This document shows positions 1 through 64,000 of a stretch of 64,000 nt of DNA, piece after piece. Within the stretch, counting starts at the first letter, position 1. The number at the start of each line of letters is the position of its first letter. The DNA is from Alphaproteobacteria bacterium (GTDB taxonomy: Bacteria; Pseudomonadota; Alphaproteobacteria; JAJTHO01; CANGYM01). The notes beneath the pieces were generated by a model. That model was given only the letters and a program-made list of their open reading frames with translations. It was not told where the DNA came from and searched no databases. The stretch spans positions 7,171 to 71,170 of the forward strand of contig JBILRW010000004.1 of the NCBI GenBank assembly GCA_044372405.1. The letters run 5' to 3'. The position numbers and the translations under genes are program-made.

Positions 1-1681
1 CCCGGGCCGTTTGGGCATCCAGGGGGGTTTCGGCGTTGGTGAGAACTTTGAGGGTCCGGAAACCATCGGCCCAGGTCATAAACGCCTGAAAATCGCCAGA
101 GATATTGGGATCCACCGTGGGGACTTTGCCGGCGAAAACCTCCCCCGTGGCCCCGTCCAGGGTGATAAAGTCACCCTCGCCAAAGGTCTGGCCGGCCAGC
201 GTCATGGTTTTCTTTTTTGCATCAATGCGCACCGAAGACGCCCCGGAAACACAGGGCTTTCCCATGCCGCGTGCCACAACGGCGGCGTGGGAGGTCATGC
301 CCCCCTTGGACGTTAAAATCCCCCGGGCGGCGTGCATGCCGTGGATGTCTTCGGGGCTGGTTTCGGCGCGCACCAAAATCACGGCATCGCCCTTGCGGGT
401 ACGGGCTTCGGCCTCATCGGCGGTAAAGACAATGCTGCCGCAGGCGGCGCCCGGCGAGGCCGGCAAGCCCTTGGCCAGCAAGGTTTTTTTCGCTTTGGGG
501 TCCAATGTGGGGTGCAGCAATTGATCCAGCGATTCCGGTGTCACACGAATGACGGCGTCTTCTTTGGTAATTAAACCCTCGTTCACCATATCCACAGCGA
601 CTTTTAAACTGGCCGCCGCCGTGCGTTTGCCATTACGGGTTTGCAGCATCCAGAGTTTTTTATTTTGGACCGTAAATTCAATGTCCTGCATGTCTTTGAA
701 ATGTTGTTCCAGGGTGTGGCTCACGGCCAGCAGCTGGTGATAGACGGCGGGCATGGTGGTTTCCATGGCGGCCTCGGGTTCGTCCGAGCCCGCCACAGAC
801 AACGAAAGCGGCGTGCGAATCCCGGCCACAACGTCTTCCCCCTGGGCATTGATGAGGTATTCCCCAAAAATGGCCTTGGTCCCCGTGGAGGGGTTGCGGG
901 TAAAGGCCACGCCCGTGGCGCAATCCTGGCCCCGATTCCCAAACACCATGACCTGAATGTTCACGGCGGTGCCGAGATTGCCGGAGATGTTATGAATCTG
1001 GCGATACACCCGCGCCCGTTGATTTTCCCAACTGTTAAAGACCGCCCGAATGGACCGCCACAGCTGGTCCTGGGTATCCTGGGGGAAGGGTTCTTTGGTG
1101 ATTTCGTGCACTTTGGCTTTGTAGTCGCGAATGACGCCCTGCCAGTCGTTTTCATCCAAATCGGTATCGTAGGCGACGCCTTTGTTGTCCTTGTGCCATT
1201 GCAAAATGTCCTCAAAATCATCATGGCCCATGTCCAGGACCACGTTGCCAAACATTTGGATAAACCGGCGGTAGCTGTCCAGGGCAAACACGCGGTTCTG
1301 GCTGACGCGGGCCAACCCTTCCACCGTTTGATCGTTCAGCCCCAAATTCAAAACGGTATCCAGCATGCCGGGCATAGAGGACGCCGCGCCCGAGCGCACG
1401 GACACCAAAAGCGGATTATAGGCATCGCCAAAGCGGCACCCCATCAGGCCCTCTAACGTTTTGATATTGCGGTCCACCTGTTCGGCCAGATCCGTGGGAA
1501 AGGCTTTGTCATGGGCATAATAATGACGGCACACATCGGTGGTAATGGTAAAGCCCGGGGGGACCGGCAGGTTGAGCGCGCACATTTCGGCCAGATTGGC
1601 CCCCTTGCCCCCCAGCAAATTAGCCATATGGGCGCGACCATCGGCCCGGCCTTCAGAAAATGCATAAACCCACTGTGTCAT
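1..1681 (-). CDS. ppdK: pyruvate phosphate dikinase, N-terminal portion (runs off window start)
   Basis: minus-strand ATG at 1681-1679 translates MTQWVYAFSEGRADGRAHMANLLGGKGANLAEMCALNLPVPPGFTITTDVC, the canonical PpdK N-terminus; open to position 1; plus-strand ORFs here are antisense artefacts. Confidence 0.85.
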   Translation of the reverse strand, partial: MTQWVYAFSEGRADGRAHMANLLGGKGANLAEMCALNLPVPPGFTITTDVCRHYYAHDKAFPTDLAEQVDRNIKTLEGLMGCRFGDAYNPLLVSVRSGAASSMPGMLDTVLNLGLNDQTVEGLARVSQNRVFALDSYRRFIQMFGNVVLDMGHDDFEDILQWHKDNKGVAYDTDLDENDWQGVIRDYKAKVHEITKEPFPQDTQDQLWRSIRAVFNSWENQRARVYRQIHNISGNLGTAVNIQVMVFGNRGQDCATGVAFTRNPSTGTKAIFGEYLINAQGEDVVAGIRTPLSLSVAGSDEPEAAMETTMPAVYHQLLAVSHTLEQHFKDMQDIEFTVQNKKLWMLQTRNGKRTAAASLKVAVDMVNEGLITKEDAVIRVTPESLDQLLHPTLDPKAKKTLLAKGLPASPGAACGSIVFTADEAEARTRKGDAVILVRAETSPEDIHGMHAARGILTSKGGMTSHAAVVARGMGKPCVSGASSVRIDAKKKTMTLAGQTFGEGDFITLDGATGEVFAGKVPTVDPNISGDFQAFMTWADGFRTLKVLTNAETPLDAQTAR

Positions 1682-1826
1682 CGGCGTTATCCCTGGAAAT
1701 CGAAAAAGCGTCCCCTGTTCCTAGCGGATTTTTGGGTGGGGGGCAAGGTTTTGTCATTGAGGTGACGTTTTTGGCCCTGTCCTCAAGTCTCTTTACCCCG
1801 GGGTTGTTTTATAGCACGTTGGGGGC

Positions 1827-2906
1827 ATGACAAAAGACTGTTTTTTTTCTTTGGGATTGATGAGTGGCACGTCGGCGGATGGTATCGATGCGGCGCTGAT
1901 TCGCAGCGACGGGGAGGATTTTGTGGAAACATTGGATACGGCCTTTGTGGCCTATCCCGATGATTTTCGAAAACGGCTGCTTTCCTGCGCCCATGAGCAT
2001 CGGGAAGACGACGCTGTGCGCTCTGAATTTTCATATTGGAACCAGAAAGTTTGTGAGCAGATACTCACAAAAACAAAAGTGAGCGTTCACATGATCGCCA
2101 GCCATGGCCATACCGTGGATCATCGGCCTGATTTGGGATGGACAAAGCAAATGGATGATCCTGCTGCTTTGGCCCATCGGTTTTTCGTGCCTGTGGTGTC
2201 GGATTTTCGTCAAAACGATATGCAAAACGGCGGGCAAGGGGCGCCCTTGGTCCCCATCTATCATCGGGTGCGGGGGCGGGGCCATGCGAAACCGCTGGCC
2301 ATTGTGAATATCGGGGGGGTTAGCAACATTACCCTGATTGATCAAAGTGAACAAATGATCGCTTTTGATGCGGGGCCGGGCAATGCCCTGATGGATGATA
2401 TTTTACAAAAAAGCATCGGGGCGCGGTATGATCATGGGGGGACCCTGGCGCTTTCCGGCCAGGTTCACCAGGATCGGGCCGAGGCCCTGCTATCCGATCC
2501 TTTTTTTGCGCAAAAAGCCCCCAAGTCCCTGGATCGTAACCATTTCGCCCAGCGGGCCCAAAGTTTGGAGGGGCTGCCCTTGCCGGATCATCTGGCGACG
2601 CTGGCCTATGTCACGGCCCTGGCCATTGCCCGAGGTATCCTGATGCACCAGCCCCATTGCCAGGAATGTCTGCTGGTGGGGGGTGGGCGAAAAAATAAAG
2701 CGGTCGTTCACTTTTTATCAGGCCACCTGCCCTGCCCTGTCCGTGACGGCGATGCCGCAGGGTTTGACAGCGATTTTATGGAGGCCGAAGCCTTCGCCTA
2801 TCTGGGCATACGCAGCTTTTTGGGCCTGCCGTATTCCTTTCCCGAAACCACGGGGGTTCGTGTGCCTACGTGTGGGGGGGTGTGGACGTATCCGGGTGAC
2901 AGGTGA
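1827..2906 (+). CDS. anmK: anhydro-N-acetylmuramic acid kinase
   Basis: 359 aa; N-terminus GLMSGTSADGIDAALIR typical of AnmK; last codons GDR-stop are encoded by the heptad repeat. Confidence 0.85.
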   Translation: MTKDCFFSLGLMSGTSADGIDAALIRSDGEDFVETLDTAFVAYPDDFRKRLLSCAHEHREDDAVRSEFSYWNQKVCEQILTKTKVSVHMIASHGHTVDHRPDLGWTKQMDDPAALAHRFFVPVVSDFRQNDMQNGGQGAPLVPIYHRVRGRGHAKPLAIVNIGGVSNITLIDQSEQMIAFDAGPGNALMDDILQKSIGARYDHGGTLALSGQVHQDRAEALLSDPFFAQKAPKSLDRNHFAQRAQSLEGLPLPDHLATLAYVTALAIARGILMHQPHCQECLLVGGGRKNKAVVHFLSGHLPCPVRDGDAAGFDSDFMEAEAFAYLGIRSFLGLPYSFPETTGVRVPTCGGVWTYPGDR

Positions 2907-2939
2907 CAGGTGACAGGTGACAGGTGACAGGTGACAGGC
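2896..2939. repeat. tandem heptad array (GGTGACA)x6, single arm
   Basis: six perfect direct GGTGACA units read directly from sequence; same unit forms hairpin arms in the 23S IVSs and at 17.1, 38.1, 52.9 kb. Confidence 0.9.
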
Positions 2940-2992
2940 AAGAACCATGGGGATGAAAGGGAGGCCATCTAAATTTTCCGTCACCAGGATTT

Positions 2993-3406
2993 TTAAATCA
3001 CCACCCAATCCTCCCGCGTTAACCCCTTCACTTTGGAAAAATGGGTGTTGCTGGTGACCAGGATGGCCTCTGCCTGCAGGGCGTGGGCGGCAATCATCAG
3101 GTCCATGGCGCCGATTTGGGTTTCTTGGGGCGTTCCTTGGGTCTGCAGGTCATGGCGGATTTTGGCATAAAAGGGCGTGACGGCCTCACACCAGGGCAGG
3201 ACGTTCAAATAGGCCAGAAAGTCATCCAGAGCCCTTTGCATCAAACGGGGGGTGGGCCGCTTCTCAATCCCATGGCGTAACTCTGCCACCGTGATCACCG
3301 ACACAAGCACATCTTTCATGGGGATGGCCTGTAATTTTTCCAGAACGGACAGGGGCTTGGTGCGCATAATCGCGCTGCAGGTATCGGTATCTAAGAGGTA
3401 ACGCAT
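2993..3406 (-). CDS. vapC: PIN-domain toxin VapC
   Basis: MRYLLDTDTCSAIMR...VAELRHG...TSNTHFSKV PIN pattern; 1-nt gap to upstream antitoxin gene. Confidence 0.8.
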   Translation of the reverse strand: MRYLLDTDTCSAIMRTKPLSVLEKLQAIPMKDVLVSVITVAELRHGIEKRPTPRLMQRALDDFLAYLNVLPWCEAVTPFYAKIRHDLQTQGTPQETQIGAMDLMIAAHALQAEAILVTSNTHFSKVKGLTREDWVVI

Positions 3407-3407
3407 G

Positions 3408-3635
3408 TTAAAACACACCCCGCTCTTGAGGGGGATTATCCTGACGATTCGCCAGAAAATCCTGGGGTATGGCAGGCGGGGTGGCGAAATAATCGCTCCA
3501 CGACAGGGGCTTGGGGGATAAAATGACCTTATCACCCTCTTGGGTGATAAAAACCTCCTTGGCCGTAAAACGAAAGGCCTTGGGCAACCGCACCGCCTGA
3601 GAACCGCCGGATTGAAACACTTGGGTAATGGTCAT
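3408..3635 (-). CDS. vapB: AbrB/MazE-fold antitoxin VapB
   Basis: 75 aa MTITQVFQSGGSQAVRLPKAFRF..., SpoVT/AbrB swapped-hairpin antitoxin signature immediately upstream of vapC. Confidence 0.7.
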   Translation of the reverse strand: MTITQVFQSGGSQAVRLPKAFRFTAKEVFITQEGDKVILSPKPLSWSDYFATPPAIPQDFLANRQDNPPQERGVF

Positions 3636-3707
3636 GGGGTCACTGTTTTTTTATATGCACAATAAGTATATATTATCATGGATTCAGGGGGATGGCAAGG
3701 GGGAATT

Positions 3708-4049
3708 CTAATGCAGCTCCCCAAGCCCAATAATTTCCTTGGGGGTATCGCCTGGGAATTCGGCGATGAGTTTCAGGTTTCCGCCCAGGGCCTCAACCAA
3801 TTCCCGTACCTTGGATACGGGCAGATCATTTTGGCGTTCCCATTTGGAAACTTGAAACTGTTGCACGCCCAGCAGCGTTGCCAGATCAATTTGGGTTTTG
3901 TGCAGGGATTTTCGTAACTTTTGCAGGGTGATTTCTTCGGCAATTAATTGCTCTGCCCGCTGGGCGATACGGCTTTGCTGGTCGGGGGAGAGTCCTGCGA
4001 TGATGTCGTTTAGGTTGACGGGCATGAGCAGGCTCCTTTCATTCATCAC
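3708..4049 (-). CDS. XRE-family HTH protein, HigA-like antitoxin (apparently orphan)
   Basis: 113 aa with HTH segment QKLRKSLHKTQIDLATLLGVQQFQVSKWE; no toxin ORF upstream, where a palindromic element sits instead. Confidence 0.55.
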   Translation of the reverse strand: MMNERSLLMPVNLNDIIAGLSPDQQSRIAQRAEQLIAEEITLQKLRKSLHKTQIDLATLLGVQQFQVSKWERQNDLPVSKVRELVEALGGNLKLIAEFPGDTPKEIIGLGELH

Positions 4050-4108
4050 AAATATATCATAATCAGAATATATTGAAAATGGGATAATCTATCACGGTCA
4101 GCAAAAAC

Positions 4109-4230
4109 AGGACTTACGCAGAACCTTTGTCATTGCGAGCGCAGCGAAGCAATCCAGGAAGGCCGCCACTGGAAAGACTGGATTGCCACGCCTCCTGCGG
4201 AGGCTCGCAATGACGTTGGGCGCAAGTCCT
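4109..4230. repeat. type-1 palindromic element (RPE-like), copy 1
   Basis: aggacttacgcagaac-gtcattgcgagc...ctggattgccacgcctcctgcggaggctcgcaatgacg...cgcaagtcct; terminal inverted repeats plus internal palindrome; 9 related copies in window. Confidence 0.85.
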
Positions 4231-4236
4231 GAGGCC

Positions 4237-5640
4237 CTAAGAACTAAAATACAATTTATATTCAATAGGGTGGGGACTGGTTTCGTACAGTTTAACTTCT
4301 TCGGTTTTCAGCTCGATATAGGATTCGATCAGACCTTTGGAAAACACGTTGCCTTCGGTTAAGAAGTCATGATCCCGCTCCAGGGCATCCAGGGCTTGAC
4401 GGAGAGAGCTGCAGACGGTGGGCAGGGATTTGACTTCCTGTTCCGAGGCATCGTAGAGGTTGCGGTCCATGGCCGCGCCGGGATCGATTTTGTTGCGGAC
4501 CCCATCCAGGCCGGCCATGACCATGGCGGCAAAGGCCAGGTAAGGGTTGGCGGTGGGGTCGGGGAAACGAACCTCCACCCGTTTGGCCTTGGGGGATTCA
4601 TAGTGGGGAATCCGGCAGGATACGGAACGGTTACGGGAGGAATAGCCCAGGACCACAGGGGCCTCAAACCCAGGAATCAACCGTTTGTAACTGTTGGTGG
4701 TGGGGTTGGTGAAAGCGTTAATGGCCCGACCGTGTTTGATAATCCCGCCGATGTACCACAGGGCTTCCTGGGAAAGACCCGCATACTCAGAACCGGCAAA
4801 CAGGGGCTGACCGTTTTTCCAAAGGGACTGGTGCACGTGCATTCCCGATCCGTTGTCCCCCGCCATGGGCTTGGCCATAAAGGTGGCGGTTTTGTTATAG
4901 GATTGCGCCACATTGCGCACAACGTATTTGTACAGCTGCATCCGGTCCGCGGTTTCCACCAGGGTGCCGTATAAAATCCCCAGTTCACACTGGGCGGGGG
5001 CCACTTCGTGGTGGTGTTTTTCCACGGGCAAGCCCATTTCCTTCATCCGGGTGAGCATTTCCGCGCGGATATCCACCAGGGCGTCTACCGGCGCGCAGGG
5101 GAAATAGCCACCCTTGGCACTGGGACGGTGCCCCAAATTGCCGCCGTCATAATCACGGCCAGAGTTATGGGGCAGCTCTTCTGAATCAATTCTATAAAAA
5201 GAATGATCCTGATTCACGGCAAAACGGACATCATCAAAAATGAAAAACTCAGCCTCTGGCCCGAAATAGGCTGTGTCGGCCAGGTTAGAAGATTTCACAT
5301 AGGCCTCGGCCGCCTTGGCCACCGAGCGGGGGTCACGGTCATAGGGTTTGTTCGTAATGGGGTCAAAAACATCACAAACAACGACCAAACTGGGCTGTGC
5401 GGTAAAGGGATCCACAACAACGCTGTGGGCATCGGGCATCAATTTCATATCGGATTCGTTAATGGCCTTCCACCCGGGGATGGAGGAGCCATCAAACATG
5501 ATCCCCTCATCAAACATTTTTTGATCCACCACGGAAACATCCATGGCCATATGGTGCCAGACACCCTTAAGATCCGAAAAACGGACATCAATATATTGAA
5601 TGTCATGTTCCTGAATCAGATCAAAAACGTTTTGGGCCAT
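4237..5640 (-). CDS. glnA: glutamine synthetase type I
   Basis: 467 aa MAQNVFDLIQEHDIQYIDVRFSDLKG..., full-length GSI. Confidence 0.95.
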   Translation of the reverse strand: MAQNVFDLIQEHDIQYIDVRFSDLKGVWHHMAMDVSVVDQKMFDEGIMFDGSSIPGWKAINESDMKLMPDAHSVVVDPFTAQPSLVVVCDVFDPITNKPYDRDPRSVAKAAEAYVKSSNLADTAYFGPEAEFFIFDDVRFAVNQDHSFYRIDSEELPHNSGRDYDGGNLGHRPSAKGGYFPCAPVDALVDIRAEMLTRMKEMGLPVEKHHHEVAPAQCELGILYGTLVETADRMQLYKYVVRNVAQSYNKTATFMAKPMAGDNGSGMHVHQSLWKNGQPLFAGSEYAGLSQEALWYIGGIIKHGRAINAFTNPTTNSYKRLIPGFEAPVVLGYSSRNRSVSCRIPHYESPKAKRVEVRFPDPTANPYLAFAAMVMAGLDGVRNKIDPGAAMDRNLYDASEQEVKSLPTVCSSLRQALDALERDHDFLTEGNVFSKGLIESYIELKTEEVKLYETSPHPIEYKLYFSS

Positions 5641-5864
5641 AAAAAGTCCTCTGCCACGGTGAAAAAAATGTTATTGCCTCATATCATGCCAAAAACGGGT
5701 TAACGCCTCAAGGGGGGTAAGGGCAAGAGCCCGACTTTTTCACCAATTCCTTTAGGCCGTTGCTTTTTTGTCACAGTTGATCCCTTTAGGGAAAGACCTC
5801 AAGATCCAGATCCAAGGGACCATCAAAGGTCCCCCGATTGAACCTTGCGGGGAGCACGATAGCC

Positions 5865-6656
5865 TTATGACGACGGAACACATAGGCCCCGTTTGGACGG
5901 GGTTTTCAAAAAAGAGCGCCAGGTTTGAGACAAAGACCCCGTGGCCTGGATCTGCTTTAAGCGCTCTGCCAGCGGGGTGGGTTCGGGTTTAAAAAGGGTA
6001 TGATAAAGCGCTTGCAAATCGGCGATGGCTTCCCGGGATTGCCCGGAACGTTTCAGGCCCACCAAATTCAGACCGCGCAAGGATCCCCGCTCGCCCATGA
6101 CCAGGGTATAGGGCAGAACATCTTGTTCAACCCCGGTCAACCCCCCGATCATAGCCCCGCGACCGATACGCACAAATTGGTGAACAGCGCAAAGGCCGCC
6201 CAGGACGGCATCGTCTTCCACAACCACATGGCCGGCCAGGGTGGCGTTGTTGGCCATAATCACACGGTTATGAACCTGGCAATCATGGGCAATATGCACC
6301 CCCACCATCAGCAAGCACTCATCCCCCACGCGGGTATGAAGACCCCCGCCCTCCGTGCCACTATTCACGGTCACATGTTCCCGAATGACGGTACGGGGGC
6401 CGATGGTGGTGTAGGAGACTTCCCCCGCATATTTTAAATCCTGGGGTGGGGTCCCCAGGGAGGCAAAGGGATAAACCGTCGTATTTTCGCCCAAAACCGT
6501 ATGACCGTCCACCACCACGTGGCTGATGAGCTTAACACCGGCGTGCAACGTGACATTCGGCCCCACCACACAAAAAGGGCCCACAGAAACGCCCTGCCCC
6601 ACCTGGGCGGCGGGGTCCACCGAGGCCAGGGGGTGAATGAACTTAGGCGTCGCCAT
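5865..6656 (-). CDS. lpxA: acyl-ACP--UDP-N-acetylglucosamine O-acyltransferase
   Basis: hexapeptide-repeat LbH protein, MATPKFIHPLASVDP...VGPFCVVGP...LKRSGQSREAI matches LpxA along its length; start chosen at MATPK. Confidence 0.85.
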   Translation of the reverse strand: MATPKFIHPLASVDPAAQVGQGVSVGPFCVVGPNVTLHAGVKLISHVVVDGHTVLGENTTVYPFASLGTPPQDLKYAGEVSYTTIGPRTVIREHVTVNSGTEGGGLHTRVGDECLLMVGVHIAHDCQVHNRVIMANNATLAGHVVVEDDAVLGGLCAVHQFVRIGRGAMIGGLTGVEQDVLPYTLVMGERGSLRGLNLVGLKRSGQSREAIADLQALYHTLFKPEPTPLAERLKQIQATGSLSQTWRSFLKTPSKRGLCVPSS

Positions 6657-7155
6657 CAGGGGCGTCCCGATCAACAATCATGGCTGAGAACGTGGCCTCG
6701 CACACGCGAACGCCGGCAACGGAGGCCTCGGCCTCGATCTTCCACACCCGTTTGCGACGCATCAGGGCGCGCACGTCATAAATCACCTGATCCCCGGGGA
6801 CCACGGGCTTGCGAAACTTGGCTGTTTCGATGTTCATAAAATAAACCAGCTTATCCGTCATGTCTTCGCCCAAGGCCACGCCCACCAAAACACCGGCGGT
6901 TTGGGCCATGCCCTCGATCATCAAAACACCGGGCATGACGGGTTTTCCGGGGAAATGCCCCTGGAAATGGGCCTCGTTAATGCTGACATTTTTAACGCCC
7001 CGGGCGCGATCAGGGGCCTCAACAAACAAGACGCGATCAATCATTAAAAAAGGATACCGGTGGGGGATCAGCTGACAAATATCGTCAATGTCCAGATCCT
7101 CAACAACGATGGTGTCGGTTTCTATTTTTTTGCGAAATTTTTTCATTAACGTCAT
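6643..7155 (-). CDS. fabZ: 3-hydroxyacyl-ACP dehydratase
   Basis: 170 aa with LIPHRYPFLMIDRV hot-dog motif; adjacent to lpxA as in the conserved lpxD-fabZ-lpxA cluster. Confidence 0.9.
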   Translation of the reverse strand: MTLMKKFRKKIETDTIVVEDLDIDDICQLIPHRYPFLMIDRVLFVEAPDRARGVKNVSINEAHFQGHFPGKPVMPGVLMIEGMAQTAGVLVGVALGEDMTDKLVYFMNIETAKFRKPVVPGDQVIYDVRALMRRKRVWKIEAEASVAGVRVCEATFSAMIVDRDAPDGDA

Positions 7156-7197
7156 GGGCGGGGAAAAAATCGTTTTGTGTCACTGTATTCCTTCAGA

Positions 7198-7316
7198 ACT
7201 TAGGCAGAACCTTCGTCATTGCGAGCGAAGAGAAGCAATCCAGAAACGCCGATACCAGAAAGACTGGATTGCCACGCCTCCTACGGAGGCTCGCAATGAC
7301 GTTCTGCGTAAGTCCT
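7198..7316. repeat. type-1 palindromic element, copy 2
   Basis: cgtcattgcgagcgaagagaagcaatccag...ctggattgccacgcctcctacggaggctcgcaatgacgttctgcgtaagtcct between fabZ and tRNA-Arg. Confidence 0.85.
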
Positions 7317-7397
7317 ATCCTTAGTCCCATACCAGATTATCATGGGGGGGACAAATGGTTTGTGGGGGCGTGCAGGGCTGTTTATTTTTGAAAAACC

Positions 7398-7474
7398 TGG
7401 CGCGCCCGAGAGGACTTGAACCCCTAACCTCCAGATTCGTAGTCTGGCACTCTATCCAGTTGAGCTACGGGCGC
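7398..7474 (-). tRNA. tRNA-Arg (anticodon ACG)
   Basis: reverse complement GCGCCCGTAGCTCAACTGGATAGAGTGCCAGACTACGAATCTGGAGGTTAGGGGTTCAAGTCCTCTCGGGCGCGCCA folds as cloverleaf with ACG anticodon. Confidence 0.9.
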
Positions 7475-7641
7475 AAAAACAGTGATGGATCCACCCATAA
7501 TGTTATCATGGGTTTGAGGAGGTGTTCTAATGTATTTCCCTGGGGGGTTCAAGAGATTTATGGAACAATTTACGCCCTGTCTTGAAAATCCCCCAAAATC
7601 CGTGCTAAGGCTGGGGCCCTGTATGATTATGAAATAAACCC

Positions 7642-9369
7642 ATGACCCTTTTTCATCGTTTAAAAGCTGATCTTACCCAGAGTGTTAAGGACCTTTTTCC
7701 GGAGGCCGGCGAGGTTTCCTTTGTGGTGGAGCCCTGCAAAGACCCAAAACACGGGGATGTGGCCACCAACGTGGCCATGGTGCTGGCGGGGACATTAAAA
7801 AAAAATCCCCGGGAGGTTGCGGGGGCGTTTTTGCCGCTACTTAAGGCGCTTTCGTATATTGATCAGGCCGATGTGGCGGGTCCTGGGTTTATTAACCTGA
7901 TGATTGAGGAAAATTTCTGGCGTGATGAACTCACCCGGATTTATCATGAAGGCCCCCGGTATGGGGCGCAAAATCTGGGGCATGGCACCCCTGTGATTGT
8001 GGAGTATGTATCGGCCAACCCCACCGGCCCCATGCATGTGGGGCATGTTCGCGGCGGCGTGTTTGGCGATGCCTTGGCCCGTTTGCTGGCCTATGTGGGG
8101 TACGATGTTACCAAAGAATATTATATCAACGATGCGGGGGCGCAAATTGATGTGCTGGCGCGTTCGCTGTATCACCGGTATACCCAGCTGCATGATCCTG
8201 CGGTGGGGGATGTGCCGCCGGGGCTGTACCCGGGGGAGTATGTCATTGACGCCGCCCGCACGATTCAGGGCGAAGATGGCAATCGTTGGTTAAGCGCGGG
8301 GGAAGAGGTTTGGCTGCCTGCCTTCCGCAACAAAGCTGTGGCGGCCATGTTGGGGGAGATTCGGGATGATCTGGCGGCGCTGGGCATTGTGTTTGATCGC
8401 TTTACCTCAGAAGCCAGCCTGCAATCCCAGATTGCGGGGGTTCTTGAGACGTTAGAGCGCATGGGCCATGTGGGTATGGGCACGTTGCCGCCCCCCAAGG
8501 GACAAGAGGATGAGGACTGGCAACCCCGCCACCAACGCCTGTTTTTTTCCACACGTTTTGGGGATGATGTGGATCGGGCGCTGCAAAAGGAAGACGGAAG
8601 TTGGACGTATTTTGCCAGCGATGTGGCCTATAACGCCGATAAAATTCATCGGGGGGCCAAAATGCTGATTAACGTTTTGGGCGCGGATCATGGGGGATAT
8701 GTGAAGCGGTTGAGCGCAGCGGTGGAGGCCCTGTCGGGGGGAAACACAACCCTAACCGTCAAGCTATGCCAGATGGTGGCCCTGAAAAAAAATGGGGAAG
8801 AGCTGAAAATGTCCAAGCGGGCCGGGACCTTTGTCACCGCCAGGGATGTTATTGATCGGGTGGGGAAAGATGTGCTGCGCCTGATTATGCTGACCCGGCG
8901 CAACGATATGGCCTTTGAGTTTGACATTGACCGCGTGTATGAACAAAGCAAAGACAATCCGGTGTTTTATGTTCAATATGCCTTTGCCCGGACCTGTTCC
9001 ATTCTGCGCCATGCGCTTTCGGTATTGGAAACCACGCCCGAAGCATTGAAAACCCGGATGGATCAGGCGGATTTGACGCGCTTGCTGCCCGAGGATCACA
9101 CGCTGATTAAACAGCTGGCCCTGTGGCCCCGCACGCTGGAATTGGCGGCGGTGCATCAGGAGCCCCACCGCATTGTGTTTTATTTGATGGACGTGGCCCA
9201 TGCCTTTCACCATTTGTGGCATTTGGGCAGCAGCCAGCATGCGTTGCGCTTTTTGGCGCCGGAGGATCCGGCCCTGACGTCAGCCCGTTTGGTGTTGGTG
9301 ACGGGCACGCAAAATGTGCTGCGCTCGGCCTTTGACATCTTGGGGGTTGAGGCGAAGGAGACGATGTGA
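7642..9369 (+). CDS. argS: arginine--tRNA ligase
   Basis: 575 aa, class-I motif region PTGPMHVGHVRGG and KMSKRAG. Confidence 0.95.
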   Translation: MTLFHRLKADLTQSVKDLFPEAGEVSFVVEPCKDPKHGDVATNVAMVLAGTLKKNPREVAGAFLPLLKALSYIDQADVAGPGFINLMIEENFWRDELTRIYHEGPRYGAQNLGHGTPVIVEYVSANPTGPMHVGHVRGGVFGDALARLLAYVGYDVTKEYYINDAGAQIDVLARSLYHRYTQLHDPAVGDVPPGLYPGEYVIDAARTIQGEDGNRWLSAGEEVWLPAFRNKAVAAMLGEIRDDLAALGIVFDRFTSEASLQSQIAGVLETLERMGHVGMGTLPPPKGQEDEDWQPRHQRLFFSTRFGDDVDRALQKEDGSWTYFASDVAYNADKIHRGAKMLINVLGADHGGYVKRLSAAVEALSGGNTTLTVKLCQMVALKKNGEELKMSKRAGTFVTARDVIDRVGKDVLRLIMLTRRNDMAFEFDIDRVYEQSKDNPVFYVQYAFARTCSILRHALSVLETTPEALKTRMDQADLTRLLPEDHTLIKQLALWPRTLELAAVHQEPHRIVFYLMDVAHAFHHLWHLGSSQHALRFLAPEDPALTSARLVLVTGTQNVLRSAFDILGVEAKETM

Positions 9370-9372
9370 TCC

Positions 9373-9491
9373 GGAGGACGGAGGACAGAAGACCGAGGAC
9401 GGAATTTGTTTTGATCCTTTCAAGTGTTCAAAGGAATCTTTCCGCCCCTCCTCTGTCTTCTGTCCTCTGTCCTCCGTCCTGTCCTCCGTCC
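9373..9491. terminator. long GGACRG-repeat hairpin between argS and tyrS, terminator-like
   Basis: arm ggaggacggaggacagaagaccgaggacgga and complementary arm cctcctctgtcttctgtcctctgtcctccgtcc flank a ~45-nt loop directly after argS stop. Confidence 0.6.
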
Positions 9492-9527
9492 TTGCATCCC
9501 TAAAAAATGCTGATAGACTCGGGGCTT

Positions 9528-10745
9528 ATGACACAGTATAACTCTTCTTTTTTAAAAACGTTGCACGGGCGTGGTTTGCTGCAGGATGGGGCGGGGCTGC
9601 CGGAGCTGGATGAGCGGCTGAAAAGCCCTGGCCAGCGGGCGTATATTGGGTTTGACTGCACGGCGGATTGTTTGCACGTCGGCAGTTTGCTGCCCGTGAT
9701 TTTGCTGCGGCATTTTCATGGGGCGGGGCATACGCCCATTGTTTTGTTTGGGGGCGGGACGACGAAAATCGGGGATCCTTCGGGAAAAGACACCGCCCGC
9801 CAGCTGCTGGATCATGACACCATCCAAAAAAACAAGGCCGGCATTATGGCCGTGATTCATCGTTTGGTGCCGGGGCTAACCCCGGAAACCGTGGTGGATA
9901 ATGCCGATTGGCTGGGGGGACTGGGCTATATTGATTTTCTGCGCGATATTGGCCCGCATTTTTCCATTAACCGGATGCTGACCTTTGATAGTGTTCGCTT
10001 AAGGCTGGAGCGTGAACAGACGCTCAGTTTTTTAGAATTTAACTATATGCTGCTGCAATCCTATGATTTTTGGCACTTGTTTAAAACCAAGAATTGCATC
10101 CTGCAAATGGGGGGATCGGATCAATGGGGCAATATGATTTCGGGTGTGGATTTGATCCGGCGGCTGGAGGGGAAAACCGCCCACGCCCTGACGGTGCCCC
10201 TGCTGACCACCGCCAGCGGGGCCAAGATGGGCAAAACGGCGGATGGGGCGGTGTGGTTGTCGGCTGAAAAGACCTCCCCCTATGATTTTTGGCAGTACTG
10301 GCGAAATACAGAGGACGCCGATGTGGGGAAATTCCTGCGGTTTTTTACGACGCTTCCCCTGGAGGACATTGATGATCTGACCAAGGCCGGCGGTGCGTCG
10401 CTGAATGCCGCCAAAATCCGCCTGGCCACGGAAGTGACAACGTTGTGTCATGGGGAAGGGGTGGCGCTGTCTGCGGCAGAAACGGCGCAAAAGACCTTTT
10501 CCGGCGGGGGGCTGGGGGAGGATATTCCCACGCTGGCCGTCCAGGGCACAGTGACGGTGATGGATTTGCTTGTGAACGCTCACTTCTGTTCCAGTCGGGG
10601 GGAAGCCAAGCGGTTGATCGAACAAGGCGGCGTGAAAATAGGCGGCAGCACGGTGGGCGATGTGAACGCCAAGGTTGAGCCCTCGTCTGAGCCCCTGCCC
10701 CTTCAGGTGGGCAAAAAAAAACATGCTCGTGTTGTATGGCACTAA
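9528..10745 (+). CDS. tyrS: tyrosine--tRNA ligase
   Basis: HVGS (HIGH-like) and KMGKT (KMSKS) motifs; C-terminal S4 domain; start chosen at MTQYN. Confidence 0.9.
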   Translation: MTQYNSSFLKTLHGRGLLQDGAGLPELDERLKSPGQRAYIGFDCTADCLHVGSLLPVILLRHFHGAGHTPIVLFGGGTTKIGDPSGKDTARQLLDHDTIQKNKAGIMAVIHRLVPGLTPETVVDNADWLGGLGYIDFLRDIGPHFSINRMLTFDSVRLRLEREQTLSFLEFNYMLLQSYDFWHLFKTKNCILQMGGSDQWGNMISGVDLIRRLEGKTAHALTVPLLTTASGAKMGKTADGAVWLSAEKTSPYDFWQYWRNTEDADVGKFLRFFTTLPLEDIDDLTKAGGASLNAAKIRLATEVTTLCHGEGVALSAAETAQKTFSGGGLGEDIPTLAVQGTVTVMDLLVNAHFCSSRGEAKRLIEQGGVKIGGSTVGDVNAKVEPSSEPLPLQVGKKKHARVVWH

Positions 10746-11440
10746 CCCCCCTTCCCATTTTTCTGGCCCTGGATGATCCCGATTGGGATTTGGGGCATGT
10801 GCGCCGTATGGCCAGCCAGATTGTGGGGGTGAAGCTGGGCATGGCCTTTTTTTATCGCCTGGGGCCGGCGGGGGTGGCCGCCCTGCAGGAAGTGAACGTT
10901 CCCTTATTTCTGGATGTCAAGGTCCATGACATTCCCAACACGGCGGCGGCGGCGGTGCGGGCCCTTACCGCGCTGGGGGCATCTTATATGACCCTGCATG
11001 CGGCCGGGGGGGGCGATATGCTGCGGGCCGCGCGCCAGGCGGCGGATGAAGAGGCGGACAGCCTGGCCCTGCCCCGTCCCAAGCTGCTGGGCGTGACGGT
11101 GCTGACCAGTATGGATCAAACGGCCCTGTCCACCGTGGGCGTTCACGGGCCCCTGATTCACCAAGTCCGCCGCCTGGCGGACATCAGCGTGGATGCGGGA
11201 TTGGACGGCATCGTGTGTTCCGCCATGGATTTGGGGGCGCTGTCCCTGCCGGAGGATTTTTTGGCCGTTACCCCCGGCATTCGTTTGCCGGGCATGCCCC
11301 TGGACGATCAAGTCCGCACCATGACCCCGGGGGAGGCCCTAACGGCCGGCGCAACGCACTTGGTCATGGGCCGGCCGTTGCTGCGAGCGACGGATCCGCT
11401 GAAGGTTCTCTCTGAGATTCGGCAGGATATGGGGCTATGA
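10736..11440 (+). CDS. pyrF: orotidine 5'-phosphate decarboxylase
   Basis: 234 aa, LALDDPD...FLDVKVHDIPNT pattern of PyrF. Confidence 0.85.
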   Translation: MALTPLPIFLALDDPDWDLGHVRRMASQIVGVKLGMAFFYRLGPAGVAALQEVNVPLFLDVKVHDIPNTAAAAVRALTALGASYMTLHAAGGGDMLRAARQAADEEADSLALPRPKLLGVTVLTSMDQTALSTVGVHGPLIHQVRRLADISVDAGLDGIVCSAMDLGALSLPEDFLAVTPGIRLPGMPLDDQVRTMTPGEALTAGATHLVMGRPLLRATDPLKVLSEIRQDMGL

Positions 11441-12054
11441 CCAAAATTAAATTTTGCGGCCTGACCCGCACGTCGGATATTCTGTTGGCCCGGGATTTGG
11501 GTGTGGATTATGTGGGCCTGGTGTTTTATCCGCCGTCACCCCGGGCGGTTTCCTTAATCACAGCGGCGCATTTGGCCAGCGTGGCCCGGGCCTGTGGTAT
11601 AAGCGTTGTGTCCCTGACGGTGAATGCGGCCCCTGCCCTTTATGAAGCCATCGCGGCCCTGGTTAAGCCCGATTTATGGCAACTGCATGGGGATGAAAGT
11701 GAACAAACGATCACTCACATAAAAAAAGCCTTTGGCAGGCCCGTGATTAAAGCCATCGCCGTGGCCATGAAAGCCGATATTCCCGCCCATACATCGGCTG
11801 ATTTTTTGTTGTTTGATGCCAAGCCCACCCCCGCCGATACCCTGCCCGGGGGGAATGGGCGGGGGTTTGATGTGACGGTTTTAAAAAATGTGAACGTTCC
11901 CTTTTTTCTGGCCGGGGGACTCACCCCCGATACTGTGGGAAGCCTTTGTGAGCGCGTGCATCCCTTTGCCGTGGATGTGTCCAGTGGGATTGAAACCGTG
12001 CGGGGGATTAAGAATCCTGAAAAAATGAAGGCGTTTGTGAGGGGGGTGTCATGA
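11437..12054 (+). CDS. trpF: N-(5'-phosphoribosyl)anthranilate isomerase
   Basis: 205 aa MTKIKFCGLTRTSDILLARDLGVDYVGLVF, typical TrpF; overlaps pyrF stop by 4 nt. Confidence 0.85.
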   Translation: MTKIKFCGLTRTSDILLARDLGVDYVGLVFYPPSPRAVSLITAAHLASVARACGISVVSLTVNAAPALYEAIAALVKPDLWQLHGDESEQTITHIKKAFGRPVIKAIAVAMKADIPAHTSADFLLFDAKPTPADTLPGGNGRGFDVTVLKNVNVPFFLAGGLTPDTVGSLCERVHPFAVDVSSGIETVRGIKNPEKMKAFVRGVS

Positions 12055-13058
12055 CCTTCCCCGCCCTGCGCCTGCGCCGCCTGCGATCTTCCCCCGCCAT
12101 GCGGGATTTGGTGCAGGAGGTCCGATTGCATCCCAGCGATTTGATTCAGCCCTATTTTGTTCATGATTATGATGATGACGCCCCCATTGCCAGTTTGCCC
12201 GGACAGTGGCGTTTGAGTTTAACATCCGTATGTGAGCGTTCACGCACATTTTATGATCACGGCGGGCGGGCGGTGTTGTTGTTTCCGGTGGTGGGGGCGT
12301 CCCTGAAGGATGACGTGGGGTCGGAGTCCCTGAATCCAAACACGCTGCATGCCCGCGCCGTGGCTGCCGTTAAGGCGGCGGTGCCAGAACTGCTGGTCAT
12401 GGCCGATGTGGCCCTGGATCCCTATACCCGTCATGGTCATGATGGCCTTTTGGATGATGCGGGGGATGTGGATAATGATGCAACGATTGAGGCGTTAATC
12501 GGTCAGGCCCTGGTCCTGGCCCGGGCCGGCGTGGATGTCATCGCCCCGTCGGATATGATGGATGGACGCATTGGGGCGTTAAGAGCGGCCCTGGATGATG
12601 CCGGGTTTTCGGGGGTTTCGTTATTATCGTATACGGCCAAGTTTGCGTCCCATTTGTACGGACCCTTTCGGGATGCGGTGGGCAGTGGGGGGGCGCTGAA
12701 GGGTGATAAAAAAACCTATCAAATGAACCCCGCCAACGCGGGGGAGGCCCTGCGGGAGGCCGCCGAAGATATCGCCGAAGGCGCGGACATGCTGATGGTT
12801 AAGCCCGCCACGTGGTATTTGGACGTTTTGTATCGTATCCGCCAAAGCACCGATGTGCCCGTGCTGGCCTATCACGTCAGCGGGGAATATGCCATGCTCC
12901 ATGCCCTGGCGCAGCAAACGGGAACGCCGTTTCAGGCCCTTTATCACGAAGCCCTGCTGTCCATCAAACGCGCCGGCGCCCGGGGGATTGTCACTTATGG
13001 GGCGGAGGATGTGGTGGGAGAAGTAAAGAGTGCCCTATGCCCAATATCCCGGCGATAA
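12051..13058 (+). CDS. hemB: porphobilinogen synthase (delta-aminolevulinic acid dehydratase)
   Basis: 335 aa, ALRLRRLRSSPAMRDLVQE...PYFV N-terminus and active-site region of HemB; 3' end overlaps convergent purD by ~64 nt. Confidence 0.9.
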   Translation: MTFPALRLRRLRSSPAMRDLVQEVRLHPSDLIQPYFVHDYDDDAPIASLPGQWRLSLTSVCERSRTFYDHGGRAVLLFPVVGASLKDDVGSESLNPNTLHARAVAAVKAAVPELLVMADVALDPYTRHGHDGLLDDAGDVDNDATIEALIGQALVLARAGVDVIAPSDMMDGRIGALRAALDDAGFSGVSLLSYTAKFASHLYGPFRDAVGSGGALKGDKKTYQMNPANAGEALREAAEDIAEGADMLMVKPATWYLDVLYRIRQSTDVPVLAYHVSGEYAMLHALAQQTGTPFQALYHEALLSIKRAGARGIVTYGAEDVVGEVKSALCPISRR

Positions 13059-14281
13059 AACCCGTCGGGCCAGTTAACTTGGCCAGCGGCTTGATAAGCC
13101 AGATCCCGGGCCTGAACCAACGTATCCCCCACGCCCACAAGGGATAAAACGCGGCCGCCGTGGGCCCGTAGCGTACCGTCCGCGTCCCGCCGCGTGGCGG
13201 CGTGAAAAAGATGCGTATTGTGGCCATCTGTATCAGGCAAGGAAAAAATTTCCGTGCCCGTGGGATGATCCCCGGGATATCCCCGGGTGGCCATGACAAC
13301 GCACAGGGCATGACGGGGGGACAGGCGGATCGTGTGTTGATCCAGCGTTTTAACGGCGCAGGCGTAAAGGAGGGGGACGATATCTTGGTCAATTAAGGGC
13401 ATTAACACCTGGCATTCCGGGTCCCCAAAACGGGCGTTAAATTCAATGATGGAGGGTCCGTCCTTCGTCATCATCAGCCCCGCATACAAAACCCCCTGAA
13501 AGGGACAGCCGCGCCGCACCATGGCATCCGCCACGGGCTGAATGATGGTTTTCATAATATGATCGACATCCGCAGACCCCAGCACCGGCGCCGGGGCATA
13601 GGCCCCCATGCCCCCCGTGTTGGGGCCCAGGTCCCCATCGAAAACACGCTTGTGATCCTGGGCATGACCGATATAGCGTGTTGTTTTTCCATCACACAGG
13701 GCAAAAAGGCTGACCTCTTCCCCGTCCAAAAACGTTTCGATGACCACGCGCGATCCGGCCTCCCCAAAGCATCGATCGCCCATCATGGATGTGAGGGCTT
13801 CTTTGGCGTCTTGCCCCGTTTGGGCAATGACAACCCCCTTTCCTGCCGCCAGGCCATCGGCCTTAATCACCACGGGCAAGGGGGCTGCGCCGGCGTAGCT
13901 GAGGGCCGCCGAAAGATCTGTAAAGGTTTCATAGCGAGCGGTGGGCACGCCGGCCTCGGCACAAATGGATTTCATGAAGGCTTTGGAGCTTTCCAGCTGC
14001 GCCGCCGCCTGGCTGGGGCCGAAAACGGGATAGCCGGCGCTTCTGAGTTTATCGGACAAGCCCGCGGCCAGGGGTTTTTCGGGTCCAATGACCACAAAAT
14101 CAACGGCGCGGTCTTGGCAAAAGGTGAGCACCGCCCCATGATCGTCGGGATTCAGGACCACGGAGGAGGCAATGCCGGCATTCCCCGGGGCCGTCCACAG
14201 GTGATCACACAAGGGAGAGGTGGATAGTTTCCAGGCCAGGGCGTGTTCCCGGGCCCCGCCGCCGATTAAAAGGATGTTCAT
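12995..14281 (-). CDS. purD: phosphoribosylamine--glycine ligase
   Basis: 428 aa ATP-grasp enzyme, MNILLIGGGAREHALAWKL N-terminus typical of PurD. Confidence 0.9.
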   Translation of the reverse strand: MNILLIGGGAREHALAWKLSTSPLCDHLWTAPGNAGIASSVVLNPDDHGAVLTFCQDRAVDFVVIGPEKPLAAGLSDKLRSAGYPVFGPSQAAAQLESSKAFMKSICAEAGVPTARYETFTDLSAALSYAGAAPLPVVIKADGLAAGKGVVIAQTGQDAKEALTSMMGDRCFGEAGSRVVIETFLDGEEVSLFALCDGKTTRYIGHAQDHKRVFDGDLGPNTGGMGAYAPAPVLGSADVDHIMKTIIQPVADAMVRRGCPFQGVLYAGLMMTKDGPSIIEFNARFGDPECQVLMPLIDQDIVPLLYACAVKTLDQHTIRLSPRHALCVVMATRGYPGDHPTGTEIFSLPDTDGHNTHLFHAATRRDADGTLRAHGGRVLSLVGVGDTLVQARDLAYQAAGQVNWPDGFYRRDIGHRALFTSPTTSSAP

Positions 14282-14359
14282 GAAGTGAACTTTCTATACA
14301 AGATATTTATATCTGTGGTATACCCCTGTTTTGAGTGAGAAACAAGCCAAGGTTCCCAA

Positions 14360-14848
14360 ATGAATCGCAGTATCATTGAAACCCTGCTCGGCGCGGCCGT
14401 TTTGTTGGTGGCGGGGTATTTTTTGTTTTTTGCCTATCAGCACAGCGATGTGGGGCGCGGCGGGGCAGGGTATCCCTTAAAGGCCACGTTTGAGCGCGTC
14501 AATGGCCTGGCGCTGGGCGCCGATGTGCGCATCAGCGGGATTAAGGTTGGCATCATCAGCGATATGCAGCTGGACACCAAAACCTTTTTGGCCACCATTA
14601 CGTTGAATTTAAAAAACAACATTACCCTGTCGGATGATACGGTGGCGGAGATCACGTCCGATGGATTGTTTGGGGGCAGTTATCTGGCCCTGAATCCTGG
14701 GGGGTCTGATAAAACCTTAAAGGCCGGTGATGCCCTGACCTATACCCAGTCCCCGGCGACGTTTTCTGAGTTGATTACGAAATTTATGCTATCCTCAAAA
14801 GACGATAAGGACAAAGAAGACGATAAAAAAACGCCCCAACCCCAATGA
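14360..14848 (+). CDS. mlaD: MCE-domain lipid-trafficking protein MlaD-like
   Basis: N-terminal TM helix then MCE fold; KDDKDKEDDKK tail. Confidence 0.7.
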   Translation: MNRSIIETLLGAAVLLVAGYFLFFAYQHSDVGRGGAGYPLKATFERVNGLALGADVRISGIKVGIISDMQLDTKTFLATITLNLKNNITLSDDTVAEITSDGLFGGSYLALNPGGSDKTLKAGDALTYTQSPATFSELITKFMLSSKDDKDKEDDKKTPQPQ

Positions 14849-14900
14849 GGTGATGATGGCCAAGGGATTTTATAAAGCCTGTGGGGCACCTCTATTAGCC

Positions 14901-14990
14901 GTCATTGCGAGCGCAGCGAAGCAATCCAGAAAGGCTGCTGTTCCCGGAAACCCTGGATTGCTTCGTCGCGTTGCTCCTTACAATGACGAA
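14901..14990. repeat. type-1 palindromic element, copy 3 (degenerate second arm)
   Basis: gtcattgcgagcgcagcgaagcaatccag...ctggattgcttcgtcgcgttgctccttacaatgacgaaaaa. Confidence 0.8.
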
Positions 14991-15026
14991 AAATTGGGGT
15001 TATTATGTAGAGGTTTTGAGCTGATT

Positions 15027-15518
15027 TTGCGCTGGACTCTTTTTTCTTGGCTATTGTTTTTTATGGTGATTGTTTCGCCGGCCCGGGGGGAGGATATTCC
15101 CGTGAGTGACACCCCTGATGCGGCTGCCCCGCCCCCCCCTGCCCTGTCTGTTGCGGAGCCTGTTGCCGCTGAAGAGCCTTCGATGCCGGAATTATCCCCC
15201 CCGGGTCCTGCCCCCATGGACACCAAACATATTGCGGTGCTGCAGGCCCTGGATAAAGTGACGGGCCGGATTCATGTTCTGAATGTTCCTGTGGATCAGC
15301 CGGCGCAGTTTGTATCCTTGGCCATTGATGTGCGGAGTTGCCGGAAAAGTTTGCCGGAGGATTCCCCCGAATCCGCCGCGTTTTTAGAGATTGAAGAAAC
15401 CACCCCCAAGGGCGAAAAAAGGCCGGTGTTTTCGGGGTGGATGTTTGCCTCTTCCCCGGCGGTTTCGGCCATGGAACACCCGATGTTTGATGTGTGGGTG
15501 GTGGAATGTCGGGATTAA
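15027..15518 (+). CDS. hypothetical secreted protein (Pro/Ala-rich N-terminal region); start uncertain
   Basis: ORF 14850-15518; the first ~50 codons are translation of the type-1 element, so start placed at the TTG preceding signal-peptide-like RWTLFSWLLFFMVIVSPARG. Confidence 0.45.
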   Translation: MRWTLFSWLLFFMVIVSPARGEDIPVSDTPDAAAPPPPALSVAEPVAAEEPSMPELSPPGPAPMDTKHIAVLQALDKVTGRIHVLNVPVDQPAQFVSLAIDVRSCRKSLPEDSPESAAFLEIEETTPKGEKRPVFSGWMFASSPAVSAMEHPMFDVWVVECRD

Positions 15519-15537
15519 CCCCCAGAAAGGAAGCGTC

Positions 15538-16914
15538 ATGAAAGTCCTGATTTGTGGGGCCGGACAGGTCGGTTACAGCATTGCCCAGTACCTTTCCAAG
15601 GAAGACAACGATATTACCGTGATTGATCATAACGAGGATATGATTGATCGCATCAACAATACGCTGGAAGTGCGGGCTTTGTTAGGGCATGCGTCCCACC
15701 CCGATGTCATGGAAAAGGCAGGCGCGGAAGAGGCAGAGCTTCTGATTGCCGTCACCCATTCCGATGAGGTCAATATTGTGGCCTGTCAAATGGCCCACAG
15801 TTTGTTTTCCATTCCCCGGAAAATTGCGCGCTTGCGGGCCCAAAGTTATTTGATTCCGGCCTTTTCCCATATTTACCGGGGCAGTGATGTGCCCATTGAT
15901 GTGATTATTTCCCCCGAAAAAGAAGTGGCCCATGCCATCAGTGAATTTTTGGCGGTACCGGGGGCCTTTGAGGTTGAAATGCTGGCAGAGGGTCAGGTGG
16001 CGTTTTTGGGTATTACCTGTGAAGCCAGCGCCCCGATCTTGCATGTTCCCTTTCGTCAAATGGCGTCCCTGTTTCCCGATTTGCATCTGCGGATTGTGGC
16101 CGTTCAGCGGGGGGGGCGTTTTTTTGTGCCCCATGGGGATCATCAGTTATTGCCGCAGGATCAGGCCTATATCGTGACGGGGACCAAGTCTTTGCGGCGT
16201 GTGTTAAAATTATTCGATCATGAATCCCCCGAATCCCGCCGTCTGGTCATTGCCGGTGCGGGCAATGTGTGTCGTTTCCTGGTGCAAAAAATCCACCAGG
16301 ACCATCCCCACATTGATGCCAAAGTCATTGAATGGAATCGGGACATTGCGGAGGATTTTGCCCGCACCTTTCCCCATGTGAGTATTTTTAACGGTGATGC
16401 CCTGGATCAGGAAATTCTAAACGAGGCCGATATTACCAAGGCCGATACCTATGTCGCCATTACCGATGATGATGAGGCCAATATCCTGAGCAGCCTGCTG
16501 GCCCGTCGTTTGGGATCGTCCAAGGCGTTGGCGCTGGTCAATAGCTTAAGTTATGAGCCCCTCATCAGTTCGCTGGGGATTGATTCGGTGGTGAATCCCC
16601 GCGCCATTACGGTGTCCAAGATTTTGCAATACGTTCGGCGCGGTCACATCCACAAAATCCATTCCATCGGCCAGGGCTTTGGGGAAATTATCGAGGCTGA
16701 TGCCATTGAAAAATCAGACATGGTGGGCAAGCGTCTTCAGGATGTTTATTTGCCCCGCGATACCTTGCTGGCCGCCATTGTTCGGCAAAATCATGTCATT
16801 GTCCCCAACCGTCAAACCCAGATTCTGGCCGGGGATCGCCTGATCATGTTTGTCCCCAAGGGGGCTATTCGTGCCATTGAGTATGCCTTGGCGGCGAAGA
16901 CGGCGTATTTTTAG
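15538..16914 (+). CDS. trkA: Trk potassium uptake system NAD-binding protein TrkA
   Basis: 458 aa, two RCK units, MKVLICGAGQVGYSIAQYL Rossmann start. Confidence 0.9.
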   Translation: MKVLICGAGQVGYSIAQYLSKEDNDITVIDHNEDMIDRINNTLEVRALLGHASHPDVMEKAGAEEAELLIAVTHSDEVNIVACQMAHSLFSIPRKIARLRAQSYLIPAFSHIYRGSDVPIDVIISPEKEVAHAISEFLAVPGAFEVEMLAEGQVAFLGITCEASAPILHVPFRQMASLFPDLHLRIVAVQRGGRFFVPHGDHQLLPQDQAYIVTGTKSLRRVLKLFDHESPESRRLVIAGAGNVCRFLVQKIHQDHPHIDAKVIEWNRDIAEDFARTFPHVSIFNGDALDQEILNEADITKADTYVAITDDDEANILSSLLARRLGSSKALALVNSLSYEPLISSLGIDSVVNPRAITVSKILQYVRRGHIHKIHSIGQGFGEIIEADAIEKSDMVGKRLQDVYLPRDTLLAAIVRQNHVIVPNRQTQILAGDRLIMFVPKGAIRAIEYALAAKTAYF

Positions 16915-16929
16915 GCCCCGTTGGGTCAG

Positions 16930-17257
16930 AAAAGGCGGGGTCGGGGCAGCAGGATTTGTCCCCCGGGTCAAGGGCGAGACGCCAAAAAAGTTGCGTAGCA
17001 AAGCCCCGAAGGGGCGGTCTTTTTTGGTGCGAGGCGAAGCGGACCCTTGAGGCGGGGGACAAATTCTGCTGGGTGGGAGCCTTTTCCTTGTGGGCCGAAC
17101 GCGGCTCCCGCCCCCACATTCAGGTAACAGGTATCAGGTTGCAGGTAACAGAAAACCCCGTCCTCTGGGGCTTGTTATTTCAAGGATACGTCTTGCTCTA
17201 CTTTTTTTCCTGTCACCTGTCACCTGTCACCTGTCACCTGATTCACCCCGCCACGTT
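16930..17257. repeat. ~325-bp composite element copy A (conserved 190-bp core plus heptad-repeat hairpin)
   Basis: ~90 percent identical to 37874-38197; hairpin arms caggtaacaggtatcaggttgcaggtaacag (17120-17150) and cctgtcacctgtcacctgtcacctgtcacctg (17208-17239); internal long-range pairing cagcaggatttgtcccc with ggggacaaattctgctg. Confidence 0.85.
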
Positions 17258-17355
17258 TCTGAAAAAAAACCGCTTGTCTTTCCGCAAGACTTTCTCAACA
17301 TCTTTGCTATAAAGTGGGGGGCAACACCCGCATCGCCACAACCAAGGACTGTATT

Positions 17356-18573
17356 ATGAAAAAAATTATCGTAAAAAACCCCATCGTGGAAATGGATGGC
17401 GATGAGATGGCCCGTGTGATGTGGGATTTGATTAAGGAAAAGCTGATTCATCCCTATTTGGATTTGCCCATTGATTATTATGATTTATCCATTCAGTCCC
17501 GGGATGCGAGCCATGACCAGATTACCATTGATTCGGCCCTGGCGACGCAAAAGCACGGTGTGGCCATTAAATGTGCCACCATTACGGCGGATGAGGCCCG
17601 GGTGGCGGAGTTTGGCTTAAAAAAAATGTGGGCCTCTCCCAACGGCACCATTCGGAATATCCTGGGCGGGACGGTGTTTCGGGAACCCATTATTATTAAA
17701 AATGTTCCCCGTTTGGTCCCTGGTTGGACCCACCCCATTGCCATTGGCCGTCATGCCTTTGGGGATCAGTATAAGGCCACGGATTTTGTGGTGCCCTCTG
17801 CCGGAACGCTCACCATTACCTTCACCCCCAAAGACGGCAAAGGCGAGGTGATTTCCCACAAAGTGTACGATTTTGAATCCCCCGGCGTGGCCATGGCCAT
17901 GTATAATCTGGATGATTCCATTCGGGGTTTTGCCCGGGCGTGTTTGAATTACGGCCTACATCGCGGTTGGCCGGTGTTTTTGTCCACCAAAAACACGATT
18001 TTAAAAAAATACGATGGCCGGTTTAAGGATATTTTTCAAGAAGTGTTTGAGGCGGATTTTAAAGATGGCTTTGCCGAAAAAAACATTACCTATCAACACC
18101 GTTTGATTGATGACATGGTGGCATCGGCCCTGCGGTGGGATGGGAATTTTGTGTGGGCGTGTAAAAACTATGACGGGGACGTGCAGTCGGATTCTGTGGC
18201 CCAGGGGTTTGGGTCTTTGGGACTCATGACCTCCATTTTAATGACACCCGATGGAAAAACCGTGGAAAGCGAAGCCGCCCACGGCACCGTCACCCGTCAC
18301 TTTCGCCGGCACCAGCGGGGGGCGGAAACGTCCACGAACCCCATTGCCTCCATCTTTGCCTGGACCCGGGGCCTGTGGCATCGGGGTAAAATTGATGGTA
18401 ACGCAGAACTGCAACGCTTCAGCCAAATCCTGGAACAAACCTGTGTGGATACGGTGGAAAATGGCGAAATGACCCGGGATATGGCGCTGTTGATCGGGGA
18501 AGGCCAAACCTGGCTGAGCACGCAAAACTTCATCGGGGCCATTGCCAGAAATTTTGAGAAAAAACTGGGGTAA
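17356..18573 (+). CDS. icd: NADP-dependent isocitrate dehydrogenase (eukaryote-type subfamily)
   Basis: 405 aa [26 protein letters not shown]1-like type. Confidence 0.9.
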
Positions 18574-18579
18574 GGCAGG

Positions 18580-18804
18580 GCGATTTAATTGTCCGTCATT
18601 CCGGACAAAATGAGCGAAGCGAGTGCAGAGCCGGAATCCAGCGCAACTGTCAAAAGGCCCAGCCTTTTGCCGGTATATTTTTGAAAAACAAAGAACAAAA
18701 CGCCTCGCGTTTTGGCATATGTGCTGGATCCCGGATCGGCGCTCACTGCGTTCGCTGGTCCGGGATGACGAAAAACATTAATTTAGTGGACAATTAAATC
18801 GACC
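18580..18804. mobile_element. type-2 MITE-like element, copy 1 (core 18594-18770)
   Basis: 13-bp terminal inverted repeats cgtcattccggac / gtccgggatgacg; internal 80 bp is the reverse complement of the internal part of the copy at 60128-60305; nested in an outer 14-bp inverted repeat cgatttaattgtcc. Confidence 0.85.
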
Positions 18805-18809
18805 TGGGG

Positions 18810-19784
18810 TTAAGGCGCAATAAAAAAACTCTCCAAAGAAACAGGGTAATACGGAATTTCTGAGGTTTTTGCGGTTCTCAGCCGTTCTTCATAAAGATGC
18901 CGGATCAGGGATTCCCGGGCCGAAAGGGCTGTTTCGCATCCTGTATCCCACGTCATTTCCACCTTTTCTGGCAGGCTGTCCTGAATGGAAACCAAGGGTC
19001 CATGAAACAGGGGGAGCCAGTGTTCCATGCCCGGAAACGGATGGCCTGACTCAATGGCCTGATAAAAGGGATCGCTGGTGTAGTGTCCGGCAGACAGGAT
19101 GCGGTAGGCTTCTTTGAATCGTTGAATGCTGGCTTCTGTCAAGATGACTTCACACACCGGGGAAAGGGTGATGCTTTTCACCGCACGCACGGTGCATTGG
19201 GATAGGGGATCAAAGGCCCGGAGACTTTCGATGCCATCCCCAAAACGGTCAATCCGAATGGGATACTGAGAAAACGGTGGGAACACATCCATAATGCTGC
19301 CGCGCAAACAAAACTCGCCCCGTTGCCGAACGGTACTGGTGCGGGCGTAGCCCCCCTGGCGAAACCAATCCTGAACCACAGCATCGGGCAGCGTATCCCC
19401 CACGCGGATTTCATGCACCTGGTCTGTAAAAAAGGATGGCGGAGCCACCTTTTGCAGCAGCGCCGGGGCGGCAATAACCATGATGGTTGGCCGGTCGGCA
19501 AATCCCAAATGCAGGCGAGATAACGTGGCCAGACGTTCTGCCATAATATCTTTGTCAGGACTGATGCGCGCATAAGGATCGGTATCCCAGGGGGGTAAAC
19601 GCAACACACGGACATTGGGATCAAAAAAGGATAAAACACGGGCACAATAGTCCATGCGGGCCTCGTTTCGGGCCACGTGAACCAACAAGGTATCCACCGG
19701 TGTTTTCTGCCTGGCCTGTATCAGATCGTAAAAAGGACGGTCACTTTCCAGGGTCATGGGCAGGGCTTTGGTTTGAAGAGGCAA
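18810..19784 (-). pseudogene. mfd: transcription-repair coupling factor Mfd, N-terminal fragment only (324 aa)
   Basis: VLRLPPWDTDPYARISPDKDIMAERLATLSRL and GEFCLRGSIMDVFP match the Mfd UvrB-homology module; ORF stops at the MITE and the RecG-like helicase and C-terminal domains (~800 aa) are absent. Confidence 0.7.
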
Positions 19785-19823
19785 AATTTACCGGGTTTGG
19801 AGGGAAAGTAAATAAGATACCAA

Positions 19824-20035
19824 GGTCATTCCATAAACCCGCTTTATATTCTGGGAAGAATGGCGTTGAGATGGCGATTAACGGGGCAGAATTGCAGCAG
19901 ACTTTAAGTGAGTGCATGGTGGGAGAGCCGCCCATTCTCACGCTGAGCATTGATGGCAAAACGCTACGTGGTTCTAAGTCTTATGAGCACCCTGCCACGC
20001 ACTGCGTGAGTATTTTTTGCCATGAATGAACGGCG
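19824..20035 (+). mobile_element. ISAs1-family IS remnant (one end plus internal transposase fragment)
   Basis: ORF fragment ...LSECMVGEPPILTLSIDGKTLRGSKSYEHPATHCVSIFCHE matches the ISAs1-family transposase (H-repeat protein) segment IAIDGKTLRxSYD...AIHxVSAF; terminus ggtcattccataaacccgctttatattctgggaagaatgg shared with 23443-23547. Confidence 0.55.
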
Positions 20036-20157
20036 GTGGCGGGAGTTACGTTTTTTTTTACAGAAAACAAAACAGCCAAAAACAAAACATCTCTTGACGT
20101 CAAGGGGCGGTGGTTTATTGTTGAACCCATGATTTTATCCCTTGTTTTTTATTTTTT

Positions 20158-20637
20158 ATGACCGTCCCCTTTGAACCCCGCCGCACCATTGAACAGGTTG
20201 AGGAAGGCCATGACCTGGCCCCCAAGTTTGATGAACACGGTTTGATCCCCGTGGTCACCACCTCCGCGGAAACGGGTGAGGTTTTGATGCTGGGCTATAT
20301 GAATGCCGAGGCGCTGCAAAAAACCATTGAAACGGGCCAGGCCCACTACTATAGCCGCAGCCGTAAGGTCCTCTGGCACAAAGGCGCCAGCAGTGGCCTA
20401 ATTCAACATGTCACAGAAATCCGCATTGACGATGATCAGGATGCTGTGTGGATTCGGGTCAGCATCGGTGGCGATTTGGGCGAAGCCAGCTGTCACGTGG
20501 GATACCGCAGTTGTTTTTACCGCAGCATTCCCCTGGGGGCCCATCAGGGCAAAGTCATCTTGACCTACGAAGAAAAAGAAAAAACCTTTGATCCCCTGGC
20601 GATTTATGGGGATGTGCCGAATCCAACGATTCTTTAA
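20158..20637 (+). CDS. hisI: phosphoribosyl-AMP cyclohydrolase
   Basis: 159 aa, GLIPVVTTSAETGEVLMLGYMNAEAL...YYSRSRKVLWHKG typical HisI; monofunctional. Confidence 0.85.
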   Translation: MTVPFEPRRTIEQVEEGHDLAPKFDEHGLIPVVTTSAETGEVLMLGYMNAEALQKTIETGQAHYYSRSRKVLWHKGASSGLIQHVTEIRIDDDQDAVWIRVSIGGDLGEASCHVGYRSCFYRSIPLGAHQGKVILTYEEKEKTFDPLAIYGDVPNPTIL

Positions 20638-20648
20638 AAGAGAGTGTT

Positions 20649-22109
20649 ATGCCCCACCAAGCCCTGAATTTTGACGAACCGTTGTTGTTTGAATTGCCGG
20701 AGGAGGCCTGCGGCATTGACCTGCCCCCCCCTCCCCAGGTCAACGACCGCTTGGGGGGCATGGCCCGCACAAAGGCCCCTGCCTTGCCCAATGTGTCAGA
20801 GCCCCGGGTGGTGCGGCACTTTACCCGTTTATCCCAAAAAAACTTTTCCATTGATTCGGGGTTTTATCCCTTGGGATCGTGCACCATGAAGCACAATCCC
20901 CGTTTGAACGAACAGGCGGCGCGTCTGCCTGGGTTTGCCAATATCCACCCGCTACAGGAAATGGACACCGTTCCCGGCGCCGTGGCCCTGATGGGGCAAT
21001 TATCGGATTGGCTGAAAAATTTAACGGGCCTGGCCAGTGTGGCCCTGTCCCCCGCTGCCGGAGCCCACGGCGAATTGTGCGGCATGTTGACCATCCGCGC
21101 CGCCCTGCATCACCATGGACATCATCACAAAACCGTCGTTTTGGTGCCGGAATCCGCCCATGGAACAAATCCCGCCACGGCGGCGGCGTGCGGGTTTACG
21201 GTGCGGAATTTACCGGCCAATGATCGGGGGCGGCTGGATCTCTCAGCGTTTTATGATGCCCTCACCGATGATGTGGCCGCCATTATGCTGACCAACCCCA
21301 ACACCTGCGGACTCTTTGAGGATGATATTGTGAAAATCGCGCAGGCACTGCATGCCAAAGGCGCCTATATGTACTGTGATGGGGCCAATTTTAATGCCCT
21401 GGCCGGTGTGGTGCGTCCAGGGGATTTGGGTGTTGATGCCATGCATATCAATTTGCACAAAACATTTTCCACCCCCCACGGCGGCGGCGGACCGGGCAGT
21501 GGTCCGGTGGTGTTTTCTGAGGCTCTTGCGCCCTTTATTCCCTTACCTTGGGTGGTGGGGAATGCTGAGGACGGCCACCGGGTTCTGGATACGAAAACGG
21601 ATGAAGCCGCCCACGCCACGGGCAGGATTAAGGCCTTTTGGGGGCAATTTACCACGTTTGTCCGCGCCGTGGCGTATATGAAAAGTTTTGGAACCACCGG
21701 CATTGCCCAGGCGTCTAAAGATGCTGTTCTCAACGCCAACTACATCCGCGCGGGGTTATCCGATGCGCTGAAGGCCCCCTTTGATGGACCGTGCATGCAC
21801 GAGGTTTTGTTTGACGAATCCAGTCTAAAACCCCTGGGCCTGACCACCATGGATATGGCCAAGGGATTGATTGACAAAGGATTTCACCCCATGACGGTCT
21901 ATTTCCCCCTGGTGGTTCAAGGGGCGATGCTGATTGAACCCACGGAGAGCGAATCCAAACAAACCCTGGATGAATTTATGGTGGCGGTGCGCGATGTGTT
22001 GACCATGTCCCCCGAATCCCTGAAAGAATCCCCCCGGCACACCCCGCGCCGACGTCTGGACGAAGCCCGGGCCGCCCGAACGCCGGTATTAAGGGCGTCT
22101 ACGCACTGA
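20649..22109 (+). CDS. gcvPB: glycine dehydrogenase (decarboxylating) subunit 2
   Basis: 486 aa, PLGSCTMKHNPRLNE and PLP-lysine region HINLHKTFSTPHGGGGPG; no gcvPA, gcvT or gcvH adjacent. Confidence 0.9.
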   Translation: MPHQALNFDEPLLFELPEEACGIDLPPPPQVNDRLGGMARTKAPALPNVSEPRVVRHFTRLSQKNFSIDSGFYPLGSCTMKHNPRLNEQAARLPGFANIHPLQEMDTVPGAVALMGQLSDWLKNLTGLASVALSPAAGAHGELCGMLTIRAALHHHGHHHKTVVLVPESAHGTNPATAAACGFTVRNLPANDRGRLDLSAFYDALTDDVAAIMLTNPNTCGLFEDDIVKIAQALHAKGAYMYCDGANFNALAGVVRPGDLGVDAMHINLHKTFSTPHGGGGPGSGPVVFSEALAPFIPLPWVVGNAEDGHRVLDTKTDEAAHATGRIKAFWGQFTTFVRAVAYMKSFGTTGIAQASKDAVLNANYIRAGLSDALKAPFDGPCMHEVLFDESSLKPLGLTTMDMAKGLIDKGFHPMTVYFPLVVQGAMLIEPTESESKQTLDEFMVAVRDVLTMSPESLKESPRHTPRRRLDEARAARTPVLRASTH

Positions 22110-22139
22110 GTTTTATGGTTCGGGGGGCGGTGGTAAACA

Positions 22140-22781
22140 CTACCCCAAAAAATGCTCGATCACCCTTCGGCCATCGGTGCCCAGGCCCAAATCGGGATCC
22201 ACGGCGCGCTCTGGATGGGGCATTAATCCCAAAACAGTTTTGGTTTCATTGTAAACGCCGGCAATGTCATCAACGGAACCATTGGGATTGTTTGTATAGC
22301 GATAGGCGATGCCGTCTTGATCCTGCAGACGTGCCAAGCCTGGAGAATCCAACAGATAGCATCCATCATGATGGGCAATGGGCATAGCAAAAGACCCCTG
22401 ACCACGGCCATCACACAGGGTGATGATGCGGTGGATAAATTTCAGGCCTTGGTTACGCATCAGGGCGCCGGGCAAAAGGTGGGCCTCTGTCAGGATTTGA
22501 AAGCCATTGCAAACCCCCAAAACTTTTCGGCCTTGCTGAATGTGACGGCGAATCTCTGGCATAAGGGCGGCATGGGCGGCCATGGCGCCACAGCGCAGGT
22601 AATCCCCGTAGCTAAAGCCCCCTGGCAAGGCAACAAGGTCCACGGTGGGTAGGATCGTATCCTGGTGCCAGACCTTGATGGGGGGAATGCCTGTCACCTG
22701 ATGCAGCGCCACAACCATATCGCGGTCGCAATTGGATCCCGGGAAAACAATCACCGCGCTACGCATGGGTGGCTTTTTCAT
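22140..22781 (-). CDS. purQ: phosphoribosylformylglycinamidine synthase subunit PurQ
   Basis: class-I glutamine amidotransferase, [15 protein letters not shown]...GVCNGFQIL catalytic Cys region. Confidence 0.85.
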
Positions 22782-23379
22782 CCCCTGGCAATACCGAGCG
22801 GATCCCCTCCCAGGGGCTTTCAAAATCAAAGGTGCGAAACGCTTGGTTTAAGTGCACAGGCTCGTACACAACCCCCTGACGATCGGGGTCATAACGCACC
22901 TCAACATAACCGGTGAGGGGGAAATCTTTACGGAGCGGGTGCCCCTCAAACCCATAATCCGTCAAAATCCGGCGCAAATCAGGGTGATCCGCAAATCGGA
23001 TGCCAAACATGTCCCAGGTCTCTCTTTCCCACCAATTGGCGACGGGAAAAAGGGGGATCATTGTGGGAACAAGCAGGCCCTCTTTCACCTCGACTTTAAC
23101 CCGCACACGGACATTGTGGCGCAGCGATAAAAATTGATAGACCACATCAAAACGACAATCACGCGCAGGATAATCAACACCCGCAATATCGATTAACTGG
23201 TGACACAGTGTGGCAGAATCATCCCGAAGAAAACGAACCACATCCATGAGATTATGGGAATCCGTACGAAAGCTGATCTCCCCAAATCGGGTGGATTCCA
23301 GGGTCACAAGATCGCCAAAGGGGGCCTTGATGGCCTGAATCATCGTGTCAATCACAGAAAAAGGAGGGGCGTATACCAT
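22759..23379 (-). CDS. nuoC: NADH-quinone oxidoreductase subunit C
   Basis: 206 aa; [64 protein letters not shown] are NuoC hallmarks; no other nuo genes flank it; its 3' end overlaps purQ. Confidence 0.85.
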
Positions 23380-23442
23380 AGCAGGTGATTTTTTTGGTGT
23401 TATTATCCCGTAGCATGCTTAAACGGGGTTGGCAAGACGGTG

Positions 23443-23547
23443 GGTCAGGGTCATTCCATAAACCAGGATTAGACGAGGAATCCGATGGCTGTGGAGGTCA
23501 ACACCATTCTTCCCAGAATGTAAAGCGGGTTCATTGAATGACCCTGA
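23443..23547. mobile_element. 105-bp palindromic IS-end-derived element (solo ISAs1-like terminus pair)
   Basis: gggtcattccataaacc...ggttcattgaatgaccc termini inverted; internal segment is the reverse complement of the IS end at 19824-19895. Confidence 0.5.
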
Positions 23548-23640
23548 TAAGACACTGGATCTTTTTTTGCGCTTTCTGCAAAAGGTGTATAGGATCACCC
23601 GCATTCAGAAGCCATCCCACAAACAAAAAAGGACCCAAGC

Positions 23641-24210
23641 ATGTCACGTTCTTTAAATCTGAAACGGATTCAACTTTCTGGGGGATTGGCGCTGGGAGCC
23701 GTGTTGGCCTTGATTGTTTTGCCACCAACCTGGCCCGAAGGCACCGTCATGCACGCGCTTCTCCGGGCCCTGGGCAGTCTTTTGATTGGTCTGGCGGCGT
23801 TGGGGCGTTTGTATTCGACGGCGTTTTTGGGTGGGTTTAAAAATCAGAAGCTTGTGGTGGCGGGTCCCTTTTCCGTGGTGCGCAATCCGCTGTATGTTTT
23901 TTCTTTTATTGGGGTCTTGGGTATTGCCCTGGCCACGGCCCAGGTTGTGTTGATGGTGGCAGCACCTGCCTTATTTTTACTGCTGATGCACCGTTTGATC
24001 GGTCGGGAAGAGGTTTTTTTGCGCGAAAGGTTCGGTGACGAATATCAAAACTACTGCGCCCAAACGCCCCGTTTTGTTCCCAGGCTTTCTTTATACCAGG
24101 CCCCAGATACCATGGATATGTGTCCGCAGTATCTGCGCAACGCCCTGAAAGACGCCATTTGGTGGTTTTCCGCCATACCTGTGTTGGATCTTCTTTCCAG
24201 GTTTCATTAA
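23641..24210 (+). CDS. membrane methyltransferase, isoprenylcysteine carboxyl methyltransferase (ICMT/PEMT) family
   Basis: 189 aa, 4-5 TM helices, C-terminal GPFSVVRNPLYV...REE..L...FGDEY motif typical of ICMT-fold methyltransferases. Confidence 0.6.
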   Translation: MSRSLNLKRIQLSGGLALGAVLALIVLPPTWPEGTVMHALLRALGSLLIGLAALGRLYSTAFLGGFKNQKLVVAGPFSVVRNPLYVFSFIGVLGIALATAQVVLMVAAPALFLLLMHRLIGREEVFLRERFGDEYQNYCAQTPRFVPRLSLYQAPDTMDMCPQYLRNALKDAIWWFSAIPVLDLLSRFH

Positions 24211-24226
24211 AAGGCCCCTCTCAAAA

Positions 24227-24331
24227 CCTCAATGTTTCGTCTTTGCGAGCCTCCGTAGGAGGCGTGGCAATCCACTCTTTCCTTTGTCGGCCTTTCTGGA
24301 TTGCTTCGCTGCGCTCGCAATTGACGTTCTG
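24227..24331. repeat. type-1 palindromic element, copy 4
   Basis: cgtctttgcgagcctccgtaggaggcgtggcaatcca...ctggattgcttcgctgcgctcgcaattgacgttctgcgtaagtcct. Confidence 0.85.
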
Positions 24332-24430
24332 CGTAAGTCCTGAGACATAAAAAATGGCTCTGTTGTCTAACAGGGGCCTGGGCCACCATCTGTAACAAAA
24401 GTCACTTTTTGCAAAAAAAAGGTGAAAAAG

Positions 24431-24823
24431 TTAGCCGGCTTGCTGATCGCATACCTTTTGGACTTCCCGCCAGGTGTCGGCCATGGTGGTCATGGAATCA
24501 ATGACGGCATCGCAGATGTCGGGGTCATTTTTGATATTGATTTTGGCCAACATGGTTTGCAAAAACTGGTAATAGTTTTCCAGAACATCGCACATTTGAT
24601 CCGTGGCGGCGTTGCGATCCAGGCAGCTCATCAGGCCCGTCACCAAAGTCATACATTTTTCGGTTTCGTTGTAACGGGCTTCATATTGGTTGGCCAGGAC
24701 GTGTTCTTTGGCCTGTTTGATGTAGCTGACGCCTTTTTCCATCAGGCGGGCAATCTGCTCCCCCGGGGGCAGGCTGGTGACGTTGTTGGCCTTGTAGGCA
24801 CTCTGGGCGTATTTTTTGTGCAT
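24431..24823 (-). CDS. fliS: flagellar export chaperone FliS
   Basis: 130 aa from MHKKYAQSAYKANN...; four-helix pattern matching FliS (…LYxxxxxxLxxAN…W); upstream ORF extension is translated repeat. Confidence 0.7.
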   Translation of the reverse strand: MHKKYAQSAYKANNVTSLPPGEQIARLMEKGVSYIKQAKEHVLANQYEARYNETEKCMTLVTGLMSCLDRNAATDQMCDVLENYYQFLQTMLAKINIKNDPDICDAVIDSMTTMADTWREVQKVCDQQAG

Positions 24824-24865
24824 GGGGGTAAGGATACAGGAAGACAATAAAAAAAGGATTATTGC

Positions 24866-24995
24866 GGCACCTCTAAAAACCCCCAATTTTTCGTCATTGC
24901 AAGTCGCAACGCGACGAAGCAATCCAGGGTTTTCGGGGGCTGTGGCCTTTCTGGATTGCTTCGCTGCGCTCGCAAAGACGGTTTTTAGAGGTGCC
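24866..24995. repeat. type-1 palindromic element, copy 5 (both arms of gaagcaatccag type, outer IR ggcacctctaaaaac)
   Basis: tttcgtcattgcaagtcgcaacgcgacgaagcaatccag...ctggattgcttcgctgcgctcgcaaagacggtttttagaggtgcc. Confidence 0.8.
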
Positions 24996-25086
24996 CTTTC
25001 TGATGAACACCCCGATGATGAACACCCCGACTGGACAATGTTTTGCCGCCGGGATAGGGTAGACGAGACGATTGAGTAAGGTCCCC

Positions 25087-27156
25087 ATGAAACGCTTTTT
25101 TTTCCTTTTTTTTAGTTTTTGGATTGCCGGTTTGGGGCTTGGCGATGCCCAGGCGGCGGCACTGCGCATTGCACCCCGTGTGGTTCATGCGGAGCAGGCC
25201 TCCGCCACGCTGATTGCCGCCCAAGAGGGCTGGTATCCTGGGGCCGTGCATTATTTTGCCCTGGAACTCACCCATACCCCGGGATGGCATACCTATTGGA
25301 AAAACCCGGGGGATTCGGGCCTGCCGACGCAATTGCAGGTGGATATTCCCTCTTCCTTTACGTTATCATCGCTGTCTTGGCCTGCGCCGGAAAAATTGCC
25401 GGTGTCTCATTTGGTCAATTATGGGTATCAGGGCACCATCCGCCTTTATTTTTCCATCACCGCCCCTTCGCCCCTGCCGGATTTGACAAGGCCCATTCAG
25501 ATCAAGGCCACGTGGCTGGCCTGCCAAGACATCTGTATTCCTGAGGACGCAACCTTTGTTCTGCCCGCCCAACTTTTATCCCAGCCGGCATCCCCGGATG
25601 CGGATTTTATGGAAAGGCGGCAGATGGATTTGACCTATCCCACGTTAACGGGTCATTTTTTTGTTCAGGATCATGCGCTTAATGTCTTTTTGACCTCTGT
25701 GCCCAGGAATGTTGAAAAGGGGTATTTTTTTATTGATAAGCCTGGTGTTGCCCCCCCCAGTGCGCCCCAAAGCCTGAATCAAAATGGTAAAGATCTGTTG
25801 ATTCAAATCCCGCTAGAGGATGGGGTTACGCTGCCGCTGAAGGACCCTCTTTCGGGGTTCATCACCCTCAACGGCACGCCTTATACCGTGTCTTTGCCTG
25901 TGGGATCGTCCGATGTGCCGCTTTATAAAGAGCGTTTTGCATCCCTGGGCTGGGGCCAGGCCTGGCTGTATGCGTTTTTGGGCGGGCTGATTTTAAACAT
26001 TATGCCCTGTGTGTTTCCGATTTTATCGCTGAAGGCCCTTTCCATTGCCCATTTGCGGGGCAAAGACGAACGTGAAGCCCGCTTGGACGGCGTTGTGTAT
26101 GCGGGGGGGATTATCACGGGCTTTGTGATCATGGCAGGTCTGATGGCGGGCCTTCGCCAGGCCGGTATCGCCGTGGGCTGGGGATTTCAATTGCAAGAGC
26201 CCTGGTTTCTTGTCACCTTAATCCTGATTCTTTTTTCGGTGATTCAGGGATTGCGCGGCATTCTGCCCGTGCATCTGACTATTGCCGTGGCCCATCATCA
26301 GGGGTACCGGGGGGCTTTTTTAACGGGATTGCTGGCGACGGTGCTGGCCTCCCCCTGCACGGTACCCTTTATGGCGCCGGCCATTGGGTTTGCGCTGACC
26401 TTGCCCGTGTTTAGTTTGATTTTGGTTTTTGTGATGCTGGGGCTGGGCATGGCCTTTCCGTATCTGCTGATTAGTATGGTGCCTGCCCTTCATCGTTTGT
26501 TGCCCGCCCCGGGTCCCTGGATGCAGCGGGTGAAGGATTTCATGGTGTATCCCTTGCTGGCGACCATTTTGTGGCTGCTGTGGGTTTTGGGACAACAGGC
26601 GGGCCTGGCGGCGGTGATGCTGGTGCTGCTGGGGATGCTGTGTCTTTCGCTGCTGTTGTGGGGGCTGGCGTTTTCCAGGATTTCTGCACTGCGGACGGGC
26701 TTTTGGGTCGTCATTGTGTCCCTGCTGGTGGTGATGCCCGTGTTAACGTATAAAATTGATCGGGGGACCGTTTCCGAAGCCAACCTGGCCCCTGCCTTTT
26801 CCCTGGATACCCTGAATGCGCTGCGGGCCAAGGATCAACCCGTTTTTGTTTATGCCACGGCGGACTGGTGCATTACGTGTAAAGTCAATGAGGGCACCAC
26901 GCTGCATCGCCGAGAGATTCAGCAGTTTTTTGTTCAAAACAACATTGCCGTTTTGCGGGCCGACTGGACGCGCCGTGATGATACCATTACCCGCTATCTG
27001 GAGACCTTTAACCGCAGCGGCGTTCCCGTGTATGTCTTTTACCCGTCGGGGGATCGTCCGCCCGTGTTGCTGCCCCAAATCCTGACCCCTGCCCGGGTTT
27101 TACAGACCCTGACCCCCCTGCTGAAGGATTCCCCCTGCAGCAGCACATCCTGTTAA
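25087..27156 (+). CDS. dsbD: thiol:disulfide interchange protein DsbD
   Basis: N-terminal periplasmic alpha domain with signal peptide, central TM domain (CVFPILSLK, SPCTVPF), C-terminal thioredoxin with DWCITCK. Confidence 0.85.
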   Translation: MKRFFFLFFSFWIAGLGLGDAQAAALRIAPRVVHAEQASATLIAAQEGWYPGAVHYFALELTHTPGWHTYWKNPGDSGLPTQLQVDIPSSFTLSSLSWPAPEKLPVSHLVNYGYQGTIRLYFSITAPSPLPDLTRPIQIKATWLACQDICIPEDATFVLPAQLLSQPASPDADFMERRQMDLTYPTLTGHFFVQDHALNVFLTSVPRNVEKGYFFIDKPGVAPPSAPQSLNQNGKDLLIQIPLEDGVTLPLKDPLSGFITLNGTPYTVSLPVGSSDVPLYKERFASLGWGQAWLYAFLGGLILNIMPCVFPILSLKALSIAHLRGKDEREARLDGVVYAGGIITGFVIMAGLMAGLRQAGIAVGWGFQLQEPWFLVTLILILFSVIQGLRGILPVHLTIAVAHHQGYRGAFLTGLLATVLASPCTVPFMAPAIGFALTLPVFSLILVFVMLGLGMAFPYLLISMVPALHRLLPAPGPWMQRVKDFMVYPLLATILWLLWVLGQQAGLAAVMLVLLGMLCLSLLLWGLAFSRISALRTGFWVVIVSLLVVMPVLTYKIDRGTVSEANLAPAFSLDTLNALRAKDQPVFVYATADWCITCKVNEGTTLHRREIQQFFVQNNIAVLRADWTRRDDTITRYLETFNRSGVPVYVFYPSGDRPPVLLPQILTPARVLQTLTPLLKDSPCSSTSC

Positions 27157-27176
27157 TCTCAAAAGAAAGCATCCCT

Positions 27177-27887
27177 ATGAAATTTTTCCCCCTTTTTGTT
27201 TTGACTTTGATGATGGCGCTTATACCCTCAGTGGCCCAGGCCAGTGACGATGGTTCCCCCCAGGATATTTTGACGGTTTCTGCCCAGGGGGAAGTGCGCA
27301 TTCCCGCCAACCTGGCCACCGTTTCCCTGGCCATTGAAACCACGGGAAAAACGGCGGAGGCCGCCCAGACCGACGCCGCCCGCAGGGCCAATGCCGTGGT
27401 GGCTTTTTTGAAAACAGAGAACGTGAAGAACCTGCAAACCACGCAGGTGACCCTGAATCCGGAGTATCGTTTTGATCAGGGGAAAAATACCCTGATTGGC
27501 TACCGGGCGGTGCAGTCGTTATCGTTTGAAACCTCAGCGACGGAGGCCGGTCGCCAGATTGATCAGGCCGTTGTTAAGGGGGCGTCCCGTGTGGATTTCC
27601 TCACCTTCCGCGCCGATGAAGACAGCCGGAAAAAAGCGGAAACTGAGGCCCTGACCCGCGCCGCTGAAAACGCCCGGGCCAAGGGAAAAACGGTGCTTGA
27701 GGCCCTGGGATTAACCTGGCAGCGCATTGCCTTTATCAATGTGAATCCCCTGGAAACCCTGCCCCCCCAGCCCAGAAATTTCCAAATCCGCGCCATGAGT
27801 GCCGACGCCGCCCCAGCCCCCTCCCCCACCTTGGGCGGTCAGGATACAGTGAGCGTCTCGGTTCAAATGGGGATTGTGTATCGGTAA
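27177..27887 (+). CDS. SIMPL-domain periplasmic protein (BP26/Omp28-like)
   Basis: 236 aa with signal peptide; ILTVSAQGEVRIPANLATVSLAIE...LTRAAENARAKG matches the SIMPL (DUF541) family. Confidence 0.8.
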   Translation: MKFFPLFVLTLMMALIPSVAQASDDGSPQDILTVSAQGEVRIPANLATVSLAIETTGKTAEAAQTDAARRANAVVAFLKTENVKNLQTTQVTLNPEYRFDQGKNTLIGYRAVQSLSFETSATEAGRQIDQAVVKGASRVDFLTFRADEDSRKKAETEALTRAAENARAKGKTVLEALGLTWQRIAFINVNPLETLPPQPRNFQIRAMSADAAPAPSPTLGGQDTVSVSVQMGIVYR

Positions 27888-27892
27888 CCCTG

Positions 27893-27925
27893 GGAGCGCC
27901 GAATCCGGGATGACGAAAAACATAG
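27893..27925. repeat. fragment of type-2 MITE terminus
   Basis: gagcgccgaatccgggatgacgaaaaacat resembles the right terminus gctggtccgggatgacgaaaaacat of the 18.6 kb copy. Confidence 0.4.
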
Positions 27926-27949
27926 GGGCAAGTCTAAAAACCTTGAGCC

Positions 27950-30900
27950 CTAACCCCCCGCCAAAACCAACGCCCGCGCTGTCCGCAGGTCCATTTTTCC
28001 TGTGGACAGCAGCGGGATGGTGTCGGTTTTCACCATGGCATCGGGGCGGGGCAGCCAGAGATTGGGCAGGCGGCCGGTTTTTTTCAGGGCCTCGTAAAGC
28101 GTTTCCGGGGTCAAGGTCTCACTGACAAACAGGACCCCCAGACGTTCGCCCTTGCTGGCATCGGGCAGGCTGACCACAACGGCCTGATGGTCCCCCAAAA
28201 CGGCGTGGATTTCTTCCTCGATTTTCCCATGGGGCACCATTTCGCCGCCCATTTTGCTGAATCGGCTCAGGCGGTCTGTGATGATCAAAAACCCATCGGG
28301 GTCCAGTTTTCCAATATCGCCCGTGTCATACCAACCGTCCTTCATGACAGAGGCCGTCCTGTCCGGATCATTGTAATAGCCCTGCATTTGGGAGGGACTT
28401 TTGATAAAAATCCGGCCTTCCTGATCGGGGGGCAAGATCGTATCGCTTTCCAGATCCAAAATCCGAACGCTGACGCCTGGGATGGGTTTGCCCACACTGC
28501 CCAGGCGGGTTCCTTTGTGCTGCAGGCCCCCGTGCTGAATATCCGGAACATTTACCGATACGACGGGGCCCAGCTCGGTGGTGCCATAGCCCTCTAAAAC
28601 ATGGGCCTGGGGCAACGCGGCCGCCAATTTTTCCGCCGTTTCGGCGGTGAGTTTTTCACCGCCCACAATGACCAGTTTCAGGCTGGCCAGCTCGCCTTCT
28701 TTGGCGGTGGTTGTGTAGGTGCGAACAAAGGTGGGGGTGGCCACAATCAGGCCGCATTTTTCTTTGTGAATCGTGCGCACCACGGTTTTGGCATCCAGGG
28801 GGTTGGGGTGATACACCACGCGCCGCCCCGTAATGGCCGGCAACCACAGGCACGCCGTTAAGCCAAAGGAATGGAAAAACGGCAAAATCCCCATCAGGGT
28901 TAATTCGGTTTTCGTTTCACTTTCTCCCTCCGCCTGTTCCAGCAAAACGCCGATGCTTTCGATGTTGGCGATGATGTTTTGGTGCGACAGGGCAACGGCC
29001 TTGGGCGTTCCCGTGCTGCCGCTGGAAAACAGCAGGACCGCTGTATCGTTTTTATGGCCGCGCACCCACAGAGATTTTAACAAAAACGTGGGAAACAACG
29101 CCACTTGCACCAAAGCTACGAGTTTTCCGACCTTGGAAAGGGTAGCCGGCATATCCTCAAGAAAAACCATGCGGTCATCGGGGGCGATGTTTGCCTTTTC
29201 AATAAAGGTCCTTGAGGTGATGATGGTGGTGGCGGAGAGGGTTTTTAGGGCCGTGGCCAGGGCCTCCGCCCCCAAAGAAAAGTTTAGATTCACGGCAACC
29301 TTGCCCTGCATCACCGCCGCGATATTCACCAAAGCCCCCCCCACCGTCGCGGGCAGTAAAATGGGAATGTTACCGCCGGAGGTATTTTTTTTCAGCCATA
29401 GCCCAATCAGCCGCGCCCCCACCAGGGCCCGAAAGCCGGTGCATTTTTTTCCCGTGGTATCGGAAAAAATCGTATCCCGAAAATGTCGCCGCATCTGGGT
29501 GACAAAACGTCCCCCCAGGGTGTCCTTATCAGCATAGCGCAGCGGGATGGCATCGGTGCCCAGCTCGGAAACGATATGTTCCAGTTCCCAGGCCTGGGTT
29601 TGCGCCGGCACAGCCTGTCCCACGGAAACCGTGACGGGATAGGGGATTTGTTTGGGCCATTTTTTGAAAAAACGGCGACCGGAAAAGCTGAAAATGCTGC
29701 CCCATAACCGCTCCAGATGGACCGGCAGGATGTCCACATCCATCCCGTCGACCAATTTTTCAACGCCGCGTTTAAAGGGATAGAGATGACCCGTGCGGCT
29801 GAGGACGCCTTCGGGAAAAATGCAGATAACACCCCCTTCGCGCAGGCGCTCCCGCGCTGTTTCCAGGCCCTGGCGTGTCTCCCCCACGGCCCCACTGCCA
29901 AAGGGAATGGCACCGGCCGCCGTTAAACAAAAACGGGTCAGGGGTTTTTTCCAGAACTTGGCCAAGACCAGAAAATGCACCCGCTTGGGCGCCATCATAC
30001 TGATCACCAGCCCATCAATAAACGTGACGTGATTGGCAATAATCACGGTGGGCCGCGTCAGGGGGGGGAATTTTCCCTTCTCCAGGCCTGGCCCCACCAA
30101 GGTGACCCGATAAATGCCGCGCATGACTGCGTAAAGAAGAGATTCCAGGGCATCCTGCAACAATTTGGGATAGGCCATAACGCCCAGCGCAAGCCCGAAC
30201 AGCACAATCACCCCACTGGCGGTAATCATGCCAGAGGCACTGAGGCCCACCTGGGTTCCCAAAAGCCAGAATAAGCCCGAGGCCAGCAAAACCCCCATCA
30301 TATCAAAAAAATTATTCACGGCCATAACCTGGCCCCGCTGATCATCGGGGGATTCCTTTTGCATCAGGGTCACCACCGGCACAATAAACAGCCCGGCCCC
30401 CAAACCCGCCAGCGTAATCCAAAACGCCGTATCCCAATATCCCGTGGCAAACAATCCGCACGCGATACAGGCCAGTCCCATAATCACCGCGCCCCAGACA
30501 ATCAGGGTTTTGCGAATGCTTTTGCCCAAAATATAACCGGCGGCGATGCTGCCAATTCCAATACCCACCGCCAGAAAGGAAAACAGCGATGCGGCCTTGG
30601 CATCACTCAACCCCAAATGGGTGGTGCCGAGCAAAATCAGGGACAGATAAATGAGTGCCCCCAGCATCCAATACACCGCGCTGCCGGATAAGGCCCCGAT
30701 TAAGCTCCGGCGTGTCTTCACAAGGGGCCACGCATGAACGATTTCCCCAAAGGGGTTGAGATCAAAGGGCTTACTGGGATTAAAAAGGGTCGTTGTGGGG
30801 GCAAACAAACACAAAACGGTGCCGATCACCGCCAGGGCCGTTAAAATCACCCCAATAATAATGGGGTTATGCTGAAAAACCTGCCACATCACACCGCCGG

Positions 30901-31381
30901 CCAAAGAGCCCGTGATAATGGCCACAAAGGTGAGCATATTCAGATACCCATTGGCTTTGGGCCAATCCTCGGGCTTCATCCATTCCGGCAAAATCCCGTA
31001 TTTTGACGGGCTGAAAAATGTTGCCTGAACCGCCGTAAAAAACAGCGTCATCATCAGCAAATCCATGCGATGGGGGGCCCATATAAAAATGACCAATGCC
31101 GCCCCCATGGCCACAATTTCAACGGCTTTGCTGAGTTTTAAGACACGGCTTTTCGGGTATCGATCCGTCAAATACCCCGCGTACCCCGAAAACAACACAA
31201 ACGGCAAAATGGACAGGGCGCTGATGACGGATAAATAGGTCTTTTGCTGATTGGGATCCGTGAACATGGCCACAGAGGCCAGGGACAACACCAGCTTAAA
31301 GGCATTATCATTAAACGCCCCCAAAAACTGGGCCGCCAGAAAACACAAAAAACGCGGGTGAAACGGATGGATTTTGATCAT
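27950..31381 (-). CDS. aas: tri-domain fusion: MFS lysophospholipid transporter (LplT-like) + 2-acyl-GPE acyltransferase (PlsC fold) + acyl-ACP synthetase (Aas)
   Basis: 1143 aa; N-terminal ~400 aa with 12 TM (MFS); middle HxxxxD acyltransferase motif ANHVTFIDG with FPEG; C-terminal AMP-binding domain (SSGSTGTPKAV, YGTTE, TGDIGKLD). Confidence 0.8.
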   Translation of the reverse strand: MIKIHPFHPRFLCFLAAQFLGAFNDNAFKLVLSLASVAMFTDPNQQKTYLSVISALSILPFVLFSGYAGYLTDRYPKSRVLKLSKAVEIVAMGAALVIFIWAPHRMDLLMMTLFFTAVQATFFSPSKYGILPEWMKPEDWPKANGYLNMLTFVAIITGSLAGGVMWQVFQHNPIIIGVILTALAVIGTVLCLFAPTTTLFNPSKPFDLNPFGEIVHAWPLVKTRRSLIGALSGSAVYWMLGALIYLSLILLGTTHLGLSDAKAASLFSFLAVGIGIGSIAAGYILGKSIRKTLIVWGAVIMGLACIACGLFATGYWDTAFWITLAGLGAGLFIVPVVTLMQKESPDDQRGQVMAVNNFFDMMGVLLASGLFWLLGTQVGLSASGMITASGVIVLFGLALGVMAYPKLLQDALESLLYAVMRGIYRVTLVGPGLEKGKFPPLTRPTVIIANHVTFIDGLVISMMAPKRVHFLVLAKFWKKPLTRFCLTAAGAIPFGSGAVGETRQGLETARERLREGGVICIFPEGVLSRTGHLYPFKRGVEKLVDGMDVDILPVHLERLWGSIFSFSGRRFFKKWPKQIPYPVTVSVGQAVPAQTQAWELEHIVSELGTDAIPLRYADKDTLGGRFVTQMRRHFRDTIFSDTTGKKCTGFRALVGARLIGLWLKKNTSGGNIPILLPATVGGALVNIAAVMQGKVAVNLNFSLGAEALATALKTLSATTIITSRTFIEKANIAPDDRMVFLEDMPATLSKVGKLVALVQVALFPTFLLKSLWVRGHKNDTAVLLFSSGSTGTPKAVALSHQNIIANIESIGVLLEQAEGESETKTELTLMGILPFFHSFGLTACLWLPAITGRRVVYHPNPLDAKTVVRTIHKEKCGLIVATPTFVRTYTTTAKEGELASLKLVIVGGEKLTAETAEKLAAALPQAHVLEGYGTTELGPVVSVNVPDIQHGGLQHKGTRLGSVGKPIPGVSVRILDLESDTILPPDQEGRIFIKSPSQMQGYYNDPDRTASVMKDGWYDTGDIGKLDPDGFLIITDRLSRFSKMGGEMVPHGKIEEEIHAVLGDHQAVVVSLPDASKGERLGVLFVSETLTPETLYEALKKTGRLPNLWLPRPDAMVKTDTIPLLSTGKMDLRTARALVLAGG

Positions 31382-31399
31382 GAAGCGTCCTGAAAACGG

Positions 31400-32011
31400 T
31401 TAAGCGCTAAGGCGCACAAAGAGAAATTTTGTGTATTCTCTGATGGGGCCCCACCAGGCGTTGGGGTCTTTCCAACGACCCTCTTGAAATAACGGCTCAA
31501 TCAACAGGGGATGGGGGGTGATGATGCGATCCGGCAGGGCCTTTTTAAATAAAATCATGGCCCGGGGCAAATGGAGATCATCCGTCACCAAAATCAGATG
31601 ATTGATTTTCTGGTTACGCACCCACGCCGCCGTTTGTTCGGCATTTTGAACCGTATTACGGGCCACACTGTCAAAAATGACACAACAGGCCATTTTGGCC
31701 GCCGGAATTTTCCCCCGTTCAATCAATTCTGTTTTTTTAACATCCGGGTGAACGCCGGAAACATAAAAAAAGCGGGCGTGGCCCTCTTGGAACAACCGCA
31801 GCCCCTCATCAATGCGCCCCTGACGACCGGTTAAAACAACGATGGCATCGGCAGAGGCTGTGGGTAACGTCCGATCCGTGGGCAGGGTTTGCATAAACAC
31901 AAAAAACCCCAGGGTGTAGAGCAACACCACGACATTAAAAAGAGAGGAGAGAATAAAAAACATGGCTGCAAAGCGCGTGTGAGAAACTGCTTTTCCAAAA
32001 ACGAGAGGCAT
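31400..32011 (-). CDS. YdcF/ElyC-like DUF218 protein
   Basis: 203 aa from MPLVFGK; AIVVLTGRQGRIDEGLRLF...VSGVHPDV pattern of the DUF218 family; the longer ORF start (32167) is translated repeat. Confidence 0.55.
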   Translation of the reverse strand: MPLVFGKAVSHTRFAAMFFILSSLFNVVVLLYTLGFFVFMQTLPTDRTLPTASADAIVVLTGRQGRIDEGLRLFQEGHARFFYVSGVHPDVKKTELIERGKIPAAKMACCVIFDSVARNTVQNAEQTAAWVRNQKINHLILVTDDLHLPRAMILFKKALPDRIITPHPLLIEPLFQEGRWKDPNAWWGPIREYTKFLFVRLSA

Positions 32012-32060
32012 ACTAGCACAGGGGGCCTGCAAAAAGAATGTGAAAGTTTTTGGCAGGTGG

Positions 32061-32180
32061 GGATCTAAAACCCTCAATTTTTCGTCATTGCGAGCCTCCG
32101 TAGGAGGCGTGGCAATCCAGGATTTCGGGAGCTGTAGCTTTTCTGGATTGCTTCGCTGCGTTCGCAAAGACGGTTTAAGA
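32061..32180. repeat. type-1 palindromic element, copy 6
   Basis: ccctcaatttttcgtcattgcgagcctccgtaggaggcgtggcaatccag...ctggattgcttcgctgcgttcgcaaagacgg. Confidence 0.85.
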
Positions 32181-32287
32181 GTTGTCTTAAAAAAAACCTT
32201 TAAAAAAACGATGCCTTCTTAAGGTTTATGGTCTAGAATGCCCCCACAACAGAAACAATGAATGTTTTTTTTAAGGAGACCTACGGC

Positions 32288-34081
32288 ATGACCACTTCTG
32301 CCTCTAACGAATCTAAGAATCCTGATCCCGCGATTCCCTTTGTATCCCCCGCTGCCATGGCGGATGTGATGAAAAGGGCCCAGGAGGTTGCCGCCGATTT
32401 TCTGGCGCGTCACGCCGGCACGCAATCCAATGACATGTCCCATTTGTTGGAGGCCTTTGGGGCCTTTTACGGCAAGATTCTCAGCAATCCATTGTACCTG
32501 TATCAATCCCAGATTGATTTTTGGAAAAACTATTTTACGCTTTGGCAACGCACCAGCGAGCGCATGCTGGGCGCCGCTGAATCCACCGATCCCGTGGCCG
32601 TGCCTGAGGCGGGGGATAGACGTTTCTCTGATCCTTTATGGCAAGAAAACGCGGTGTTTGATTTTATTAAACAGACGTATTTGCTCACCTCTCACTGGGT
32701 CAATGGCTTGGTGAAAAATGTTGAGGGGCTGGATGACAAAACGTCTCAAAAAATTGCCTTTTATACCAAGCAACTGGTGGATGCGGCCTCGCCCACCAAC
32801 TTTGCCATGACCAACCCGGCGGTGCTGCGGGAAACCTTGGCGACCGGCGGGGAAAATTTACTGAAGGGGTTTCAAAACCTGCTGGCGGATTTGGAACGCG
32901 GTGAGGGTCAACTGGCCATTAGCATGACCGATTATAACGCCTTTGAGGTCGGTAAAAATCTGGCCACCACCCCGGGTAAGGTTGTGTTTGAGAGCCCCCT
33001 GTTCCAATTGATTCAATACGCCCCCAGCACAAAGACTGTCTTTAAAAACCCGCTGCTCATTATGCCGCCCTGGATCAATAAATTTTATATTTTGGATCTT
33101 CAGGCCAAAAATTCCTTTATCAAATGGGCTGTGGATCAGGGGCATACCGTGTTTATCATGTCCTGGGCCAATCCCGGGCCGGATTTGGTGGATACAACCT
33201 TTGAAGATTACATGATGGCGGGTTATACGGCGTTAAAACAAATTGAAACCCTCACCGGGAACCCGTCTGTTAATGTCATCGGGTACTGTATTGGTGGCAC
33301 GGCCTTGGCCGCACTGCTGGCGTGGTTGCAGGCGAAGAAAGAGGAAAAACGCGTGGCCTCCGCGACGTTTTTCACCACACTGATGGATTTTTCAGAGCCT
33401 GGCGATTTGGGTGTCTTTATTGACGAACAGCAAGTTTCCGCTCTGGAAAAGAAAATGGCCGCCAGCGGTGGGTATCTTGAGGGCCGCGATATGGCCACCA
33501 CCTTTAACCTGCTGCGCTCCAACGATCTGATTTGGTCCTTTGTGGTCAATAACTATATGATGGGCAAGGATCCCTTCCCCTTTGATCTGCTGTACTGGAA
33601 TTCTGATTCCACCCGCTTGCCGGGGAAAATGCACAGCTTTTACCTGCGCACCATGTATATGCAAAACAAGCTGATTGAAAAAAATGGCATCACGCTGGCC
33701 GGTGTGCCCATTGATTTACGCACCATCAAAACCCCCAGTTATTGGGTGTCCACCCGTGAAGATCACATTGCCCCCTGGCGAGCGACCTATACCACCACGC
33801 AGTTGTTTGCGGGGGAAAAGACCTTTTTGCTAGCAGGTTCCGGTCACATTGCGGGCATTATCAACCCCCCAGAAAAAAACAAATACGGCTATTGGCTGAA
33901 CAAGGCCCTGCCCCCCCGTCCCGAAGATTGGCTGAAAAACGCCGTTGAATCCAAGGGATCCTGGTGGCCCCAGTGGCAAAAATGGGCGGCGGAAAAAGGC
34001 GGCGAACAGATCCCGGCCCCCGCTTTACCGGCCAAGGGTGAGCCTGCCCCCGGACGGTATGTTACTGTGCGGTATGGTTGA
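32288..34081 (+). CDS. phaC: class I poly(R)-hydroxyalkanoate synthase
   Basis: ~598 aa; lipase-box GYCIGG with catalytic Cys, alpha/beta hydrolase core; N-terminal PhaC-N domain. Confidence 0.9.
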   Translation: MTTSASNESKNPDPAIPFVSPAAMADVMKRAQEVAADFLARHAGTQSNDMSHLLEAFGAFYGKILSNPLYLYQSQIDFWKNYFTLWQRTSERMLGAAESTDPVAVPEAGDRRFSDPLWQENAVFDFIKQTYLLTSHWVNGLVKNVEGLDDKTSQKIAFYTKQLVDAASPTNFAMTNPAVLRETLATGGENLLKGFQNLLADLERGEGQLAISMTDYNAFEVGKNLATTPGKVVFESPLFQLIQYAPSTKTVFKNPLLIMPPWINKFYILDLQAKNSFIKWAVDQGHTVFIMSWANPGPDLVDTTFEDYMMAGYTALKQIETLTGNPSVNVIGYCIGGTALAALLAWLQAKKEEKRVASATFFTTLMDFSEPGDLGVFIDEQQVSALEKKMAASGGYLEGRDMATTFNLLRSNDLIWSFVVNNYMMGKDPFPFDLLYWNSDSTRLPGKMHSFYLRTMYMQNKLIEKNGITLAGVPIDLRTIKTPSYWVSTREDHIAPWRATYTTTQLFAGEKTFLLAGSGHIAGIINPPEKNKYGYWLNKALPPRPEDWLKNAVESKGSWWPQWQKWAAEKGGEQIPAPALPAKGEPAPGRYVTVRYG

Positions 34082-34097
34082 GGAAGCAGGCGTTTCT

Positions 34098-35276
34098 CTA
34101 ACGGATAATGCCTTCTTGGTTGTGGTTGAGGGCAACACCAAACTCTGGGGCAAACCAGGGGGTTAACCCAAACAACTCCTCGTTTTGCTGTTTTTGTCTT
34201 TCCTGATAGTTTCTAAGACAGGTTTGTGAGGTTTGGGCCATGCTTTCTAAAATGGCGCGGCGTGTTGTTTCTGGTTGTAATATCTGAAGGCTGCCCCCCT
34301 CGGTTGCGGTCACTATGACCTTTATTTTGCTATCATCCAGAAAGGCGTTTAGCCCCCGTCCCCCTGGAAGAAGCAGATTAATCGTTCCTGACTCATCCAC
34401 CGTTAAGGAATCATCGCCTGCTTGACAGGATCCCCCCAGTTCATTAAGGTTACGAACTGTTGTATTGTAGAGATCTTTATTGCCTGTGGTGATATTGGCA
34501 AGAAGCATAATACCACCAGCAATCCCACAAGCAGTAAAAAAAGCCTGATTGTTTTCTGAAGTAAGTTTAGACCTGATCGCGCTCCTGTCCTGATCATACG
34601 CCCCCAGGGGATACGTTTCACCCATGGTTTGTTTGAGATGCTTCAGTAATAAACCCAGTTTATCATCGGTCTTGGGGTATCTGTCAAATATTCCCCCAAC
34701 GATATTGCGGGGCCAAAGCGAAAGCTGTTGGCCTTCAGAGGAAAATGCGTTGTGCCGTATCCTTGAGATAAAGAAATCCCGGAATGGGTGGTTTTCCCCC
34801 ATAGCCTTTTTCAGGTCATCAAAAAATCGTTCTACTTTCGTTCCTTCACCGTTTTTAGGGTATCGTTCTTCTATGAGCTTGGTAAGAGCTATCTGAAAAG
34901 TGACTATGTTTTCTTCTGAAAAAGGCTCGGTCATTTCAGAGATAGAATCATCGTTAAGCAACGTAGAAATAGCCTTCAGAGTATCGTCCCTTTGCCTGCC
35001 GGTCAACGCAGGGGAACCGATATACAAGCATAGGTTATCCACTTCAAATGCAGAAGAGCCAATATCAGTATGAGCAAAACCAAGACCAAAACTATGGTTG
35101 ATAGTATGACATGCAAGCAGATTATTCAGGGCTTCTGCCAAGGCTTCTCTTTGCTCATCAGGAAGGTTACGTATATGGTTGACCAATACATCAGCCTCTT
35201 GTGAGCTTCCTACTCTTTGCCTAATCTCTAAAAATTTGGGAAGCACTGAAAAAATGTCGTTAGGAATGCCCTTCAT
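34098..35276 (-). CDS. hypothetical protein (AT-rich orphan, 392 aa, no recognisable domain)
   Basis: long uninterrupted ORF with composition clearly lower in GC than neighbours; sits between phaC and tRNA-Ala; soluble, no signal peptide. Confidence 0.55.
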   Translation of the reverse strand: MKGIPNDIFSVLPKFLEIRQRVGSSQEADVLVNHIRNLPDEQREALAEALNNLLACHTINHSFGLGFAHTDIGSSAFEVDNLCLYIGSPALTGRQRDDTLKAISTLLNDDSISEMTEPFSEENIVTFQIALTKLIEERYPKNGEGTKVERFFDDLKKAMGENHPFRDFFISRIRHNAFSSEGQQLSLWPRNIVGGIFDRYPKTDDKLGLLLKHLKQTMGETYPLGAYDQDRSAIRSKLTSENNQAFFTACGIAGGIMLLANITTGNKDLYNTTVRNLNELGGSCQAGDDSLTVDESGTINLLLPGGRGLNAFLDDSKIKVIVTATEGGSLQILQPETTRRAILESMAQTSQTCLRNYQERQKQQNEELFGLTPWFAPEFGVALNHNQEGIIR

Positions 35277-35515
35277 AAAAATACCCTGCTAAAAATTAAA
35301 GTCTGTTCCCCAACATACAAACGTTTCCGGAGGAAAGATGTGACGGATGTCACATCTGGGAGGGATTTTTACGATTTTTTTCTTCCTTTCGGGAGGGGGG
35401 ATATTGGTTCAGGCGATGGGATCGGAAACGGGTCCCAAAGTCAGGCACACCCCGAAAAAATTTCCCAAAGCCCCCCTTGCATCCGGGGGACGTTTTTGCT
35501 AAAGCTATGGGCAAT

Positions 35516-35591
35516 GGGGGTGTAGCTCAGCTGGGAGAGCGCCTGCTTTGCACGCAGGAGGTCATCGGTTCAATCCCGTTCACCTCCACCA
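35516..35591 (+). tRNA. tRNA-Ala (anticodon TGC)
   Basis: GGGGGTGTAGCTCAGCTGGGAGAGCGCCTGCTTTGCACGCAGGAGGTCATCGGTTCAATCCCGTTCACCTCCACCA with G3:U70 identity pair and encoded CCA. Confidence 0.9.
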
Positions 35592-35997
35592 TATTTTTTT
35601 AGGACGCCTGGAAAAACCTGAACTTTTCGTCAAAAATTTCCTGACCTTATCACCCTACGAAATGGAAAATCTCTGGTACAAATGCTGATTTTCTCGTCAT
35701 GCTGCGCATCGTCGTAGCATCCAGGTGGATTCGCCACTGACGTGCGGATGACGATTAGAAATGAACAGCCCTGGCGCCCCCAATGGAAAACCTTGCAACA
35801 CGCGGGACCCTTTGATATACCTGTCGCATCTGAAGAGTATCGCTGGCTGCGCGTTCGCCTTAGCCTTATTTGTGTACATTTCGTACACGGCACTCGGCTG
35901 CGGCGATGCTCGCCTACCGATACTCTCCATCTGCAATAGGTATAGCCTCAGGCTCTACTGTGACAAAGATCCCTGCACCGTTCATAAAAATCAAAAA

Positions 35998-36699
35998 ATG
36001 CCCGACTTTTCCCCCGATTTTTTATTCTTTCATGCGCCCGCCTTAATGAAGGGGGCCATGACCACGATACAGTTGGGGGTGTTGTCCTTTGGGCTTAGTT
36101 TGATGCTGGGGCTGGTTTGGGCCATGATCCGCCTGTACGGCGCGCCTGTGTTTGCCAAACCCGCGCGTGCGTTGGCGTTGTTTTTTCGCGGTATGCCGGA
36201 ACTTTTGATCATCCTGGTTATTTATTACCTGCATGGTCCTGTTTTGGATTTTGTGACATGGGGACGGGTGGATCAATTATCGCCCTTTACCTCGGGCGTT
36301 TTGGCCCTTTCTTTGTGTTATGGCGCCTATGCCAGTGAGGTGATTCGTTACGCCCTTTTAACCATCCCCATTCACCAGATCGAAGCCGCAGACGCCTTTG
36401 CGCTGTCGCCAGAGCGTCGCTTTATCCGGATTGTTTTGCCCCAGGCAACCTTTCGATCGTTAAAGGGTCTCACCAATCTTTTTTTATCCTTGATGAAGGA
36501 CACAGCCCTGCTTTCCGTCATCAGTGTGCCTGAATTGATTCGCATGACCCACCTCAGCATTGCCTCGGCCAAGCATCCGTTTACCTTTTATATGCTGGCG
36601 GCGCTTTTATACTTGCTCATGACGTCCTTTGTCCTGATTGTTATGGGTATTTTGGATCGTGTTTATTTTTACCGCTTTGTGGATGAGGAACGACGTTAA
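35998..36699 (+). CDS. polar amino-acid ABC transporter permease (HisM/ArtQ family)
   Basis: EAA-like loop region and 5 TM segments typical of His/Gln/Arg/opine family; no cognate ATPase or binding-protein gene adjacent. Confidence 0.7.
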   Translation: MPDFSPDFLFFHAPALMKGAMTTIQLGVLSFGLSLMLGLVWAMIRLYGAPVFAKPARALALFFRGMPELLIILVIYYLHGPVLDFVTWGRVDQLSPFTSGVLALSLCYGAYASEVIRYALLTIPIHQIEAADAFALSPERRFIRIVLPQATFRSLKGLTNLFLSLMKDTALLSVISVPELIRMTHLSIASAKHPFTFYMLAALLYLLMTSFVLIVMGILDRVYFYRFVDEERR

Positions 36700-37841
36700 T
36701 GCTGCACCCAGAAACCCGCCTGACCCATTTGGCCCGGGATTCCCGTCGTTTTGATGGGGCGGTGAATTTGCCCGTGATGCGGGCCTCGACGGTTTTGTTT
36801 GATGACACCGAGCATTTAAAAGCCACAGAAAAAACATGGCACCAAAAACCGTACTATGGCCGTCACGGCCTGACCCCCACCTTTGCCTTTGAAGACGCCG
36901 TGGCCAGCTTGGAAAAGGGATACAGAGGCATTGCCGTAGAATCCGGACTGGCGGCCTTAACGTGCGCGTTTTCAGCCTTTTTAAAAAGTGGGGATCATGT
37001 TTTGATTCACGATGCGGCCTATGGTCCTGTGCGCCATTACTGCGATGATGTGCTGCAGCGTTTTGGGATTGAGGTGAGCTATTATTCCCCCCAAAATCCT
37101 ATCGCTCCCCTGATTCAGCCCAACACGCGGGTGCTGCATTTAGAGGCCCCCGGGTCCATTACCTTTGAAATGCAGGACATTCCGGCCCTTTGCGCCCTGG
37201 CACGAGAAAACAATATCATAACGCTGATGGATAATACCTGGGCGACACCCCTTTATTTCCAAGCCTGCGCCGCCGGTGTGGATGTTGTGATTCATGCGGC
37301 CACGAAATATTTTGTGGGGCACTCCGATGCCATGCTGGGCGTGATTGTGGCCAGGGATGAATCCCTGTATCACTCCCTAAAAACCAACGCCGCCCGCCAT
37401 GGCCATCACGCCGCGCCGGATGATATTTTTTTGGCCCTGCGCGGGATGCGCACCCTGGCCGTTCGGTTGGCCCGTCACCAGGAAACAGCCCGATTGCTGA
37501 TGGATTATTTGGCGGATCATCCGGCGGTGATACGGATTTTATCCCCCGCCCATCCCAGCCATGGGGGTCACAACCTGTGGAAACGGGATTTTTCCGGCGC
37601 CAGCGGCCTTTTTTCCTGTGTCGTTAACATGACCTACGAAGACCTTTGTGCCGCAGTCAACCGTCTGACCCTTTTTGGCCTGGGCTATAGCTGGGGGGGA
37701 TTTGAATCCCTGGCCGTCCCGTTTGATATGCGCCGCGCACGCACCGCCCTTGCCTGGACAGAGGGCCCTGTCCTGCGGCTTCATGCGGGCCTGGAACATC
37801 CGGATGATTTGATTGCGGATCTGAAAAACGCTTTGTCGTGA
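36699..37841 (+). CDS. metC: cystathionine beta-lyase or related Cys/Met-metabolism PLP enzyme
   Basis: 380 aa; PLP-lysine region ATKYFVGHSDAMLG, fold-type I trans-sulfuration family; ATG overlaps permease stop (TAATG). Confidence 0.75.
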   Translation: MLHPETRLTHLARDSRRFDGAVNLPVMRASTVLFDDTEHLKATEKTWHQKPYYGRHGLTPTFAFEDAVASLEKGYRGIAVESGLAALTCAFSAFLKSGDHVLIHDAAYGPVRHYCDDVLQRFGIEVSYYSPQNPIAPLIQPNTRVLHLEAPGSITFEMQDIPALCALARENNIITLMDNTWATPLYFQACAAGVDVVIHAATKYFVGHSDAMLGVIVARDESLYHSLKTNAARHGHHAAPDDIFLALRGMRTLAVRLARHQETARLLMDYLADHPAVIRILSPAHPSHGGHNLWKRDFSGASGLFSCVVNMTYEDLCAAVNRLTLFGLGYSWGGFESLAVPFDMRRARTALAWTEGPVLRLHAGLEHPDDLIADLKNALS

Positions 37842-37873
37842 TTTTAGGGCGTGTTCATAATCTCGCTTGGGCG

Positions 37874-38197
37874 GAAAAGGCGGGGCGGGGCAGCAGGATT
37901 TGTCCACCGGGTCAAGGGCGAGACGCCAAAAAAGTTGCGTAGCAAAGCCGCGCAGCGGCGGTCTTTTTTGGTGCGAGGCGAAGCGAACCCTTGAGGCGGT
38001 GGGCAAATTCTGCTGGGTGGGAGCCTTTTCCTTGTGGGCCGAACGCGGCTCCCGCCCCCACATTCAGGTAACAGGTTGCAGGTAACAGGTAACCCAGCCC
38101 TCTAGGGCTTGTTATTTCGCTGGTACGTCTTGTTCCACTCTTTTTTCCTGTTACCTGTTACCTGCAACCTGTTACCTGATTCACCCCGCCGCGTTTT
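37874..38197. repeat. ~325-bp composite element copy B
   Basis: ~90 percent identical to 16930-17257 including heptad hairpin arms 38065-38093 and 38147-38178. Confidence 0.85.
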
Positions 38198-38380
38198 CCA
38201 TAAAATCGCTTTTGGCTGAACCTTCCTTTGCCAGCAAGGGATTATGAGATTATGAACACAGGCTCTTAGGGCACCTCACCCCTTGGCCCATTTTTTGCAC
38301 CACCCTACCCGAACACCCCTCTTTACCCTTTATCAACCAAAGGGGGCGTACACTGATCAACACATAGTCATGGTGAAGCG

Positions 38381-40105
38381 ATGGCAGACGTCAGATTTGG
38401 TAACATTAAAGTCAACGACAATGGGTCGATTAACCTGTCATCCAAGGTGCTGGGTGTTGACCTGAATCAGTTGGTGGATGGGTACGTTAAGGCCAAAAGC
38501 ATTCCCATTACCCGCAAAGAAGTCGAAGTTTCCAAAAAAAGCGATATTCTCTCAGGCTATAAAGATTATGAATCCCTGCTAAACGCCCTAAAAACCCCAG
38601 CGTCAAATCTGCGTCGTCCCAGCGTGGCCCAGGCAGGAACCGACGTTTTTGGGCAAAAAATTGCCTATCCCACATCCGGCACGGGGGGATCCTCCACCGC
38701 CGTCACCGTCACCCCCAAAACAGACACGCCCCTGGGCACCTATAGCCTGACCGTGAACCGGTTGGCCCGATCCGATTCAGCCCTCAGCAGTGCTGTGGAT
38801 GTTTTTACCAGTAAAGAAGCCCCCCTCATCACGGCCAATGGAACACTTTCTGTCAATGGGACATCCATCGCGGTCAGTGCCGGGGATAGCCTAAAAACCG
38901 TTATTGAGGCCATTAATGCAAAAACGGACACCACCAAAGTCCGGGCGCAAATCGTGGATTTGGGCAATAACACCTATCGTTTGAGCTTATCCGCCAATGA
39001 AACGGGCAAGGCCATCGCCCTTTCCGGTTCAGATGCGGGCGTTTTGGATGATTTAAACCTGAGCAGTTCCGGATCCGGCGAAACGGATACCACATTATCA
39101 TCCGAGGTCGTTTATAACGGCGTAACGGTAACCCGCAGCAGCAACACGATCAAGGATTTGATTCCCGGTGCCTCCATTGATCTGTTTTCCGCCAATCCGC
39201 TGGATAAAATCCGGATTTCTGTAGAAACCAACAACCAAAACGTTCGCGGCCAGGTGGATGCCTTTGTTGAGGCCTATAACGATTTAAAAGATTTTTACGA
39301 TACCCAAACCGTGGTGAATGGGGACGGCACAGTCCCAAAGACCTCTATTTTGGTGAATCAGACAGCGTTTCGTGGATCTTTTCTGGGTCTGGAAACGATG
39401 TTAACGGGGCAGGTTTCTGGGGTATCGGGGGTGAATACCCTTCGGGACATTGGCATTACGCTGGATAAAGAGAACCGCCTGGTGGTGGATGATGTGAAGC
39501 TCAATGACGCCATTGTGGATAAGGGCGATGCGGTGGCTAAACTTTTCGGCTTTAGCAGCAGCAGTAGCAGCAGTGATTTTTTTGTGGCGCGGCGGCCCGA
39601 TTCCCTGAAATCCAGTTTGGGCAACACGGATATTACGGTTCGTGTTCTGGAAACCAATGCATCAGGAAAACCGATAAAGGCAGAAATGGTTGTGGGCGGG
39701 GTCACGTATAACTCAACCCAGGTGACGATTTCAGACGGGGGTGCCATTGTCCCCCCCAGCGGTATTGGACTCGACGGGGCCCGTTTCGGCTACACCGGCG
39801 GTGTTGTTACCGTGGGCAGCCCCAAAACCTCCACCATCAAAATGACCCAAGGCATTGCCGATACGGTGGCCAGTTATCTGGATACCAGTCTCAGTACCGA
39901 CGGGGTCCTCGCCAATCAAAAAGACAGCATCCAAAAAAACATTGATAAAATTGGCACGCAAATGGCGACGCTGAAAACACAGGTGGCGGATTATGAAAAA
40001 GGCCTGCGTTTATCCCTGCAAAGCACTGAATCCCGGGTTTCCCAGTTAACGGCCACGCAAAATTTTCTAAAGGCCCAGACGGATGCCCTGGCGGCGAATA
40101 ACTAA
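38381..40105 (+). CDS. fliD: flagellar filament capping protein FliD (hook-associated protein 2)
   Basis: 574 aa; collinear similarity to E. coli FliD, e.g. LSVNGTSIAVSAGDSLKTVIEAINAK...YRLSLSANETG and C-terminal coiled coil ...VSQLTATQNFLKAQ. Confidence 0.8.
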   Translation: MADVRFGNIKVNDNGSINLSSKVLGVDLNQLVDGYVKAKSIPITRKEVEVSKKSDILSGYKDYESLLNALKTPASNLRRPSVAQAGTDVFGQKIAYPTSGTGGSSTAVTVTPKTDTPLGTYSLTVNRLARSDSALSSAVDVFTSKEAPLITANGTLSVNGTSIAVSAGDSLKTVIEAINAKTDTTKVRAQIVDLGNNTYRLSLSANETGKAIALSGSDAGVLDDLNLSSSGSGETDTTLSSEVVYNGVTVTRSSNTIKDLIPGASIDLFSANPLDKIRISVETNNQNVRGQVDAFVEAYNDLKDFYDTQTVVNGDGTVPKTSILVNQTAFRGSFLGLETMLTGQVSGVSGVNTLRDIGITLDKENRLVVDDVKLNDAIVDKGDAVAKLFGFSSSSSSSDFFVARRPDSLKSSLGNTDITVRVLETNASGKPIKAEMVVGGVTYNSTQVTISDGGAIVPPSGIGLDGARFGYTGGVVTVGSPKTSTIKMTQGIADTVASYLDTSLSTDGVLANQKDSIQKNIDKIGTQMATLKTQVADYEKGLRLSLQSTESRVSQLTATQNFLKAQTDALAANN

Positions 40106-40143
40106 AGAGGTTTTTCAGGCTTTGGCGGCGCGGAAGGGGTCGT

Positions 40144-40440
40144 TTACGAAAATCCCCTCTCCACATCCATGGATTGGTGCAAAACATCGACAACAAAAAT
40201 ACCTTCTGGATCTGTTTTTCTGTAAAAAATCACATGGGACCCTTCAAAAAAGCACAAAGCGCCCTCTTCCAGTTCAGGCCTTGCCACACCATGGTGGGGG
40301 TTTTTGGCAAGATAGGCCATACGGTTTCTTAACGACAAAAGATAATGCTGGGTGCGATCAGGACCAAAGCGCTCCACAGAAAACTCTTTGATGTCTTTTA
40401 GACGCTGAAGGGCGCGTCGCGAGAGTCGATAGGAAGCCAT
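40144..40440 (-). CDS. parE: ParE/RelE-family toxin
   Basis: 98 aa MASYRLSRRALQRLKDIKEFS...VIFYRKTDPEGIFVVDVLHQSMD typical ParE. Confidence 0.75.
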   Translation of the reverse strand: MASYRLSRRALQRLKDIKEFSVERFGPDRTQHYLLSLRNRMAYLAKNPHHGVARPELEEGALCFFEGSHVIFYRKTDPEGIFVVDVLHQSMDVERGFS

Positions 40441-40445
40441 AACAT

Positions 40446-40688
40446 TTACAAATCAGCCATCAACTGATCCATAAACGTTTCCCCATCAACGGTATCGCCT
40501 GCCGCCCACTGTCGGTTGGCCTCGGCAAAGCACCCTTTTAAAAACGCTATCTTTTTCTGTTGCTCTTCCAGCAAAAACAAACCGGCCCGAACAGCCTCAC
40601 TGACCGAGGCAAAGCGTCCCTGATCCAGGCAACCCTGAACAAACTGGGCATAATGGGGAGTTAGCGTTACGCTGGTGTTTCGTTTCAT
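40446..40688 (-). CDS. parD: ParD/ribbon-helix-helix antitoxin
   Basis: MKRNTSVTLTPHYAQFVQGCLDQGRFASVSEAVRAGLFLLEE matches ParD N-terminal RHH; 5 nt upstream of parE. Confidence 0.65.
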   Translation of the reverse strand: MKRNTSVTLTPHYAQFVQGCLDQGRFASVSEAVRAGLFLLEEQQKKIAFLKGCFAEANRQWAAGDTVDGETFMDQLMADL

Positions 40689-40780
40689 AAAAACCTCTTG
40701 CACCCAATAATAATACACCTAAACATAATAAAATACAAGCGTCTATACCTGTTACAGATTGTCTTGAAAATACATCGGTG

Positions 40781-41809
40781 TCACCCATGCTCAAACATCA
40801 AACAGGCCACGTTGACCGGTTTGGATTTCAAAGCCTTTTCCAGACCCAGGCTATGTTCCAATCCCCGCAGGACCGCGGCATGGTTGTATTTTTTCATCAG
40901 GGCCAGGATGGCGGGCTTATCCTTAAAAAACAACGGGGGGCGCAGAGCTGCCATGGCCGCATCCAGGGTAGTTTGGGATCCTTTCAAATGAAGGTGCAAC
41001 GTATGTAATGTTTTAAGAATATCCATCACGGCCCGAACCACCATAATATAGGGCGTGGGCTGGGCCTGGGGATGATTTTTCACAAAAGCCGCCAGATCTT
41101 CCGGATAGTGCCTGGGGCGCAGCAAATAGGAAAAGGCCAAATCCCGTGCATGATCGTCATGATCCAGGGCCAGGATACGCATGTCCTCCAGCGTAATGGT
41201 GCGGCGGGGATGTACCAGCAGGGGCAGGGTTTGTAGGGCGGCCTCAACAGCACTCATCTGGGTCGCTAAATTCTTTTCAGCAAACAACAGCGCATCGGGA
41301 TCCATGGTATAATCCGATAAGCCGCGGCGCAGCGCCGCCATACACGCCGCCGGGGTGTCCTCGTAACATCCAATCAGGCCCGCGCGCTCATCGGCCTCGG
41401 CCCATTTTCTTAAGGCGCTGGTGGCCTTGATGGTGCCCGAGGTCACCACCACCATCACCCCGTAACGCAGTTGTTTGCCCAAATCCAAAAGGGCAGGGCT
41501 GATATCCCCCAGGCCCGATTCCGCCCGCACCACAACACAGGGATCCCCCCCCATCAAGGACGGCGTCAGCATCAAATCATACAAAACGTCCGCCTCTTTC
41601 CCCCAATCCTCAGAATGCAGGGTGGTATGGGTGTGGCTGGGCAAGGCTGACTTGATCTGATCCACCCCCCGACGAATGCTGGATTCATTATCCCCATGAA
41701 AAATCAGGGTAAAAAGATTTCTCCCCAAACGGGGAAGGATCTTTGGCAAAGCGCTGGGGGTCAATTTCATAATGACTGTGATACTCAACATCGGGTGGCG
41801 CGATGTCAA
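40781..41809 (-). CDS. holA: DNA polymerase III subunit delta (tentative)
   Basis: 342 aa, size and helical C-terminal domain consistent with HolA; N-terminal ...LFTLIFHGDNESSI... resembles the delta yLLyGed motif region; divergent, assignment tentative. Confidence 0.45.
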   Translation of the reverse strand: MTSRHPMLSITVIMKLTPSALPKILPRLGRNLFTLIFHGDNESSIRRGVDQIKSALPSHTHTTLHSEDWGKEADVLYDLMLTPSLMGGDPCVVVRAESGLGDISPALLDLGKQLRYGVMVVVTSGTIKATSALRKWAEADERAGLIGCYEDTPAACMAALRRGLSDYTMDPDALLFAEKNLATQMSAVEAALQTLPLLVHPRRTITLEDMRILALDHDDHARDLAFSYLLRPRHYPEDLAAFVKNHPQAQPTPYIMVVRAVMDILKTLHTLHLHLKGSQTTLDAAMAALRPPLFFKDKPAILALMKKYNHAAVLRGLEHSLGLEKALKSKPVNVACLMFEHG

Positions 41810-41902
41810 GATATCCGTCGGGGTTTCCCTCGGGGGTTATGGTAAAAGCGCCGCACGGAGGCGGGTGCCAAAAAAAAGAATGCTCACCTTGCAAAATCCC
41901 TG

Positions 41903-41931
41903 TTGACAGCAAGGGGGGCTTGCCCTATAAA
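41903..41931 (+). promoter_or_regulatory. sigma70-type promoter upstream of 23S rRNA
   Basis: TTGACA (41903-41908), 17-nt spacer, TATAAA (41926-41931); ~160 nt before the mature 23S 5' end. Confidence 0.5.
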
Positions 41932-42235
41932 CACACTCCCTGCTGGCGAGATTTTCAAATTCCGCCCAACTCATAAGGGGTGCAGGCCGGTCTGTGACAC
42001 AGTAAAAATATGATAACTGACTCTCAGTGAGGGTTAGGCACCCCACAAGCAGAGCCATCTGTTTCTGTGGTGTCTAGCACCAAAAACTGAGAAGCTGAGA
42101 ACAATCCTCAAGCGTAAATAAGAGCATCTGGTGGATGCCTTGGCGATTGCAGGCGATGAAGGACGTGCTAGGCTGCGATAAGCAGCGGGGAGGGGCCAAG
42201 ACCCTTTGATCCGCTGATTTCCGAATGGGGGAACC

Positions 42236-42335
42236 CACCTTTCAGGTGACAGGTGACGGGTGACAGGTAACAGGTTTTGCATTGCGCAGGCCTGTCACCT
42301 GATACCTGTAACCTGTCGCCTGATCTAGGTATTCT
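42236..42335 (+). other. 23S rRNA intervening sequence 1 (helix 9 position), heptad-repeat hairpin
   Basis: arms caggtgacaggtgacgggtgacaggtaacagg / cctgtcacctgatacctgtaacctgtcgcctg replace helix 9. Confidence 0.8.
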
Positions 42336-42729
42336 TTGGCTGAACACATAGGCCTTAGAAAGCAAACCCAGTGAACTGAAACATCTCAGTAGCTGGAGGA
42401 AAAGACATCAACCGAGATTCCGTAAGTAGTGGCGAGCGAACGCGGAACAGCCCAGTGCTCTCTCGAATGTAACTGGAACGACTTGGAAAAGTCGGCCATA
42501 GTGGGTGATAGCCCCGTACAGGTAAGAATAGAGAGAGACTCGAGTAGGGCGGGACACGTGAAATCCTGTCTGAACATGGGGGGACCACCCTCCAAGGCTA
42601 AATACTCGCAATCGACCGATAGTGAACCAGTACCGTGAGGGAAAGGCGAAAAGAACCCCCATAAGGGGAGTGAAATAGAACCTGAAACCGGATGCTTACA
42701 AGCAGTTGGAGCGGGCGCACCCGAGGGCT

Positions 42730-42860
42730 GCGCCCAGGTAACGGGTAGCAGGTAACAGGTAACAGGTAGAAACTTTCGGGTCATAAACTTTTGTTAAATT
42801 GATCTGAAATTTTTCTTCCTGTCACCTGTCACCTGTCACCTGTCACCTGGCCGCGCCCTC
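42730..42860 (+). other. 23S rRNA intervening sequence 2 (helix 25 position), heptad-repeat hairpin
   Basis: arms caggtaacgggtagcaggtaacaggtaacaggtag / cctgtcacctgtcacctgtcacctgtcacctgg with AT-rich 50-nt loop, at the helix-25 IVS site known from Salmonella. Confidence 0.8.
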
Positions 42861-43808
42861 CGGCGCGCCCGTGACAGCGTACCTCTTGTATAATGGGTCC
42901 GCGACTTAGTGTAGCAAGCAAGGTTAAGCCGATAGGTGGAGCCGAAGCGAAAGCGAGTGTGAATAGCGCGTTTAGTTTGCTGTATTAGACCCGAAACCAA
43001 GTGAGCTAACCATGGCCAGGCTGAAGGTTGGATAACACCAACTGAAGGGCCGAACCCACGTCTGTTGAAAAAGACGGGGATGAGCTGTGGTTAGGGGTGA
43101 AAGGCCAATCAAACTTGGAAATAGCTGGTTCTCCGCGAAAACTATTTAGGTAGTGCGTCAGACGAATACCATGGGGGGTAGAGCACTGAATCGGCTAGGG
43201 GGGCGCGAGCCTTACCAAACCGAATCAAACTCCGAATACCCATGAGTACTATCTGGCAGACAGGCATCGGGTGCTAAGGTCCGGTGCCGAGAGGGAAACA
43301 GCCCAGACCGCCATCTAAGGTCCCCAAGACTATGTTAAGTGGGAAAGGATGTGGGAAAGCCATGACAGCTAGGAGGTTGGCTTAGAAGCAGCCATCCTTT
43401 AAAGAAAGCGTAATAGCTCACTAGTCTAATCAAGCATTCCTGCGCCGAAGATGTAACGGGGCTCAAACATAGCACCGAAGATGCGGGCGCGCCTATGGCG
43501 CGCGGTAGCGGAGCGTTCCCTAAGCCGTCGAAGCAGTCCTGTCAGGGGCTGTGGAGGTATGGGAAGTGAGAATGCGGACATGAGTAGCGACAAACAGAGT
43601 GAGAGACTCTGTCGCCGAAAGCCCAAGGGTTCCTATCCAATGCTAATCAGGGTAGGGTTAGTCGATTCCTAAGGCGAGGCCGAAAGGCGTAGTCGATGGG
43701 AACACGGTTAATATTCCGTGACCTTTGGTCCGTGACGGATCGAAACGATTGTACTTTCTTATCGGATTGATAAGTGCAGTCCAACGGTTCCAGGAAATAA
43801 CGGACCAG

Positions 43809-44380
43809 CTTGGGATTGTTTAAGGGAAAAGAAAAAAGCACGCCAGAGGCGACGTGCTAGAAATTTATTCGTTGTTGCGTCGACGATCAATTTCGTCGAG
43901 TGCAGCGAATGTGATGCATCCTGGAAGCATCGAAATTGCCCCAGGAATGTTTAAAACAAAAAGAAAAAAGAATCTCCATCCTCCTTCAACAAGGATCATT
44001 TCTGCTCCTTGCTTTGGAAATAGGGAAATTCTGTCGGTTTTAAACTCCTTCTCCAGAAGAATTGCGGAGAAGTAAACAAAAAACACGACTGTAACTAAAG
44101 AAGAAACGACTAAATTTAGGCGTCTTTTTTTGTACTTATCCATGGTGTTAAGTTATTTAACTAAGGTTTATTTTGACATTATGCAGTGCAGTGCAGTGCA
44201 GTGCAGTGCAGTGACATTTGTCACATTACGAAAAATAATTTCCCTTAAACAATCCCAGGCGTTCAGGTGACAGGTAACGGGTAACAGGTGACAGGTTGTG
44301 GGTTACAGGTTATGGGTAGATTTTCTACCTATTTTCTGTTTCCTCTTCCTGTTACCTGTCTCCTGTTACCTGTTACCCGG
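43809..44380 (+). other. 23S rRNA intervening sequence 3 (helix 45 position), composite ~570 bp
   Basis: 19-bp inverted repeat cttgggattgtttaaggga / tcccttaaacaatcccagg bounds an AT-rich 410-bp module with a 92-codon ORF (43865-44143, minus) and a (GCAGT)5 microsatellite (44183-44207); followed by heptad hairpin 44263-44379. Confidence 0.8.
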
Positions 44381-44649
44381 ACAATGATCGTACCCGAAAC
44401 CGACACAGGTGGGCAGGTCGAGTAGACCAAGGCGCTTGAGAGAAGTATCCTGAAGGAACTCGGCAAATTGCTCCCGTAACTTCGGAAGAAGGGAGCCCGT
44501 CATGAAGGCAACTTTTTGGCGGGGTCACAAAAGAGGGGGTTGCGACTGTTTAACAAAAACACAGGACTCTGCGAAGTCGTAAGACGAAGTATAGGGTCTG
44601 ACGCCTGCCCGGTGCCGGAAGGTTAAGGAAGGATGTGCAAGCATTTGAC

Positions 44650-44729
<80 letters not shown>

Positions 44730-45170
44730 TGAATGGCGTAACGACATCCCCACTGTCTCCAGGATATACTCAGCGAAATTGAATTCCCCGTGAAGATGCG
44801 GGGTTCCCGCGGTCAGACGGAAAGACCCCGTGCACCTTTACTACAGCTTTACACTGGCTCTAGGAATATCATGTGTAGGATAGGTGGGAGACTTTGAAGC
44901 CTTGGCGCCAGCCAGGGTGGAGTCAACCTTGAAATACCACCCTTGATGTTTTTAGGGTCTAACCCAGGTCCGTGAATCCGGATCGGGGACCGTGTATGGT
45001 GGGTAGTTTGACTGGGGCGGTCGCCTCCCAAATGGTAACGGAGGCGCGCGAAGGTAAGCTCAGTACGGTCGGAAATCGTACGTCGAGTGCAATGGCATAA
45101 GCTTGCCTGACTGCGAGGCTGACAAGCCGAGCAGAGACGAAAGTCGGTCATAGTGATCCGGTGGTTCTTC

Positions 45171-45224
<54 letters not shown>

Positions 45225-45253
45225 AACGCCCAAGCGTCCACAGCGACGGCGTT

Positions 45254-45331
<78 letters not shown>

Positions 45332-45339
45332 TGGTACGT

Positions 45340-45380
<41 letters not shown>

Positions 45381-45688
45381 TGCCGTGGGTGTTTGATGAT
45401 TGAGAGGATTTGCCCCTAGTACGAGAGGACCGGGGTGAACGTACCTCTGGTGTACCGATTGTGGCGCCAGCCGCATCGTCGGGTAGCTATGTACGGAACG
45501 GATAACCGCTGAAAGCATCTAAGCGGGAAACCGGCCTCAAAACGAGTCATCGTAGAGCCGTAGTAGACCACTACGTTGATAGGTGGCGTGTGAAAGGGTG
45601 GTAACACCTGAAGCTAAGCCATACTAATCGCTCATCTCTCTTTTGGATTGTTCTCGCGTCTTATGTTTTAACAAAGACGCATCTCATG

Positions 45689-45736
45689 CACCACCGTACA
45701 GGTTGGGGGTCCCTCCACCCCCATCCTGTACGGTGG
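45689..45736 (+). terminator. stem-loop downstream of 23S rRNA (terminator-like)
   Basis: caccaccgtacagg ... cctgtacggtgg 12-bp stem followed by T-rich ttatcatattttt. Confidence 0.4.
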
Positions 45737-45786
45737 GGTCAGTTATCATATTTTTGCGGTGTTGCTTCACATTTTCTTCATGAAAA

Positions 45787-46134
45787 TTGCTGTTTATGAA
45801 ACTTTTTCACAAAAAGATTTTTCAAAAACCAAGTTACCGTATTCTTTTGGGTATTTTAGGTGTTGCCCTACTTATTTCTCTGTATTTTAGACATTTGTTT
45901 GTTTTTCCCCTCATGACTGCGACGATTGTTTTGCCGATCAGGGCTCCTTTCCTTTTGTTTTCTAAAAGTATCTCATTGTATGAAATGGCTGCTTTTGCTA
46001 ATTCTGTACTTTTAGGGTTGTGTTATGTGGCTTGGCGTAAACGCCGTCATGCGTGGTGGGTTGAGGTGCTTTGCGTTTTGGCTTTTTATCTGGCAATGGG
46101 GGCAGCCATTTTTAGTATGGGGAATATGACGTAG
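45787..46134 (+). CDS. hypothetical small membrane protein (AT-rich)
   Basis: 115 aa, three predicted TM helices; ORF plus flanks bounded by 31-bp direct repeats 45735-45765 and 46134-46164. Confidence 0.4.
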   Translation: MLFMKLFHKKIFQKPSYRILLGILGVALLISLYFRHLFVFPLMTATIVLPIRAPFLLFSKSISLYEMAAFANSVLLGLCYVAWRKRRHAWWVEVLCVLAFYLAMGAAIFSMGNMT

Positions 46135-46171
46135 GGGTCAGTTATCATGTTTTTGGTGTGTTGCAGGAAAG

Positions 46172-46201
46172 AAAAAAGGGCCACAATGTGACCCTTTTTT
46201 T
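46172..46201. terminator. bidirectional rho-independent terminator between convergent ORFs
   Basis: aaaaaagggccacaatgtgaccctttttt: GC stem flanked by A-run and T-run. Confidence 0.6.
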
Positions 46202-46204
46202 AGG

Positions 46205-46489
46205 CTATTTGTTCTTCATGCGAAGCTCATAGCCTTTGCTCATCAAATCTACCGCCGCGTAATCAAAAGTGACCTTTTTAATCTCTTCGGGGATCTCGCA
46301 GATCTCCGAAGAGATTTCTCTGGTATGACTCCCAAGGGGGAAGTGTATGTCAATTTTTTTCAGCCGCACGCCGGCGACTATGAAAAACTTCACCCATTCT
46401 TCAGGGATCTGTTCAAAAAGAGCCAGAGCGGCGTCCCACCCATCGGGGGTGTGGACGTTTTCCAAAAACTGGTCTATATTCATCTTCAT
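46205..46489 (-). CDS. hypothetical protein (94 aa, AT-rich)
   Basis: MKMNIDQFLENVHTPDGWDAALALFEQIPEEW...; acidic, no TM; terminator immediately downstream. Confidence 0.4.
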   Translation of the reverse strand: MKMNIDQFLENVHTPDGWDAALALFEQIPEEWVKFFIVAGVRLKKIDIHFPLGSHTREISSEICEIPEEIKKVTFDYAAVDLMSKGYELRMKNK

Positions 46490-46646
46490 AATGAAAAAAA
46501 AACGCTTGACGCGTTAGGAAAGTTCCCCACCATTATGGCAGCGCAGCGCAGTCAAGATAAATTTTGTGTAAATTTTAGGCAAGCGCCGACTAGACTTATT
46601 CAGGCCTGTATGATAAGCTAGAAAAATGATAAAGAAGGTAAACCTT

Positions 46647-46886
46647 ATGATGCAGATAGGGGCTTTTGAGGCCAAAAATCGTTTTTCGGAAATTTTGCGC
46701 TGGGTTGCGGAGGGTGAGGAAGTCACCATAACCCGCCATGGTAAAGTCGTGGCCGTCATCATGGACCCTGAACAGGGGCGGACCCAAAAAGCCTCTCAGG
46801 CTTTTAGACAGTGGGAAGCGTTGGCAGGCAGCATCAAGGCAACCCCCGGCGAAATCGCCGCATGGGTGAAAGACGGTCGTCCATGA
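46647..46886 (+). CDS. Phd/YefM-family antitoxin
   Basis: MMQIGAFEAKNRFSEILRWVAEGEEVTITRHGKVVAVIM matches the Phd/YefM N-terminal fold; stop overlaps the downstream PIN toxin start (ATGA). Confidence 0.7.
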   Translation: MMQIGAFEAKNRFSEILRWVAEGEEVTITRHGKVVAVIMDPEQGRTQKASQAFRQWEALAGSIKATPGEIAAWVKDGRP

Positions 46887-47290
46887 ACCTTGTTTTGGAC
46901 AGCTCGGTTGTCTTATCGGCCTTGCTGGCGGATGAACAGGCGGAGTATGCGTCCTTGATTATTGGCCGGTTGAAGCGTTGCGAAGTGTATGGTGTTGTGC
47001 CGTCCCTGTTTTTTATGGAAGCCGCCAACGGCCTTCTTATGGCGCACCGACGAAAAAGGGTGGGTCAAGACACGTTGATTCTGCTGTTGCAAACCCTCTC
47101 CATCATGCCTTTTGAGAGGATCGAAACACCGGATATTTTGCAAACAACCGCGCTGGCGCAAAAACACACCCTTACCGTTTATGATGCCACGTACCTGTCC
47201 ATCGCTCTGCGTGGGGCTTTCCCGCTGGCGTCTTTGGATTCAGCCCTGCAAAAGGCAGCCCTGGCAGAGGGGATCTTTTATCAGCCCTAG
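46883..47290 (+). CDS. vapC: PIN-domain toxin VapC
   Basis: MNLVLDSSVVLSALLADE...VYDATYLSIAL...SLDSAL conserved acidic residues of the PIN fold. Confidence 0.8.
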   Translation: MNLVLDSSVVLSALLADEQAEYASLIIGRLKRCEVYGVVPSLFFMEAANGLLMAHRRKRVGQDTLILLLQTLSIMPFERIETPDILQTTALAQKHTLTVYDATYLSIALRGAFPLASLDSALQKAALAEGIFYQP

Positions 47291-47395
47291 TGTTTTCCGT
47301 TTCTGTCCATACGAACACAAACCGCGTTCACCAAAAATTTTATTTTGAAAAAACGGAAAATTCCGCCATACTCTGCAACTATGACACGTTGTTCG

Positions 47396-47435
47396 GGCTA
47401 CCGGATCTGCGTTCGCGTTGCTTGCCCGGTATGAC
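47396..47435. repeat. half-copy of type-2 MITE (right arm only)
   Basis: ggctaccggatctgcgttcgcgttgcttgcccggtatgacgaaaaa matches gctggataccggatctgcgttcgctaacgctcacttgtccggcatgacgaaa. Confidence 0.6.
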
Positions 47436-47474
47436 GAAAAAATAAGAGGGGCTTGTTTTGATCGTAAATTGACC

Positions 47475-48203
47475 TCACAACACCGGCCCTGTTCCCTGGC
47501 CAACGCCTGGGGGATTTTTGAGGGATTTTTGGATAAAGGCCAGGGCGTCTTCGGCGGCCTGGGGCAAAGAGAGTCCGCGCGCCAGTCCTGTGGCCAGAGC
47601 GCTGGAAAGAATACAGCCCGTACCATGGGTGTGACGGGTGGGGATGCGGGGGTGAGAAAAACGGGTTTCTTTGCCCCCTTCCCTTAACACATTCACGATC
47701 ATGGTGCCGTCTTCGTGTCCCCCCGTGATGAAAACAGCGGGGGCGTGAGACAGGGGGAGTAATGCGGCCTCTATGGTGTTGGGTGTCACGCAGGTGATGC
47801 GGGGCAGCAGGTCTTTTTTCAGGATAGACAGCCCGTCTTCATCAATGAGCGGGGCCCCATGACTGGCCCAGAGTATGGGATCCAGCACCACGGGACACGA
47901 AACCTGATCCAAAATTGTTACCAAACATCGGGCAAGGGCGCCGCTGCCCATCATGCCGATTTTGATGGCTTGGGGCGGTGTATCCGCCAGCAGGGTTTCC
48001 ACTTGATCCTGAAACAGCGCGGCGTCCGTGGGCACAATCCGTCCCACCGTCAACGTGTTTTGCACCGTTTGCGCCGTGATCACCGCCAGGGCGTAGCCCC
48101 CCAGGGCGTGAATGGTTTTCACATCCACCAAAACGCCCGCGCCGCCGCCGGGATCAAAGCCCGCCAGGGACAAAACAACGGGGGGTTTGGGGGATTCAGA
48201 CAT
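47475..48203 (-). CDS. thiD: hydroxymethylpyrimidine/phosphomethylpyrimidine kinase
   Basis: VLSLAGFDPGGGAGVLVDVKTIHALGGYALAVITAQTVQNT ribokinase-fold ThiD signature. Confidence 0.85.
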   Translation of the reverse strand: MSESPKPPVVLSLAGFDPGGGAGVLVDVKTIHALGGYALAVITAQTVQNTLTVGRIVPTDAALFQDQVETLLADTPPQAIKIGMMGSGALARCLVTILDQVSCPVVLDPILWASHGAPLIDEDGLSILKKDLLPRITCVTPNTIEAALLPLSHAPAVFITGGHEDGTMIVNVLREGGKETRFSHPRIPTRHTHGTGCILSSALATGLARGLSLPQAAEDALAFIQKSLKNPPGVGQGTGPVL

Positions 48204-49131
48204 TGTCCCCCTGGGGTAAAACAGCGCTTTGGCCCAGCGGGTGACAGGTTTGCAGGGTATCCCGCAAATGATCATCGGGAATGTGGGTATAAATCTGGGT
48301 GGTGGAGAGATCTTCATGACGCAAAATGGCCTGGAGTGTGGGCAGATCGACGCCCCGATGCAGCAAATGCGTGGCCAAAGAATGCCGCAAAACGTGGGCC
48401 GACAGGGGGGGAAGGCCCACCTTGGCCGCTAAATTTTTAAGTTTCAGATCCAGCTGCTGGCGGGTGACGTGCCCCTGGCGACTGCGAGCGGGAAACAAAA
48501 ACGGGCTTTGGGGGCGGGATAAAAAATGGGGACGGACGGCCTGATAGGCCCGCAAAGCCTCTGCCGTCCCGACGGTTAGGGGCAAAAGGCGTTCTTTGCC
48601 CCCCTTTCCCGTGACCATGAGAGAACTCAGATCTTTGGACAGGGCCGAAAGCGGCAGCGAAACCAGCTCACTGGCGCGAAGGCCAACGCCATACAGAAGC
48701 TCCAGCATGGCCAGCAGGCGTTTGTCCTCTGGCGTTAAGGCCCGCTGCAACCAGGCAAAAAGACAGGCCACGTGGTCTTCGGTTAAATAATGGGGGATGG
48801 GGCGGGGTTGCGCGGGGGTTTTCAGGGATTTTGTGGGGTTATCGGGCCGGATGCCTTCCGTTTGTAAAAACAAAAAAAATTGACGCAGAGCCGTAATGGC
48901 GCGGCTGCGGCTTCGGGGGCTAAGGGAGAGGGCCTGAACATAGGCGATGATGTCCTCAGCCGTAACAGATTCCATGGGTTTTTGTGTTTTTTCCAAAAAA
49001 AAGCCAATATCCCGACGATACGCCATAAGGGTATTGGGCGCAGCATTGCGTTCAATGGCCATCATGTCCAAAAAACGCCCCAAGAAGGTCGGCGATACCG
49101 GCGCAGCAAAATCAATGATCTCCGTGGTCAT
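48196..49131 (-). CDS. xerD: site-specific tyrosine recombinase XerC/XerD type
   Basis: N-terminal SAM-like domain (FLDMMAIERNAAPNTLMAYRRD) and catalytic C-terminus with ...HVLRHSLATHLLHRGVDLPTLQAILRHEDLSTTQIYTHI (R-H-R-Y). Confidence 0.85.
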   Translation of the reverse strand: MTTEIIDFAAPVSPTFLGRFLDMMAIERNAAPNTLMAYRRDIGFFLEKTQKPMESVTAEDIIAYVQALSLSPRSRSRAITALRQFFLFLQTEGIRPDNPTKSLKTPAQPRPIPHYLTEDHVACLFAWLQRALTPEDKRLLAMLELLYGVGLRASELVSLPLSALSKDLSSLMVTGKGGKERLLPLTVGTAEALRAYQAVRPHFLSRPQSPFLFPARSRQGHVTRQQLDLKLKNLAAKVGLPPLSAHVLRHSLATHLLHRGVDLPTLQAILRHEDLSTTQIYTHIPDDHLRDTLQTCHPLGQSAVLPQGDNV

Positions 49132-49459
49132 GATCCCCTGCCCCCGATACCAAACGAAAGGTCCGGCTGCAATACGGACAGACGATTTGCCTTTGAGATC
49201 CCATGGCCAGATAAACCTTTGGATGTCCCAAGGGCCCGCCGCCGCCATCACATGAGGGACGCGGGGTTTTGACATCAATAACCTCGAAGGCATCCGCGTT
49301 TGGAGGGGTCAGGGGTGAAACGGATGGGATCATGATACGGGGTTTCCTGGATTTTTCCTGTTTTTTATAAAGGGGTTTGGGGGAAAAATCAATGGGAGGG
49401 TTTAAGTGTTTGTTTTTAGCCTTTCCTTAAAGAATTGGCTTTTATAGTCATAGGATTCG

Positions 49460-49578
49460 GGACTTAGGCAAAACCTTGCGTCTGGCGAGCGCAGCGAAGC
49501 AATCCAGAAATGCCGATACCGGAAAAACTGGATTGCCACGCCTCCTACGGAGGCTCGCAATGACGTTTTGCGTAAGTC
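49460..49578. repeat. type-1 palindromic element, copy 7
   Basis: ggacttaggcaaaaccttgcgtctggcgagcgcagcgaagcaatccag...ctggattgccacgcctcctacggaggctcgcaatgacgttttgcgtaagtc; flanked by direct ATAGGATT. Confidence 0.85.
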
Positions 49579-49619
49579 ATAGGATTGTTTTGGGAAGCCA
49601 TAGAGGAACCACAACCACC

Positions 49620-50228
49620 ATGCGGGTCAAGGTTATTGAGTGTCATCACCAAGGGACCCTATCCATGGACGGGTTATCCGATCTGTTATCGGCGCGTTTT
49701 TTGATGCACAAGCATGATTTGTTTGCGGTGGATGAGGACGGAAAACAGGCTGTTTGGTTGCAAAATTATTACCGCATGAACCCACCGGCGGTTCTGGTTG
49801 GTAAAGGGAATGTGGAAATTTCTCCCCTGGCGATTTTATCGCTGTGCCGGAAAGCCAGCCTGGAATTTTTGCGCGAGATCAAAGAATCCCTGAACCAATA
49901 CAAGCAAAGCATTGCCCATATTAAAAAAGCCGTTCACGTGCCCAGTGGGGGGGAGGTGTGTATTGAACCCAGCCATATGCTGCTGGAGACCTCCGACAGC
50001 CAAGTCTTAATCACCTTGGTGCGTCAAGGGGAACAGGGGATTTTGGTTCTGGATAACATGGTGCCCCGTGTCGGAGATACCCTAACGGCGGAGGCCTTTG
50101 CCCAGAAAAAAGCCATTTATTATCATGATTCCACGGGGCTAAATCATGATATTGTGGCGTTTCACTTGCGGGACCACCCGGATGATCCGGGGCATGAGGT
50201 GCATGTTTTAATTAAGGTGCAGCTTTAA
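49620..50228 (+). CDS. hypothetical protein (202 aa)
   Basis: ORF beginning MRVKVIECHHQGTLSMDGL...; upstream extension of the ORF is translated repeat; no recognisable domain. Confidence 0.45.
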   Translation: MRVKVIECHHQGTLSMDGLSDLLSARFLMHKHDLFAVDEDGKQAVWLQNYYRMNPPAVLVGKGNVEISPLAILSLCRKASLEFLREIKESLNQYKQSIAHIKKAVHVPSGGEVCIEPSHMLLETSDSQVLITLVRQGEQGILVLDNMVPRVGDTLTAEAFAQKKAIYYHDSTGLNHDIVAFHLRDHPDDPGHEVHVLIKVQL

Positions 50229-51987
50229 CATCCTCAATGATCACCTGAACGGTGGGCGTGCTGCCCCAGGTGTCTTTTTTTAAGGTTCCGGCCACCGAAA
50301 GAGGTTTTCCCCGACTGTTAAGTAAGGCCTGACCCATGGGATGATCGGCGCAGCGAAAGGCAATGGCCTTGGATGACCAAGCACGCTGGGGATCCTTCAG
50401 CTGACACCGCACATGGGCCCCGCCCACAACACCCGCAAAGGACACCACCACCTGATGAAACGCAAAACGCGGCTGGGGGTTGCCCACGCCAAAGGGCGAA
50501 AGGCGCTCAATCTGCTCCACCAAAGACAGATTGGCGGCGGTGAGCGGTAGCGATAAATCCAAATCCAAGAGCGGGCGAATGTTATCCCGGGCAATAATTT
50601 CGCCAATGCGGGATTCAAAAAACGCATGGGCCGCTGTCAGTTGATCCGCTGTCACGCTAAAGCCCCCCGCCATGGCATGGCCGCCGCCGGCCAGCAAGAT
50701 CCCCTCTTGCCGCGCCGCCAGGATCATCTGCCCCAGGTGAATGCCCCGAATGGATCGGCAAGAGGCCTTGGCAATCCCCTTATCATCCAGCGCCAAAACC
50801 ACCGCAGGTTTGTGGTAACGATCCTTTAGCCGGCTGGCTACAATGCCGATAACACCCGGATGCCAGCCCTGGCCATAGACCCAGATCATGCTGCCGGTGG
50901 TGCCCTCGGCCTGGCGGATGGCTTGATCCAGGATATCGGCTTCGATGGTTTTGCGCTCGGCATTGTGCAGGGCCAGGGCCTGGGAATACACCATGGCTTG
51001 CTGCGCATCATCACAGCTGAGCAATTTCGACCCCATATCCGATTGCCCCACGCGGCCCCCGGCATTGATATGGGGGCCCAGGATAAAGCCCAGGTGATAG
51101 GGGCTGGGGGCCTCGTCCAAACGAGCCACATCAGAAAGGACCTTTAGCCCCATGTTCATGCGGCGGCCCAACACCTTCAGCCCCTGGGAAACAAAGGCGC
51201 GGTTGATGCCATGCAGTGGCACCACATCACACACCGTTCCCAGCGCCACAATATCCAAGAGCAAGAGTAAATTAGGCTCGGGCTGGGTTTCAAAAAAGCC
51301 TTCTTTTTTTAATGTTTGATTTAACGCCACCAAAAACAAAAACGTCACCCCCACCGCCGCCAGGTGACCGCAGGGGCTGTCTTCATCCAAACGATTGGGA
51401 TTCACCACGGCCACGGCGGGGGGCAAGGCGCTTTCCCCCACGTGATGGTCAATGACAATAACATCCAGCCCCAAATCCCGGGCATAGCCCAGGGGATCAT
51501 GGGCCACAATGCCGCAATCAACGGTAATGACCACCTTCATCCCCAGAGCCTTCAGTTTATCAAACGCCCCCCGATTGGGGCCGTAGCCCTCTGCCATACG
51601 GTCCGGAATATACACCGTCAGCGGCCGGCCCAGCATACTCATATAGCGTTTCAGCAGCGCCGATGATGTCGCCCCATCCACATCGTAATCCCCAAAAACG
51701 GCGATGGCGTCTTTGTTTTTCAGGGCGGCCACCATGCGGGTGACGGCGCGGTCCATGTCCTTTAGGTGGAACGGATCGGGGAGTAACTCCTTCAGCCGGG
51801 GATTCAAAAAAACGGCTGCCGTTTCCAGGGCAATGCCGCGAATGGCCAACAGTTTCCCCACAACCTCTGGCACGCCATGCCGCTGTGCCAGGGCCAAGGC
51901 CGTGCGGTCTGAATAGGGCTTCAGCGACCACAGCCGACCCGTCAGGGAAAGCGATTCATCCAATACATCCATAAAACATCCCTTCAA
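50212..51987 (-). CDS. recJ: single-stranded-DNA-specific exonuclease RecJ
   Basis: 591 aa, DHH motifs FGDYDVDGATS and VIVIDHHV, DHHA1 domain, C-terminal OB fold. Confidence 0.9.
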   Translation of the reverse strand: MKGCFMDVLDESLSLTGRLWSLKPYSDRTALALAQRHGVPEVVGKLLAIRGIALETAAVFLNPRLKELLPDPFHLKDMDRAVTRMVAALKNKDAIAVFGDYDVDGATSSALLKRYMSMLGRPLTVYIPDRMAEGYGPNRGAFDKLKALGMKVVITVDCGIVAHDPLGYARDLGLDVIVIDHHVGESALPPAVAVVNPNRLDEDSPCGHLAAVGVTFLFLVALNQTLKKEGFFETQPEPNLLLLLDIVALGTVCDVVPLHGINRAFVSQGLKVLGRRMNMGLKVLSDVARLDEAPSPYHLGFILGPHINAGGRVGQSDMGSKLLSCDDAQQAMVYSQALALHNAERKTIEADILDQAIRQAEGTTGSMIWVYGQGWHPGVIGIVASRLKDRYHKPAVVLALDDKGIAKASCRSIRGIHLGQMILAARQEGILLAGGGHAMAGGFSVTADQLTAAHAFFESRIGEIIARDNIRPLLDLDLSLPLTAANLSLVEQIERLSPFGVGNPQPRFAFHQVVVSFAGVVGGAHVRCQLKDPQRAWSSKAIAFRCADHPMGQALLNSRGKPLSVAGTLKKDTWGSTPTVQVIIEDVKAAP

Positions 51988-51996
51988 GCAGGGGCA

Positions 51997-52581
51997 TCAT
52001 AGCAAAGTTTGGGGCCAAGTGATGGATTTCATGCGATCTCGTGCGGACTGAGAAATAAAATAACAATCTCCCTCGTCATACTTAGCACCCCAAATGTCGC
52101 ACTTAGGAAATATCCTTTCAACACATTGAAGCCACTCCATCTCAACGCCGCAGCCCACCAGTTCCAAACGCTTTAAATTCGAGAGAGGCCTTATCCAATC
52201 CGTGCTAGAGGGAATCTGAAGGCATATTAAAGTAAGAGCCTCTAAATTCACCAATGATCCTAGAGCATAAAACAAATTGTGATCAAATTTTTTTTCGAAT
52301 ATCGCTTTGTATTTGCGATTAAGTTTATTTGGGTATTTCTGATTCAGATAATATTCGAATGCGTCATCTTCGTATTCGATATCGATAACCAAGCGATTAA
52401 TGTCTGGGGGAATCTCTGAGAAGTTCGTGCATTCCTGGCCATTAAAGACTCTAAAAATATTTTCACATTTTTCATAAGAAAACTTCGTTGTAAAAGCGGA
52501 TTTAGCCATAAGCCCTAAGCACGAAAAACTGTTGAAAGTGGCATCATAGCAAAGTTTGGGGGAAGGGACAGGGGGGATCAT
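51997..52581 (-). CDS. hypothetical leucine-rich-repeat protein (eukaryote-like cysteine-containing LRR), AT-rich
   Basis: LVNLEALTLICLQIPSSTDWIRPLSNLKRLELVGCGV fits LxxLxLxxCxxI LRR_cc consensus; low-GC ORF immediately beside tRNA-Cys; true start may be MAKSAF at 52509. Confidence 0.5.
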   Translation of the reverse strand: MIPPVPSPKLCYDATFNSFSCLGLMAKSAFTTKFSYEKCENIFRVFNGQECTNFSEIPPDINRLVIDIEYEDDAFEYYLNQKYPNKLNRKYKAIFEKKFDHNLFYALGSLVNLEALTLICLQIPSSTDWIRPLSNLKRLELVGCGVEMEWLQCVERIFPKCDIWGAKYDEGDCYFISQSARDRMKSITWPQTLL

Positions 52582-52593
52582 GGAAAAAAACTT

Positions 52594-52667
52594 TGGAGGC
52601 TCGGAAGGGAATCGAACCCCCGTACAAGGATTTGCAGTCCTCTACATCACCACTCTGCCACCGAGCC
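52594..52667 (-). tRNA. tRNA-Cys (anticodon GCA)
   Basis: reverse complement GGCTCGGTGGCAGAGTGGTGATGTAGAGGACTGCAAATCCTTGTACGGGGGTTCGATTCCCTTCCGAGCCTCCA, anticodon loop CTGCAAA. Confidence 0.9.
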
Positions 52668-52720
52668 TTGCATGATTCATTTTATAAAGACCCTGCCGTT
52701 AAAAAGCAAGATGATTGTGG

Positions 52721-52836
52721 AATTTACGCAGAACGTCATTGCGAGCCTCCGTAGGAGGCGTGGCAATCCAGTCTTTTGTGGCGGCATTTCTGGGTTGCTT
52801 CGCTGCGCTCGCAATGACGAACACTTTGCGTAAGTC
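52721..52836. repeat. type-1 palindromic element, copy 8
   Basis: aatttacgcagaacgtcattgcgagcctccgtaggaggcgtggcaatccag...gggttgcttcgctgcgctcgcaatgacgaacactttgcgtaagtc. Confidence 0.85.
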
Positions 52837-52856
52837 ATTGATTGCAAAGGACTTTC

Positions 52857-52894
52857 TGTCACCTGTCACCTGTCACCTGTCCCCCGTCACCTGA
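52857..52894. repeat. tandem heptad array (TGTCACC)x5, single arm
   Basis: ctgtcacctgtcacctgtcacctgtcccccgtcacctg; supplies the last codons (VTGDR-stop) of coaBC. Confidence 0.85.
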
Positions 52895-54060
52895 TCCCAC
52901 ACCATGCTGGCCAGGCTTTCTTTACTTTGGCGGGGAAAGGGGATTTCGTGATGCTCGGTGATGAGGGTTAAGGCATTGTCGGGGCTGTCAAAGGCGGGGG
53001 CATCGGGGGTGTGGGTGTTGGCCAGGATGATGTCACAGTTTTTTTGAATACGTTTGGCGGCCGCTTTGGCCAGGGTGTCCTCAGTTTGGGCGGCAAAGCC
53101 AATGACGCACCGGGGCCGTTGCCCCGCGGGCAGGGCCGCGAGGGTGGCCAGGACATCCACCGTGGGCACCAGGGTTAGGGTCAGGGGGTTGGTTTTGGGG
53201 CGTTTGCCGGAACAAACATCTTCACACCGGTAATCCGCCACGGCGGCCACAGCCAGGCAATAATCAAAGGGCTGGGGGCGGTTTTGAATTTGGGCGAGGG
53301 CGGCGGAGCGCATAGCTTCTGCCGTGGGGGTTTTGATATAGTGAATGCGGGGGGACGTTGGGCGGGGGGCGGTGGTAAACCCCTCCAAAATCACCACCTC
53401 CGCCCCGCGTTCGGCGGCGGCTGCTGCCAGGGCATAGCCCATCTGGCCGCTGCTGGCATTGCTGAGGAAACGCACGGGATCCAGCGGTTCCCGCGTCGCC
53501 CCCACGGTGAGGAGCACCGATTTTCCGGTTAACGTTAGCGGCGCCAGCAGCGCCCCCACAATGGTTTCGGGCTCGGCCATGCGGCCCTGCCCTTCTTCCC
53601 CGCAGGCGGCCTCACCCACGGCGGGTTCAATGACAGAGATGCCGCGTTTTTTTAGGGTTTCTATATTGGCTTGCGTGGCGGCGTGGGCGTACATGGCGGG
53701 ATTCATGGCCGGTGCAACCCACACGGGGGCCGTTGTGGCCAGCAAGACCGCACGGGCCAGATCATCCGCCGCCCCCATGGCCATGGTGGCCAGAAAATCA
53801 GCGGAGGCCGGCGCCACAAGCACAACATCGGCCTCCCGCGCCAGGCGGATGTGGCCCATGGTGGCTTCATCGGTCAGGGAAAACAAATCGGTATAGACGG
53901 GATGCCCGCTTAGGGCTGAGAGGGTCAGCGGACTGATGAACTGCTGGGCCCCCGATGTCATGATCACCTGAACGCTGTGGCCCTGTTTTTGGAGCAGGCG
54001 CAGGACCTCGCAGGCCTTATACGCCGCAACGCTGCCGGTGATGATTAAGAGAACGCGCAT
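52873..54060 (-). CDS. coaBC: bifunctional phosphopantothenoylcysteine decarboxylase / phosphopantothenate--cysteine ligase
   Basis: 395 aa, flavoprotein N-domain MRVLLIITGSVAAYKA plus CoaB C-domain. Confidence 0.9.
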   Translation of the reverse strand: MRVLLIITGSVAAYKACEVLRLLQKQGHSVQVIMTSGAQQFISPLTLSALSGHPVYTDLFSLTDEATMGHIRLAREADVVLVAPASADFLATMAMGAADDLARAVLLATTAPVWVAPAMNPAMYAHAATQANIETLKKRGISVIEPAVGEAACGEEGQGRMAEPETIVGALLAPLTLTGKSVLLTVGATREPLDPVRFLSNASSGQMGYALAAAAAERGAEVVILEGFTTAPRPTSPRIHYIKTPTAEAMRSAALAQIQNRPQPFDYCLAVAAVADYRCEDVCSGKRPKTNPLTLTLVPTVDVLATLAALPAGQRPRCVIGFAAQTEDTLAKAAAKRIQKNCDIILANTHTPDAPAFDSPDNALTLITEHHEIPFPRQSKESLASMVWDQVTGDR

Positions 54061-54069
54061 GTCCTGCCT

Positions 54070-54990
54070 TTAGTGTAGAAACAATGCCACAAACACCGGA
54101 ATGTAGAACAAACCGATTAACATACTGAAAAAAACGGTGGTGGCGGCCTTTTCCGGGTGAATGCGGTACTGGGCGGCAAAGGCCACGGTGTTACCGGCAA
54201 GCGGCATAATGCTGATAATCATCAGCACGCGCCGGGCCGTATCATCCAACATGCCCACAAAGTGCTGATCCAACGCCACCACGGCAAAGGCCAGAGCCGG
54301 CCACAACACAAATTTTTGCCCCCACAGCAGCGCCGCAAAACGCCCGCCGCCCAGGGTCAGGGACTTCACGCCGGATAGGCCCAATCCCACAATCATAATC
54401 CCCAAAACGACATAGGCCCCCCGGAAATAGCCCCATAAATCCAGCAGGGGCCCAGGCAACACCACCCCCGTGGCATTGAGTATCAACCCCGCCGCCGTGG
54501 CGTACAGCACCGGCATATGGGCGATTTTTTTCAGGCTTTCTTTGGGGGAGAAATGACCCCGGGCCAAGAAATACAACCCCAGCGTGTATTCGCAAAGGGC
54601 CACACCCAGGGCCGCGAAAATGTAGACACTGAGGTCATCCGGATACAGCGCGGCAAAAACCGGCACCCCCAGATACCCGGAATTGGCGGTGGAGGACGCC
54701 TGGCCGATTAAATTGCGATGGCGGTCTTGGTAAAACAGTCCGCTGAAATGATACATGGTGGTGCCGGTAATGGCCGCCATGGCGTAACAAATAAAGGGCA
54801 TCAGGATATAGGCGGGCCGAAGCTCCATGGTCGCCGCCGCGCCGAAAAACACGGCGGGGACAACGATTTGAATCAGAATTTTGCTTAAACTCCGCCGTCC
54901 CACCCGCAAAAAACGCCCCGCCACAAAGCCCAGGAAAATCAGAAAGTACAGGGGCAAAATTTTGCCCAGCAGCAGAAAAAAAAGATCCAT
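54070..54990 (-). CDS. AEC-family (auxin efflux carrier-like) membrane transporter
   Basis: ~306 aa, 9-10 TM helices, MDLFFLLLGKILPLYFLIFLGFVAGR N-terminus typical of the AEC/MdcF family. Confidence 0.7.
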   Translation of the reverse strand: MDLFFLLLGKILPLYFLIFLGFVAGRFLRVGRRSLSKILIQIVVPAVFFGAAATMELRPAYILMPFICYAMAAITGTTMYHFSGLFYQDRHRNLIGQASSTANSGYLGVPVFAALYPDDLSVYIFAALGVALCEYTLGLYFLARGHFSPKESLKKIAHMPVLYATAAGLILNATGVVLPGPLLDLWGYFRGAYVVLGIMIVGLGLSGVKSLTLGGGRFAALLWGQKFVLWPALAFAVVALDQHFVGMLDDTARRVLMIISIMPLAGNTVAFAAQYRIHPEKAATTVFFSMLIGLFYIPVFVALFLH

Positions 54991-55000
54991 GGGAGGCCTG

Positions 55001-55127
55001 GGTGGTGGTGAGTGGGGAGTGGGGAGTCGTAAAGATGGTGCCTGAGCAAGGAATGACTGTAACATTGTCACATTTAAAAAAAAAGATTATAAACACTACG
55101 ACTCACCACCCCCTACTCACCACCGAC
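55001..55127. repeat. imperfect 31-bp inverted repeat pair flanking a 65-bp spacer with palindrome tgtaacattgtcaca (55058-55072)
   Basis: ggtggtggtgagtggggagtggggagtcgta versus tacgactcaccaccccctactcaccaccgac in the divergent AEC / cysI intergenic region. Confidence 0.45.
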
Positions 55128-55136
55128 AATCTTGCC

Positions 55137-56849
55137 ATGACCGAAAAACTTTCCCACGTTGAACATGTTAAGGCCGACAGCCATCAGCTGCGCGGCACGA
55201 TCCAAACCGATTTGGTGGATACAGAAACGCCGTTTTCTGAGGATATGTATAATCTGCTGAAATTCCACGGCCTTTATCAGGGTTATAACCGCGATACGGC
55301 CACCGAGCGCAAAAAGCAAAAGCTGGAAAAAGAATACGAAATGATGATCCGCGTTCGCATACCCGGCGGGCGGATGAATCGGGCGCAATATCTGCATTTT
55401 GATACCTTGGCGGATCAGTATGGGGGGGGGAAGCTGCGCTTTACCACGCGCCAGGCCATTCAGTATCATAATATCCTAAAGGGCGATCTGCACGCCACCA
55501 TGGCGGGGATTAACGAGAGCTTGTTCACAACAGAAGCCGCCTGCGGCGATGTTGTCCGTAACGTCACCACCATTGCCGCGCCGATTCGGGACAAAATTCA
55601 CGAACGCCTTTACCATGACGCGGATATGCTATCGGCGGCGTTGTTGCCGCGCTCTAACGCATATGCTGAAATTTGGCTGGATAATGAAAAGTTTCTGGAT
55701 ATTCAGAATCCTTCTGTGAACAAAACCGGCGATGAGGTGGAGGATTTATACGGCCCCACCTATCTGCCCCGTAAATTCAAAATCGGCATCACGGTGCCTG
55801 AGGATAATTCGGTGGATGTTCTGACCAATGATCTGGGCATTGTGGCGTTGTTTGATGATCAGCAGACCTTGCTGGGGTACAATATCCATGTTGGGGGAGG
55901 GCTGGGGATTACCCATAACAAACCCGAAACCTATCCCCGCCTGGCCAGTGCCATTTGTTTTGTGGGGCCGGATGATTTGCTGGCGGCGGCCCGGGCTGTG
56001 GTCACCGTTCACCGCGACTGGGGGGACCGCACCAACCGCAAACATGCCCGTATCAAATATGTGGTTGAGGAAAAAGGCGTTTCTTGGGTCAAGGCCGAAA
56101 TGGAAAAAGTGATGGGCCGCCCGCTGGCGGATCCCAGGCCCCAAAGCCCCTATAAAATCGTGGATCATTTGGGGTGGCAGACCCAAGGCGATGGGCACCT
56201 CTATTTAGGCCTACCCGTTTTGAGTGGCCGCGTTCATGATGTTGGGGATATGCGTTTGCGCACGGCGCTGCGCCATGTGGTTACCGAGTATGCGCCCCTG
56301 GTCATTGTCAGCCCCACCCAAGATGTGATTTTGGGGGATATTCGCCCCGAGGACCGCGCCGCTGTGGAAGAGATCTTTCACAATCACGGCGTCAAGCTGC
56401 GGGATGAGGTTTCCAACGTCCGTCGCTGGTCCATGGCGTGTCCGGCGTTGCCCACCTGCGGGTTGGCCTTAACGGAGGCCGAGCGGATCCATGATCCCCT
56501 GATGGCCAATATCGAAACGATGCTGGCCGACATTGGCCTGGACAAAGACCTGTTCACCATCCGCATTACCGGTTGTCCCAACGGGTGCGCGCGTCCCTAT
56601 GCCGGGGATGTGGGGTTGGTGGGGCGGATACCCGGGTTTTACGCCCTGTATTTGGGGGGGGACTTCCTGGGCACACGCCTGAATGAAAAAGTTCTGGATA
56701 AGCTGGCCTATGACGCCATTCCCGCCACGTTGAAAAAGGCCCTGGTGGATTTTCGGGATCATCGAGAGGAGAAACATACGACCTTTGGCGATTATTGTCA
56801 TGATCGGGGGGTTGAGTACATGAAGGCTTTGCTGGCGGACGCTGCCTGA
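55137..56849 (+). CDS. cysI: assimilatory sulfite reductase hemoprotein (siroheme/4Fe-4S nitrite-sulfite reductase family)
   Basis: 570 aa, two NIR_SIR ferredoxin-like halves, cluster-binding CPALPTC...CPNGCARP. Confidence 0.85.
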   Translation: MTEKLSHVEHVKADSHQLRGTIQTDLVDTETPFSEDMYNLLKFHGLYQGYNRDTATERKKQKLEKEYEMMIRVRIPGGRMNRAQYLHFDTLADQYGGGKLRFTTRQAIQYHNILKGDLHATMAGINESLFTTEAACGDVVRNVTTIAAPIRDKIHERLYHDADMLSAALLPRSNAYAEIWLDNEKFLDIQNPSVNKTGDEVEDLYGPTYLPRKFKIGITVPEDNSVDVLTNDLGIVALFDDQQTLLGYNIHVGGGLGITHNKPETYPRLASAICFVGPDDLLAAARAVVTVHRDWGDRTNRKHARIKYVVEEKGVSWVKAEMEKVMGRPLADPRPQSPYKIVDHLGWQTQGDGHLYLGLPVLSGRVHDVGDMRLRTALRHVVTEYAPLVIVSPTQDVILGDIRPEDRAAVEEIFHNHGVKLRDEVSNVRRWSMACPALPTCGLALTEAERIHDPLMANIETMLADIGLDKDLFTIRITGCPNGCARPYAGDVGLVGRIPGFYALYLGGDFLGTRLNEKVLDKLAYDAIPATLKKALVDFRDHREEKHTTFGDYCHDRGVEYMKALLADAA

Positions 56850-57385
56850 TGCTGCCCCTGATGCTGGATGTGGCGAGCCTGCCCATTGCCCTGATGGGGC
56901 GGGGGGAGGCCTATGAAAAACGCATTACGCTGCTGAAAGAGGCGGGGGCGGGGAATTTGGATTTGTATTTGGTGAGCGAGGGGGGAGAGGCCCCTGCCCT
57001 CCTCACCACTTTCTCCGCCGGTACCTATCGCCTGGTTTATATCGCCGGCCTTACGGAAGAGGCCTCTCGCCCCTATTACGATGCCGCCAAAGCGGGGGGG
57101 GCCTTTGTGAATGTGGAGGATGTCAAACCCCTGTGTGATTTTCACGTCCCGTCCATCCTGCGCCGGGGCCCCATGATGATCACGGTATCCAGCGATGGCC
57201 AGGCCGCGGGATTGTCCAAGGCCATTACCCACCATCTGGGCACCCACGTTTTTCCGCCGATTTGGGAAACCTATTTTCAGGATCTGGTGGCCCTACGCGC
57301 CCAGATGAAGGCCGAAGGGGCCAGTTTTTCTGAGGTGGCCAGGGCTCTGAGGGAGGGGTTTGGGAGGTTGGTGGGGGAATTCTGA
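56849..57385 (+). CDS. siroheme synthase N-terminal-domain protein (precorrin-2 dehydrogenase / sirohydrochlorin ferrochelatase, CysG-N/SirC-like)
   Basis: 178 aa Rossmann-like domain; start overlaps cysI stop (ATGCTG over TGA), implying co-translation with cysI. Confidence 0.65.
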   Translation: MLPLMLDVASLPIALMGRGEAYEKRITLLKEAGAGNLDLYLVSEGGEAPALLTTFSAGTYRLVYIAGLTEEASRPYYDAAKAGGAFVNVEDVKPLCDFHVPSILRRGPMMITVSSDGQAAGLSKAITHHLGTHVFPPIWETYFQDLVALRAQMKAEGASFSEVARALREGFGRLVGEF

Positions 57386-57571
57386 TGAGCCCTTGTAGAG
57401 CGTTTCTGCTTTTGATGGATACGAGGAAGGCGAGGCGACGTGTATTAAACATACACGAGCCGATGGCTGACAACGTATCCATCAAAATGAGAAATGCTAT
57501 ACCTTGAAATCTCCCCCTCCCTTGGCTATGGTGGGCCTGTGAAGATAACAATAAAATTGAGACTCAAAACA

Positions 57572-58903
57572 ATGCGTATCCGGTTGTGTTTTTTTTCCTG
57601 GGTGATCCTGATGATGGTTTTGGGGCTAACCCCCGCCCATGCGGAACTGGCGGTGGATATTAACCAGGGAACATTTAAGCCCATACCCATGGCCTTTGTG
57701 CCGTTTTCGGTGACGCAGGGGCAGGATGCGACGCTGGCGGAGAACATTCGCCGGGTGATTACCGCCGATTTGGACAGCACGGGACTGATTGATCCTGTGA
57801 ATCAAATGGCCTTTCCTGAGGATCTGGATGTGTTTGAGCGCGTTCCCGATTTTGCCAGCTGGCGGGCGGTTTCGGTTCAGCTGATCTTAACGGGCAAGGT
57901 CGAGCGCACCAGCACCAGTGCCATTAAGGTTCATTTTAAACTGTATGATGCGCTGCGTTCGGAAACGCTGCTGTATCTCAGCCTGACCACCCCCGTGGAC
58001 AACTGGCGCCGCTTGGCCCATTTGATTGCGGATCAGATTTATGAACGCATTACGGGGGAATCGGGCTATTTTGATTCCCGCATTGCCTTTGTGGCGGAAA
58101 GTGGTCCCCCCAAACGGGTTCAAAAACGCCTGGCGGTGGTGGATTCCGACGGGGAGAATCTGCGGTATCTCAGCGATGGTCGGAACTTGGTCCTGACCCC
58201 GCGTTTCTCGCCCAAAGAACCCATCATCACCTATTTGGAATACAAGGGCAACGGAACGCCCCAGGTGTATTTTCACCACATTGATACCGGCCGCAAAGAA
58301 ATTTTGGGACAATTTCCGGGCATGACCTTTGCCCCCCGATTTGCGCCGGATGGCAAGACCTTGGCCTTTAGTATGGAGGTGGGGGGGAATTCGGATGTTT
58401 ATAAATACGATATTCGCTCTCGCCAGAAAACGCGGCTGACCAATCATCCGGGCATTGATACTTCGCCGTCGTTTTCGCCCGATGGTAGCAAAATTGTCTT
58501 TAACTCGGACCGGGGCGGCACCCAGCAGCTGTATATCATGTCGGCCAATGGGGGCCCTGCCGAGCGCATTACCTTTGGTGAAGGCCGCTACACCACCCCC
58601 GTTTGGTCACCCCGGGGGGATTACATTGCCTTTACCAAATCACGTCATGGGACGTTTTATATCGGCGTGATTAAACCGGATGGGTCGGGCGAGCGATTAC
58701 TCACCAGCAGCTTTTTGGATGAAGGCCCCACCTGGGCCCCCAACGGTCGGGTCATTATGTTCTTTCGCGAAAAGCCTTTATCGCGGGGACAGAAGTCTTC
58801 TGAGCTTTTCACCGTGGATTTAACGGGCCGGAACCTGCGTAAAATACCCCTGGCGGTGCGGGCGTCCGATCCGGCCTGGTCGGGGCTGAATCCCAATTAT
58901 TAA
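57572..58903 (+). CDS. tolB: Tol-Pal system periplasmic protein TolB
   Basis: signal peptide, N-terminal TolB domain then WD40-like beta-propeller repeats (YFSPDGSKIVF, PVWSPRGDYIAF); no tolQRA or pal adjacent. Confidence 0.85.
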   Translation: MRIRLCFFSWVILMMVLGLTPAHAELAVDINQGTFKPIPMAFVPFSVTQGQDATLAENIRRVITADLDSTGLIDPVNQMAFPEDLDVFERVPDFASWRAVSVQLILTGKVERTSTSAIKVHFKLYDALRSETLLYLSLTTPVDNWRRLAHLIADQIYERITGESGYFDSRIAFVAESGPPKRVQKRLAVVDSDGENLRYLSDGRNLVLTPRFSPKEPIITYLEYKGNGTPQVYFHHIDTGRKEILGQFPGMTFAPRFAPDGKTLAFSMEVGGNSDVYKYDIRSRQKTRLTNHPGIDTSPSFSPDGSKIVFNSDRGGTQQLYIMSANGGPAERITFGEGRYTTPVWSPRGDYIAFTKSRHGTFYIGVIKPDGSGERLLTSSFLDEGPTWAPNGRVIMFFREKPLSRGQKSSELFTVDLTGRNLRKIPLAVRASDPAWSGLNPNY

Positions 58904-58917
58904 TGCGGGGAGGGCCT

Positions 58918-60075
58918 ATGGTCCGATTGGTCGCGTTCCTCTGGATATTAGTGTTAGGCAGCGCGAGCATGGCCCTGGCCGAAATCCCCATTGCCGCCGC
59001 GGGCCCCATGACCGGTCCCTATGCCAGCATTGGGGAGCAACTGCGGCGCGGGGCCAGTATGGCGGTAGAGGACATCAACGCCGCGGGGGGTCTGTTGGGT
59101 CAACCCCTGTCCCTGCGGATTATGGATGATGCGTGTGATCCGAAGCAGGCGACGTTGGTGGCGTCTCAACTGGCCAATGATCATTATACGTTTGTGGCGG
59201 GGCATTTTTGTTCCAGTGCGTCCATTCCGGCGTCCAATGTTTATAACGATGCGGGGATCATTATGGTCTCTCCGGCGTCCACATCCCCCACCCTCACCGA
59301 GCGTAATCTGACCAATATCTTTCGGGTGTGTGGCCGCGATGATCAGCAGGGGGTTATTGCTGCCGATTATATCCGCCGTCATTTTGGGGATCAGAGGCTG
59401 GCCATTATTCACGATAAAACCTCTTACGGCAAAGGCCTGGCCGATGTCACCAAAAAGGCATTGAATGAGGCCGGCCTTCAGGAAATTCTCTATGAAGGCA
59501 TCACCACGGGCGAGCGGGACTTTACGGCCCTGATTACCCGTATGAAATACCATAATATCGGTGTTTTGTACGTGGGGGGATACTTTACAGAGGCCGCTTT
59601 GCTCCGCCGCCAGGCCCATGATCAGGGCCTGAATATCCCGCTGATTTCTGGCGATGCGCTGGTGACGCGGGAATACTGGACCATTGCGGGGAAAACGGGG
59701 GAAGGCACGCTGATGACCTTTAACCCCGACCCTCGAAAAAACCCAGGCGCGGCCAAGGTGGTGCAGGCCTTTCGCGACCAAGGCTATGAGCCCGAGGGCT
59801 ATACGCTCTATAATTACGCCGGTGTTCAGGTGTATGCTGAGGCCGTCAAACGCGCTGGCACCACGGATGCCAAAGCCGTTCGTGATGTTATGCACGGCGG
59901 GACCTTTGATACCTTACTGGGCCCCATTACCTTTGATGCCAAGGGCGATGTGACCAAGCCGCAATATGTGGTTTATGAATGGTCCAAGGGGGAGTATGCG
60001 GAGATTGAGGATGGGGGACGGGGGACAGAGGACGGAAGACAGAGGACGGAAGACGGAGAAAAGAAGGGGAAGTAA
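58918..60075 (+). CDS. branched-chain amino acid ABC transporter substrate-binding protein (LivK/LivJ family)
   Basis: signal peptide, type-I periplasmic binding fold; last ~20 residues EDGGRGTEDGRQRTEDGEKKGK are encoded by a GGACRG repeat array. Confidence 0.8.
   Translation: MVRLVAFLWILVLGSASMALAEIPIAAAGPMTGPYASIGEQLRRGASMAVEDINAAGGLLGQPLSLRIMDDACDPKQATLVASQLANDHYTFVAGHFCSSASIPASNVYNDAGIIMVSPASTSPTLTERNLTNIFRVCGRDDQQGVIAADYIRRHFGDQRLAIIHDKTSYGKGLADVTKKALNEAGLQEILYEGITTGERDFTALITRMKYHNIGVLYVGGYFTEAALLRRQAHDQGLNIPLISGDALVTREYWTIAGKTGEGTLMTFNPDPRKNPGAAKVVQAFRDQGYEPEGYTLYNYAGVQVYAEAVKRAGTTDAKAVRDVMHGGTFDTLLGPITFDAKGDVTKPQYVVYEWSKGEYAEIEDGGRGTEDGRQRTEDGEKKGK
60015..60057. repeat. GGACRG-type tandem repeat array (single arm)
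   Basis: ggacgggggacagaggacggaagacagaggacggaagacggag, same unit family as the hairpin at 9373-9491. Confidence 0.8.
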
Positions 60076-60127
60076 GGCGAGGGCTTTGTTTTATAACAAT
60101 TCACTTTCAAAAAAATACGAATCTCAT

Positions 60128-60305
60128 CGTCATCCCGGACCAACGAGCGTTAGCGAGTGCCGAGCCGGGATCCAGCACATACGCCAAAACGCGAAGCGTT
60201 TTGTTCTTTGTTTTTAAAGAGTATATCGGCAAAAGGCTGCGCCTTTTGACAGTGGCGCTGGATACCGGATCTGCGTTCGCTAACGCTCACTTGTCCGGCA
60301 TGACG
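60128..60305. mobile_element. type-2 MITE-like element, copy 2
   Basis: termini cgtcatcccggac / gtccggcatgacg; internal region is the reverse complement of the copy-1 interior. Confidence 0.85.
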
Positions 60306-60349
60306 AAATGTGAGGGTTTTTTTTCACTGTGAATGGGTATACGTTGTTT

Positions 60350-60754
60350 TTACTGATCAAATAGACCTTGATAGACCCCATACCCCTCGGCCTGCAAATC
60401 ATCTTTGGCCACAAAACGGAGCGCGGCGGAATTGATGCAGTAACGATTGCCCCCACCCGGTCCATCGGGGAAAACGTGCCCCAAATGGGCGTCGGAGGTC
60501 ACGGATCGCACCTCAACCCGCCGCATCCCGTGGGTGGTGTCTGTTTTTTCGGTGATGTTTTGGGGATTGAGCGGCTGGGTAAAGCTGGGCCAGCCTGTGC
60601 CGGAATCAAATTTGTGGAGGGAGGCAAACAGAACCTCCCCCGAAATCACATCCACATACAGGCCCTCCCCCTTATGATCCCAATAGGGATTGTTAAAGGG
60701 CGGCTCGGTCCCGTTTTCTTTGGTGACGTGGTGTTGCAGGGGGGTGAGGGTCAT
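60350..60754 (-). CDS. msrB: peptide-methionine (R)-S-oxide reductase
   Basis: 135 aa with GTGWPSF and RYCINSAAL motifs of MsrB (SelR). Confidence 0.85.
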
Positions 60755-60942
60755 AGAGGGAGAGTATGGGGGAGTTGGAGGCTTTTTCAAAGAAAAATAA
60801 TTTATGTAAAATTTATCTTGACTGCGCTGCACAGCAGGGCGCGTTTTGGCAGATATGATGGATCCCGTCGGGGCCCCAGGCTCGGTCCGGGATGACGGCG
60901 GAATTCGTGGTGTCTTGAAAACGAATGAGTAGGATACGTCCC

Positions 60943-61824
60943 CTACGGAAACGCCTTAACAATCACCCGACCAACCTTCATTTCGGGCAGCCAGATTTTG
61001 CCGTCCTGGATCAAAAAATCGGCAGGACCGGATAAATGTGTTAACACAGGCACCGCTTGCCCCCCCGACAGCGGGATTTGGTAAACTGAACCCGTGGCCC
61101 AATCCGACACAAATAAAGAATCCTGATAAACCGCCACCCCATCCAAATTCCCCAACAACGGCGAAAGTTGGGTGAACGCATAGGCATTTTCGCCCGTGCT
61201 CGTAATTTTCAGCACGGGACCATTGGCCTGGCCCGTATCCCCAAAACCCACGGCATACACGGCATCGTTATGATACGCCAAACCATTGGGACCCCGGAGT
61301 AAATCCACAGGAAACGACTGCTGAGACCCATCCGCCAGGGTAATGCGATAAAGACGCCCCGTATCGGTGCCCGAAACCAGCAAACGATCCTGGGGCGTGG
61401 CCACAATATCATTCAAAAACGCAACAGGCTGTTGATTAAACTGAACGGTGCGCGGCGCAAAGGAAAACGCCTGATCCACCTGGCGGGTCTCTACATTATA
61501 CCCATACACCTGATCAACATCCGTCACCCACAGGTGACCATTGGAAAAAACCAGACCCTTGGGGGCATTCAGCCCCTCCGCCCACTTGGCATCCAGCACC
61601 GTGCCATCGGGGGAAACCCGGGTGATGTAACCATCACCGTCTTTGGTTGTGGGGGCCAGCTCTTTACCCAGGTTGGAAATGTAATAGGACGTCCCGTCAA
61701 AGGCCACACTTTCCGGATGATCGAGCCCCGTAATCATAAAGCCCTCTGCCGCGGGCTCGCCCGCCCACGCCGCAACCGAAACGCCCAAAACCAACAGCAA
61801 CGCCAAACGAAAAACGGGAATCAT
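60943..61824 (-). CDS. SMP-30/gluconolactonase/LRE-like beta-propeller protein, secreted
   Basis: 293 aa with signal peptide; repeated blade motifs (GPNGLAY, NLDGVAV, PESVAFD). Confidence 0.7.
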
Positions 61825-61920
61825 GGTCTACCTCTAACAACATGGGGGATGATTCTTCTTTGTATATCCTAAAACAGGGGTCGGGGGAAGGGGGTAATGG
61901 TTTTTGAAAGTGAACAGTCT

Positions 61921-62640
61921 CTAAAACACCCCCACCCCATAAATCACCCGATGAATCACATAAGGATACTGCACCAACATTTTGTTTTGGTTCAGGGCCA
62001 GGATTTCCTGGGGGCGTAGCGGTTCCCCCCGGGCGGGATGGGCGTGGGCGCCGATGCGCTTTAGGGACAAAAGAAAATCAGCCAAGGTTAACGGTTTTGT
62101 TGGGTAAATCTGGGTGGTAATGCTTAGGGCTGCGGGATGCAGCAGGGCCACCAGATCGTCCTTTGTGGGCCAGGGAATGATTTTATCGGCCCGGCCCAGG
62201 GCATAAAGCGCCTCATAAAACGGTGCAAAGCTGCCGGATCCCAGGGTTGTTAAAGCAATCACGCCCTGGGGTTGCAAAAACGCCCGCCAGGACAGGGGCG
62301 CCCGGGGGTCATCAAACCACGGCAAACTCATGCTGCTGGTGATGACATCAAAATGGGGACCCGGGGCAAAGGGCAGGGCCTCCGCCCGTCCCACCACACG
62401 CTGCGCCGGCCGCTGAATCTGTTGCAGCATGGCCAGGCTGGGATCCACGGCGGTATAGCGGATGGGATCCGGCAGGGCCTCCCCCACAAACCCCGTCCCC
62501 GCGCCTATATCACAAAGGCTTTGCAGATGCGGACATTGCCCCTGAACCCAATGGGCCAAATCCGTGGCCACCTGCCGCTGAATCAGGGCGTGGTCGTTAT
62601 AACGGGCGGCGGCGCTGTCAAAGGCTTGGGGGGGACTCAC
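61921..62640 (-). CDS. bioC: class I SAM-dependent methyltransferase, BioC-like (malonyl-ACP O-methyltransferase)
   Basis: YNDHALIQRQVA and CDIGAGTG motif I as in BioC; GTG start overlaps bioH-like stop (GTGA). Confidence 0.55.
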   Translation of the reverse strand: MSPPQAFDSAAARYNDHALIQRQVATDLAHWVQGQCPHLQSLCDIGAGTGFVGEALPDPIRYTAVDPSLAMLQQIQRPAQRVVGRAEALPFAPGPHFDVITSSMSLPWFDDPRAPLSWRAFLQPQGVIALTTLGSGSFAPFYEALYALGRADKIIPWPTKDDLVALLHPAALSITTQIYPTKPLTLADFLLSLKRIGAHAHPARGEPLRPQEILALNQNKMLVQYPYVIHRVIYGVGVF

Positions 62641-63374
62641 GCCAAGACCTCCAAGATTGTCTCTGCGCACCAGGCCGGATGGGTCAGGGGCAACAGATGA
62701 CTGTGGCCCGGATGGATTGCCACCGTTTGGGCGTGGCTCGCCCAGGGGTAGGTGATGATGGGATCGTTAGCGGAGGTTAAGGCACAGAAAATGGGCGGGG
62801 GAGAATTGGATTTATCCACAACGTCATTGCGAGCCTCCGCAGGAGGCGTGGCAATCCAGTCTTTCGGCTCGCTGCATTTCTGGATTGCTTCGCTACGCTC
62901 GCAATGACGAGGGTTATGTGTAAATCCTTGGGAAACCTCTTTTTGCATGGCTTTCAAGGCGTCCTGCAGTATGTTTTGGGGCGTGATGCACGGATAGGGT
63001 CCCCCAGCCCTTTCCTGAAAATCCCGTAACACCTGGGTGGGATTTTTCTCAAAACCCCGCGCCATGGCCTGTAAAACCCGTAGGGGAATCCCCCCGGGAT
63101 TTTGGGGACTGGCCACAAAACAGGGGGCGCTGTTAATGGCAATCCATCGGGCATGAGGGAGCGCCTGATACCCCGAAAAAAAGCCATAAGAATGCCCGAT
63201 CCACAGGTCGTAATCCTCATGTCTCATCCCTAAAAAATCCCAGTTTTCCATAGCTTCACAGTGCCAGGACGGCGGCAGATACCGGATCATCTCCCCCCAT
63301 ATGCCGGGGCCATAGCCCCAACCGTGCACCAGCAACACCCGCATACTATGCCCCAACATAACTGGCGCGACCAT
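62637..63374 (-). CDS. bioH: BioH-like alpha/beta-hydrolase (pimeloyl-ACP methyl ester esterase) carrying an in-frame type-1 element insertion
   Basis: LLVHGWG, nucleophile elbow GHSYG, SAPCF, then after the insert ANDPI (Asp) and HPGHSHLLP (His) collinear with E. coli BioH; residues CERSEAIQKCSEPKDWIATPPAEARNDV are the translated repeat. Confidence 0.65.
   Translation of the reverse strand: MVAPVMLGHSMRVLLVHGWGYGPGIWGEMIRYLPPSWHCEAMENWDFLGMRHEDYDLWIGHSYGFFSGYQALPHARWIAINSAPCFVASPQNPGGIPLRVLQAMARGFEKNPTQVLRDFQERAGGPYPCITPQNILQDALKAMQKEVSQGFTHNPRHCERSEAIQKCSEPKDWIATPPAEARNDVVDKSNSPPPIFCALTSANDPIITYPWASHAQTVAIHPGHSHLLPLTHPAWCAETILEVLA
62808..62927. repeat. type-1 palindromic element, copy 9, inside bioH-like CDS
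   Basis: cgtcattgcgagcctccgcaggaggcgtggcaatccag...ctggattgcttcgctacgctcgcaatgacga; no stop codon in the host reading frame. Confidence 0.85.
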
Positions 63375-63864
63375 ACAGCGGCGTGAGGGGGGCCGACGGA
63401 GCGTTGAGATAATCCACGGGCAGTAGTGGCCCCGAAAAAGAGTGCGCCGGCGGGTGATTCGTGGTTTCCATAACCTCAGAGGCATCGCCGCCGTAGCTGA
63501 GGAAAACCTGATCCTTATAAAACGGCAAAATCATGGGTTGATCCGGCGGGATGACCTGCTGATGCAGGCGAAACCAACAGACACGCAGCGCATCAAAGGC
63601 ATTGACGCCCTGAGCCTGCCAACCGGAGAGCTTCAGCGCCACCCCCACCGCCAACCCGATACGAATGCCGGTAAAAGACCCCGGCCCCCGCACAATACGA
63701 ATGGTTCCTTGACGAAGGATTCCCTGATCCTTATCGGTCAGCAAAGCTTGCAACGTGGGTAATAAGGTTTCGGCCAGGCCCCGTTGTTCTAAAAAGAGAG
63801 GCTCATCCTCCCCCCTGACCATAAAGGGGGGTTGGGACACCGTGTTAATCAACACATCAGGCAC
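63346..63864 (-). CDS. tsaB: tRNA threonylcarbamoyladenosine biosynthesis protein TsaB (YeaZ family)
   Basis: 172 aa; RGLAETLLPTLQALL...RGPGSFTGIRIGLAVGVALKL matches the TsaB core; stop abuts bioH-like start. Confidence 0.65.
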   Translation of the reverse strand: MPDVLINTVSQPPFMVRGEDEPLFLEQRGLAETLLPTLQALLTDKDQGILRQGTIRIVRGPGSFTGIRIGLAVGVALKLSGWQAQGVNAFDALRVCWFRLHQQVIPPDQPMILPFYKDQVFLSYGGDASEVMETTNHPPAHSFSGPLLPVDYLNAPSAPLTPLYGRASYVGA

Positions 63865-64000
63865 AAGCCGCCTCCACCTTAACCGACTCCACGTTGAGAA
63901 GGGGCATCATGCGGGCGCGGGCCTCGGGCAAAGACAGCGAGCGGGGGGCCAAGAGACACATCTCTAAAAAATGTCCCGTAATGCTGAGGGCCTCATAGAG
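63861..64000 (-). CDS. 3' end of unidentified upstream gene (partial, runs off window end)
   Basis: minus-strand frame open from 64000 to stop at 63861 (...MMPLLNVESVKVEAACA), stop overlapping tsaB ATG. Confidence 0.3.

What the first reader, a model, noticed from the sequence alone, without database searches (positions are those of the whole stretch)
43809..44380. Helix-45 IVS is a composite carrying a 410-bp AT-rich module with an ORF and a pentanucleotide microsatellite
Inside the 23S gene, a 19-bp inverted repeat (cttgggattgtttaaggga / tcccttaaacaatcccagg) brackets a low-GC segment. The segment has a 92-codon ORF on the opposite strand (43865-44143; one TM helix; no resemblance to the known IVS-encoded four-helix S23p proteins that I can see). 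It is followed by (GCAGT)5 (44183-44207), a GTGACA-TT-TGTCAC palindrome, and then the heptad hairpin. In the antisense direction the microsatellite lies between a TGTCAC/GTGACA box and a TAATGT box upstream of that ORF, the geometry used by slipped-strand phase-variable promoters. This is a foreign, compositionally distinct cargo inside an rRNA gene.
Basis: seen in the sequence. Interest (0 to 1): 0.7.

Follow-up and report, generated by a model that had tools for sequence, protein, structure and literature searches.

The report
Antisense membrane-protein gene inside 23S rRNA
An extra hairpin in the large-subunit rRNA gene of an uncultured freshwater alphaproteobacterium carries, on the opposite strand, a small conserved membrane-protein gene with its own terminator and an upstream 5-base repeat, a kind of rRNA-insert cargo I could not find described.

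Summary
The sequence features are real, with small corrections. The inverted repeat is 22 bp (43808-43829 / 44239-44260). The repeat is (GCAGT)6, not 5. The insert is not in helix 45: it follows the 3' strand of the helix-54 equivalent (E. coli ~1597).

The inverted repeat is not a transposon end. It is a lineage-specific rRNA hairpin ("stem A") that related 23S genes keep with a 6-nt loop and compensatory changes. In this window its loop holds 409 nt.

That loop is one antisense gene cassette: 95 nt upstream region with the microsatellite, a 92-codon ORF, and an intrinsic terminator.

The ORF is a real gene. A 60%-identical homologue sits antisense at the same rRNA site in an independent assembly, with dN/dS 0.16, in-frame indels and a compensated terminator stem. 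A third member is 52% identical. The family matches no known protein family and is not S23p.

The upstream region and first 17 codons show almost no synonymous change, while the rest of the ORF is saturated.

My proposed mechanism is inferred: RNase III removes the insert, and expression of the gene runs inversely to rRNA transcription, as with a type I toxin. The phase-variable promoter idea is not supported by the spacing and remains untested.

The parts
42108..45648 (+). 23S rRNA gene that hosts the insertion. No 16S or 5S gene was found in the 64-kb window.
   Evidence: Rfam RF02541, 2660 bits, model positions 1-2925.
43726..43807 (+). Helix-54 equivalent, UUGGUCCGU (43726-43734) paired with ACGGACCAG (43799-43807), enclosing a much reduced H55-H59 region. 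The insertion begins at the next base.
   Evidence: RNA fold. Relatives have UUGGCCAGU / ACUGGCCAG, so the pairs covary. In E. coli the H54 strands are 1404-1415 and 1584-1596.
43808..43829 (+). Stem A, 5' arm. It is a native helix of this lineage's rRNA.
   Evidence: 22-nt inverted repeat, 95% complementary. Relatives L003-L012 carry the same helix with a 6-nt loop. 98.9% of cells pair, 9 pairs change on both sides, and 0 of 500 shuffles reach this.
43830..44238 (-). 409-nt loop of stem A. This is the cargo: one complete gene cassette on the strand antisense to the rRNA.
   Evidence: GC 38.6%. Absent from 10 related rrl loci. Present at the same site in L015.
43827..43858 (-). Intrinsic terminator of the antisense gene: stem-loop 43858-43837, then the tail TTTTTCTTTT, which runs into stem A.
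   Evidence: Terminator scan: 9 pairs, loop of 4, T-run. Two of the pairs are G.U only on the minus-strand RNA. L015 has AGCAGGTCG-TTTT-CGACCTGCT with compensatory changes.
43865..44143 (-). ORF92, a small membrane protein with two hydrophobic segments, a basic N-terminus (KYKKRR) and a charged C-terminus (LDEIDRRRNNE). It belongs to an orphan family of three members.
   Evidence: P0001 is 60% identical at E = 8e-29, and P0003 is 52% identical. dN/dS is 0.16, differences by codon position are 27/15/46, and both indels are in frame. No match in Pfam, PHROG, NCBIfam, PADLOC or PDB.
44093..44182 (-). Block conserved at the nucleotide level: the first 17 codons plus 39 nt upstream of the ATG. It includes the -10-like CATAAT (44183-44178), which abuts the repeat.
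   Evidence: 37 of 39 upstream bases are identical to L015. pS is 0.09 in codons 1-17 against 0.9-1.0 in codons 18-63.
44183..44212 (.). (GCAGT)6 microsatellite, read as (ACTGC)6 on the gene's strand. It lies 40-69 nt upstream of the ATG.
   Evidence: Tandem Repeats Finder: period 5, 6.4 copies, 100% matches; regex count. Also present in L015 with at least 4.8 copies, where the contig ends.
44211..44224 (.). Palindrome GTGACA-TT-TGTCAC, between the repeat and the 3' arm of stem A.
   Evidence: Read directly from the sequence. Function unknown.
44239..44260 (+). Stem A, 3' arm.
44261..44382 (+). Stem B, a long imperfect hairpin built from the heptads CAGGTRA / CCTGTYA. It is a separate helix next to stem A.
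   Evidence: Inverted repeat I5 and RNA fold. Relatives have the same element at this site with variable length and heptad type.

Best explanation
SHOWN:
- In this lineage of uncultured freshwater Alphaproteobacteria, the 23S rRNA gene carries two extra hairpins immediately after helix 54: stem A and the heptad stem B.
- In the sub-lineage represented by this window and by contig L015, the apical loop of stem A holds a self-contained gene on the strand antisense to the rRNA.
- The cassette consists of about 95 nt of upstream sequence with a conserved (GCAGT)n tract, a 90-92-codon ORF for a small protein with two hydrophobic segments, and an intrinsic terminator that stops antisense transcription at the base of the loop.
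- The gene is maintained by purifying selection on the protein, and its terminator stem is maintained by compensatory changes.
- Its 5' ~130 nt are constrained at the nucleotide level.

INFERRED:
- The 22-bp perfect stem A lets RNase III cut the whole cargo out of pre-23S rRNA, as with classical IVSs. The ribosome is therefore unharmed and the loop is a 'safe harbour' for a gene.
- The pre-rRNA is fully complementary to the mRNA and is made in large excess during growth. Expression of the protein is therefore repressed by transcriptional collision and by RNase III cleavage of the sense-antisense duplex, and it rises only when rRNA synthesis falls.
- This logic resembles a type I toxin-antitoxin pair, with the rRNA insert acting as the antisense RNA.
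- The repeat tract probably belongs to the promoter or operator zone, since it abuts the -10-like CATAAT. Whether it varies in length is unknown.
For: Site and helices:
- The insert sits at Rfam model ~1640 and E. coli ~1597.
- The fold gives three side-by-side helices, with z = -10.9.
- Stem A is present with a 6-nt loop in 10 related rrl loci. 98.9% of its cells pair, 9 of 22 pairs change on both sides, and 0 of 500 shuffles reach this.

Gene:
- A full HMMER scan of 1.84 billion representative proteins finds one true relative, P0001 (60% identity, E = 8e-29). A profile search adds P0003.
- P0001 is encoded in L015, an independent ENA assembly. It is antisense at the same rRNA junction, and the 5' rRNA flank is 98.4% identical.
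- Over the ORF, nucleotide identity is 68.5%, pN is 0.225, pS is 0.667 and dN/dS is 0.16. Differences by codon position are 27/15/46. Both indels are 3 nt long. All other frames carry stops in at least one copy.
- A terminator follows the stop codon. It uses G.U pairs that exist only on the minus-strand RNA, and L015 shows compensatory changes in the stem.

Regulatory block:
- pS is 0.09 in codons 1-17 and 0.9-1.0 in codons 18-63. 37 of 39 upstream bases are identical, and the repeat tract is present in both copies.

Foreign composition: GC3 is 0.37, against 0.58-0.67 in host genes.

RNase III plausibility:
- An 18-bp perfect stem flanks the whole 23S gene at 42004-42021 / 45738-45755.
- The Coxiella IVS is excised by RNase III at a 28-bp stem (PMC4990558).
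Against: - There are no expression data of any kind.
- No sigma-70-type promoter is predicted on the minus strand, and no Shine-Dalgarno sequence precedes the ATG (sequence).
- The mRNA 5' region is not unusually structured (z = -0.84). The cause of the nucleotide-level constraint is therefore unexplained.
- At 90-92 aa with two hydrophobic segments, the protein is larger than typical type I toxins. It matches none of their Pfam families, and its toxicity is unknown.
- Only two DNA copies exist, and only one (this window) shows the right half of the cassette.
- Excision of the insert is assumed, not shown. Actinobacteria keep a ~110-nt helix, H54a, at a comparable site in the mature ribosome (PMC3286452).
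- The AlphaFold model has low confidence (pLDDT 61.5).
Confidence: 0.55

Rival explanations
1. Phase-variable gene. Slipped-strand changes in the number of GCAGT units switch the antisense promoter on and off by altering promoter geometry.
For: - A perfect 6-copy pentanucleotide tract lies 40-69 nt upstream of the ATG.
- It abuts a -10-like CATAAT and is flanked upstream by GTGACA, a 5/6 match to the -35 consensus.
- The tract is retained in a second lineage whose ORF is saturated at synonymous sites.
- The L015 contig breaks inside the tract, which could reflect length heterogeneity in the population.
- Steps of 5 bp are half a helical turn and would flip the face of the upstream palindrome.
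Against: - GTGACA and CATAAT are 35 nt apart. Removing units gives 30, 25, 20 or 15 nt, never 16-18.
- The consensus scan finds no minus-strand promoter.
- No second complete copy is available, so no length polymorphism has been observed.
- The contig break has more ordinary explanations.
Confidence: 0.2
2. Passive hitch-hiker. The cassette is an ordinary horizontally acquired small gene that landed in a tolerant rRNA loop. It is expressed from its own promoter with no functional relation to rRNA transcription or processing.
For: - The composition is foreign (GC3 0.37 against ~0.62).
- The cassette has its own terminator.
- The loop of stem A is dispensable, since relatives have a 6-nt loop there.
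- IVSs are known to carry unrelated ORFs, including S23p and transposases (PMC4990558, PMC2672173).
Against: - All three family members found among about 15 billion proteins lie on short contigs. The two with DNA are both in this rRNA loop and both antisense.
- No free-standing homologue was found anywhere.
- Head-on placement inside one of the cell's most heavily transcribed genes cannot be neutral for expression.
Confidence: 0.2
3. Mobile element (MITE or IS remnant) with 19-22-bp terminal inverted repeats that transposed into the rRNA gene.
For: - A long, nearly perfect inverted repeat brackets an AT-rich segment with an ORF.
- IS elements with inverted repeats do occur in the 23S genes of Nostoc and Deinococcus (PMC2672173).
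Against: - The inverted repeat is the native stem A. It is present without cargo in relatives and shows RNA-type covariation, including G.U pairs.
- There is no target-site duplication.
- No other copy exists in the 64-kb window or in the plasmid, phage, viral or metagenome collections.
- The ORF is not a transposase.
Confidence: 0.03
4. Chance ORF in an AT-rich spacer, or an assembly chimera.
For: - T-rich sequence readily yields hydrophobic ORFs.
- rRNA regions in metagenome assemblies are prone to chimeras.
Against: - Only 0.5-1.3% of shuffles give an ORF this long.
- The ORF stays open across 31% nucleotide divergence with a third-position bias, and dN/dS is 0.16.
- The same rRNA-cargo junction appears in an independent assembly, L015. 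The exact P0001 sequence is also on record in an NCBI assembly.
Confidence: 0.02

Closest known systems
Classical 23S rRNA intervening sequences (IVS) with an S23p ORF, as in Coxiella, Leptospira, Salmonella and Campylobacter. They lie in helices 9, 25 and 45 and are excised by RNase III.
   Same: - Extra sequence sits at the tip of an rRNA helix.
- Its ends form a long, nearly perfect stem (22 bp here, 28 bp in Coxiella; PMC4990558).
- The interior is AT-rich and carries a roughly 100-codon ORF.
- Short tandem repeats lie next to the ORF. Coxiella has GACAGAT heptads whose number varies between strains (PMC4990558).
- Relatives of this organism carry true S23p IVSs in helix 25 and helix 45.
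   Different: - The site follows helix 54, not helix 9, 25 or 45.
- The ORF is on the antisense strand, whereas the S23p ORFs in L004 and L005 are on the sense strand.
- The ORF has its own terminator.
- The product is a hydrophobic membrane-type protein, not a four-helix bundle, and has no PF05635 hit.
- The ORF is under clear purifying selection, whereas the Coxiella S23p ORF is reported to be decaying.
Type I toxin-antitoxin systems (hok/sok, ldr/rdl, tisB/istR, ibs/sib). My knowledge of these families is from memory.
   Same: - The product is a small hydrophobic protein.
- The mRNA is fully overlapped by an abundant cis-encoded antisense RNA.
- The 5' UTR and first codons are the part most conserved at the nucleotide level.
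- RNase III is expected to cleave the duplex.
   Different: - The antisense partner would be the pre-rRNA insert itself, not a dedicated sRNA.
- The protein is 90-92 aa with two hydrophobic segments, against usually under 60 aa with one.
- There is no homology to any known toxin family.
- Toxicity has not been tested.
[quoted passage not shown]
   Same: It is a protein-coding gene on the strand opposite the large-subunit rRNA gene. It encodes a small protein and is normally kept silent.
   Different: - TAR1 is eukaryotic.
- It overlaps mature 25S sequence rather than a removable insert.
- There is no sequence relationship.
Actinobacterial helix H54a, the 'steeple' or 'handle' of mycobacterial ribosomes, PMC3286452.
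   Same: A lineage-specific extra helix follows helix 54 in domain III. This shows that the site is solvent-exposed and tolerates added RNA.
   Different: - H54a is about 110 nt, is retained in the mature ribosome and carries no gene.
- Here there are two helices, and one of them has a 409-nt coding loop.

Membership tests
23S rRNA intervening sequence (RNase III-excised IVS) | Extra sequence inside the 23S gene at the tip of a helix, relative to relatives that lack it. | tested here: met
   There are 409 nt in the loop of stem A, where 10 related rrl loci have a 6-nt loop.
23S rRNA intervening sequence (RNase III-excised IVS) | The ends pair into a long, nearly perfect duplex of about two helical turns or more, suitable for RNase III. 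| tested here: met
   A 22-bp stem with one G.U pair, conserved with covariation.
23S rRNA intervening sequence (RNase III-excised IVS) | Excision without religation, which leaves fragmented mature 23S rRNA. | not testable with these tools
   This needs RNA data such as a Northern blot, RACE or RNA-seq coverage.
23S rRNA intervening sequence (RNase III-excised IVS) | Location at a canonical site (helix 9, 25 or 45). | tested here: not met
   The insert lies after the 3' strand of helix 54, at E. coli ~1597. Helix 45 of this gene is short.
S23p / 23S_rRNA_IVP (PF05635) | Sequence match to the four-helix-bundle family. | tested here: not met
   No Pfam hit at E <= 10 for any of the three proteins. 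Relatives' IVS ORFs do hit PF05635.
Type I toxin-antitoxin | A small hydrophobic membrane protein. | tested here: inconclusive
   There are two hydrophobic segments and charged termini. At 90-92 aa, the protein is larger than typical members, and it has no homology to known toxin families.
Type I toxin-antitoxin | A cis-encoded antisense RNA overlaps the toxin mRNA. | tested here: met
   By geometry, the entire cassette lies inside the 23S transcription unit on the opposite strand. That both RNAs are actually made has not been shown.
Type I toxin-antitoxin | Toxicity of the protein and its neutralisation by the RNA. | not testable with these tools
   This needs expression experiments.
Slipped-strand phase-variable promoter | A perfect simple-sequence repeat tract long enough to slip. 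| tested here: met
   (GCAGT)6 with 100% matches.
Slipped-strand phase-variable promoter | The tract lies between the -35 and -10 elements, so that some copy number gives a functional 16-18-nt spacer. | tested here: not met
   GTGACA and CATAAT are 35 nt apart, and 5-nt steps give 20 or 15. The scan finds no minus-strand promoter.
Slipped-strand phase-variable promoter | Copy number differs between strains or within populations. | tested here: inconclusive
   L015 ends inside the tract after 4.8 units. No other DNA copy could be retrieved.
MITE / insertion sequence | Terminal inverted repeats that belong to the element, a target-site duplication and multiple copies. | tested here: not met
   The inverted repeat is native rRNA stem A. 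There is no duplication and no other copy.
Group I / II intron | A ribozyme core that a covariance model can recognise. | tested here: not met
   Rfam gives no intron hit on 43800-44400 even at E <= 5. A true group I intron is detected in a relative at a different site.

The most novel reading that the evidence does not exclude
The rRNA insert and its antisense gene form a growth-rate sensor built like a type I toxin-antitoxin pair.
- While rRNA is transcribed, the excised insert RNA and head-on polymerase traffic silence a membrane-active protein.
- When rRNA synthesis stops, the protein is made and alters membrane function, causing dormancy, lysis or exclusion of competitors.
- The conserved (GCAGT)n tract adds a heritable, reversible on/off layer.

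If this is right, it would give some IVSs a function and would reveal a hidden class of genes that annotation pipelines skip because they lie inside rRNA genes.
Probability: 0.2. Interest if true: 0.9.

Novelty: new variant of a known kind. Interest (0 to 1): 0.66.

Why it matters
IVSs were discovered in 1990, yet their function and the reason they carry ORFs remain unresolved. The best-studied cargo, S23p, appears not to be expressed and is decaying in Coxiella (PMC4990558).

Here the cargo is clearly under selection as a protein. It is insulated by its own terminator and points against rRNA transcription. This makes a specific and testable link between rRNA synthesis and expression of a membrane protein.

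It is also a bacterial counterpart to yeast TAR1.

There is a practical consequence as well. Genes inside rRNA genes tend to be missed, because annotators mask rRNA and assemblies break there. That may explain why only three members turned up among about 15 billion proteins.

Tried and rejected
Searches for the protein:
- The word-indexed search with ORF92 alone found nothing. Only the full HMMER scan found the family.
- Two metagenome scans, two viral scans and BLAST against plasmids and phages found no other copy.
- Pfam, PHROGs, NCBIfam, PADLOC and PDB sequence searches gave nothing credible. The NF052408 hit, at 20 bits against a cut-off of 60, is a hydrophobic-segment match.
- The AlphaFold2 model from the 3-sequence alignment has low confidence (pLDDT 61.5), so I ran no fold search.

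Attempts to retrieve more DNA copies:
- Exact-protein look-ups of spurious ORFs that span the junctions failed.
- DNA for the NCBI contigs that carry P0001 and P0003 was not available.
- The genome-contig scan with an rrl flank found two related MAGs labelled 'Alphaproteobacteria bacterium', but not the source genome.

Interpretations rejected:
- The local alignment made by cmscan paired the helix-54 5' strand with CCCGGACAAUG, which lies after the insert. I rejected this because relatives covary with ACGGACCAG / ACUGGCCAG before the insert, and not with the later segment.
- The module shows no similarity to any other part of the window.
- An internal start in ORF92, AAGGAG-N5-ATG at 44010-43997, would give a 44-aa single-TM peptide. 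I rejected it because it is not conserved in L015.
- The mRNA 5' structure does not explain the nucleotide-level constraint (z = -0.84).
Full report
**1. What is in the sequence**

The window carries one bacterial 23S rRNA gene at 42108-45648 on the + strand (RF02541, 2660 bits). No 16S or 5S gene is found in the 64 kb. At 3541 nt the gene is about 600 nt longer than the model, because of three insertions.

- The inverted repeat is 22 nt at 95% complementarity, 43808-43829 / 44239-44260.
- It encloses 409 nt at 38.6% GC. The rest of the 23S is 52.5-54% GC.
- The minus-strand ORF at 43865-44143 has 92 codons and starts with ATG.
- The microsatellite is (GCAGT)6 at 44183-44212, not five copies.
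- GTGACA-TT-TGTCAC is at 44211-44224.
- A heptad hairpin follows at 44261-44382.

**2. Where it is**

It is not helix 45. In the Rfam alignment the insert falls at about model position 1640 of 2925.

I aligned the region to an annotated E. coli rrl. There the helix-54 strands lie at 1404-1415 and 1584-1596, and AAUCGUACCCC starts at 1596.

In the window, the helix-54 equivalent is UUGGUCCGU (43726-43734) paired with ACGGACCAG (43799-43807). Relatives have UUGGCCAGU / ACUGGCCAG, so the pairs covary. The insertion starts at the very next base, which corresponds to E. coli ~1597.

Helix 45 of this gene, near 43487-43503, is a short hairpin with no insert.

A lineage-specific helix 'following H54', called H54a, is known in Actinobacteria (PMC3286452). 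The site is therefore known to tolerate extra RNA. I did not check whether H54a occupies exactly the same junction.

**3. The inverted repeat is a native rRNA helix**

I recovered rrl genes of relatives in two ways. The first used a spurious ORF inside the conserved 3' part of the 23S as an exact-match handle (loci L002-L010). The second was a flank pattern scanned against the species-representative genomes (L011 and L012, Lake Mendota MAGs labelled 'Alphaproteobacteria bacterium').

At the same position all of these relatives carry two elements:
- a hairpin of 22 bp with a 6-nt loop, for example CCUGUGAUUAUUUGAGAAGAU-GGCAUC-AUCUUUUUGAAUAAUCACAGG;
- a heptad hairpin of variable length directly after it.

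I aligned four distinct versions of this helix. 98.9% of cells pair, 9 of 22 pairs change on both sides, and 0 of 500 shuffles reach these values. Sliding the partner by one to three columns drops pairing to 35-51%.

So 'stem A' is a selected RNA helix of this lineage. What is special in the window is that its loop is 409 nt rather than 6.

The RNA fold of 43722-44395 gives three side-by-side helices with z = -10.9: the H54 equivalent, stem A closing the cargo, and stem B.

This rules out a transposon with terminal inverted repeats. In addition, no other copy exists in the window or in the plasmid, phage or viral collections.

**4. The loop is a gene cassette on the antisense strand**

Read on the minus strand, the 409 nt consist of the following, in order:
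- 95 nt of upstream sequence: the palindrome, (ACTGC)6, then CATAAT and 33 more bases;
- ATG and 92 codons;
- TAA, followed after 6 nt by a stem-loop, AGCACGTCG-CCTC-TGGCGTGCT;
- the tail TTTTTCTTTT, which runs into the stem A arm. The scan reports this as a terminator.

Two of the nine stem pairs are G.U on the minus-strand RNA. They would be A-C mismatches on the rRNA strand, so the hairpin is shaped for the antisense transcript.

**5. The ORF is a real gene**

- The word-indexed search with ORF92 alone found nothing.
- The exhaustive HMMER scan of 1.84 billion representative proteins found P0001, 90 aa, 60% identical over the full length, E = 8e-29.
- A profile search added P0003, 91 aa and 52% identical.

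P0001 is encoded on L015, a 782-nt contig from an independent ENA assembly. L015 covers the same stretch of 23S: its 5' rRNA flank is 98.4% identical and the stem A arm is identical. The gene sits in the same loop and is again antisense. This also rules out an assembly chimera.

Comparison of the two ORFs:

| Measure | Value |
|---|---|
| Nucleotide identity | 68.5% |
| pN / pS | 0.225 / 0.667 |
| dN/dS | 0.16 |
| Differences at codon positions 1/2/3 | 27 / 15 / 46 |
| Indels | two, each 3 nt |

Every other frame has stops in at least one copy.

The terminator stem of L015, AGCAGGTCG-TTTT-CGACCTGCT, differs from the window's by compensatory changes.

In shuffles of the loop, an ORF of 92 codons or more appears in only 0.5-1.3% of trials.

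**6. The protein**

- It has a basic N-terminus, (M)DKYKKRR, and hydrophobic segments at about residues 8-30 and 48-82. The second segment contains the conserved motifs GGW.FF and PG....PG.
- Its C-terminus, LDEIDRR, is conserved and charged.
- AlphaFold2 gives helices at 3-35, 43-52 and 56-91, with low confidence (pLDDT 61.5).
- There is no credible match in Pfam, PHROGs, NCBIfam, PADLOC or PDB. It is not S23p.
- By contrast, the relatives' IVS ORFs in helix 25 and helix 45 are PF05635 proteins and lie on the sense strand.
- Only these three sequences exist among about 15 billion proteins. Further metagenome and viral scans found none.

**7. A sharply bounded nucleotide-conserved block**

Synonymous divergence between the window and L015 is 0.09 in codons 1-17. 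It is 0.9-1.0 in codons 18-63.

The 39 nt upstream of the ATG differ at two positions. Both copies then run into the GCAGT tract, and L015 ends there after 4.8 units.

Saturated synonymous sites alongside ~98% rRNA identity are what one expects of two species of a genus. In my recollection, E. coli and Salmonella show a similar pattern. The unusual part is therefore the conserved 5' block. It points to a function at the DNA or RNA level, such as a promoter or operator, or an antisense interaction.

The mRNA 5' region is not unusually structured (z = -0.84), so this remains unexplained.

**8. The phase-variation idea**

In its favour, the tract is real, perfect and retained in two diverged lineages. 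It abuts a conserved -10-like CATAAT at 44183-44178.

Against it:
- The only -35-like hexamer, GTGACA, is 35 nt upstream. Steps of 5 nt give 30, 25, 20 or 15 nt, never 16-18.
- The consensus scan finds no minus-strand promoter.
- No second complete copy could be read.

I rate this idea as possible (about 0.2) but not supported. A half-turn phasing effect relative to the palindrome remains conceivable.

**9. Mechanism proposed**

Shown: there is a conserved, self-terminated, antisense protein gene in the loop of a native rRNA hairpin.

Inferred:
- (a) RNase III removes stems A and B from pre-23S rRNA, as with classical IVSs. Supporting points are a 22-bp perfect stem, an 18-bp perfect processing stem flanking the whole gene at 42004-42021 / 45738-45755, and the Coxiella precedent (PMC4990558).
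- (b) The pre-rRNA is a perfect antisense to the whole mRNA and is transcribed head-on across its promoter. The gene is therefore silenced while rRNA is being made and released when rRNA synthesis falls.
- This is type I toxin-antitoxin logic with the rRNA insert as the RNA partner. What the protein does in the membrane is unknown.

The AT-rich composition (GC3 0.37 against 0.58-0.67 in host genes) suggests the cassette was acquired horizontally. It was acquired before the two lineages split.

**10. Comparison and novelty**

- IVSs with ORFs are known, carrying S23p or transposases (PMC4990558, PMC2672173).
- Tandem repeats next to an IVS ORF are also known. Coxiella has GACAGAT heptads whose number varies between strains.
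- Three things are new here: the site after helix 54, the antisense orientation with a dedicated terminator, and an orphan membrane-type protein under clear purifying selection.
- My literature searches found no bacterial precedent. The nearest analogy is yeast TAR1 (PMC3026818).

I classify this as a new variant of a known kind.

Noticed in passing
window 42231-42330 and 42716-42866: The same 23S gene carries two more insertions made of heptad hairpins (CAGGTGA / CCTGTCA). One is in the helix-9 region, where 86 nt replace 12 model positions. The other is in helix 25, about 150 nt with an AT-rich loop. Neither has an ORF.
   Followed up: partly
window 2895-2938, 17121-17240, 38065-38178, 52856-52893; also 9372-9492 and 60009-60058: The same heptads (GGTGACA / CAGGTAA) form tandem runs, several of them paired as hairpins, between ordinary genes across the window. 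A second heptad family (CGGAGGA / GGACGGA / AGACAGA) does the same. In relative L004, this second family builds stem B at the helix-54 site. This looks like a genome-wide family of repeat hairpins that also colonises rRNA helices.
   Followed up: partly
window 42004-42021 and 45738-45755: A perfect 18-bp inverted repeat brackets the whole 23S gene. It is presumably the RNase III processing stem. A terminator-like 20-bp hairpin lies at 45691-45736.
   Followed up: no
whole window: There is no 16S or 5S rRNA gene within 64 kb of the 23S gene, so the rRNA genes appear to be unlinked.
   Followed up: no
window 40144-40718 and 46626-47290: The rrl is flanked on both sides by type II toxin-antitoxin pairs. 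ParD/ParE lies upstream and Phd/PIN (VapC-like) downstream (Pfam marks).
   Followed up: no
L004 (3645-4019), L005 (2788-3168, 501-881, 67-447): Related 23S genes carry sense-strand PF05635 (S23p) ORFs in large helix-25 and helix-45 IVSs. L005 also has PF05635-type genes just outside the 3' end of the rrl.
   Followed up: partly
L012 3300-3568; L004 about 1647-2075 (equivalent to window 44694/44695): Some relatives have a group I intron (RF00028, 78 bits) inserted in the helix-69/71 region of the 23S. The window's gene lacks it.
   Followed up: partly
window 44010-43997 (minus strand): Inside ORF92 there is a strong Shine-Dalgarno sequence, AAGGAG, 5 nt before an in-frame ATG at codon 49. It would give a 44-aa single-TM peptide. 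This start is not conserved in L015.
   Followed up: yes
window 44173-44178 (+ strand): A perfect TTGACA hexamer lies on the rRNA-sense strand just before the microsatellite and is conserved in L015. No matching -10 element follows, so its meaning is unknown.
   Followed up: no

Follow-up and report, generated by a model that had tools for sequence, protein, structure and literature searches.

A lineage-specific 547-bp insertion in the recJ promoter region of an alphaproteobacterium carries an orphan gene

What does a short, low-GC open reading frame (ORF) set directly beside a tRNA gene encode, and how did it come to lie there? The question is raised by the window, a 64,000-nt stretch of an Alphaproteobacteria bacterium genome (GCA_044372405.1), in which a first-pass annotation had described positions 51997-52667 as the gene of a eukaryote-like leucine-rich repeat (LRR) protein, with the suggestion of a host-interaction effector acquired horizontally at a tRNA. 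The ~170-aa ORF behind that description is real: reading of the sequence and one of two gene callers place it at 51997..52509 on the minus strand (170 aa plus stop, MAKSAF...WPQTLL), with the peptide LVNLEALTLICLQIPSSTDWIRPLSNLKRLELVGCGV forming residues 86-122. A mechanical reading of the frame starts at 52581 on the same strand and gives 194 aa with the same end at 51997; public gene calls exist for both versions (170 aa and 194 aa; two gene callers), each labelled only 'hypothetical protein'. The ATG at 52509, which has AGGG before it, is likely to be the true start, giving 170 aa. Upstream lies an intact tRNA-Cys(GCA) (52594..52667, minus strand), separated by 12 nt from the start of the mechanical reading and by 84 nt from the ATG. 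The adjacency to a tRNA given earlier (12-80 bp) thus holds, and the interval 51997-52667 lumps ORF and tRNA together.

That the ORF differs in composition from its neighbours was confirmed. Its GC content is 0.39, with a minimum of 0.34 at 52200-52400, against ~0.55-0.60 in the neighbours; GC is 0.34-0.41 across 52100-52600, and 52001-52500 is the lowest 500-nt bin of the whole window (0.392). GC1/2/3 values are 0.42/0.34/0.41. The codon-usage check was made against 23 genes of the window and set the ORF clearly apart (GC3 0.41 versus 0.627±0.053; CAI 0.50 versus 0.687±0.05), its composition and codon usage lying 3.7-4 sd from those genes. The encoded protein is likewise unusual relative to the products of the window genes, both in the summed fraction of F, Y, M, I, N and K (0.35 versus 0.22) and in Cys (4.1% versus 1.0%). 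A second gene of atypical composition was observed at 34098-35276 (minus strand; 392 aa, GC 0.447, GC3 0.43, CAI 0.50), 240 nt from a tRNA-Ala (35516-35591); it matched nothing in Pfam, NCBIfam or PADLOC, and a search for long direct repeats around it found none.

Inspection of the ORF boundaries revealed an exact 22-nt direct repeat (51993-52014 and 52540-52561) bracketing 525 nt of novel DNA (52015..52539, minus strand; GC 0.389), in which a single frame is open from the first base to the last. Counted with one mismatch the repeat extends to 25 nt; its exact 22-mer core, GGCATCATAGCAAAGTTTGGGG, has two copies only in the window, and a repeat pair of this kind was matched in 0 of 100 shuffles. 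Copy B (51993..52014), which reads CCCCAAACTTTGCTATGATGCC on the minus strand, is proximal to recJ and holds a TGnTATGAT extended -10-like motif ~20-30 nt upstream of the recJ ATG. The recJ gene itself, which functions in DNA repair (DHH, DHHA1 and RecJ_OB domains), occupies 50212..51972 on the minus strand, with its ATG placed at 51972 by alignment with relatives. Copy A, the identical 22-mer at 52540..52561 (minus strand), lies 31-52 nt upstream of the ATG of the orphan ORF, whose TGA stop (51999-51997) falls inside the TATGAT hexamer of copy B. Beyond copy A comes the upstream flank of the ancestral recJ promoter block (52562..52578, minus strand, beginning CCCCCCTGTCCCTTC), and beyond the tRNA-Cys lie one ~120-nt copy of a palindromic dispersed repeat (52715..52836) and then coaBC (52873-54060). 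Past the 22-mer, on either side, similarity between the two copies is at shuffle level, which rules out a larger duplication that included the recJ 5'UTR and start codon.

Comparison with relatives, in which both the repeat sequence and the flank at 52562..52578 are kept, showed the site in its empty state. Closest to the window are six genomes, all MAGs of uncultured Alphaproteobacteria, with a RecJ 86-88% identical to its own and isolate names that suggest lake and reservoir samples. All six carry the repeat sequence as a single copy, 27-42 nt before the recJ match, and the window aligns colinearly with them once the insert is removed: the upstream block CCCCCCTGTYCCTTCC corresponds to the flank that stayed with copy A, and the recJ 5'UTR and start to the flank of copy B. 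The orphan gene is absent from all of them, the proposed presence/absence comparison thus finding an intact, single-copy site in six of six. These data demonstrate a lineage- or species-specific insertion of 547 bp in the recJ promoter region, made up of 525 nt of foreign DNA and a 22-nt target duplicate. Within the repeat, AAACTTTGCTATGAT is invariant in seven of seven genomes (the window and the six relatives), and from this conservation, together with its position and resemblance, we infer that it is an extended -10 promoter element (TGnTATGAT). A generic scan for sigma-70 promoters, for which a -35 element is obligatory, passed over the repeat.

An alternative history would make the ORF ancestral, with the relatives having lost it by deletion between the direct repeats, and recombination across the 22-nt repeats would indeed leave exactly the single-copy site that they carry. 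However, the same precise loss would be needed in six relatives belonging to at least three sequence groups, and the two copies in the window are identical, yet species differ from one another at 3-4 of the 22 positions of the orthologous site. The GC3 and codon usage of the ORF are also far from the genome norm, and an HMMER search of 1.84 billion proteins found no homologue elsewhere, which leaves an ancestral origin scarcely credible. No empty-site allele was found within the same species, a search with the RecJ N-terminal fragment giving only matches of at most 61% identity. Taken together, the atypical codon usage, the absence from the six closest genomes and the lack of a homologue in any collection searched support horizontal gain of the orphan gene, as had been supposed at the outset.

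The tRNA-Cys, by contrast with its supposed part as integration hotspot, lies outside the duplicated target. The repeats that bracket the insert correspond to the recJ promoter and not to tRNA sequence, and the 547 bp hold the orphan ORF only, with no integrase. None of the six relatives has any tRNA within ~4 kb of recJ, coaBC and the XerD-like gene described below are both away from recJ in them, and synteny upstream of the conserved promoter block differs in all six. Since no tRNA lies by recJ in the relatives and the synteny there is altered, the adjacency to the tRNA reflects a separate rearrangement. The tRNA-Cys is not the site of integration. Conservation upstream of recJ ends ~17 nt before the promoter-like motif in seven genomes (window 52578-52594; relatives L002-L007), and past this point each group differs, with a ThiF/MoeB-like gene, palindrome-rich spacers or, in the window, the tRNA-Cys; this end of conservation looks like a recurrent rearrangement breakpoint.

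The nearest tyrosine recombinase gene (48196-49293) matches XerD/XerC models best and lies 3.3 kb off, on the far side of recJ. Its ORF (minus strand) comprises 365 aa, of which the models cover only residues ~70-354, so that either the annotated start is too early or the protein is extended at its N-terminus. One copy of the palindromic element (49456-49581) is found just upstream of it.

We next consider what the insert encodes. In the 525 novel bases the other five frames contain 7-16 stops each, and any open frame of this extent arose in 2 of 20,000 shuffles. An open frame so far beyond chance means that the insert is coding DNA, now or very recently. Since no stop occurs within the insert's own bases, it is probably a piece of a larger gene, the stop of which is found only in the duplicated host sequence. 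No known RNA was found in the insert.

Searches for a homologue of the orphan protein were extensive. A word-indexed search across 5.8 billion clusters recovered nothing but the protein itself, to which a filter-only pass of HMMER through 1.84 billion representatives added seven weak matches, none of them a true homologue. Six of the seven were multi-repeat LRR proteins aligned to orphan residues ~80-142, including an NLR (Death plus NACHT), a ROCO protein and a Skp1-POZ plus LRR protein; scores against LRR repeat proteins are inflated by their many repeat copies. Residues 23-64 also matched the repeats of a surface protein of 2251 aa (P0003), a similarity put down to chance and inflated by those repeats. 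Pfam-A hmmscan found no family at E<=1 or E<=10, either with the whole protein or with residues 81-144 alone; the ORF had no credible counterpart in NCBIfam, PHROGs or PADLOC; and for the N-terminal 80 residues no credible match emerged from HMMER, PHROGs and NCBIfam scans. A tblastn search of phages gave no match, and scans of viral and metagenome contigs with the back-translated sequence found no relative.

The C-terminal half of the protein is more informative. Codons 82-140 (52090..52266, minus strand) form an LRR-like module, delineated by motif and weak matches, that consists of an imperfect LRR, a canonical LRR (LKRLELVGCGV), a helix and a cap, 'IFPKCDIW'. Under a strict count of motifs, a single unit, at residue 112, is a canonical LxxLxLxxCxL, and an imperfect one stands 23 residues before it, at residue 89. 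The best PDB matches, both marginal, were the Leptospira proteins LIC11098 (E=0.0087) and LIC12759, with query residues 81-140 aligned to chain residues 336-395/398, that is, to the last two LRRs and the cap, in register through '...RKLLPxCxI'. The same alignment was obtained by tblastn against plasmids, in which Leptospira LRR genes were matched at only E~0.1, and the same LRR-plus-cap module occurs in two metagenomic proteins (P0005 and P0008). A profile attempted from the LIC11098 C-terminus, as an independent LRR cap, recovered only three fragments. AlphaFold2, run with no alignment as there are no homologues to align, was uninformative: pLDDT was 35 over the whole protein and 46 over residues 72-146, and the secondary structures of the two runs contradicted each other. 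Judged on these motifs and matches, the C-terminal half is probably a degenerate LRR of one to two repeats plus cap, of the bacterial 23-residue kind. The product is small and Cys-rich, an unclassifiable N-terminal part of ~80 residues preceding the LRR-like module. Should it be functional, it would most likely be a small protein-binding module; the gene may equally be a young, near-neutral passenger.

For the first-pass reading these results cut both ways. LRR content was confirmed only in part, by one canonical unit, one imperfect unit and a cap-like segment; the suggested HMMER comparison with Pfam LRR models gave no match even at E<=10. The more specific label of a cysteine-type F-box/LRR protein was not borne out: Pfam shows neither an F-box nor LRR_6 in the protein, and bacterial LRR C-termini resemble it more, if marginally. 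The further proposal, of a eukaryote-like F-box/LRR effector carried on an island integrated at the tRNA-Cys and secreted to manipulate a host, would account for a gene that is foreign by composition and adjoins a tRNA, for an LRR-like motif with Cys at the Asn position, for weak matches that include eukaryotic-type NLR or ROCO LRR proteins, and for a window that is itself unusual (dispersed repeats, and a 23S rRNA gene with no 16S or 5S detected nearby). Against it stand bracketing repeats that are recJ promoter rather than tRNA sequence, the lack of an integrase, with the nearby recombinase being XerD-like, a tRNA that is unlinked to recJ in relatives, the absence of an F-box or of any Pfam, NCBIfam or PADLOC match, and a best match among bacterial LRR C-termini. 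Nor did positive evidence of a host-interaction effector emerge, as a simple hydropathy check showed no signal-peptide-like or Sec-type hydrophobic N-terminus, and no secretion system was found among the ten neighbouring genes scanned, which include biosynthetic and flagellar ones. We therefore give this proposal only a slim chance of being right. The lesson is that 'LRR plus low GC plus tRNA' does not here equate to a eukaryote-like effector on an island.

The wider window was examined for the repeats and gene decay that had also been reported. It is repeat-rich as described, while erosion is not evident, CoaBC, ThiD, sulfite reductase, TolB, FliD and RecJ all being intact. About nine copies of a ~120-126-nt palindromic element (CGTCATTGCGAGCCTCCGTAGGAGGCGTGGCAATCCAG ... 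CTGGATTGCTTCGCTGCGCTCGCAATGACG) occur in the 64 kb, in both orientations and mostly between genes (4106-4231, 7192-7321, 14884-15004, 24219-24341, 24876-24996, 32064-32176, 49456-49581, 52715-52836 and 62802-62928); the element looks MITE- or REP-like and had no Rfam family at gathering score. Scattered through the window are tandem arrays of a heptamer, GGTGACA (CAGGTRAC), at 2881-2952, 17109-17240, 38145-38176, 42231-42320, 42723-42847, 44252-44391, 52853-52898 and 60000-60057, of which the array at 52853-52898 encodes the end of CoaBC (...DQVTGDR). Longer repeats comprise a 219-nt direct repeat, 93% identical (16931-17149 and 37875-38093), and a 130-nt inverted repeat, 88% complementary (18618-18747 and 60152-60281). 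The 23S rRNA gene (42108-45648, plus strand) measures 3541 nt against a model of 2925 positions, and its ~600 nt of extra sequence, with three heptamer arrays inside the gene, suggest intervening sequences. The window gave no 16S rRNA match, and a 5S gene appeared neither at gathering score nor, at E<=1, in the 1.3 kb downstream of the 23S gene; the rRNA genes therefore appear unlinked.

To return to the insertion, the same junctions were found in four assemblies from at least three samples: the window, the Logan assemblies of SRR27419722 and SRR32481736, and a JGI contig of sample 3300043437. An assembly chimera is ruled out by these shared junctions, which include two strain backgrounds with diverged flanks. 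The SRR27419722 assembly is identical to the window over 3.2 kb. In SRR32481736 there are 34 mismatches; every one falls in recJ, at 51991 or lower, and 51997-52751 is free of them. For the JGI contig, 13 of 169 sites in recJ and ~2.8% of coaBC are changed, as against one difference in the 525 novel bases (synonymous, at 52348) and none in either repeat. Among the copies, then, the 525 nt of the insert show 0-1 differences against a divergence of 3-8% in the flanks, a significant deficit (Fisher p values of 4e-6 to 7e-8). The JGI strain (L082) also lacks one 7-nt unit of the heptamer array in coaBC (52882-52888), which shifts the stop codon of that gene. A literature search found no mention of the run and assembly accessions.

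Between strains, recJ is a mosaic: over 50823-51996, compared with L083 and L082, tracts that differ by 6-8% (51772-51996 and 50995-51217) alternate with others that differ by 0-0.2%. In both the SRR32481736 and JGI strains a divergent tract starts no more than a few bases from repeat copy B, and most variant alleles in the first 220 nt of recJ are common to L082 and L083. The mosaic pattern indicates frequent homologous recombination in the population, and the near-invariant insert fits a recent origin followed by carriage between strains by homologous recombination. Since recJ is itself mosaic, the low diversity of the insert is no proof of a sweep or of selection.

How the DNA entered may be approached from its ends. 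The account that we favour, and consider reasonably likely, is a one-off illegitimate capture, in which a fragment of a foreign LRR-protein gene would have been taken up at a staggered break in the recJ promoter and fill-in of that break would have produced the 22-bp target duplication. The route could be end-joining or fill-in at such a break, or else recombination over short homology; a dedicated mobile element is the less likely agent. The orphan gene would then be transcribed from the upstream promoter copy A, ~30 nt before its ATG, and recJ would retain its own promoter in copy B and hence not be silenced. Because no terminator-like site was detected between the orphan ORF and recJ, transcripts of the former may also read through into the latter. 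The length of the duplication is unusual and counts against this mechanism; classical transposases are not known to make a target duplication as long as 22 bp.

A related possibility is that the captured fragment is inert, its frame surviving only as the event is recent and no functional protein being made. The frame runs on without a stop until it happens upon one in the host DNA, the copies of the insert in the strains differ by 0-1 substitutions, which leaves too little time for decay, and an LRR part of at most two repeats is too short for a typical solenoid; with no homologues, moreover, evidence of purifying selection is not obtainable. On the other hand, the AGGG and the conserved promoter-like copy that precede the ATG would make transcription and translation hard to avoid, and the insert persists across several strain backgrounds and samples. 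We regard an inert fragment as unlikely, if well short of negligible.

The same ends also invite a reading as a minimal mobile cassette, namely a ~547-bp circle with one gene and a 22-bp att, integrating site-specifically at a matching chromosomal sequence with a recombinase provided in trans; while circular, the unit would draw both the promoter and the stop codon of its gene from the att. Perfect 22-bp direct repeats do surround a unit that is almost wholly one ORF, the stop codon lies in one repeat while the promoter-like motif of the other is upstream of the ATG, and an XerD-like recombinase gene is 3.3 kb away. However, no further copy of either the 22-mer or the ORF turned up in the window, 82 comparison loci, viral contigs or metagenome contigs. 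Exact scans of metagenome and viral contigs for the 22-mer or its 18-mer likewise gave 0 matches, a weak negative in that the metagenome set evidently does not include the insert-bearing JGI sample. The repeat lacks the dyad symmetry that dif or attC sites show, and when 51975-52110 was folded as DNA, neither strand formed an attC-like hairpin at the 3' end (z = 0.22 and 0.77 versus shuffles). Such an att would in addition need to match the host promoter at 22 of 22 positions. On balance a mobile cassette of this sort seems improbable, and very improbable is its strongest form, in which the insert would be the first tiny promoter-targeting gene cassette, inserting in an extended -10 element, duplicating 22 bp and using a recombinase in trans. 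Were that form true, cargo and host gene would both be left with a promoter, and the duplicated site would also provide the stop codon of the cargo.

The locus is a clean natural example of orphan-gene gain, its empty and its filled state both being resolved to the single base. Duplication of a promoter by insertion would offer a newcomer an immediate route to expression without silencing its essential-type neighbour, recJ. The case is useful for thinking about how orphan genes become expressed and opens no new field: a lineage-specific orphan gained by horizontal transfer is of a familiar kind, and one instance makes no new class. The base-exact duplication of the promoter is an attractive detail of this insertion, and its length of 22 bp is unusual.

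Among known systems, transposons and MITEs were rejected as models. Their target-site duplications are short, up to ~15 bp, against 22 bp here, the ends of the insert carry no terminal inverted repeats, and no other copies exist in the window or the 82 loci. Islands linked to tRNA genes share several traits with the insert, which is low in GC, foreign, within 100 nt of a tRNA and flanked by direct repeats at its ends. Such islands are typically several kb or more, whereas the insert is 0.55 kb, has no integrase and is bounded by repeats that are not tRNA sequence, its target being the recJ promoter. Integron cassettes come closer in size and layout, as the insert is ~0.5 kb, nearly all one ORF, and downstream of a promoter. 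Unlike them it is solitary and not in an array, is bounded by an exact 22-nt duplication in place of 7-bp core sites, and has no attC-like folded site; in the absence of a hairpin at the 3' end (z = 0.2 and 0.8 in rounded form) an integron cassette was rejected, and the scanned genes yielded neither an integron integrase nor an attI.

At the level of the protein, the comparison lies between two groups of LRR proteins. With F-box/LRR (FBXL) proteins and their bacterial mimics the orphan shares the Cys at the Asn position and one LxxLxLxxCxL unit. It differs from them in that only this one unit fits the motif, neither an F-box nor an LRR_6/CC-type Pfam match was found (E<=10), and its repeats are spaced by 23 residues; in CC-type LRRs the spacing is ~26 residues. 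The second group is formed by the leptospiral LRR proteins LIC11098, LIC12759 and LIC10831, which correspond to PDB entries 4U08, 4U09 and 4U06 (Miras et al. 2015, as cited in PMC11674859). Their structures and conserved C-terminal region are discussed in PMC11674859, which lists leptospiral LRR proteins with 6-17 repeats and describes them as extracellular and adhesin-like. The orphan protein, unlike these, has only one to two degenerate repeats, an E value of 0.009 and no Pfam match, shows no evident signal peptide or lipobox, and combines the LRR-like module with an unrelated 80-residue N-terminus and a 30-residue tail after the cap; nothing in it suggests an extracellular, adhesin-like role. 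Although it fails curated LRR family tests, it thus appears to resemble the tail of a bacterial LRR protein: as in Leptospira-type proteins that end in ...LLPxCxI[YFW], its residues 81-140 correspond to the last two 23-residue repeats and the cap helix.

Follow-up and report, generated by a model that had tools for sequence, protein, structure and literature searches.

The esterase gene and its neighbours

The stretch of DNA analysed here (64 kb, referred to as the window) carries on its minus strand three closely spaced genes, the middle one of which encodes a BioH-like alpha/beta-hydrolase and is the host of a small palindromic insertion:

61921..62640, minus strand: BioC-like methyltransferase gene (99.7 bits on TIGR02072 BioC, under the equivalog cut-off)
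62637..63344, minus strand: BioH-like alpha/beta-hydrolase gene from the ORF listing, 235 aa, putative pimeloyl-ACP methyl ester esterase and insertion host
63346..63864, minus strand: TsaB-like gene directly upstream of the esterase gene, with its stop 1 nt before the esterase ATG

The preliminary description of this DNA gave the esterase open reading frame as 62637-63374, but a start at 63374 is unlikely. The ATG at 63344 (MRVLLVHGWGYG) lies 1 nt past the tsaB-like stop and agrees with the starts of orthologues, and 62637..63344 is most likely the extent of the gene. At the other end, the GTG start of bioC and the esterase stop codon overlap (GTGA), which implies translational coupling from the esterase gene to bioC; the same 4-nt overlap is called in the related loci L002, L001 and L136. 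The order recO, tsaB-like, esterase is identical in L001 and L004, and relatives of the esterase are located in bioF-esterase-bioC(-bioD-bioA) operons.

The window protein scores 24 bits against Pfam Abhydrolase_6, under the cut-off, and 24.5 bits against TIGR01738, the BioH equivalog, where the cut-off is 206.95. Low scores are shared by orthologues without the insert, for which no Pfam domain is precomputed, so the insert itself is not the cause. The profile of the esterase family nevertheless matches the BioH structures 6k5e, 4nmw, 1m33 and 4etw first in the PDB (E ~1e-24), and a Foldseek search with the AlphaFold2 model returns DAD2, BioH and KAI2. The catalytic residues that had been named hold up well: across the 101-sequence family alignment neither S52 (GHSYG) nor D194 (NDPI) varies, while H216 (SHLLP) is found in at least 90% of the 101 homologues and does not vary in a 12-sequence alignment. 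The triad and about 80 further positions are invariant among close orthologues.

Like E. coli-type BioH (PDB 1m33, 4etw, 4nmw, 6k5e), members of the window family are alpha/beta hydrolases with a helical cap, a Ser-Asp-His triad and a G-x-S-x-G elbow, and their genes adjoin bioC or lie within bioF...bioC-bioD-bioA operons. BioH has 256 aa, whereas members of the window family have ~200-220 aa and a shorter cap; the window protein differs further in its 43-aa insert and in a score far under the BioH equivalog cut-off. Judged from sequence, the name 'BioH' denotes a family-level resemblance only, and the predicted hydrolase fold, the triad and the place in a biotin operon beside bioC point to the functional class of pimeloyl-ACP methyl ester esterases.

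A palindromic element within the gene

The insertion and its parts are as follows:

62806..62929, minus strand: 124-bp MITE ('type-1' element), delimited from inverted repeats, RNA fold, family alignments, analysis of ends and duplications, and absence from orthologues
62808-62927: palindromic body of the MITE, formed of nested inverted repeats
62930..62934, minus strand: gene-upstream copy of the 5-bp target-site duplication, TTCCC in gene orientation
62801..62805, minus strand: gene-downstream copy of the duplication, TTCTC in gene orientation
62913..62929, minus strand: gene-5' terminal inverted repeat, AAGGATTTACACATAAC, diverged from the family consensus CAGGACTTACGCAGAAC
62806..62822, plus strand: gene-3' terminal inverted repeat, TTGGATTTATCCACAAC
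62897..62926, minus strand: REP-like unit B, the gene-5' palindrome arm (CGTCATTGCGAGCGTAGCGAAGCAATCCAG in gene orientation), with CGTC head and CCAG tail
62822..62859, plus strand: REP-like unit A, the other palindrome arm (CGTCATTGCGAGCCTCCGCAGGAGGCGTGGCAATCCAG), with an inner CCTCC-GCAG-GAGG hairpin

The claim of a palindromic element lying in frame inside the esterase gene is borne out by inverted repeats, predicted fold, membership of a repeat family and an open minus-strand frame. Nested inverted repeats at 62808-62927 pair CGTCATTGCGAGC with GCTCGCAATGACG at 13/13 positions, GCGTGGCAATCCAG with CTGGATTGCTTCGC at 86% and an outer 15-nt pair at 80%. The RNA fold of this region has a free energy of -56.6 kcal/mol (z = -6.8), and none of 200 shuffled sequences is as stable. 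These limits, first given as those of a 120-bp element, are correct for the palindromic body; the full element is 124 bp long (62806-62929) and is accompanied by the 5-bp duplication, whose two copies at this site agree at four of five positions.

The element and duplication together make 129 bp, or 43 codons. Cutting out 62808-62927 leaves MQKEVSQ joined to NSPPPIFCAL, whereas removal of the 124 bp plus one 5-bp duplication yields the junction MQKEVSPPPIFCAL, to be compared with MQKESFPTAPLFCAL in an insert-free orthologue. By this comparison the number of added residues is 40-43, rather than the ~29 first proposed. Three of the six frames through this copy are open, and the frame in use contains no stop codon.

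Anatomy and copies of the element family

The element belongs to a dispersed family. A 13-mer from its arm has 15 matches in the window against 1.4 expected, its terminal repeat has nine against 0.9 expected, and nhmmer places nine copies of the element at unrelated loci within the 64 kb. The bioH segment is 88-94% identical to the intergenic copies. Terminal inverted repeats of 15-17 nt, CAGGACTTACGCAGAAC and its complement, occur at both ends of five window copies, of the single copy in a related MAG (L008, where the right end is truncated) and of an element in the distant L134, which has the same terminal repeats around an unrelated interior. Perfect 5-bp direct repeats stand at a fixed 4-nt offset in four of seven copies (TCCTT, GGATT, CAATC and ACCAG), the chance of a 5/5 match being 0.0014 per site. 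In addition to the 4/5 match at the bioH copy, two others match at 3/5 and 1/5, leaving two of the seven without a clear duplication.

Copies are 106-124 bp long, and their sole open reading frames are read-through frames, with no transposase gene. In six of seven copies (length classes 124, 118 and 106 bp), the element and duplication together are divisible by three. Conservation is greatest in the REP-like arms, with variable terminal repeats and loop. Unit B is the commonest arm among metagenome copies, and some metagenome variants have other small GC hairpins at the position of the inner hairpin of unit A. The REP-like units are widespread in metagenomes, mostly in intergenic DNA, and occur at 23 places on one Novosphingobium megaplasmid. 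On this evidence the element is a MITE that carries as cargo a tail-to-tail pair of CGTC-headed REP-like units.

No autonomous element with these terminal repeats was found in the 64-kb window, which contains no distant pair of the repeats. Searches of the searchable literature by core arm, terminal repeat and characteristic peptides returned unrelated primer matches only. The 40-aa insert peptide matches just four short ORFs in a database of 5.8 billion proteins. In annotation, the element yields many spurious short 'hypothetical proteins' with peptides of the CERSEAIQ, VIASAAKQSR and LAMT type, and the insert breaks homology matches to its host protein into two stretches.

One of the nine window copies, that in bioH, is intragenic. 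Other window copies share open frames with FliS, DUF218 and DUF2155 domains, but all of them lie 5' of the domain and probably ahead of the true start codons. Long open frames contain 26 of the 124 metagenome copies of the core dimer; none of the ten best of these 26 splits a Pfam domain, and they lie upstream of ADH, UDG and GT28_C domains. The in-frame behaviour likened at the outset to that of Rickettsia elements is real for the bioH copy, but it does not extend to the family: with one in nine window copies and none of the ten best metagenome candidates confirmed as intragenic, in-frame insertion as a family-wide habit was dropped.

Presence and absence among relatives

The closest genomes are freshwater MAGs labelled 'Alphaproteobacteria bacterium'. 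The spacing between the anchor residues L130 and D194 is 21-30 residues in 98 of the 101 family members and 63 in the window protein. Orthologues, which the preliminary description had singled out as the place where an ancestral segment would be seen, lack it: the proteins P0004-P0007 (59-65% identical in the alignment, 201-214 aa) have no insert, and neither do five loci of ~50% identity in species-representative MAGs, which are all the orthologous loci found by a scan of GTDB genomes from which the window species is absent. Matches of family members to the query break into two stretches at the insert, so homology to the esterase family lies on both sides of it; the homology to BioH named in the preliminary description is, at 24.5 bits against 207, of family level.

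Outside the window, this insert is confined to alleles that range from near-identical to ~93% identical and come from four further metagenome assemblies, so that five independent assemblies from different samples have identical junctions. The reading frame, for which a check by resequencing had been suggested, is intact in the alleles L130, L135 and L136, and L002 differs by an in-frame deletion only, of 63 bp within the element, which removes one entire palindrome arm. The L130 allele has a substitution that disrupts one stem pair of the hairpin. The insertion persists in diverged alleles: L136, otherwise 5-10% different at the nucleotide level, shares with the window an identical stretch of 188 nt, and the identity extends from the element over the 70 nt on its upstream side. 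As the identity continues 70 nt past the element, recombination is the simpler reading, and the stretch may be a recombination tract; the idea of selection on the insert, raised by this comparison, was dropped for the same reason. By these comparisons, the insertion is lineage-specific.

Effect on the protein

As originally placed, the insert separates the half of the fold with the nucleophile from the half with Asp and His; it occupies the linker that connects the last cap helix (residues 123-133) to strand beta7 (185-191). The AlphaFold2 model of the window protein has a pLDDT of 86 and a pTM of 0.81, with a core above 90, and renders the insert as a low-confidence coil. Residues 142-168 fall below a pLDDT of 50, a value which means that no structure is predictable and which says nothing on exposure or harmlessness. 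The external hairpin loop once envisaged is replaced in the model by an unstructured excursion, and the ~43 extra hydrophilic residues most likely form a disordered surface excursion at the hinge of cap and core.

Origin of the insertion and competing explanations

The account that we consider probable is that a MITE inserted in frame into the BioH-like gene and gave rise to extra residues that are tolerated by a still-working enzyme. A non-autonomous MITE of 124 bp would have transposed into TTCTC, in the codons joining the last cap helix to strand beta7, presumably mobilized by a transposase acting in trans. Because 129 bp make 43 codons and the frame entered is free of stops, the gene would remain open. 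Had the insertion broken the frame, the overlapping bioC would have lost its translational coupling, and hence persistence was open only to an insertion in frame and without stops.

An insertion that is not one at all, but an ancestral segment lost elsewhere or an assembly artefact joining a repeat into the gene, is effectively refuted. Repeats are a classic source of metagenome misassembly, and a piece of the repeat is exactly what distinguishes the L002 contig from the window; against this stand the agreement of five assemblies on the same junctions, the 98 of 101 homologues without any segment at this point, and both the near-identity to intergenic copies and the flanking 5-bp duplication. 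A young pseudogene is a more serious proposition, although an unlikely one: the insertion would have inactivated the gene, with the frame kept by chance or for read-through to the bioC start. Through the GTGA overlap, selection could act on the frame independently of esterase function, and the frame could be held merely for bioC coupling. Biotin synthesis makes use of several esterase families (BioH, BioG, BioK, BioJ and BioV), and an enzyme from another of them could replace this one. The poorly predicted residues 142-168 and the Pfam and TIGRFAM scores below their cut-offs also fit inactivation, but such scores are shared by insert-free orthologues, and the triad and some 80 other positions are those invariant in close orthologues. 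The dN/dS of the window gene is 0.19 against L001 and 0.26 against insert-free L003, so that the range of 0.19-0.26 is also that of comparisons with an insert-free gene; these values cover the periods before and after the insertion, the alleles that share it being too alike to gauge later constraint. Furthermore, the insert-bearing allele has acquired no stop or frameshift in lineages whose flanks differ by 5-10%, and palindromic inserts are retained in intact family genes of three other lineages. We infer that enzyme activity was retained.

It is conceivable, but improbable, that the insert was kept as a useful RNA or DNA hairpin in the tsaB-bioH-bioC transcript, to be cut by an RNase, to be bound by a protein or to tune bioC by slowing translation. 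The strength of the fold, the greater conservation of the arms than of the terminal repeats and loop, the metagenome variants with small inner hairpins of differing sequence and the identity of the element and 70 nt upstream in the diverged L136 could all be read in this way, and REPs are thought to work as RNA elements (PMC3733652). Yet the segregating L002 allele has lost one whole arm through its 63-bp in-frame deletion, the L130 substitution breaks a stem pair, and insert-free orthologues have the same operon. The tract identical in L136 reaches well outside the element, which recombination fits better, and neither an intrinsic terminator nor an internal promoter was found in 62500-63500.

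Parallel insertions in the esterase family

In-frame palindromic inserts occur in four independent lineages among the 101 family representatives, and three of them, in the window, L001 and L131, are unrelated elements at the same cap-to-beta7 hinge. That of L001 (CCCTCTCCC/GGGAGAGGG) folds at -82 kcal/mol (z = -4.6) and belongs to a palindrome family that is absent from the 64-kb window; that of L131 folds at -110.6 kcal/mol (z = -9.2). The insertion points in the window and L001 are apparently within a few nucleotides of each other. In L134, a distant BioH-like gene, it is the cap domain that holds the element with the terminal repeats of the window MITE. A 34-aa insert of P0066, elsewhere in the fold, was set aside as not palindromic (z = -0.6).

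A broader and more tentative proposal, which we regard as possible rather than probable, is that the cap region of these esterases is a recurrent landing site at which selfish palindromes are turned into protein, chiefly at the cap-to-beta7 hinge, and that the MITE family is frame-neutral by design. It looks so because lengths are multiples of three in three classes and half of the frames are stop-free. If true, this would provide a free-living counterpart of the Rickettsia system that is traceable at the population level, since full, point-mutated and 63-bp-deleted alleles co-occur in lake metagenomes.

Comparison with known systems

Rickettsia palindromic elements (RPEs; Ogata et al. 2000, 2002) are, in the summaries given in PMC10969869 and PMC3733652, palindromic repeats located in frame within genes and also in intergenic DNA; according to the same summaries of Ogata et al., nearly half of the RPEs of R. 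conorii are reported to be intragenic. RPE-4 and RPE-6 are CGTC-tagged REPs (PMC3733652). RPEs and the window element alike are palindromes of ~100-150 bp that occur between genes and in frame in housekeeping or metabolic genes, where they add tens of residues at a fold-compatible site, and the arms of the window element carry the same head and tail signature as CGTC-tagged RPE-4 and RPE-6. Unlike RPEs, it is bounded by clear terminal inverted repeats and flanked by a 5-bp target duplication; only one of nine local copies is intragenic, and both sequence and host differ, the latter being a free-living freshwater alphaproteobacterial MAG lineage. Its peptides, compared with the REP-encoded peptides in the supplement of PMC3733652 (where RPE-4 = CGTC-4 and RPE-6 = CGTC-1), gave no match, RPEs being compared at this level. 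There is no evidence for the peptide as a conserved, family-wide protein module. The likeness to RPEs is confined to the bioH copy, a palindrome in frame in a conserved ORF at a fold-compatible position, and includes neither membership of an RPE family or of Rickettsia nor a high intragenic proportion.

Like the CGTC-tagged REPs (Di Nocera et al. 2013, PMC3733652), the window units open with CGTC, begin the stem with an A-T and then a T-A pair, and close with AATCCA(G). The pattern CGTC-ATTGC...GCAAT-CCAG, with this head, stem and tail, is present in both arms and in metagenome copies. As in REP dimers, and in the REPINs that Bertels and Rainey reportedly described in 2011, the units are paired in inverted orientation, are able to fold into one long hairpin, and are abundant, mainly alphaproteobacterial and mostly intergenic. 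Copies within genes are known, though occasional, in CGTC-tagged REP families (PMC3733652). Families CGTC-1 to CGTC-4 are defined by a contiguous stem of 8-9 bp with a 4-5-nt loop (PMC3733652), whereas unit B combines a 5-bp stem with a 12-nt interior, and unit A has two 5-bp stems, an internal loop and a GNAG tetraloop. CGTC dimers are predominantly head-to-head, tail-to-tail being described as rare (PMC3733652); here every dimer is tail-to-tail, its CGTC heads facing outward, and the dimer is cargo within a transposon-like element with terminal repeats and duplication.

Bacterial MITEs that make in-frame fusions include intragenic ERIC, Coxiella QMITE1 and Anabaena MITEs (reviewed in PMC10969869). 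Like these, the window element is small and non-coding, has terminal inverted repeats, a target-site duplication and many copies, and offers open frames that permit translational fusion. Its size (below ~300 bp), lack of a transposase gene, terminal inverted repeats, fixed-length duplication and dispersed copies are those of a MITE. It differs in a terminal-repeat sequence without relevant match in the searchable literature, in a modular interior (the REP dimer of the window is replaced in L134 by unrelated sequence) and in a length, with duplication, that is a multiple of three in six of seven copies.

In-frame colonisation by palindromic repeats is best documented in Rickettsia, which are obligate intracellular bacteria under relaxed selection. 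The window case is a new example of the in-frame behaviour known from Rickettsia palindromic elements, and a clean one, in a free-living freshwater alphaproteobacterium and a small enzyme with a well-understood fold. In public metagenomes the site can be found empty, filled and, in one allele, partly deleted, alongside independent parallel insertions, and these alleles and insertions make the esterase a convenient natural system in which to address how a mobile hairpin becomes a protein loop, which loops tolerate it, and whether coupling to a downstream gene filters the insertions that survive.

The element and its anatomy

The palindrome that the preliminary description placed at 62808–62927 is real and not due to chance, as its fold statistics, the excess of its arm sequence and its further copies establish. 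In inverted-repeat analysis the structure is nested: the inner arms CGTCATTGCGAGC and GCTCGCAATGACG are perfect complements and a second pair, GCGTGGCAATCCAG/CTGGATTGCTTCGC, has 86% complementarity, while the outermost pair (15 nt) has 80%. The RNA fold of the gene strand has an energy of −56.6 kcal/mol (z = −6.8), equalled by none of 200 shuffles; the 13-mer arm has 15 matches in the window against 1.4 expected, and nhmmer with the 120-bp sequence as query returns nine copies in 64 kb, in either orientation. The ends of the element were set from an alignment of the five full-length window copies, with the ACTTA/TAAGT cores as reference points for a fixed-offset measurement, which gives the following features.

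62806–62929, within a minus-strand gene: element at the bioH locus (fixed-offset end analysis)
62801–62805 and 62930–62934: 5-bp duplications of the bioH copy (fixed-offset analysis)

The element, first described as 120 bp long, is thus present with shifted boundaries and a length of 124 bp. It carries terminal inverted repeats (consensus CAGGACTTACGCAGAAC) and is flanked by 5-bp direct repeats; four of seven copies have perfect ones (TCCTT, GGATT, CAATC and ACCAG; chance 0.0014 per site), and in the bioH copy four of five positions agree (TTCCC/TTCTC). By this anatomy, namely 124 bp, terminal inverted repeats and a 5-bp duplication, it is a MITE. Element and duplication together add 129 bp, and therefore 43 codons instead of the roughly 29 residues originally proposed; the junction before insertion would have read MQKEVSPPPIFCAL. 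Three of the six frames of the bioH copy are stop-free. In six of seven copies (from the window, the related MAG L008 and the distant family member's locus L134; element lengths 124, 118 and 106 bp) the combined length of element and duplication is divisible by three, so insertions of this MITE family would usually keep the reading frame.

The interior consists of two tail-to-tail units, CGTC-ATTGC...GCAAT-CCAG. This core dimer is very widespread, occurring on at least 120 metagenome contigs in the metagenome scan and at 23 places on one Novosphingobium megaplasmid. Because the core is common and the terminal repeats are rare beyond the window, seen only in L008 and L134, the element is modular, combining lineage-restricted transposon ends with a cosmopolitan REP-like dimer. 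Two called 'proteins', P0015 (ENA, 179 aa) and P0009, are tandem translated copies of this core, with the peptide RHCERSEAI three times and WIASSQELLAMT after the first two; the REP-like core is thus a source of false ORF calls in public databases.

Within the window, the copy c24238 (24225–24345) is chimeric: one end has the type-1 terminal repeat, the other a different flank, CTCTAAAACCYCAATTTTT, which recurs in the copies at 24880 and 32075. An ORF of 159 aa (24371–24847) adjoining fliS is bracketed by two copies (24225–24345 and 24880–24995), and two MITE copies (7194–7317 and 52718–52839) lie about 100 nt or less from tRNA genes (7401–7474 and 52597–52667).

A second repeat family

Tandem heptamers, (CAGGTRA)n, form a second family of palindromes, with 27 matches against 0 expected. 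Motif matches in the window are as follows.

2893–2935: (CAGGTRA)n palindrome
17121–17240: (CAGGTRA)n palindrome
38079–38164: (CAGGTRA)n palindrome
52858–52879: (CAGGTRA)n palindrome

The motif is also inserted in the 23S rRNA gene (42108–45648), which spans 3541 nt against the 2925 nt of the Rfam model, with about 170 nt of extra length in its 5′ half and 450 nt in its 3′ half. Three hairpins inside the gene (42243–42315, 42749–42849 and 44261–44382) are built from CAGGTGA/CAGGTAA repeats, and a 22-nt inverted-repeat pair (43808–43829/44239–44260) encloses about 410 nt. No 5S rRNA was found after the 23S gene, and no 16S in the window.

The host gene

The host is a freshwater alphaproteobacterial MAG lineage, and the ORF listing places the element within an open frame on the minus strand. 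The frame first reported, 62637–63374, is open as described; its start is more probably ATG 63344 (MRVLLVHGWGYG), which matches the start of the orthologues and lies 1 nt beyond the stop of a TsaB-like gene. The esterase stop overlaps the GTG start of the BioC-like methyltransferase gene (GTGA). Profile scores of the protein are low: 24 bits for Abhydrolase_6, and 24.5 bits for TIGR01738 (bioH), where the cut-off is 207. Membership of the BioH equivalog was rejected on the latter score. A putative BioH-like pimeloyl-ACP methyl ester esterase is nonetheless a reasonable functional reading, because four BioH crystal structures are the top matches to a profile of 101 family members (E about 1e-24) and relatives lie in bioF-esterase-bioC and bioF-esterase-bioC-bioD-bioA operons. 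Every sequence in the 101-member alignment has S52 (GHSYG) and D194 (NDPI). At least 90% of those sequences share H216 (SHLLP), which does not vary in a 12-sequence alignment.

Evidence for insertion

The closest insert-free orthologues (P0004–P0007; 201–214 aa, 59–65% identity in alignment) read MQKE-SFPTA-PLFCAL where the window protein reads MQKE-VSQ[GFTHNPRHCERSEAIQKCSEPKDWIATPPAEARNDVVDKS]NSPP-PIFCAL. The insert is likewise absent from every orthologous locus that a scan of 185,579 species-representative genomes turned up, five in all; each comes from an 'Alphaproteobacteria bacterium' MAG, and several of these MAGs have lake-sample names. When 1.84 billion cluster representatives were searched exhaustively with phmmer, 298 matched; family members among them have about 200–220 aa and align to the query in two stretches, on both sides of the insert. 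Spacing between the anchors L130 and D194 is 21–30 residues in 98 of 101 members and 63 in the window protein.

Outside the window, this insert is confined to close alleles recovered in other metagenome samples. The protein of L135 is identical, L130 has 16 nucleotide differences in 1003 (one within the element) and L136 has flanks diverged by 5–10%; misassembly was therefore rejected, the same insert being present in these independent assemblies. A fourth allele, L002, known from one short contig, differs from the window by five substitutions and a 63-bp in-frame deletion that takes out one palindrome arm. Window positions 62812–62999 are identical to L136 over 188 nt, covering most of the element and 70 nt of coding sequence beyond it. 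Because the shared stretch continues past the element, recombination is probably a better explanation for it than selection on the hairpin.

Neither the Ser/Asp/His triad nor the reading frame is disrupted, the sequence outside the insert gives a dN/dS of 0.19 with L001 (the closest sister orthologue) and 0.26 with the insert-free L003, and the insert-bearing allele persists across the 5–10% flank divergence from L136; from these we infer that enzyme activity would be retained. Part of the in-frame pressure may come from bioC rather than the esterase, because bioC is translationally coupled to it.

An AlphaFold2 model from the 101-sequence alignment (pLDDT 86, pTM 0.81; Foldseek neighbours DAD2, BioH and KAI2 hydrolases) has a core above 90 and residues 142–168 below 50. 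As proposed, the insert lies between the nucleophile (S52) and Asp/His halves, linking the last cap helix (123–133) to beta7 (185–191), just before Asp194; in place of the external hairpin loop that had been envisaged, the model shows low-confidence coil, whose simplest reading is a disordered excursion from the hinge between cap and core. Observation and interpretation in the preliminary description hold, with size, boundaries and element class corrected.

Parallel inserts and comparison with known systems

L001 (JGI 3300045366; flank dS 0.37 from the window) carries a different palindrome of about 105 nt at the same linker (2100–2204), built of CCCTCTCCC/GGGAGAGGG units (−82 kcal/mol, z = −4.6) and retained in its cluster mates. 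By eye, its insertion point adjoins the same TTCTC pentanucleotide; the palindrome was not found in the 64-kb window. A third palindrome, of 142 bp, lies in the same cap-to-beta7 loop of L131 (JGI 3300073844, 1196–1337), likewise in frame; its 52-nt arms have 83% complementarity, and its fold energy is −110.6 kcal/mol (z = −9.2). L131 is a family member of about 30% identity, within a bioF-esterase-bioC operon. In L134 (Logan SRR14092362, 1324–1429) the cap domain of a BioH-like gene (P0142), also in a bioF-esterase-bioC cluster, contains a 106-bp element that keeps the frame. The ends of this element, CAGGACTTACGCAAAA...TTTTGCGTAAGTCCTA, are the terminal repeats of the window MITE; its interior differs, and the copies of a perfect ACCAG duplication flank it. 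The organism has 47% GC, and its BioC shares 27% identity with that of the window. Another long family insert, in P0066, was rejected as not palindromic. Palindromic in-frame inserts occur in four of 101 family representatives, a frequency that looks high and comes from one family alone.

In-frame palindromic insertions already have precedents in Rickettsia palindromic elements (RPEs), intragenic REPs and intragenic MITEs, ERIC among them (PMC10969869, PMC3733652). The present one gains interest because a single loop has taken parallel insertions and because public data contain an allelic series. The window units share the defining head, first stem pairs and tail of the CGTC-tagged REP superfamily, in which Di Nocera et al. 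count RPE-4 and RPE-6 (PMC3733652). Unlike the four described families of CGTC REPs, they lack a contiguous 8–9-bp stem, and they are paired tail-to-tail, whereas dimers of CGTC REPs are predominantly head-to-head (PMC3733652). Among the nine window copies only that in bioH is intragenic, those in FliS, DUF218 and DUF2155 open frames all lying 5′ of the domains. Long open frames hold 26 of 124 metagenome core copies among the matches listed, Pfam found no domain split by the element in the best 10 of these 26, and protein matches to the element alone are short ORFs. In-frame insertion as a family-wide habit was rejected on the single intragenic window copy and the absence of a split domain in those best 10. 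The suggested likeness to RPEs thus applies to the event at the bioH locus and not to the general distribution of the element family, because other copies were not seen interrupting genes or domains.
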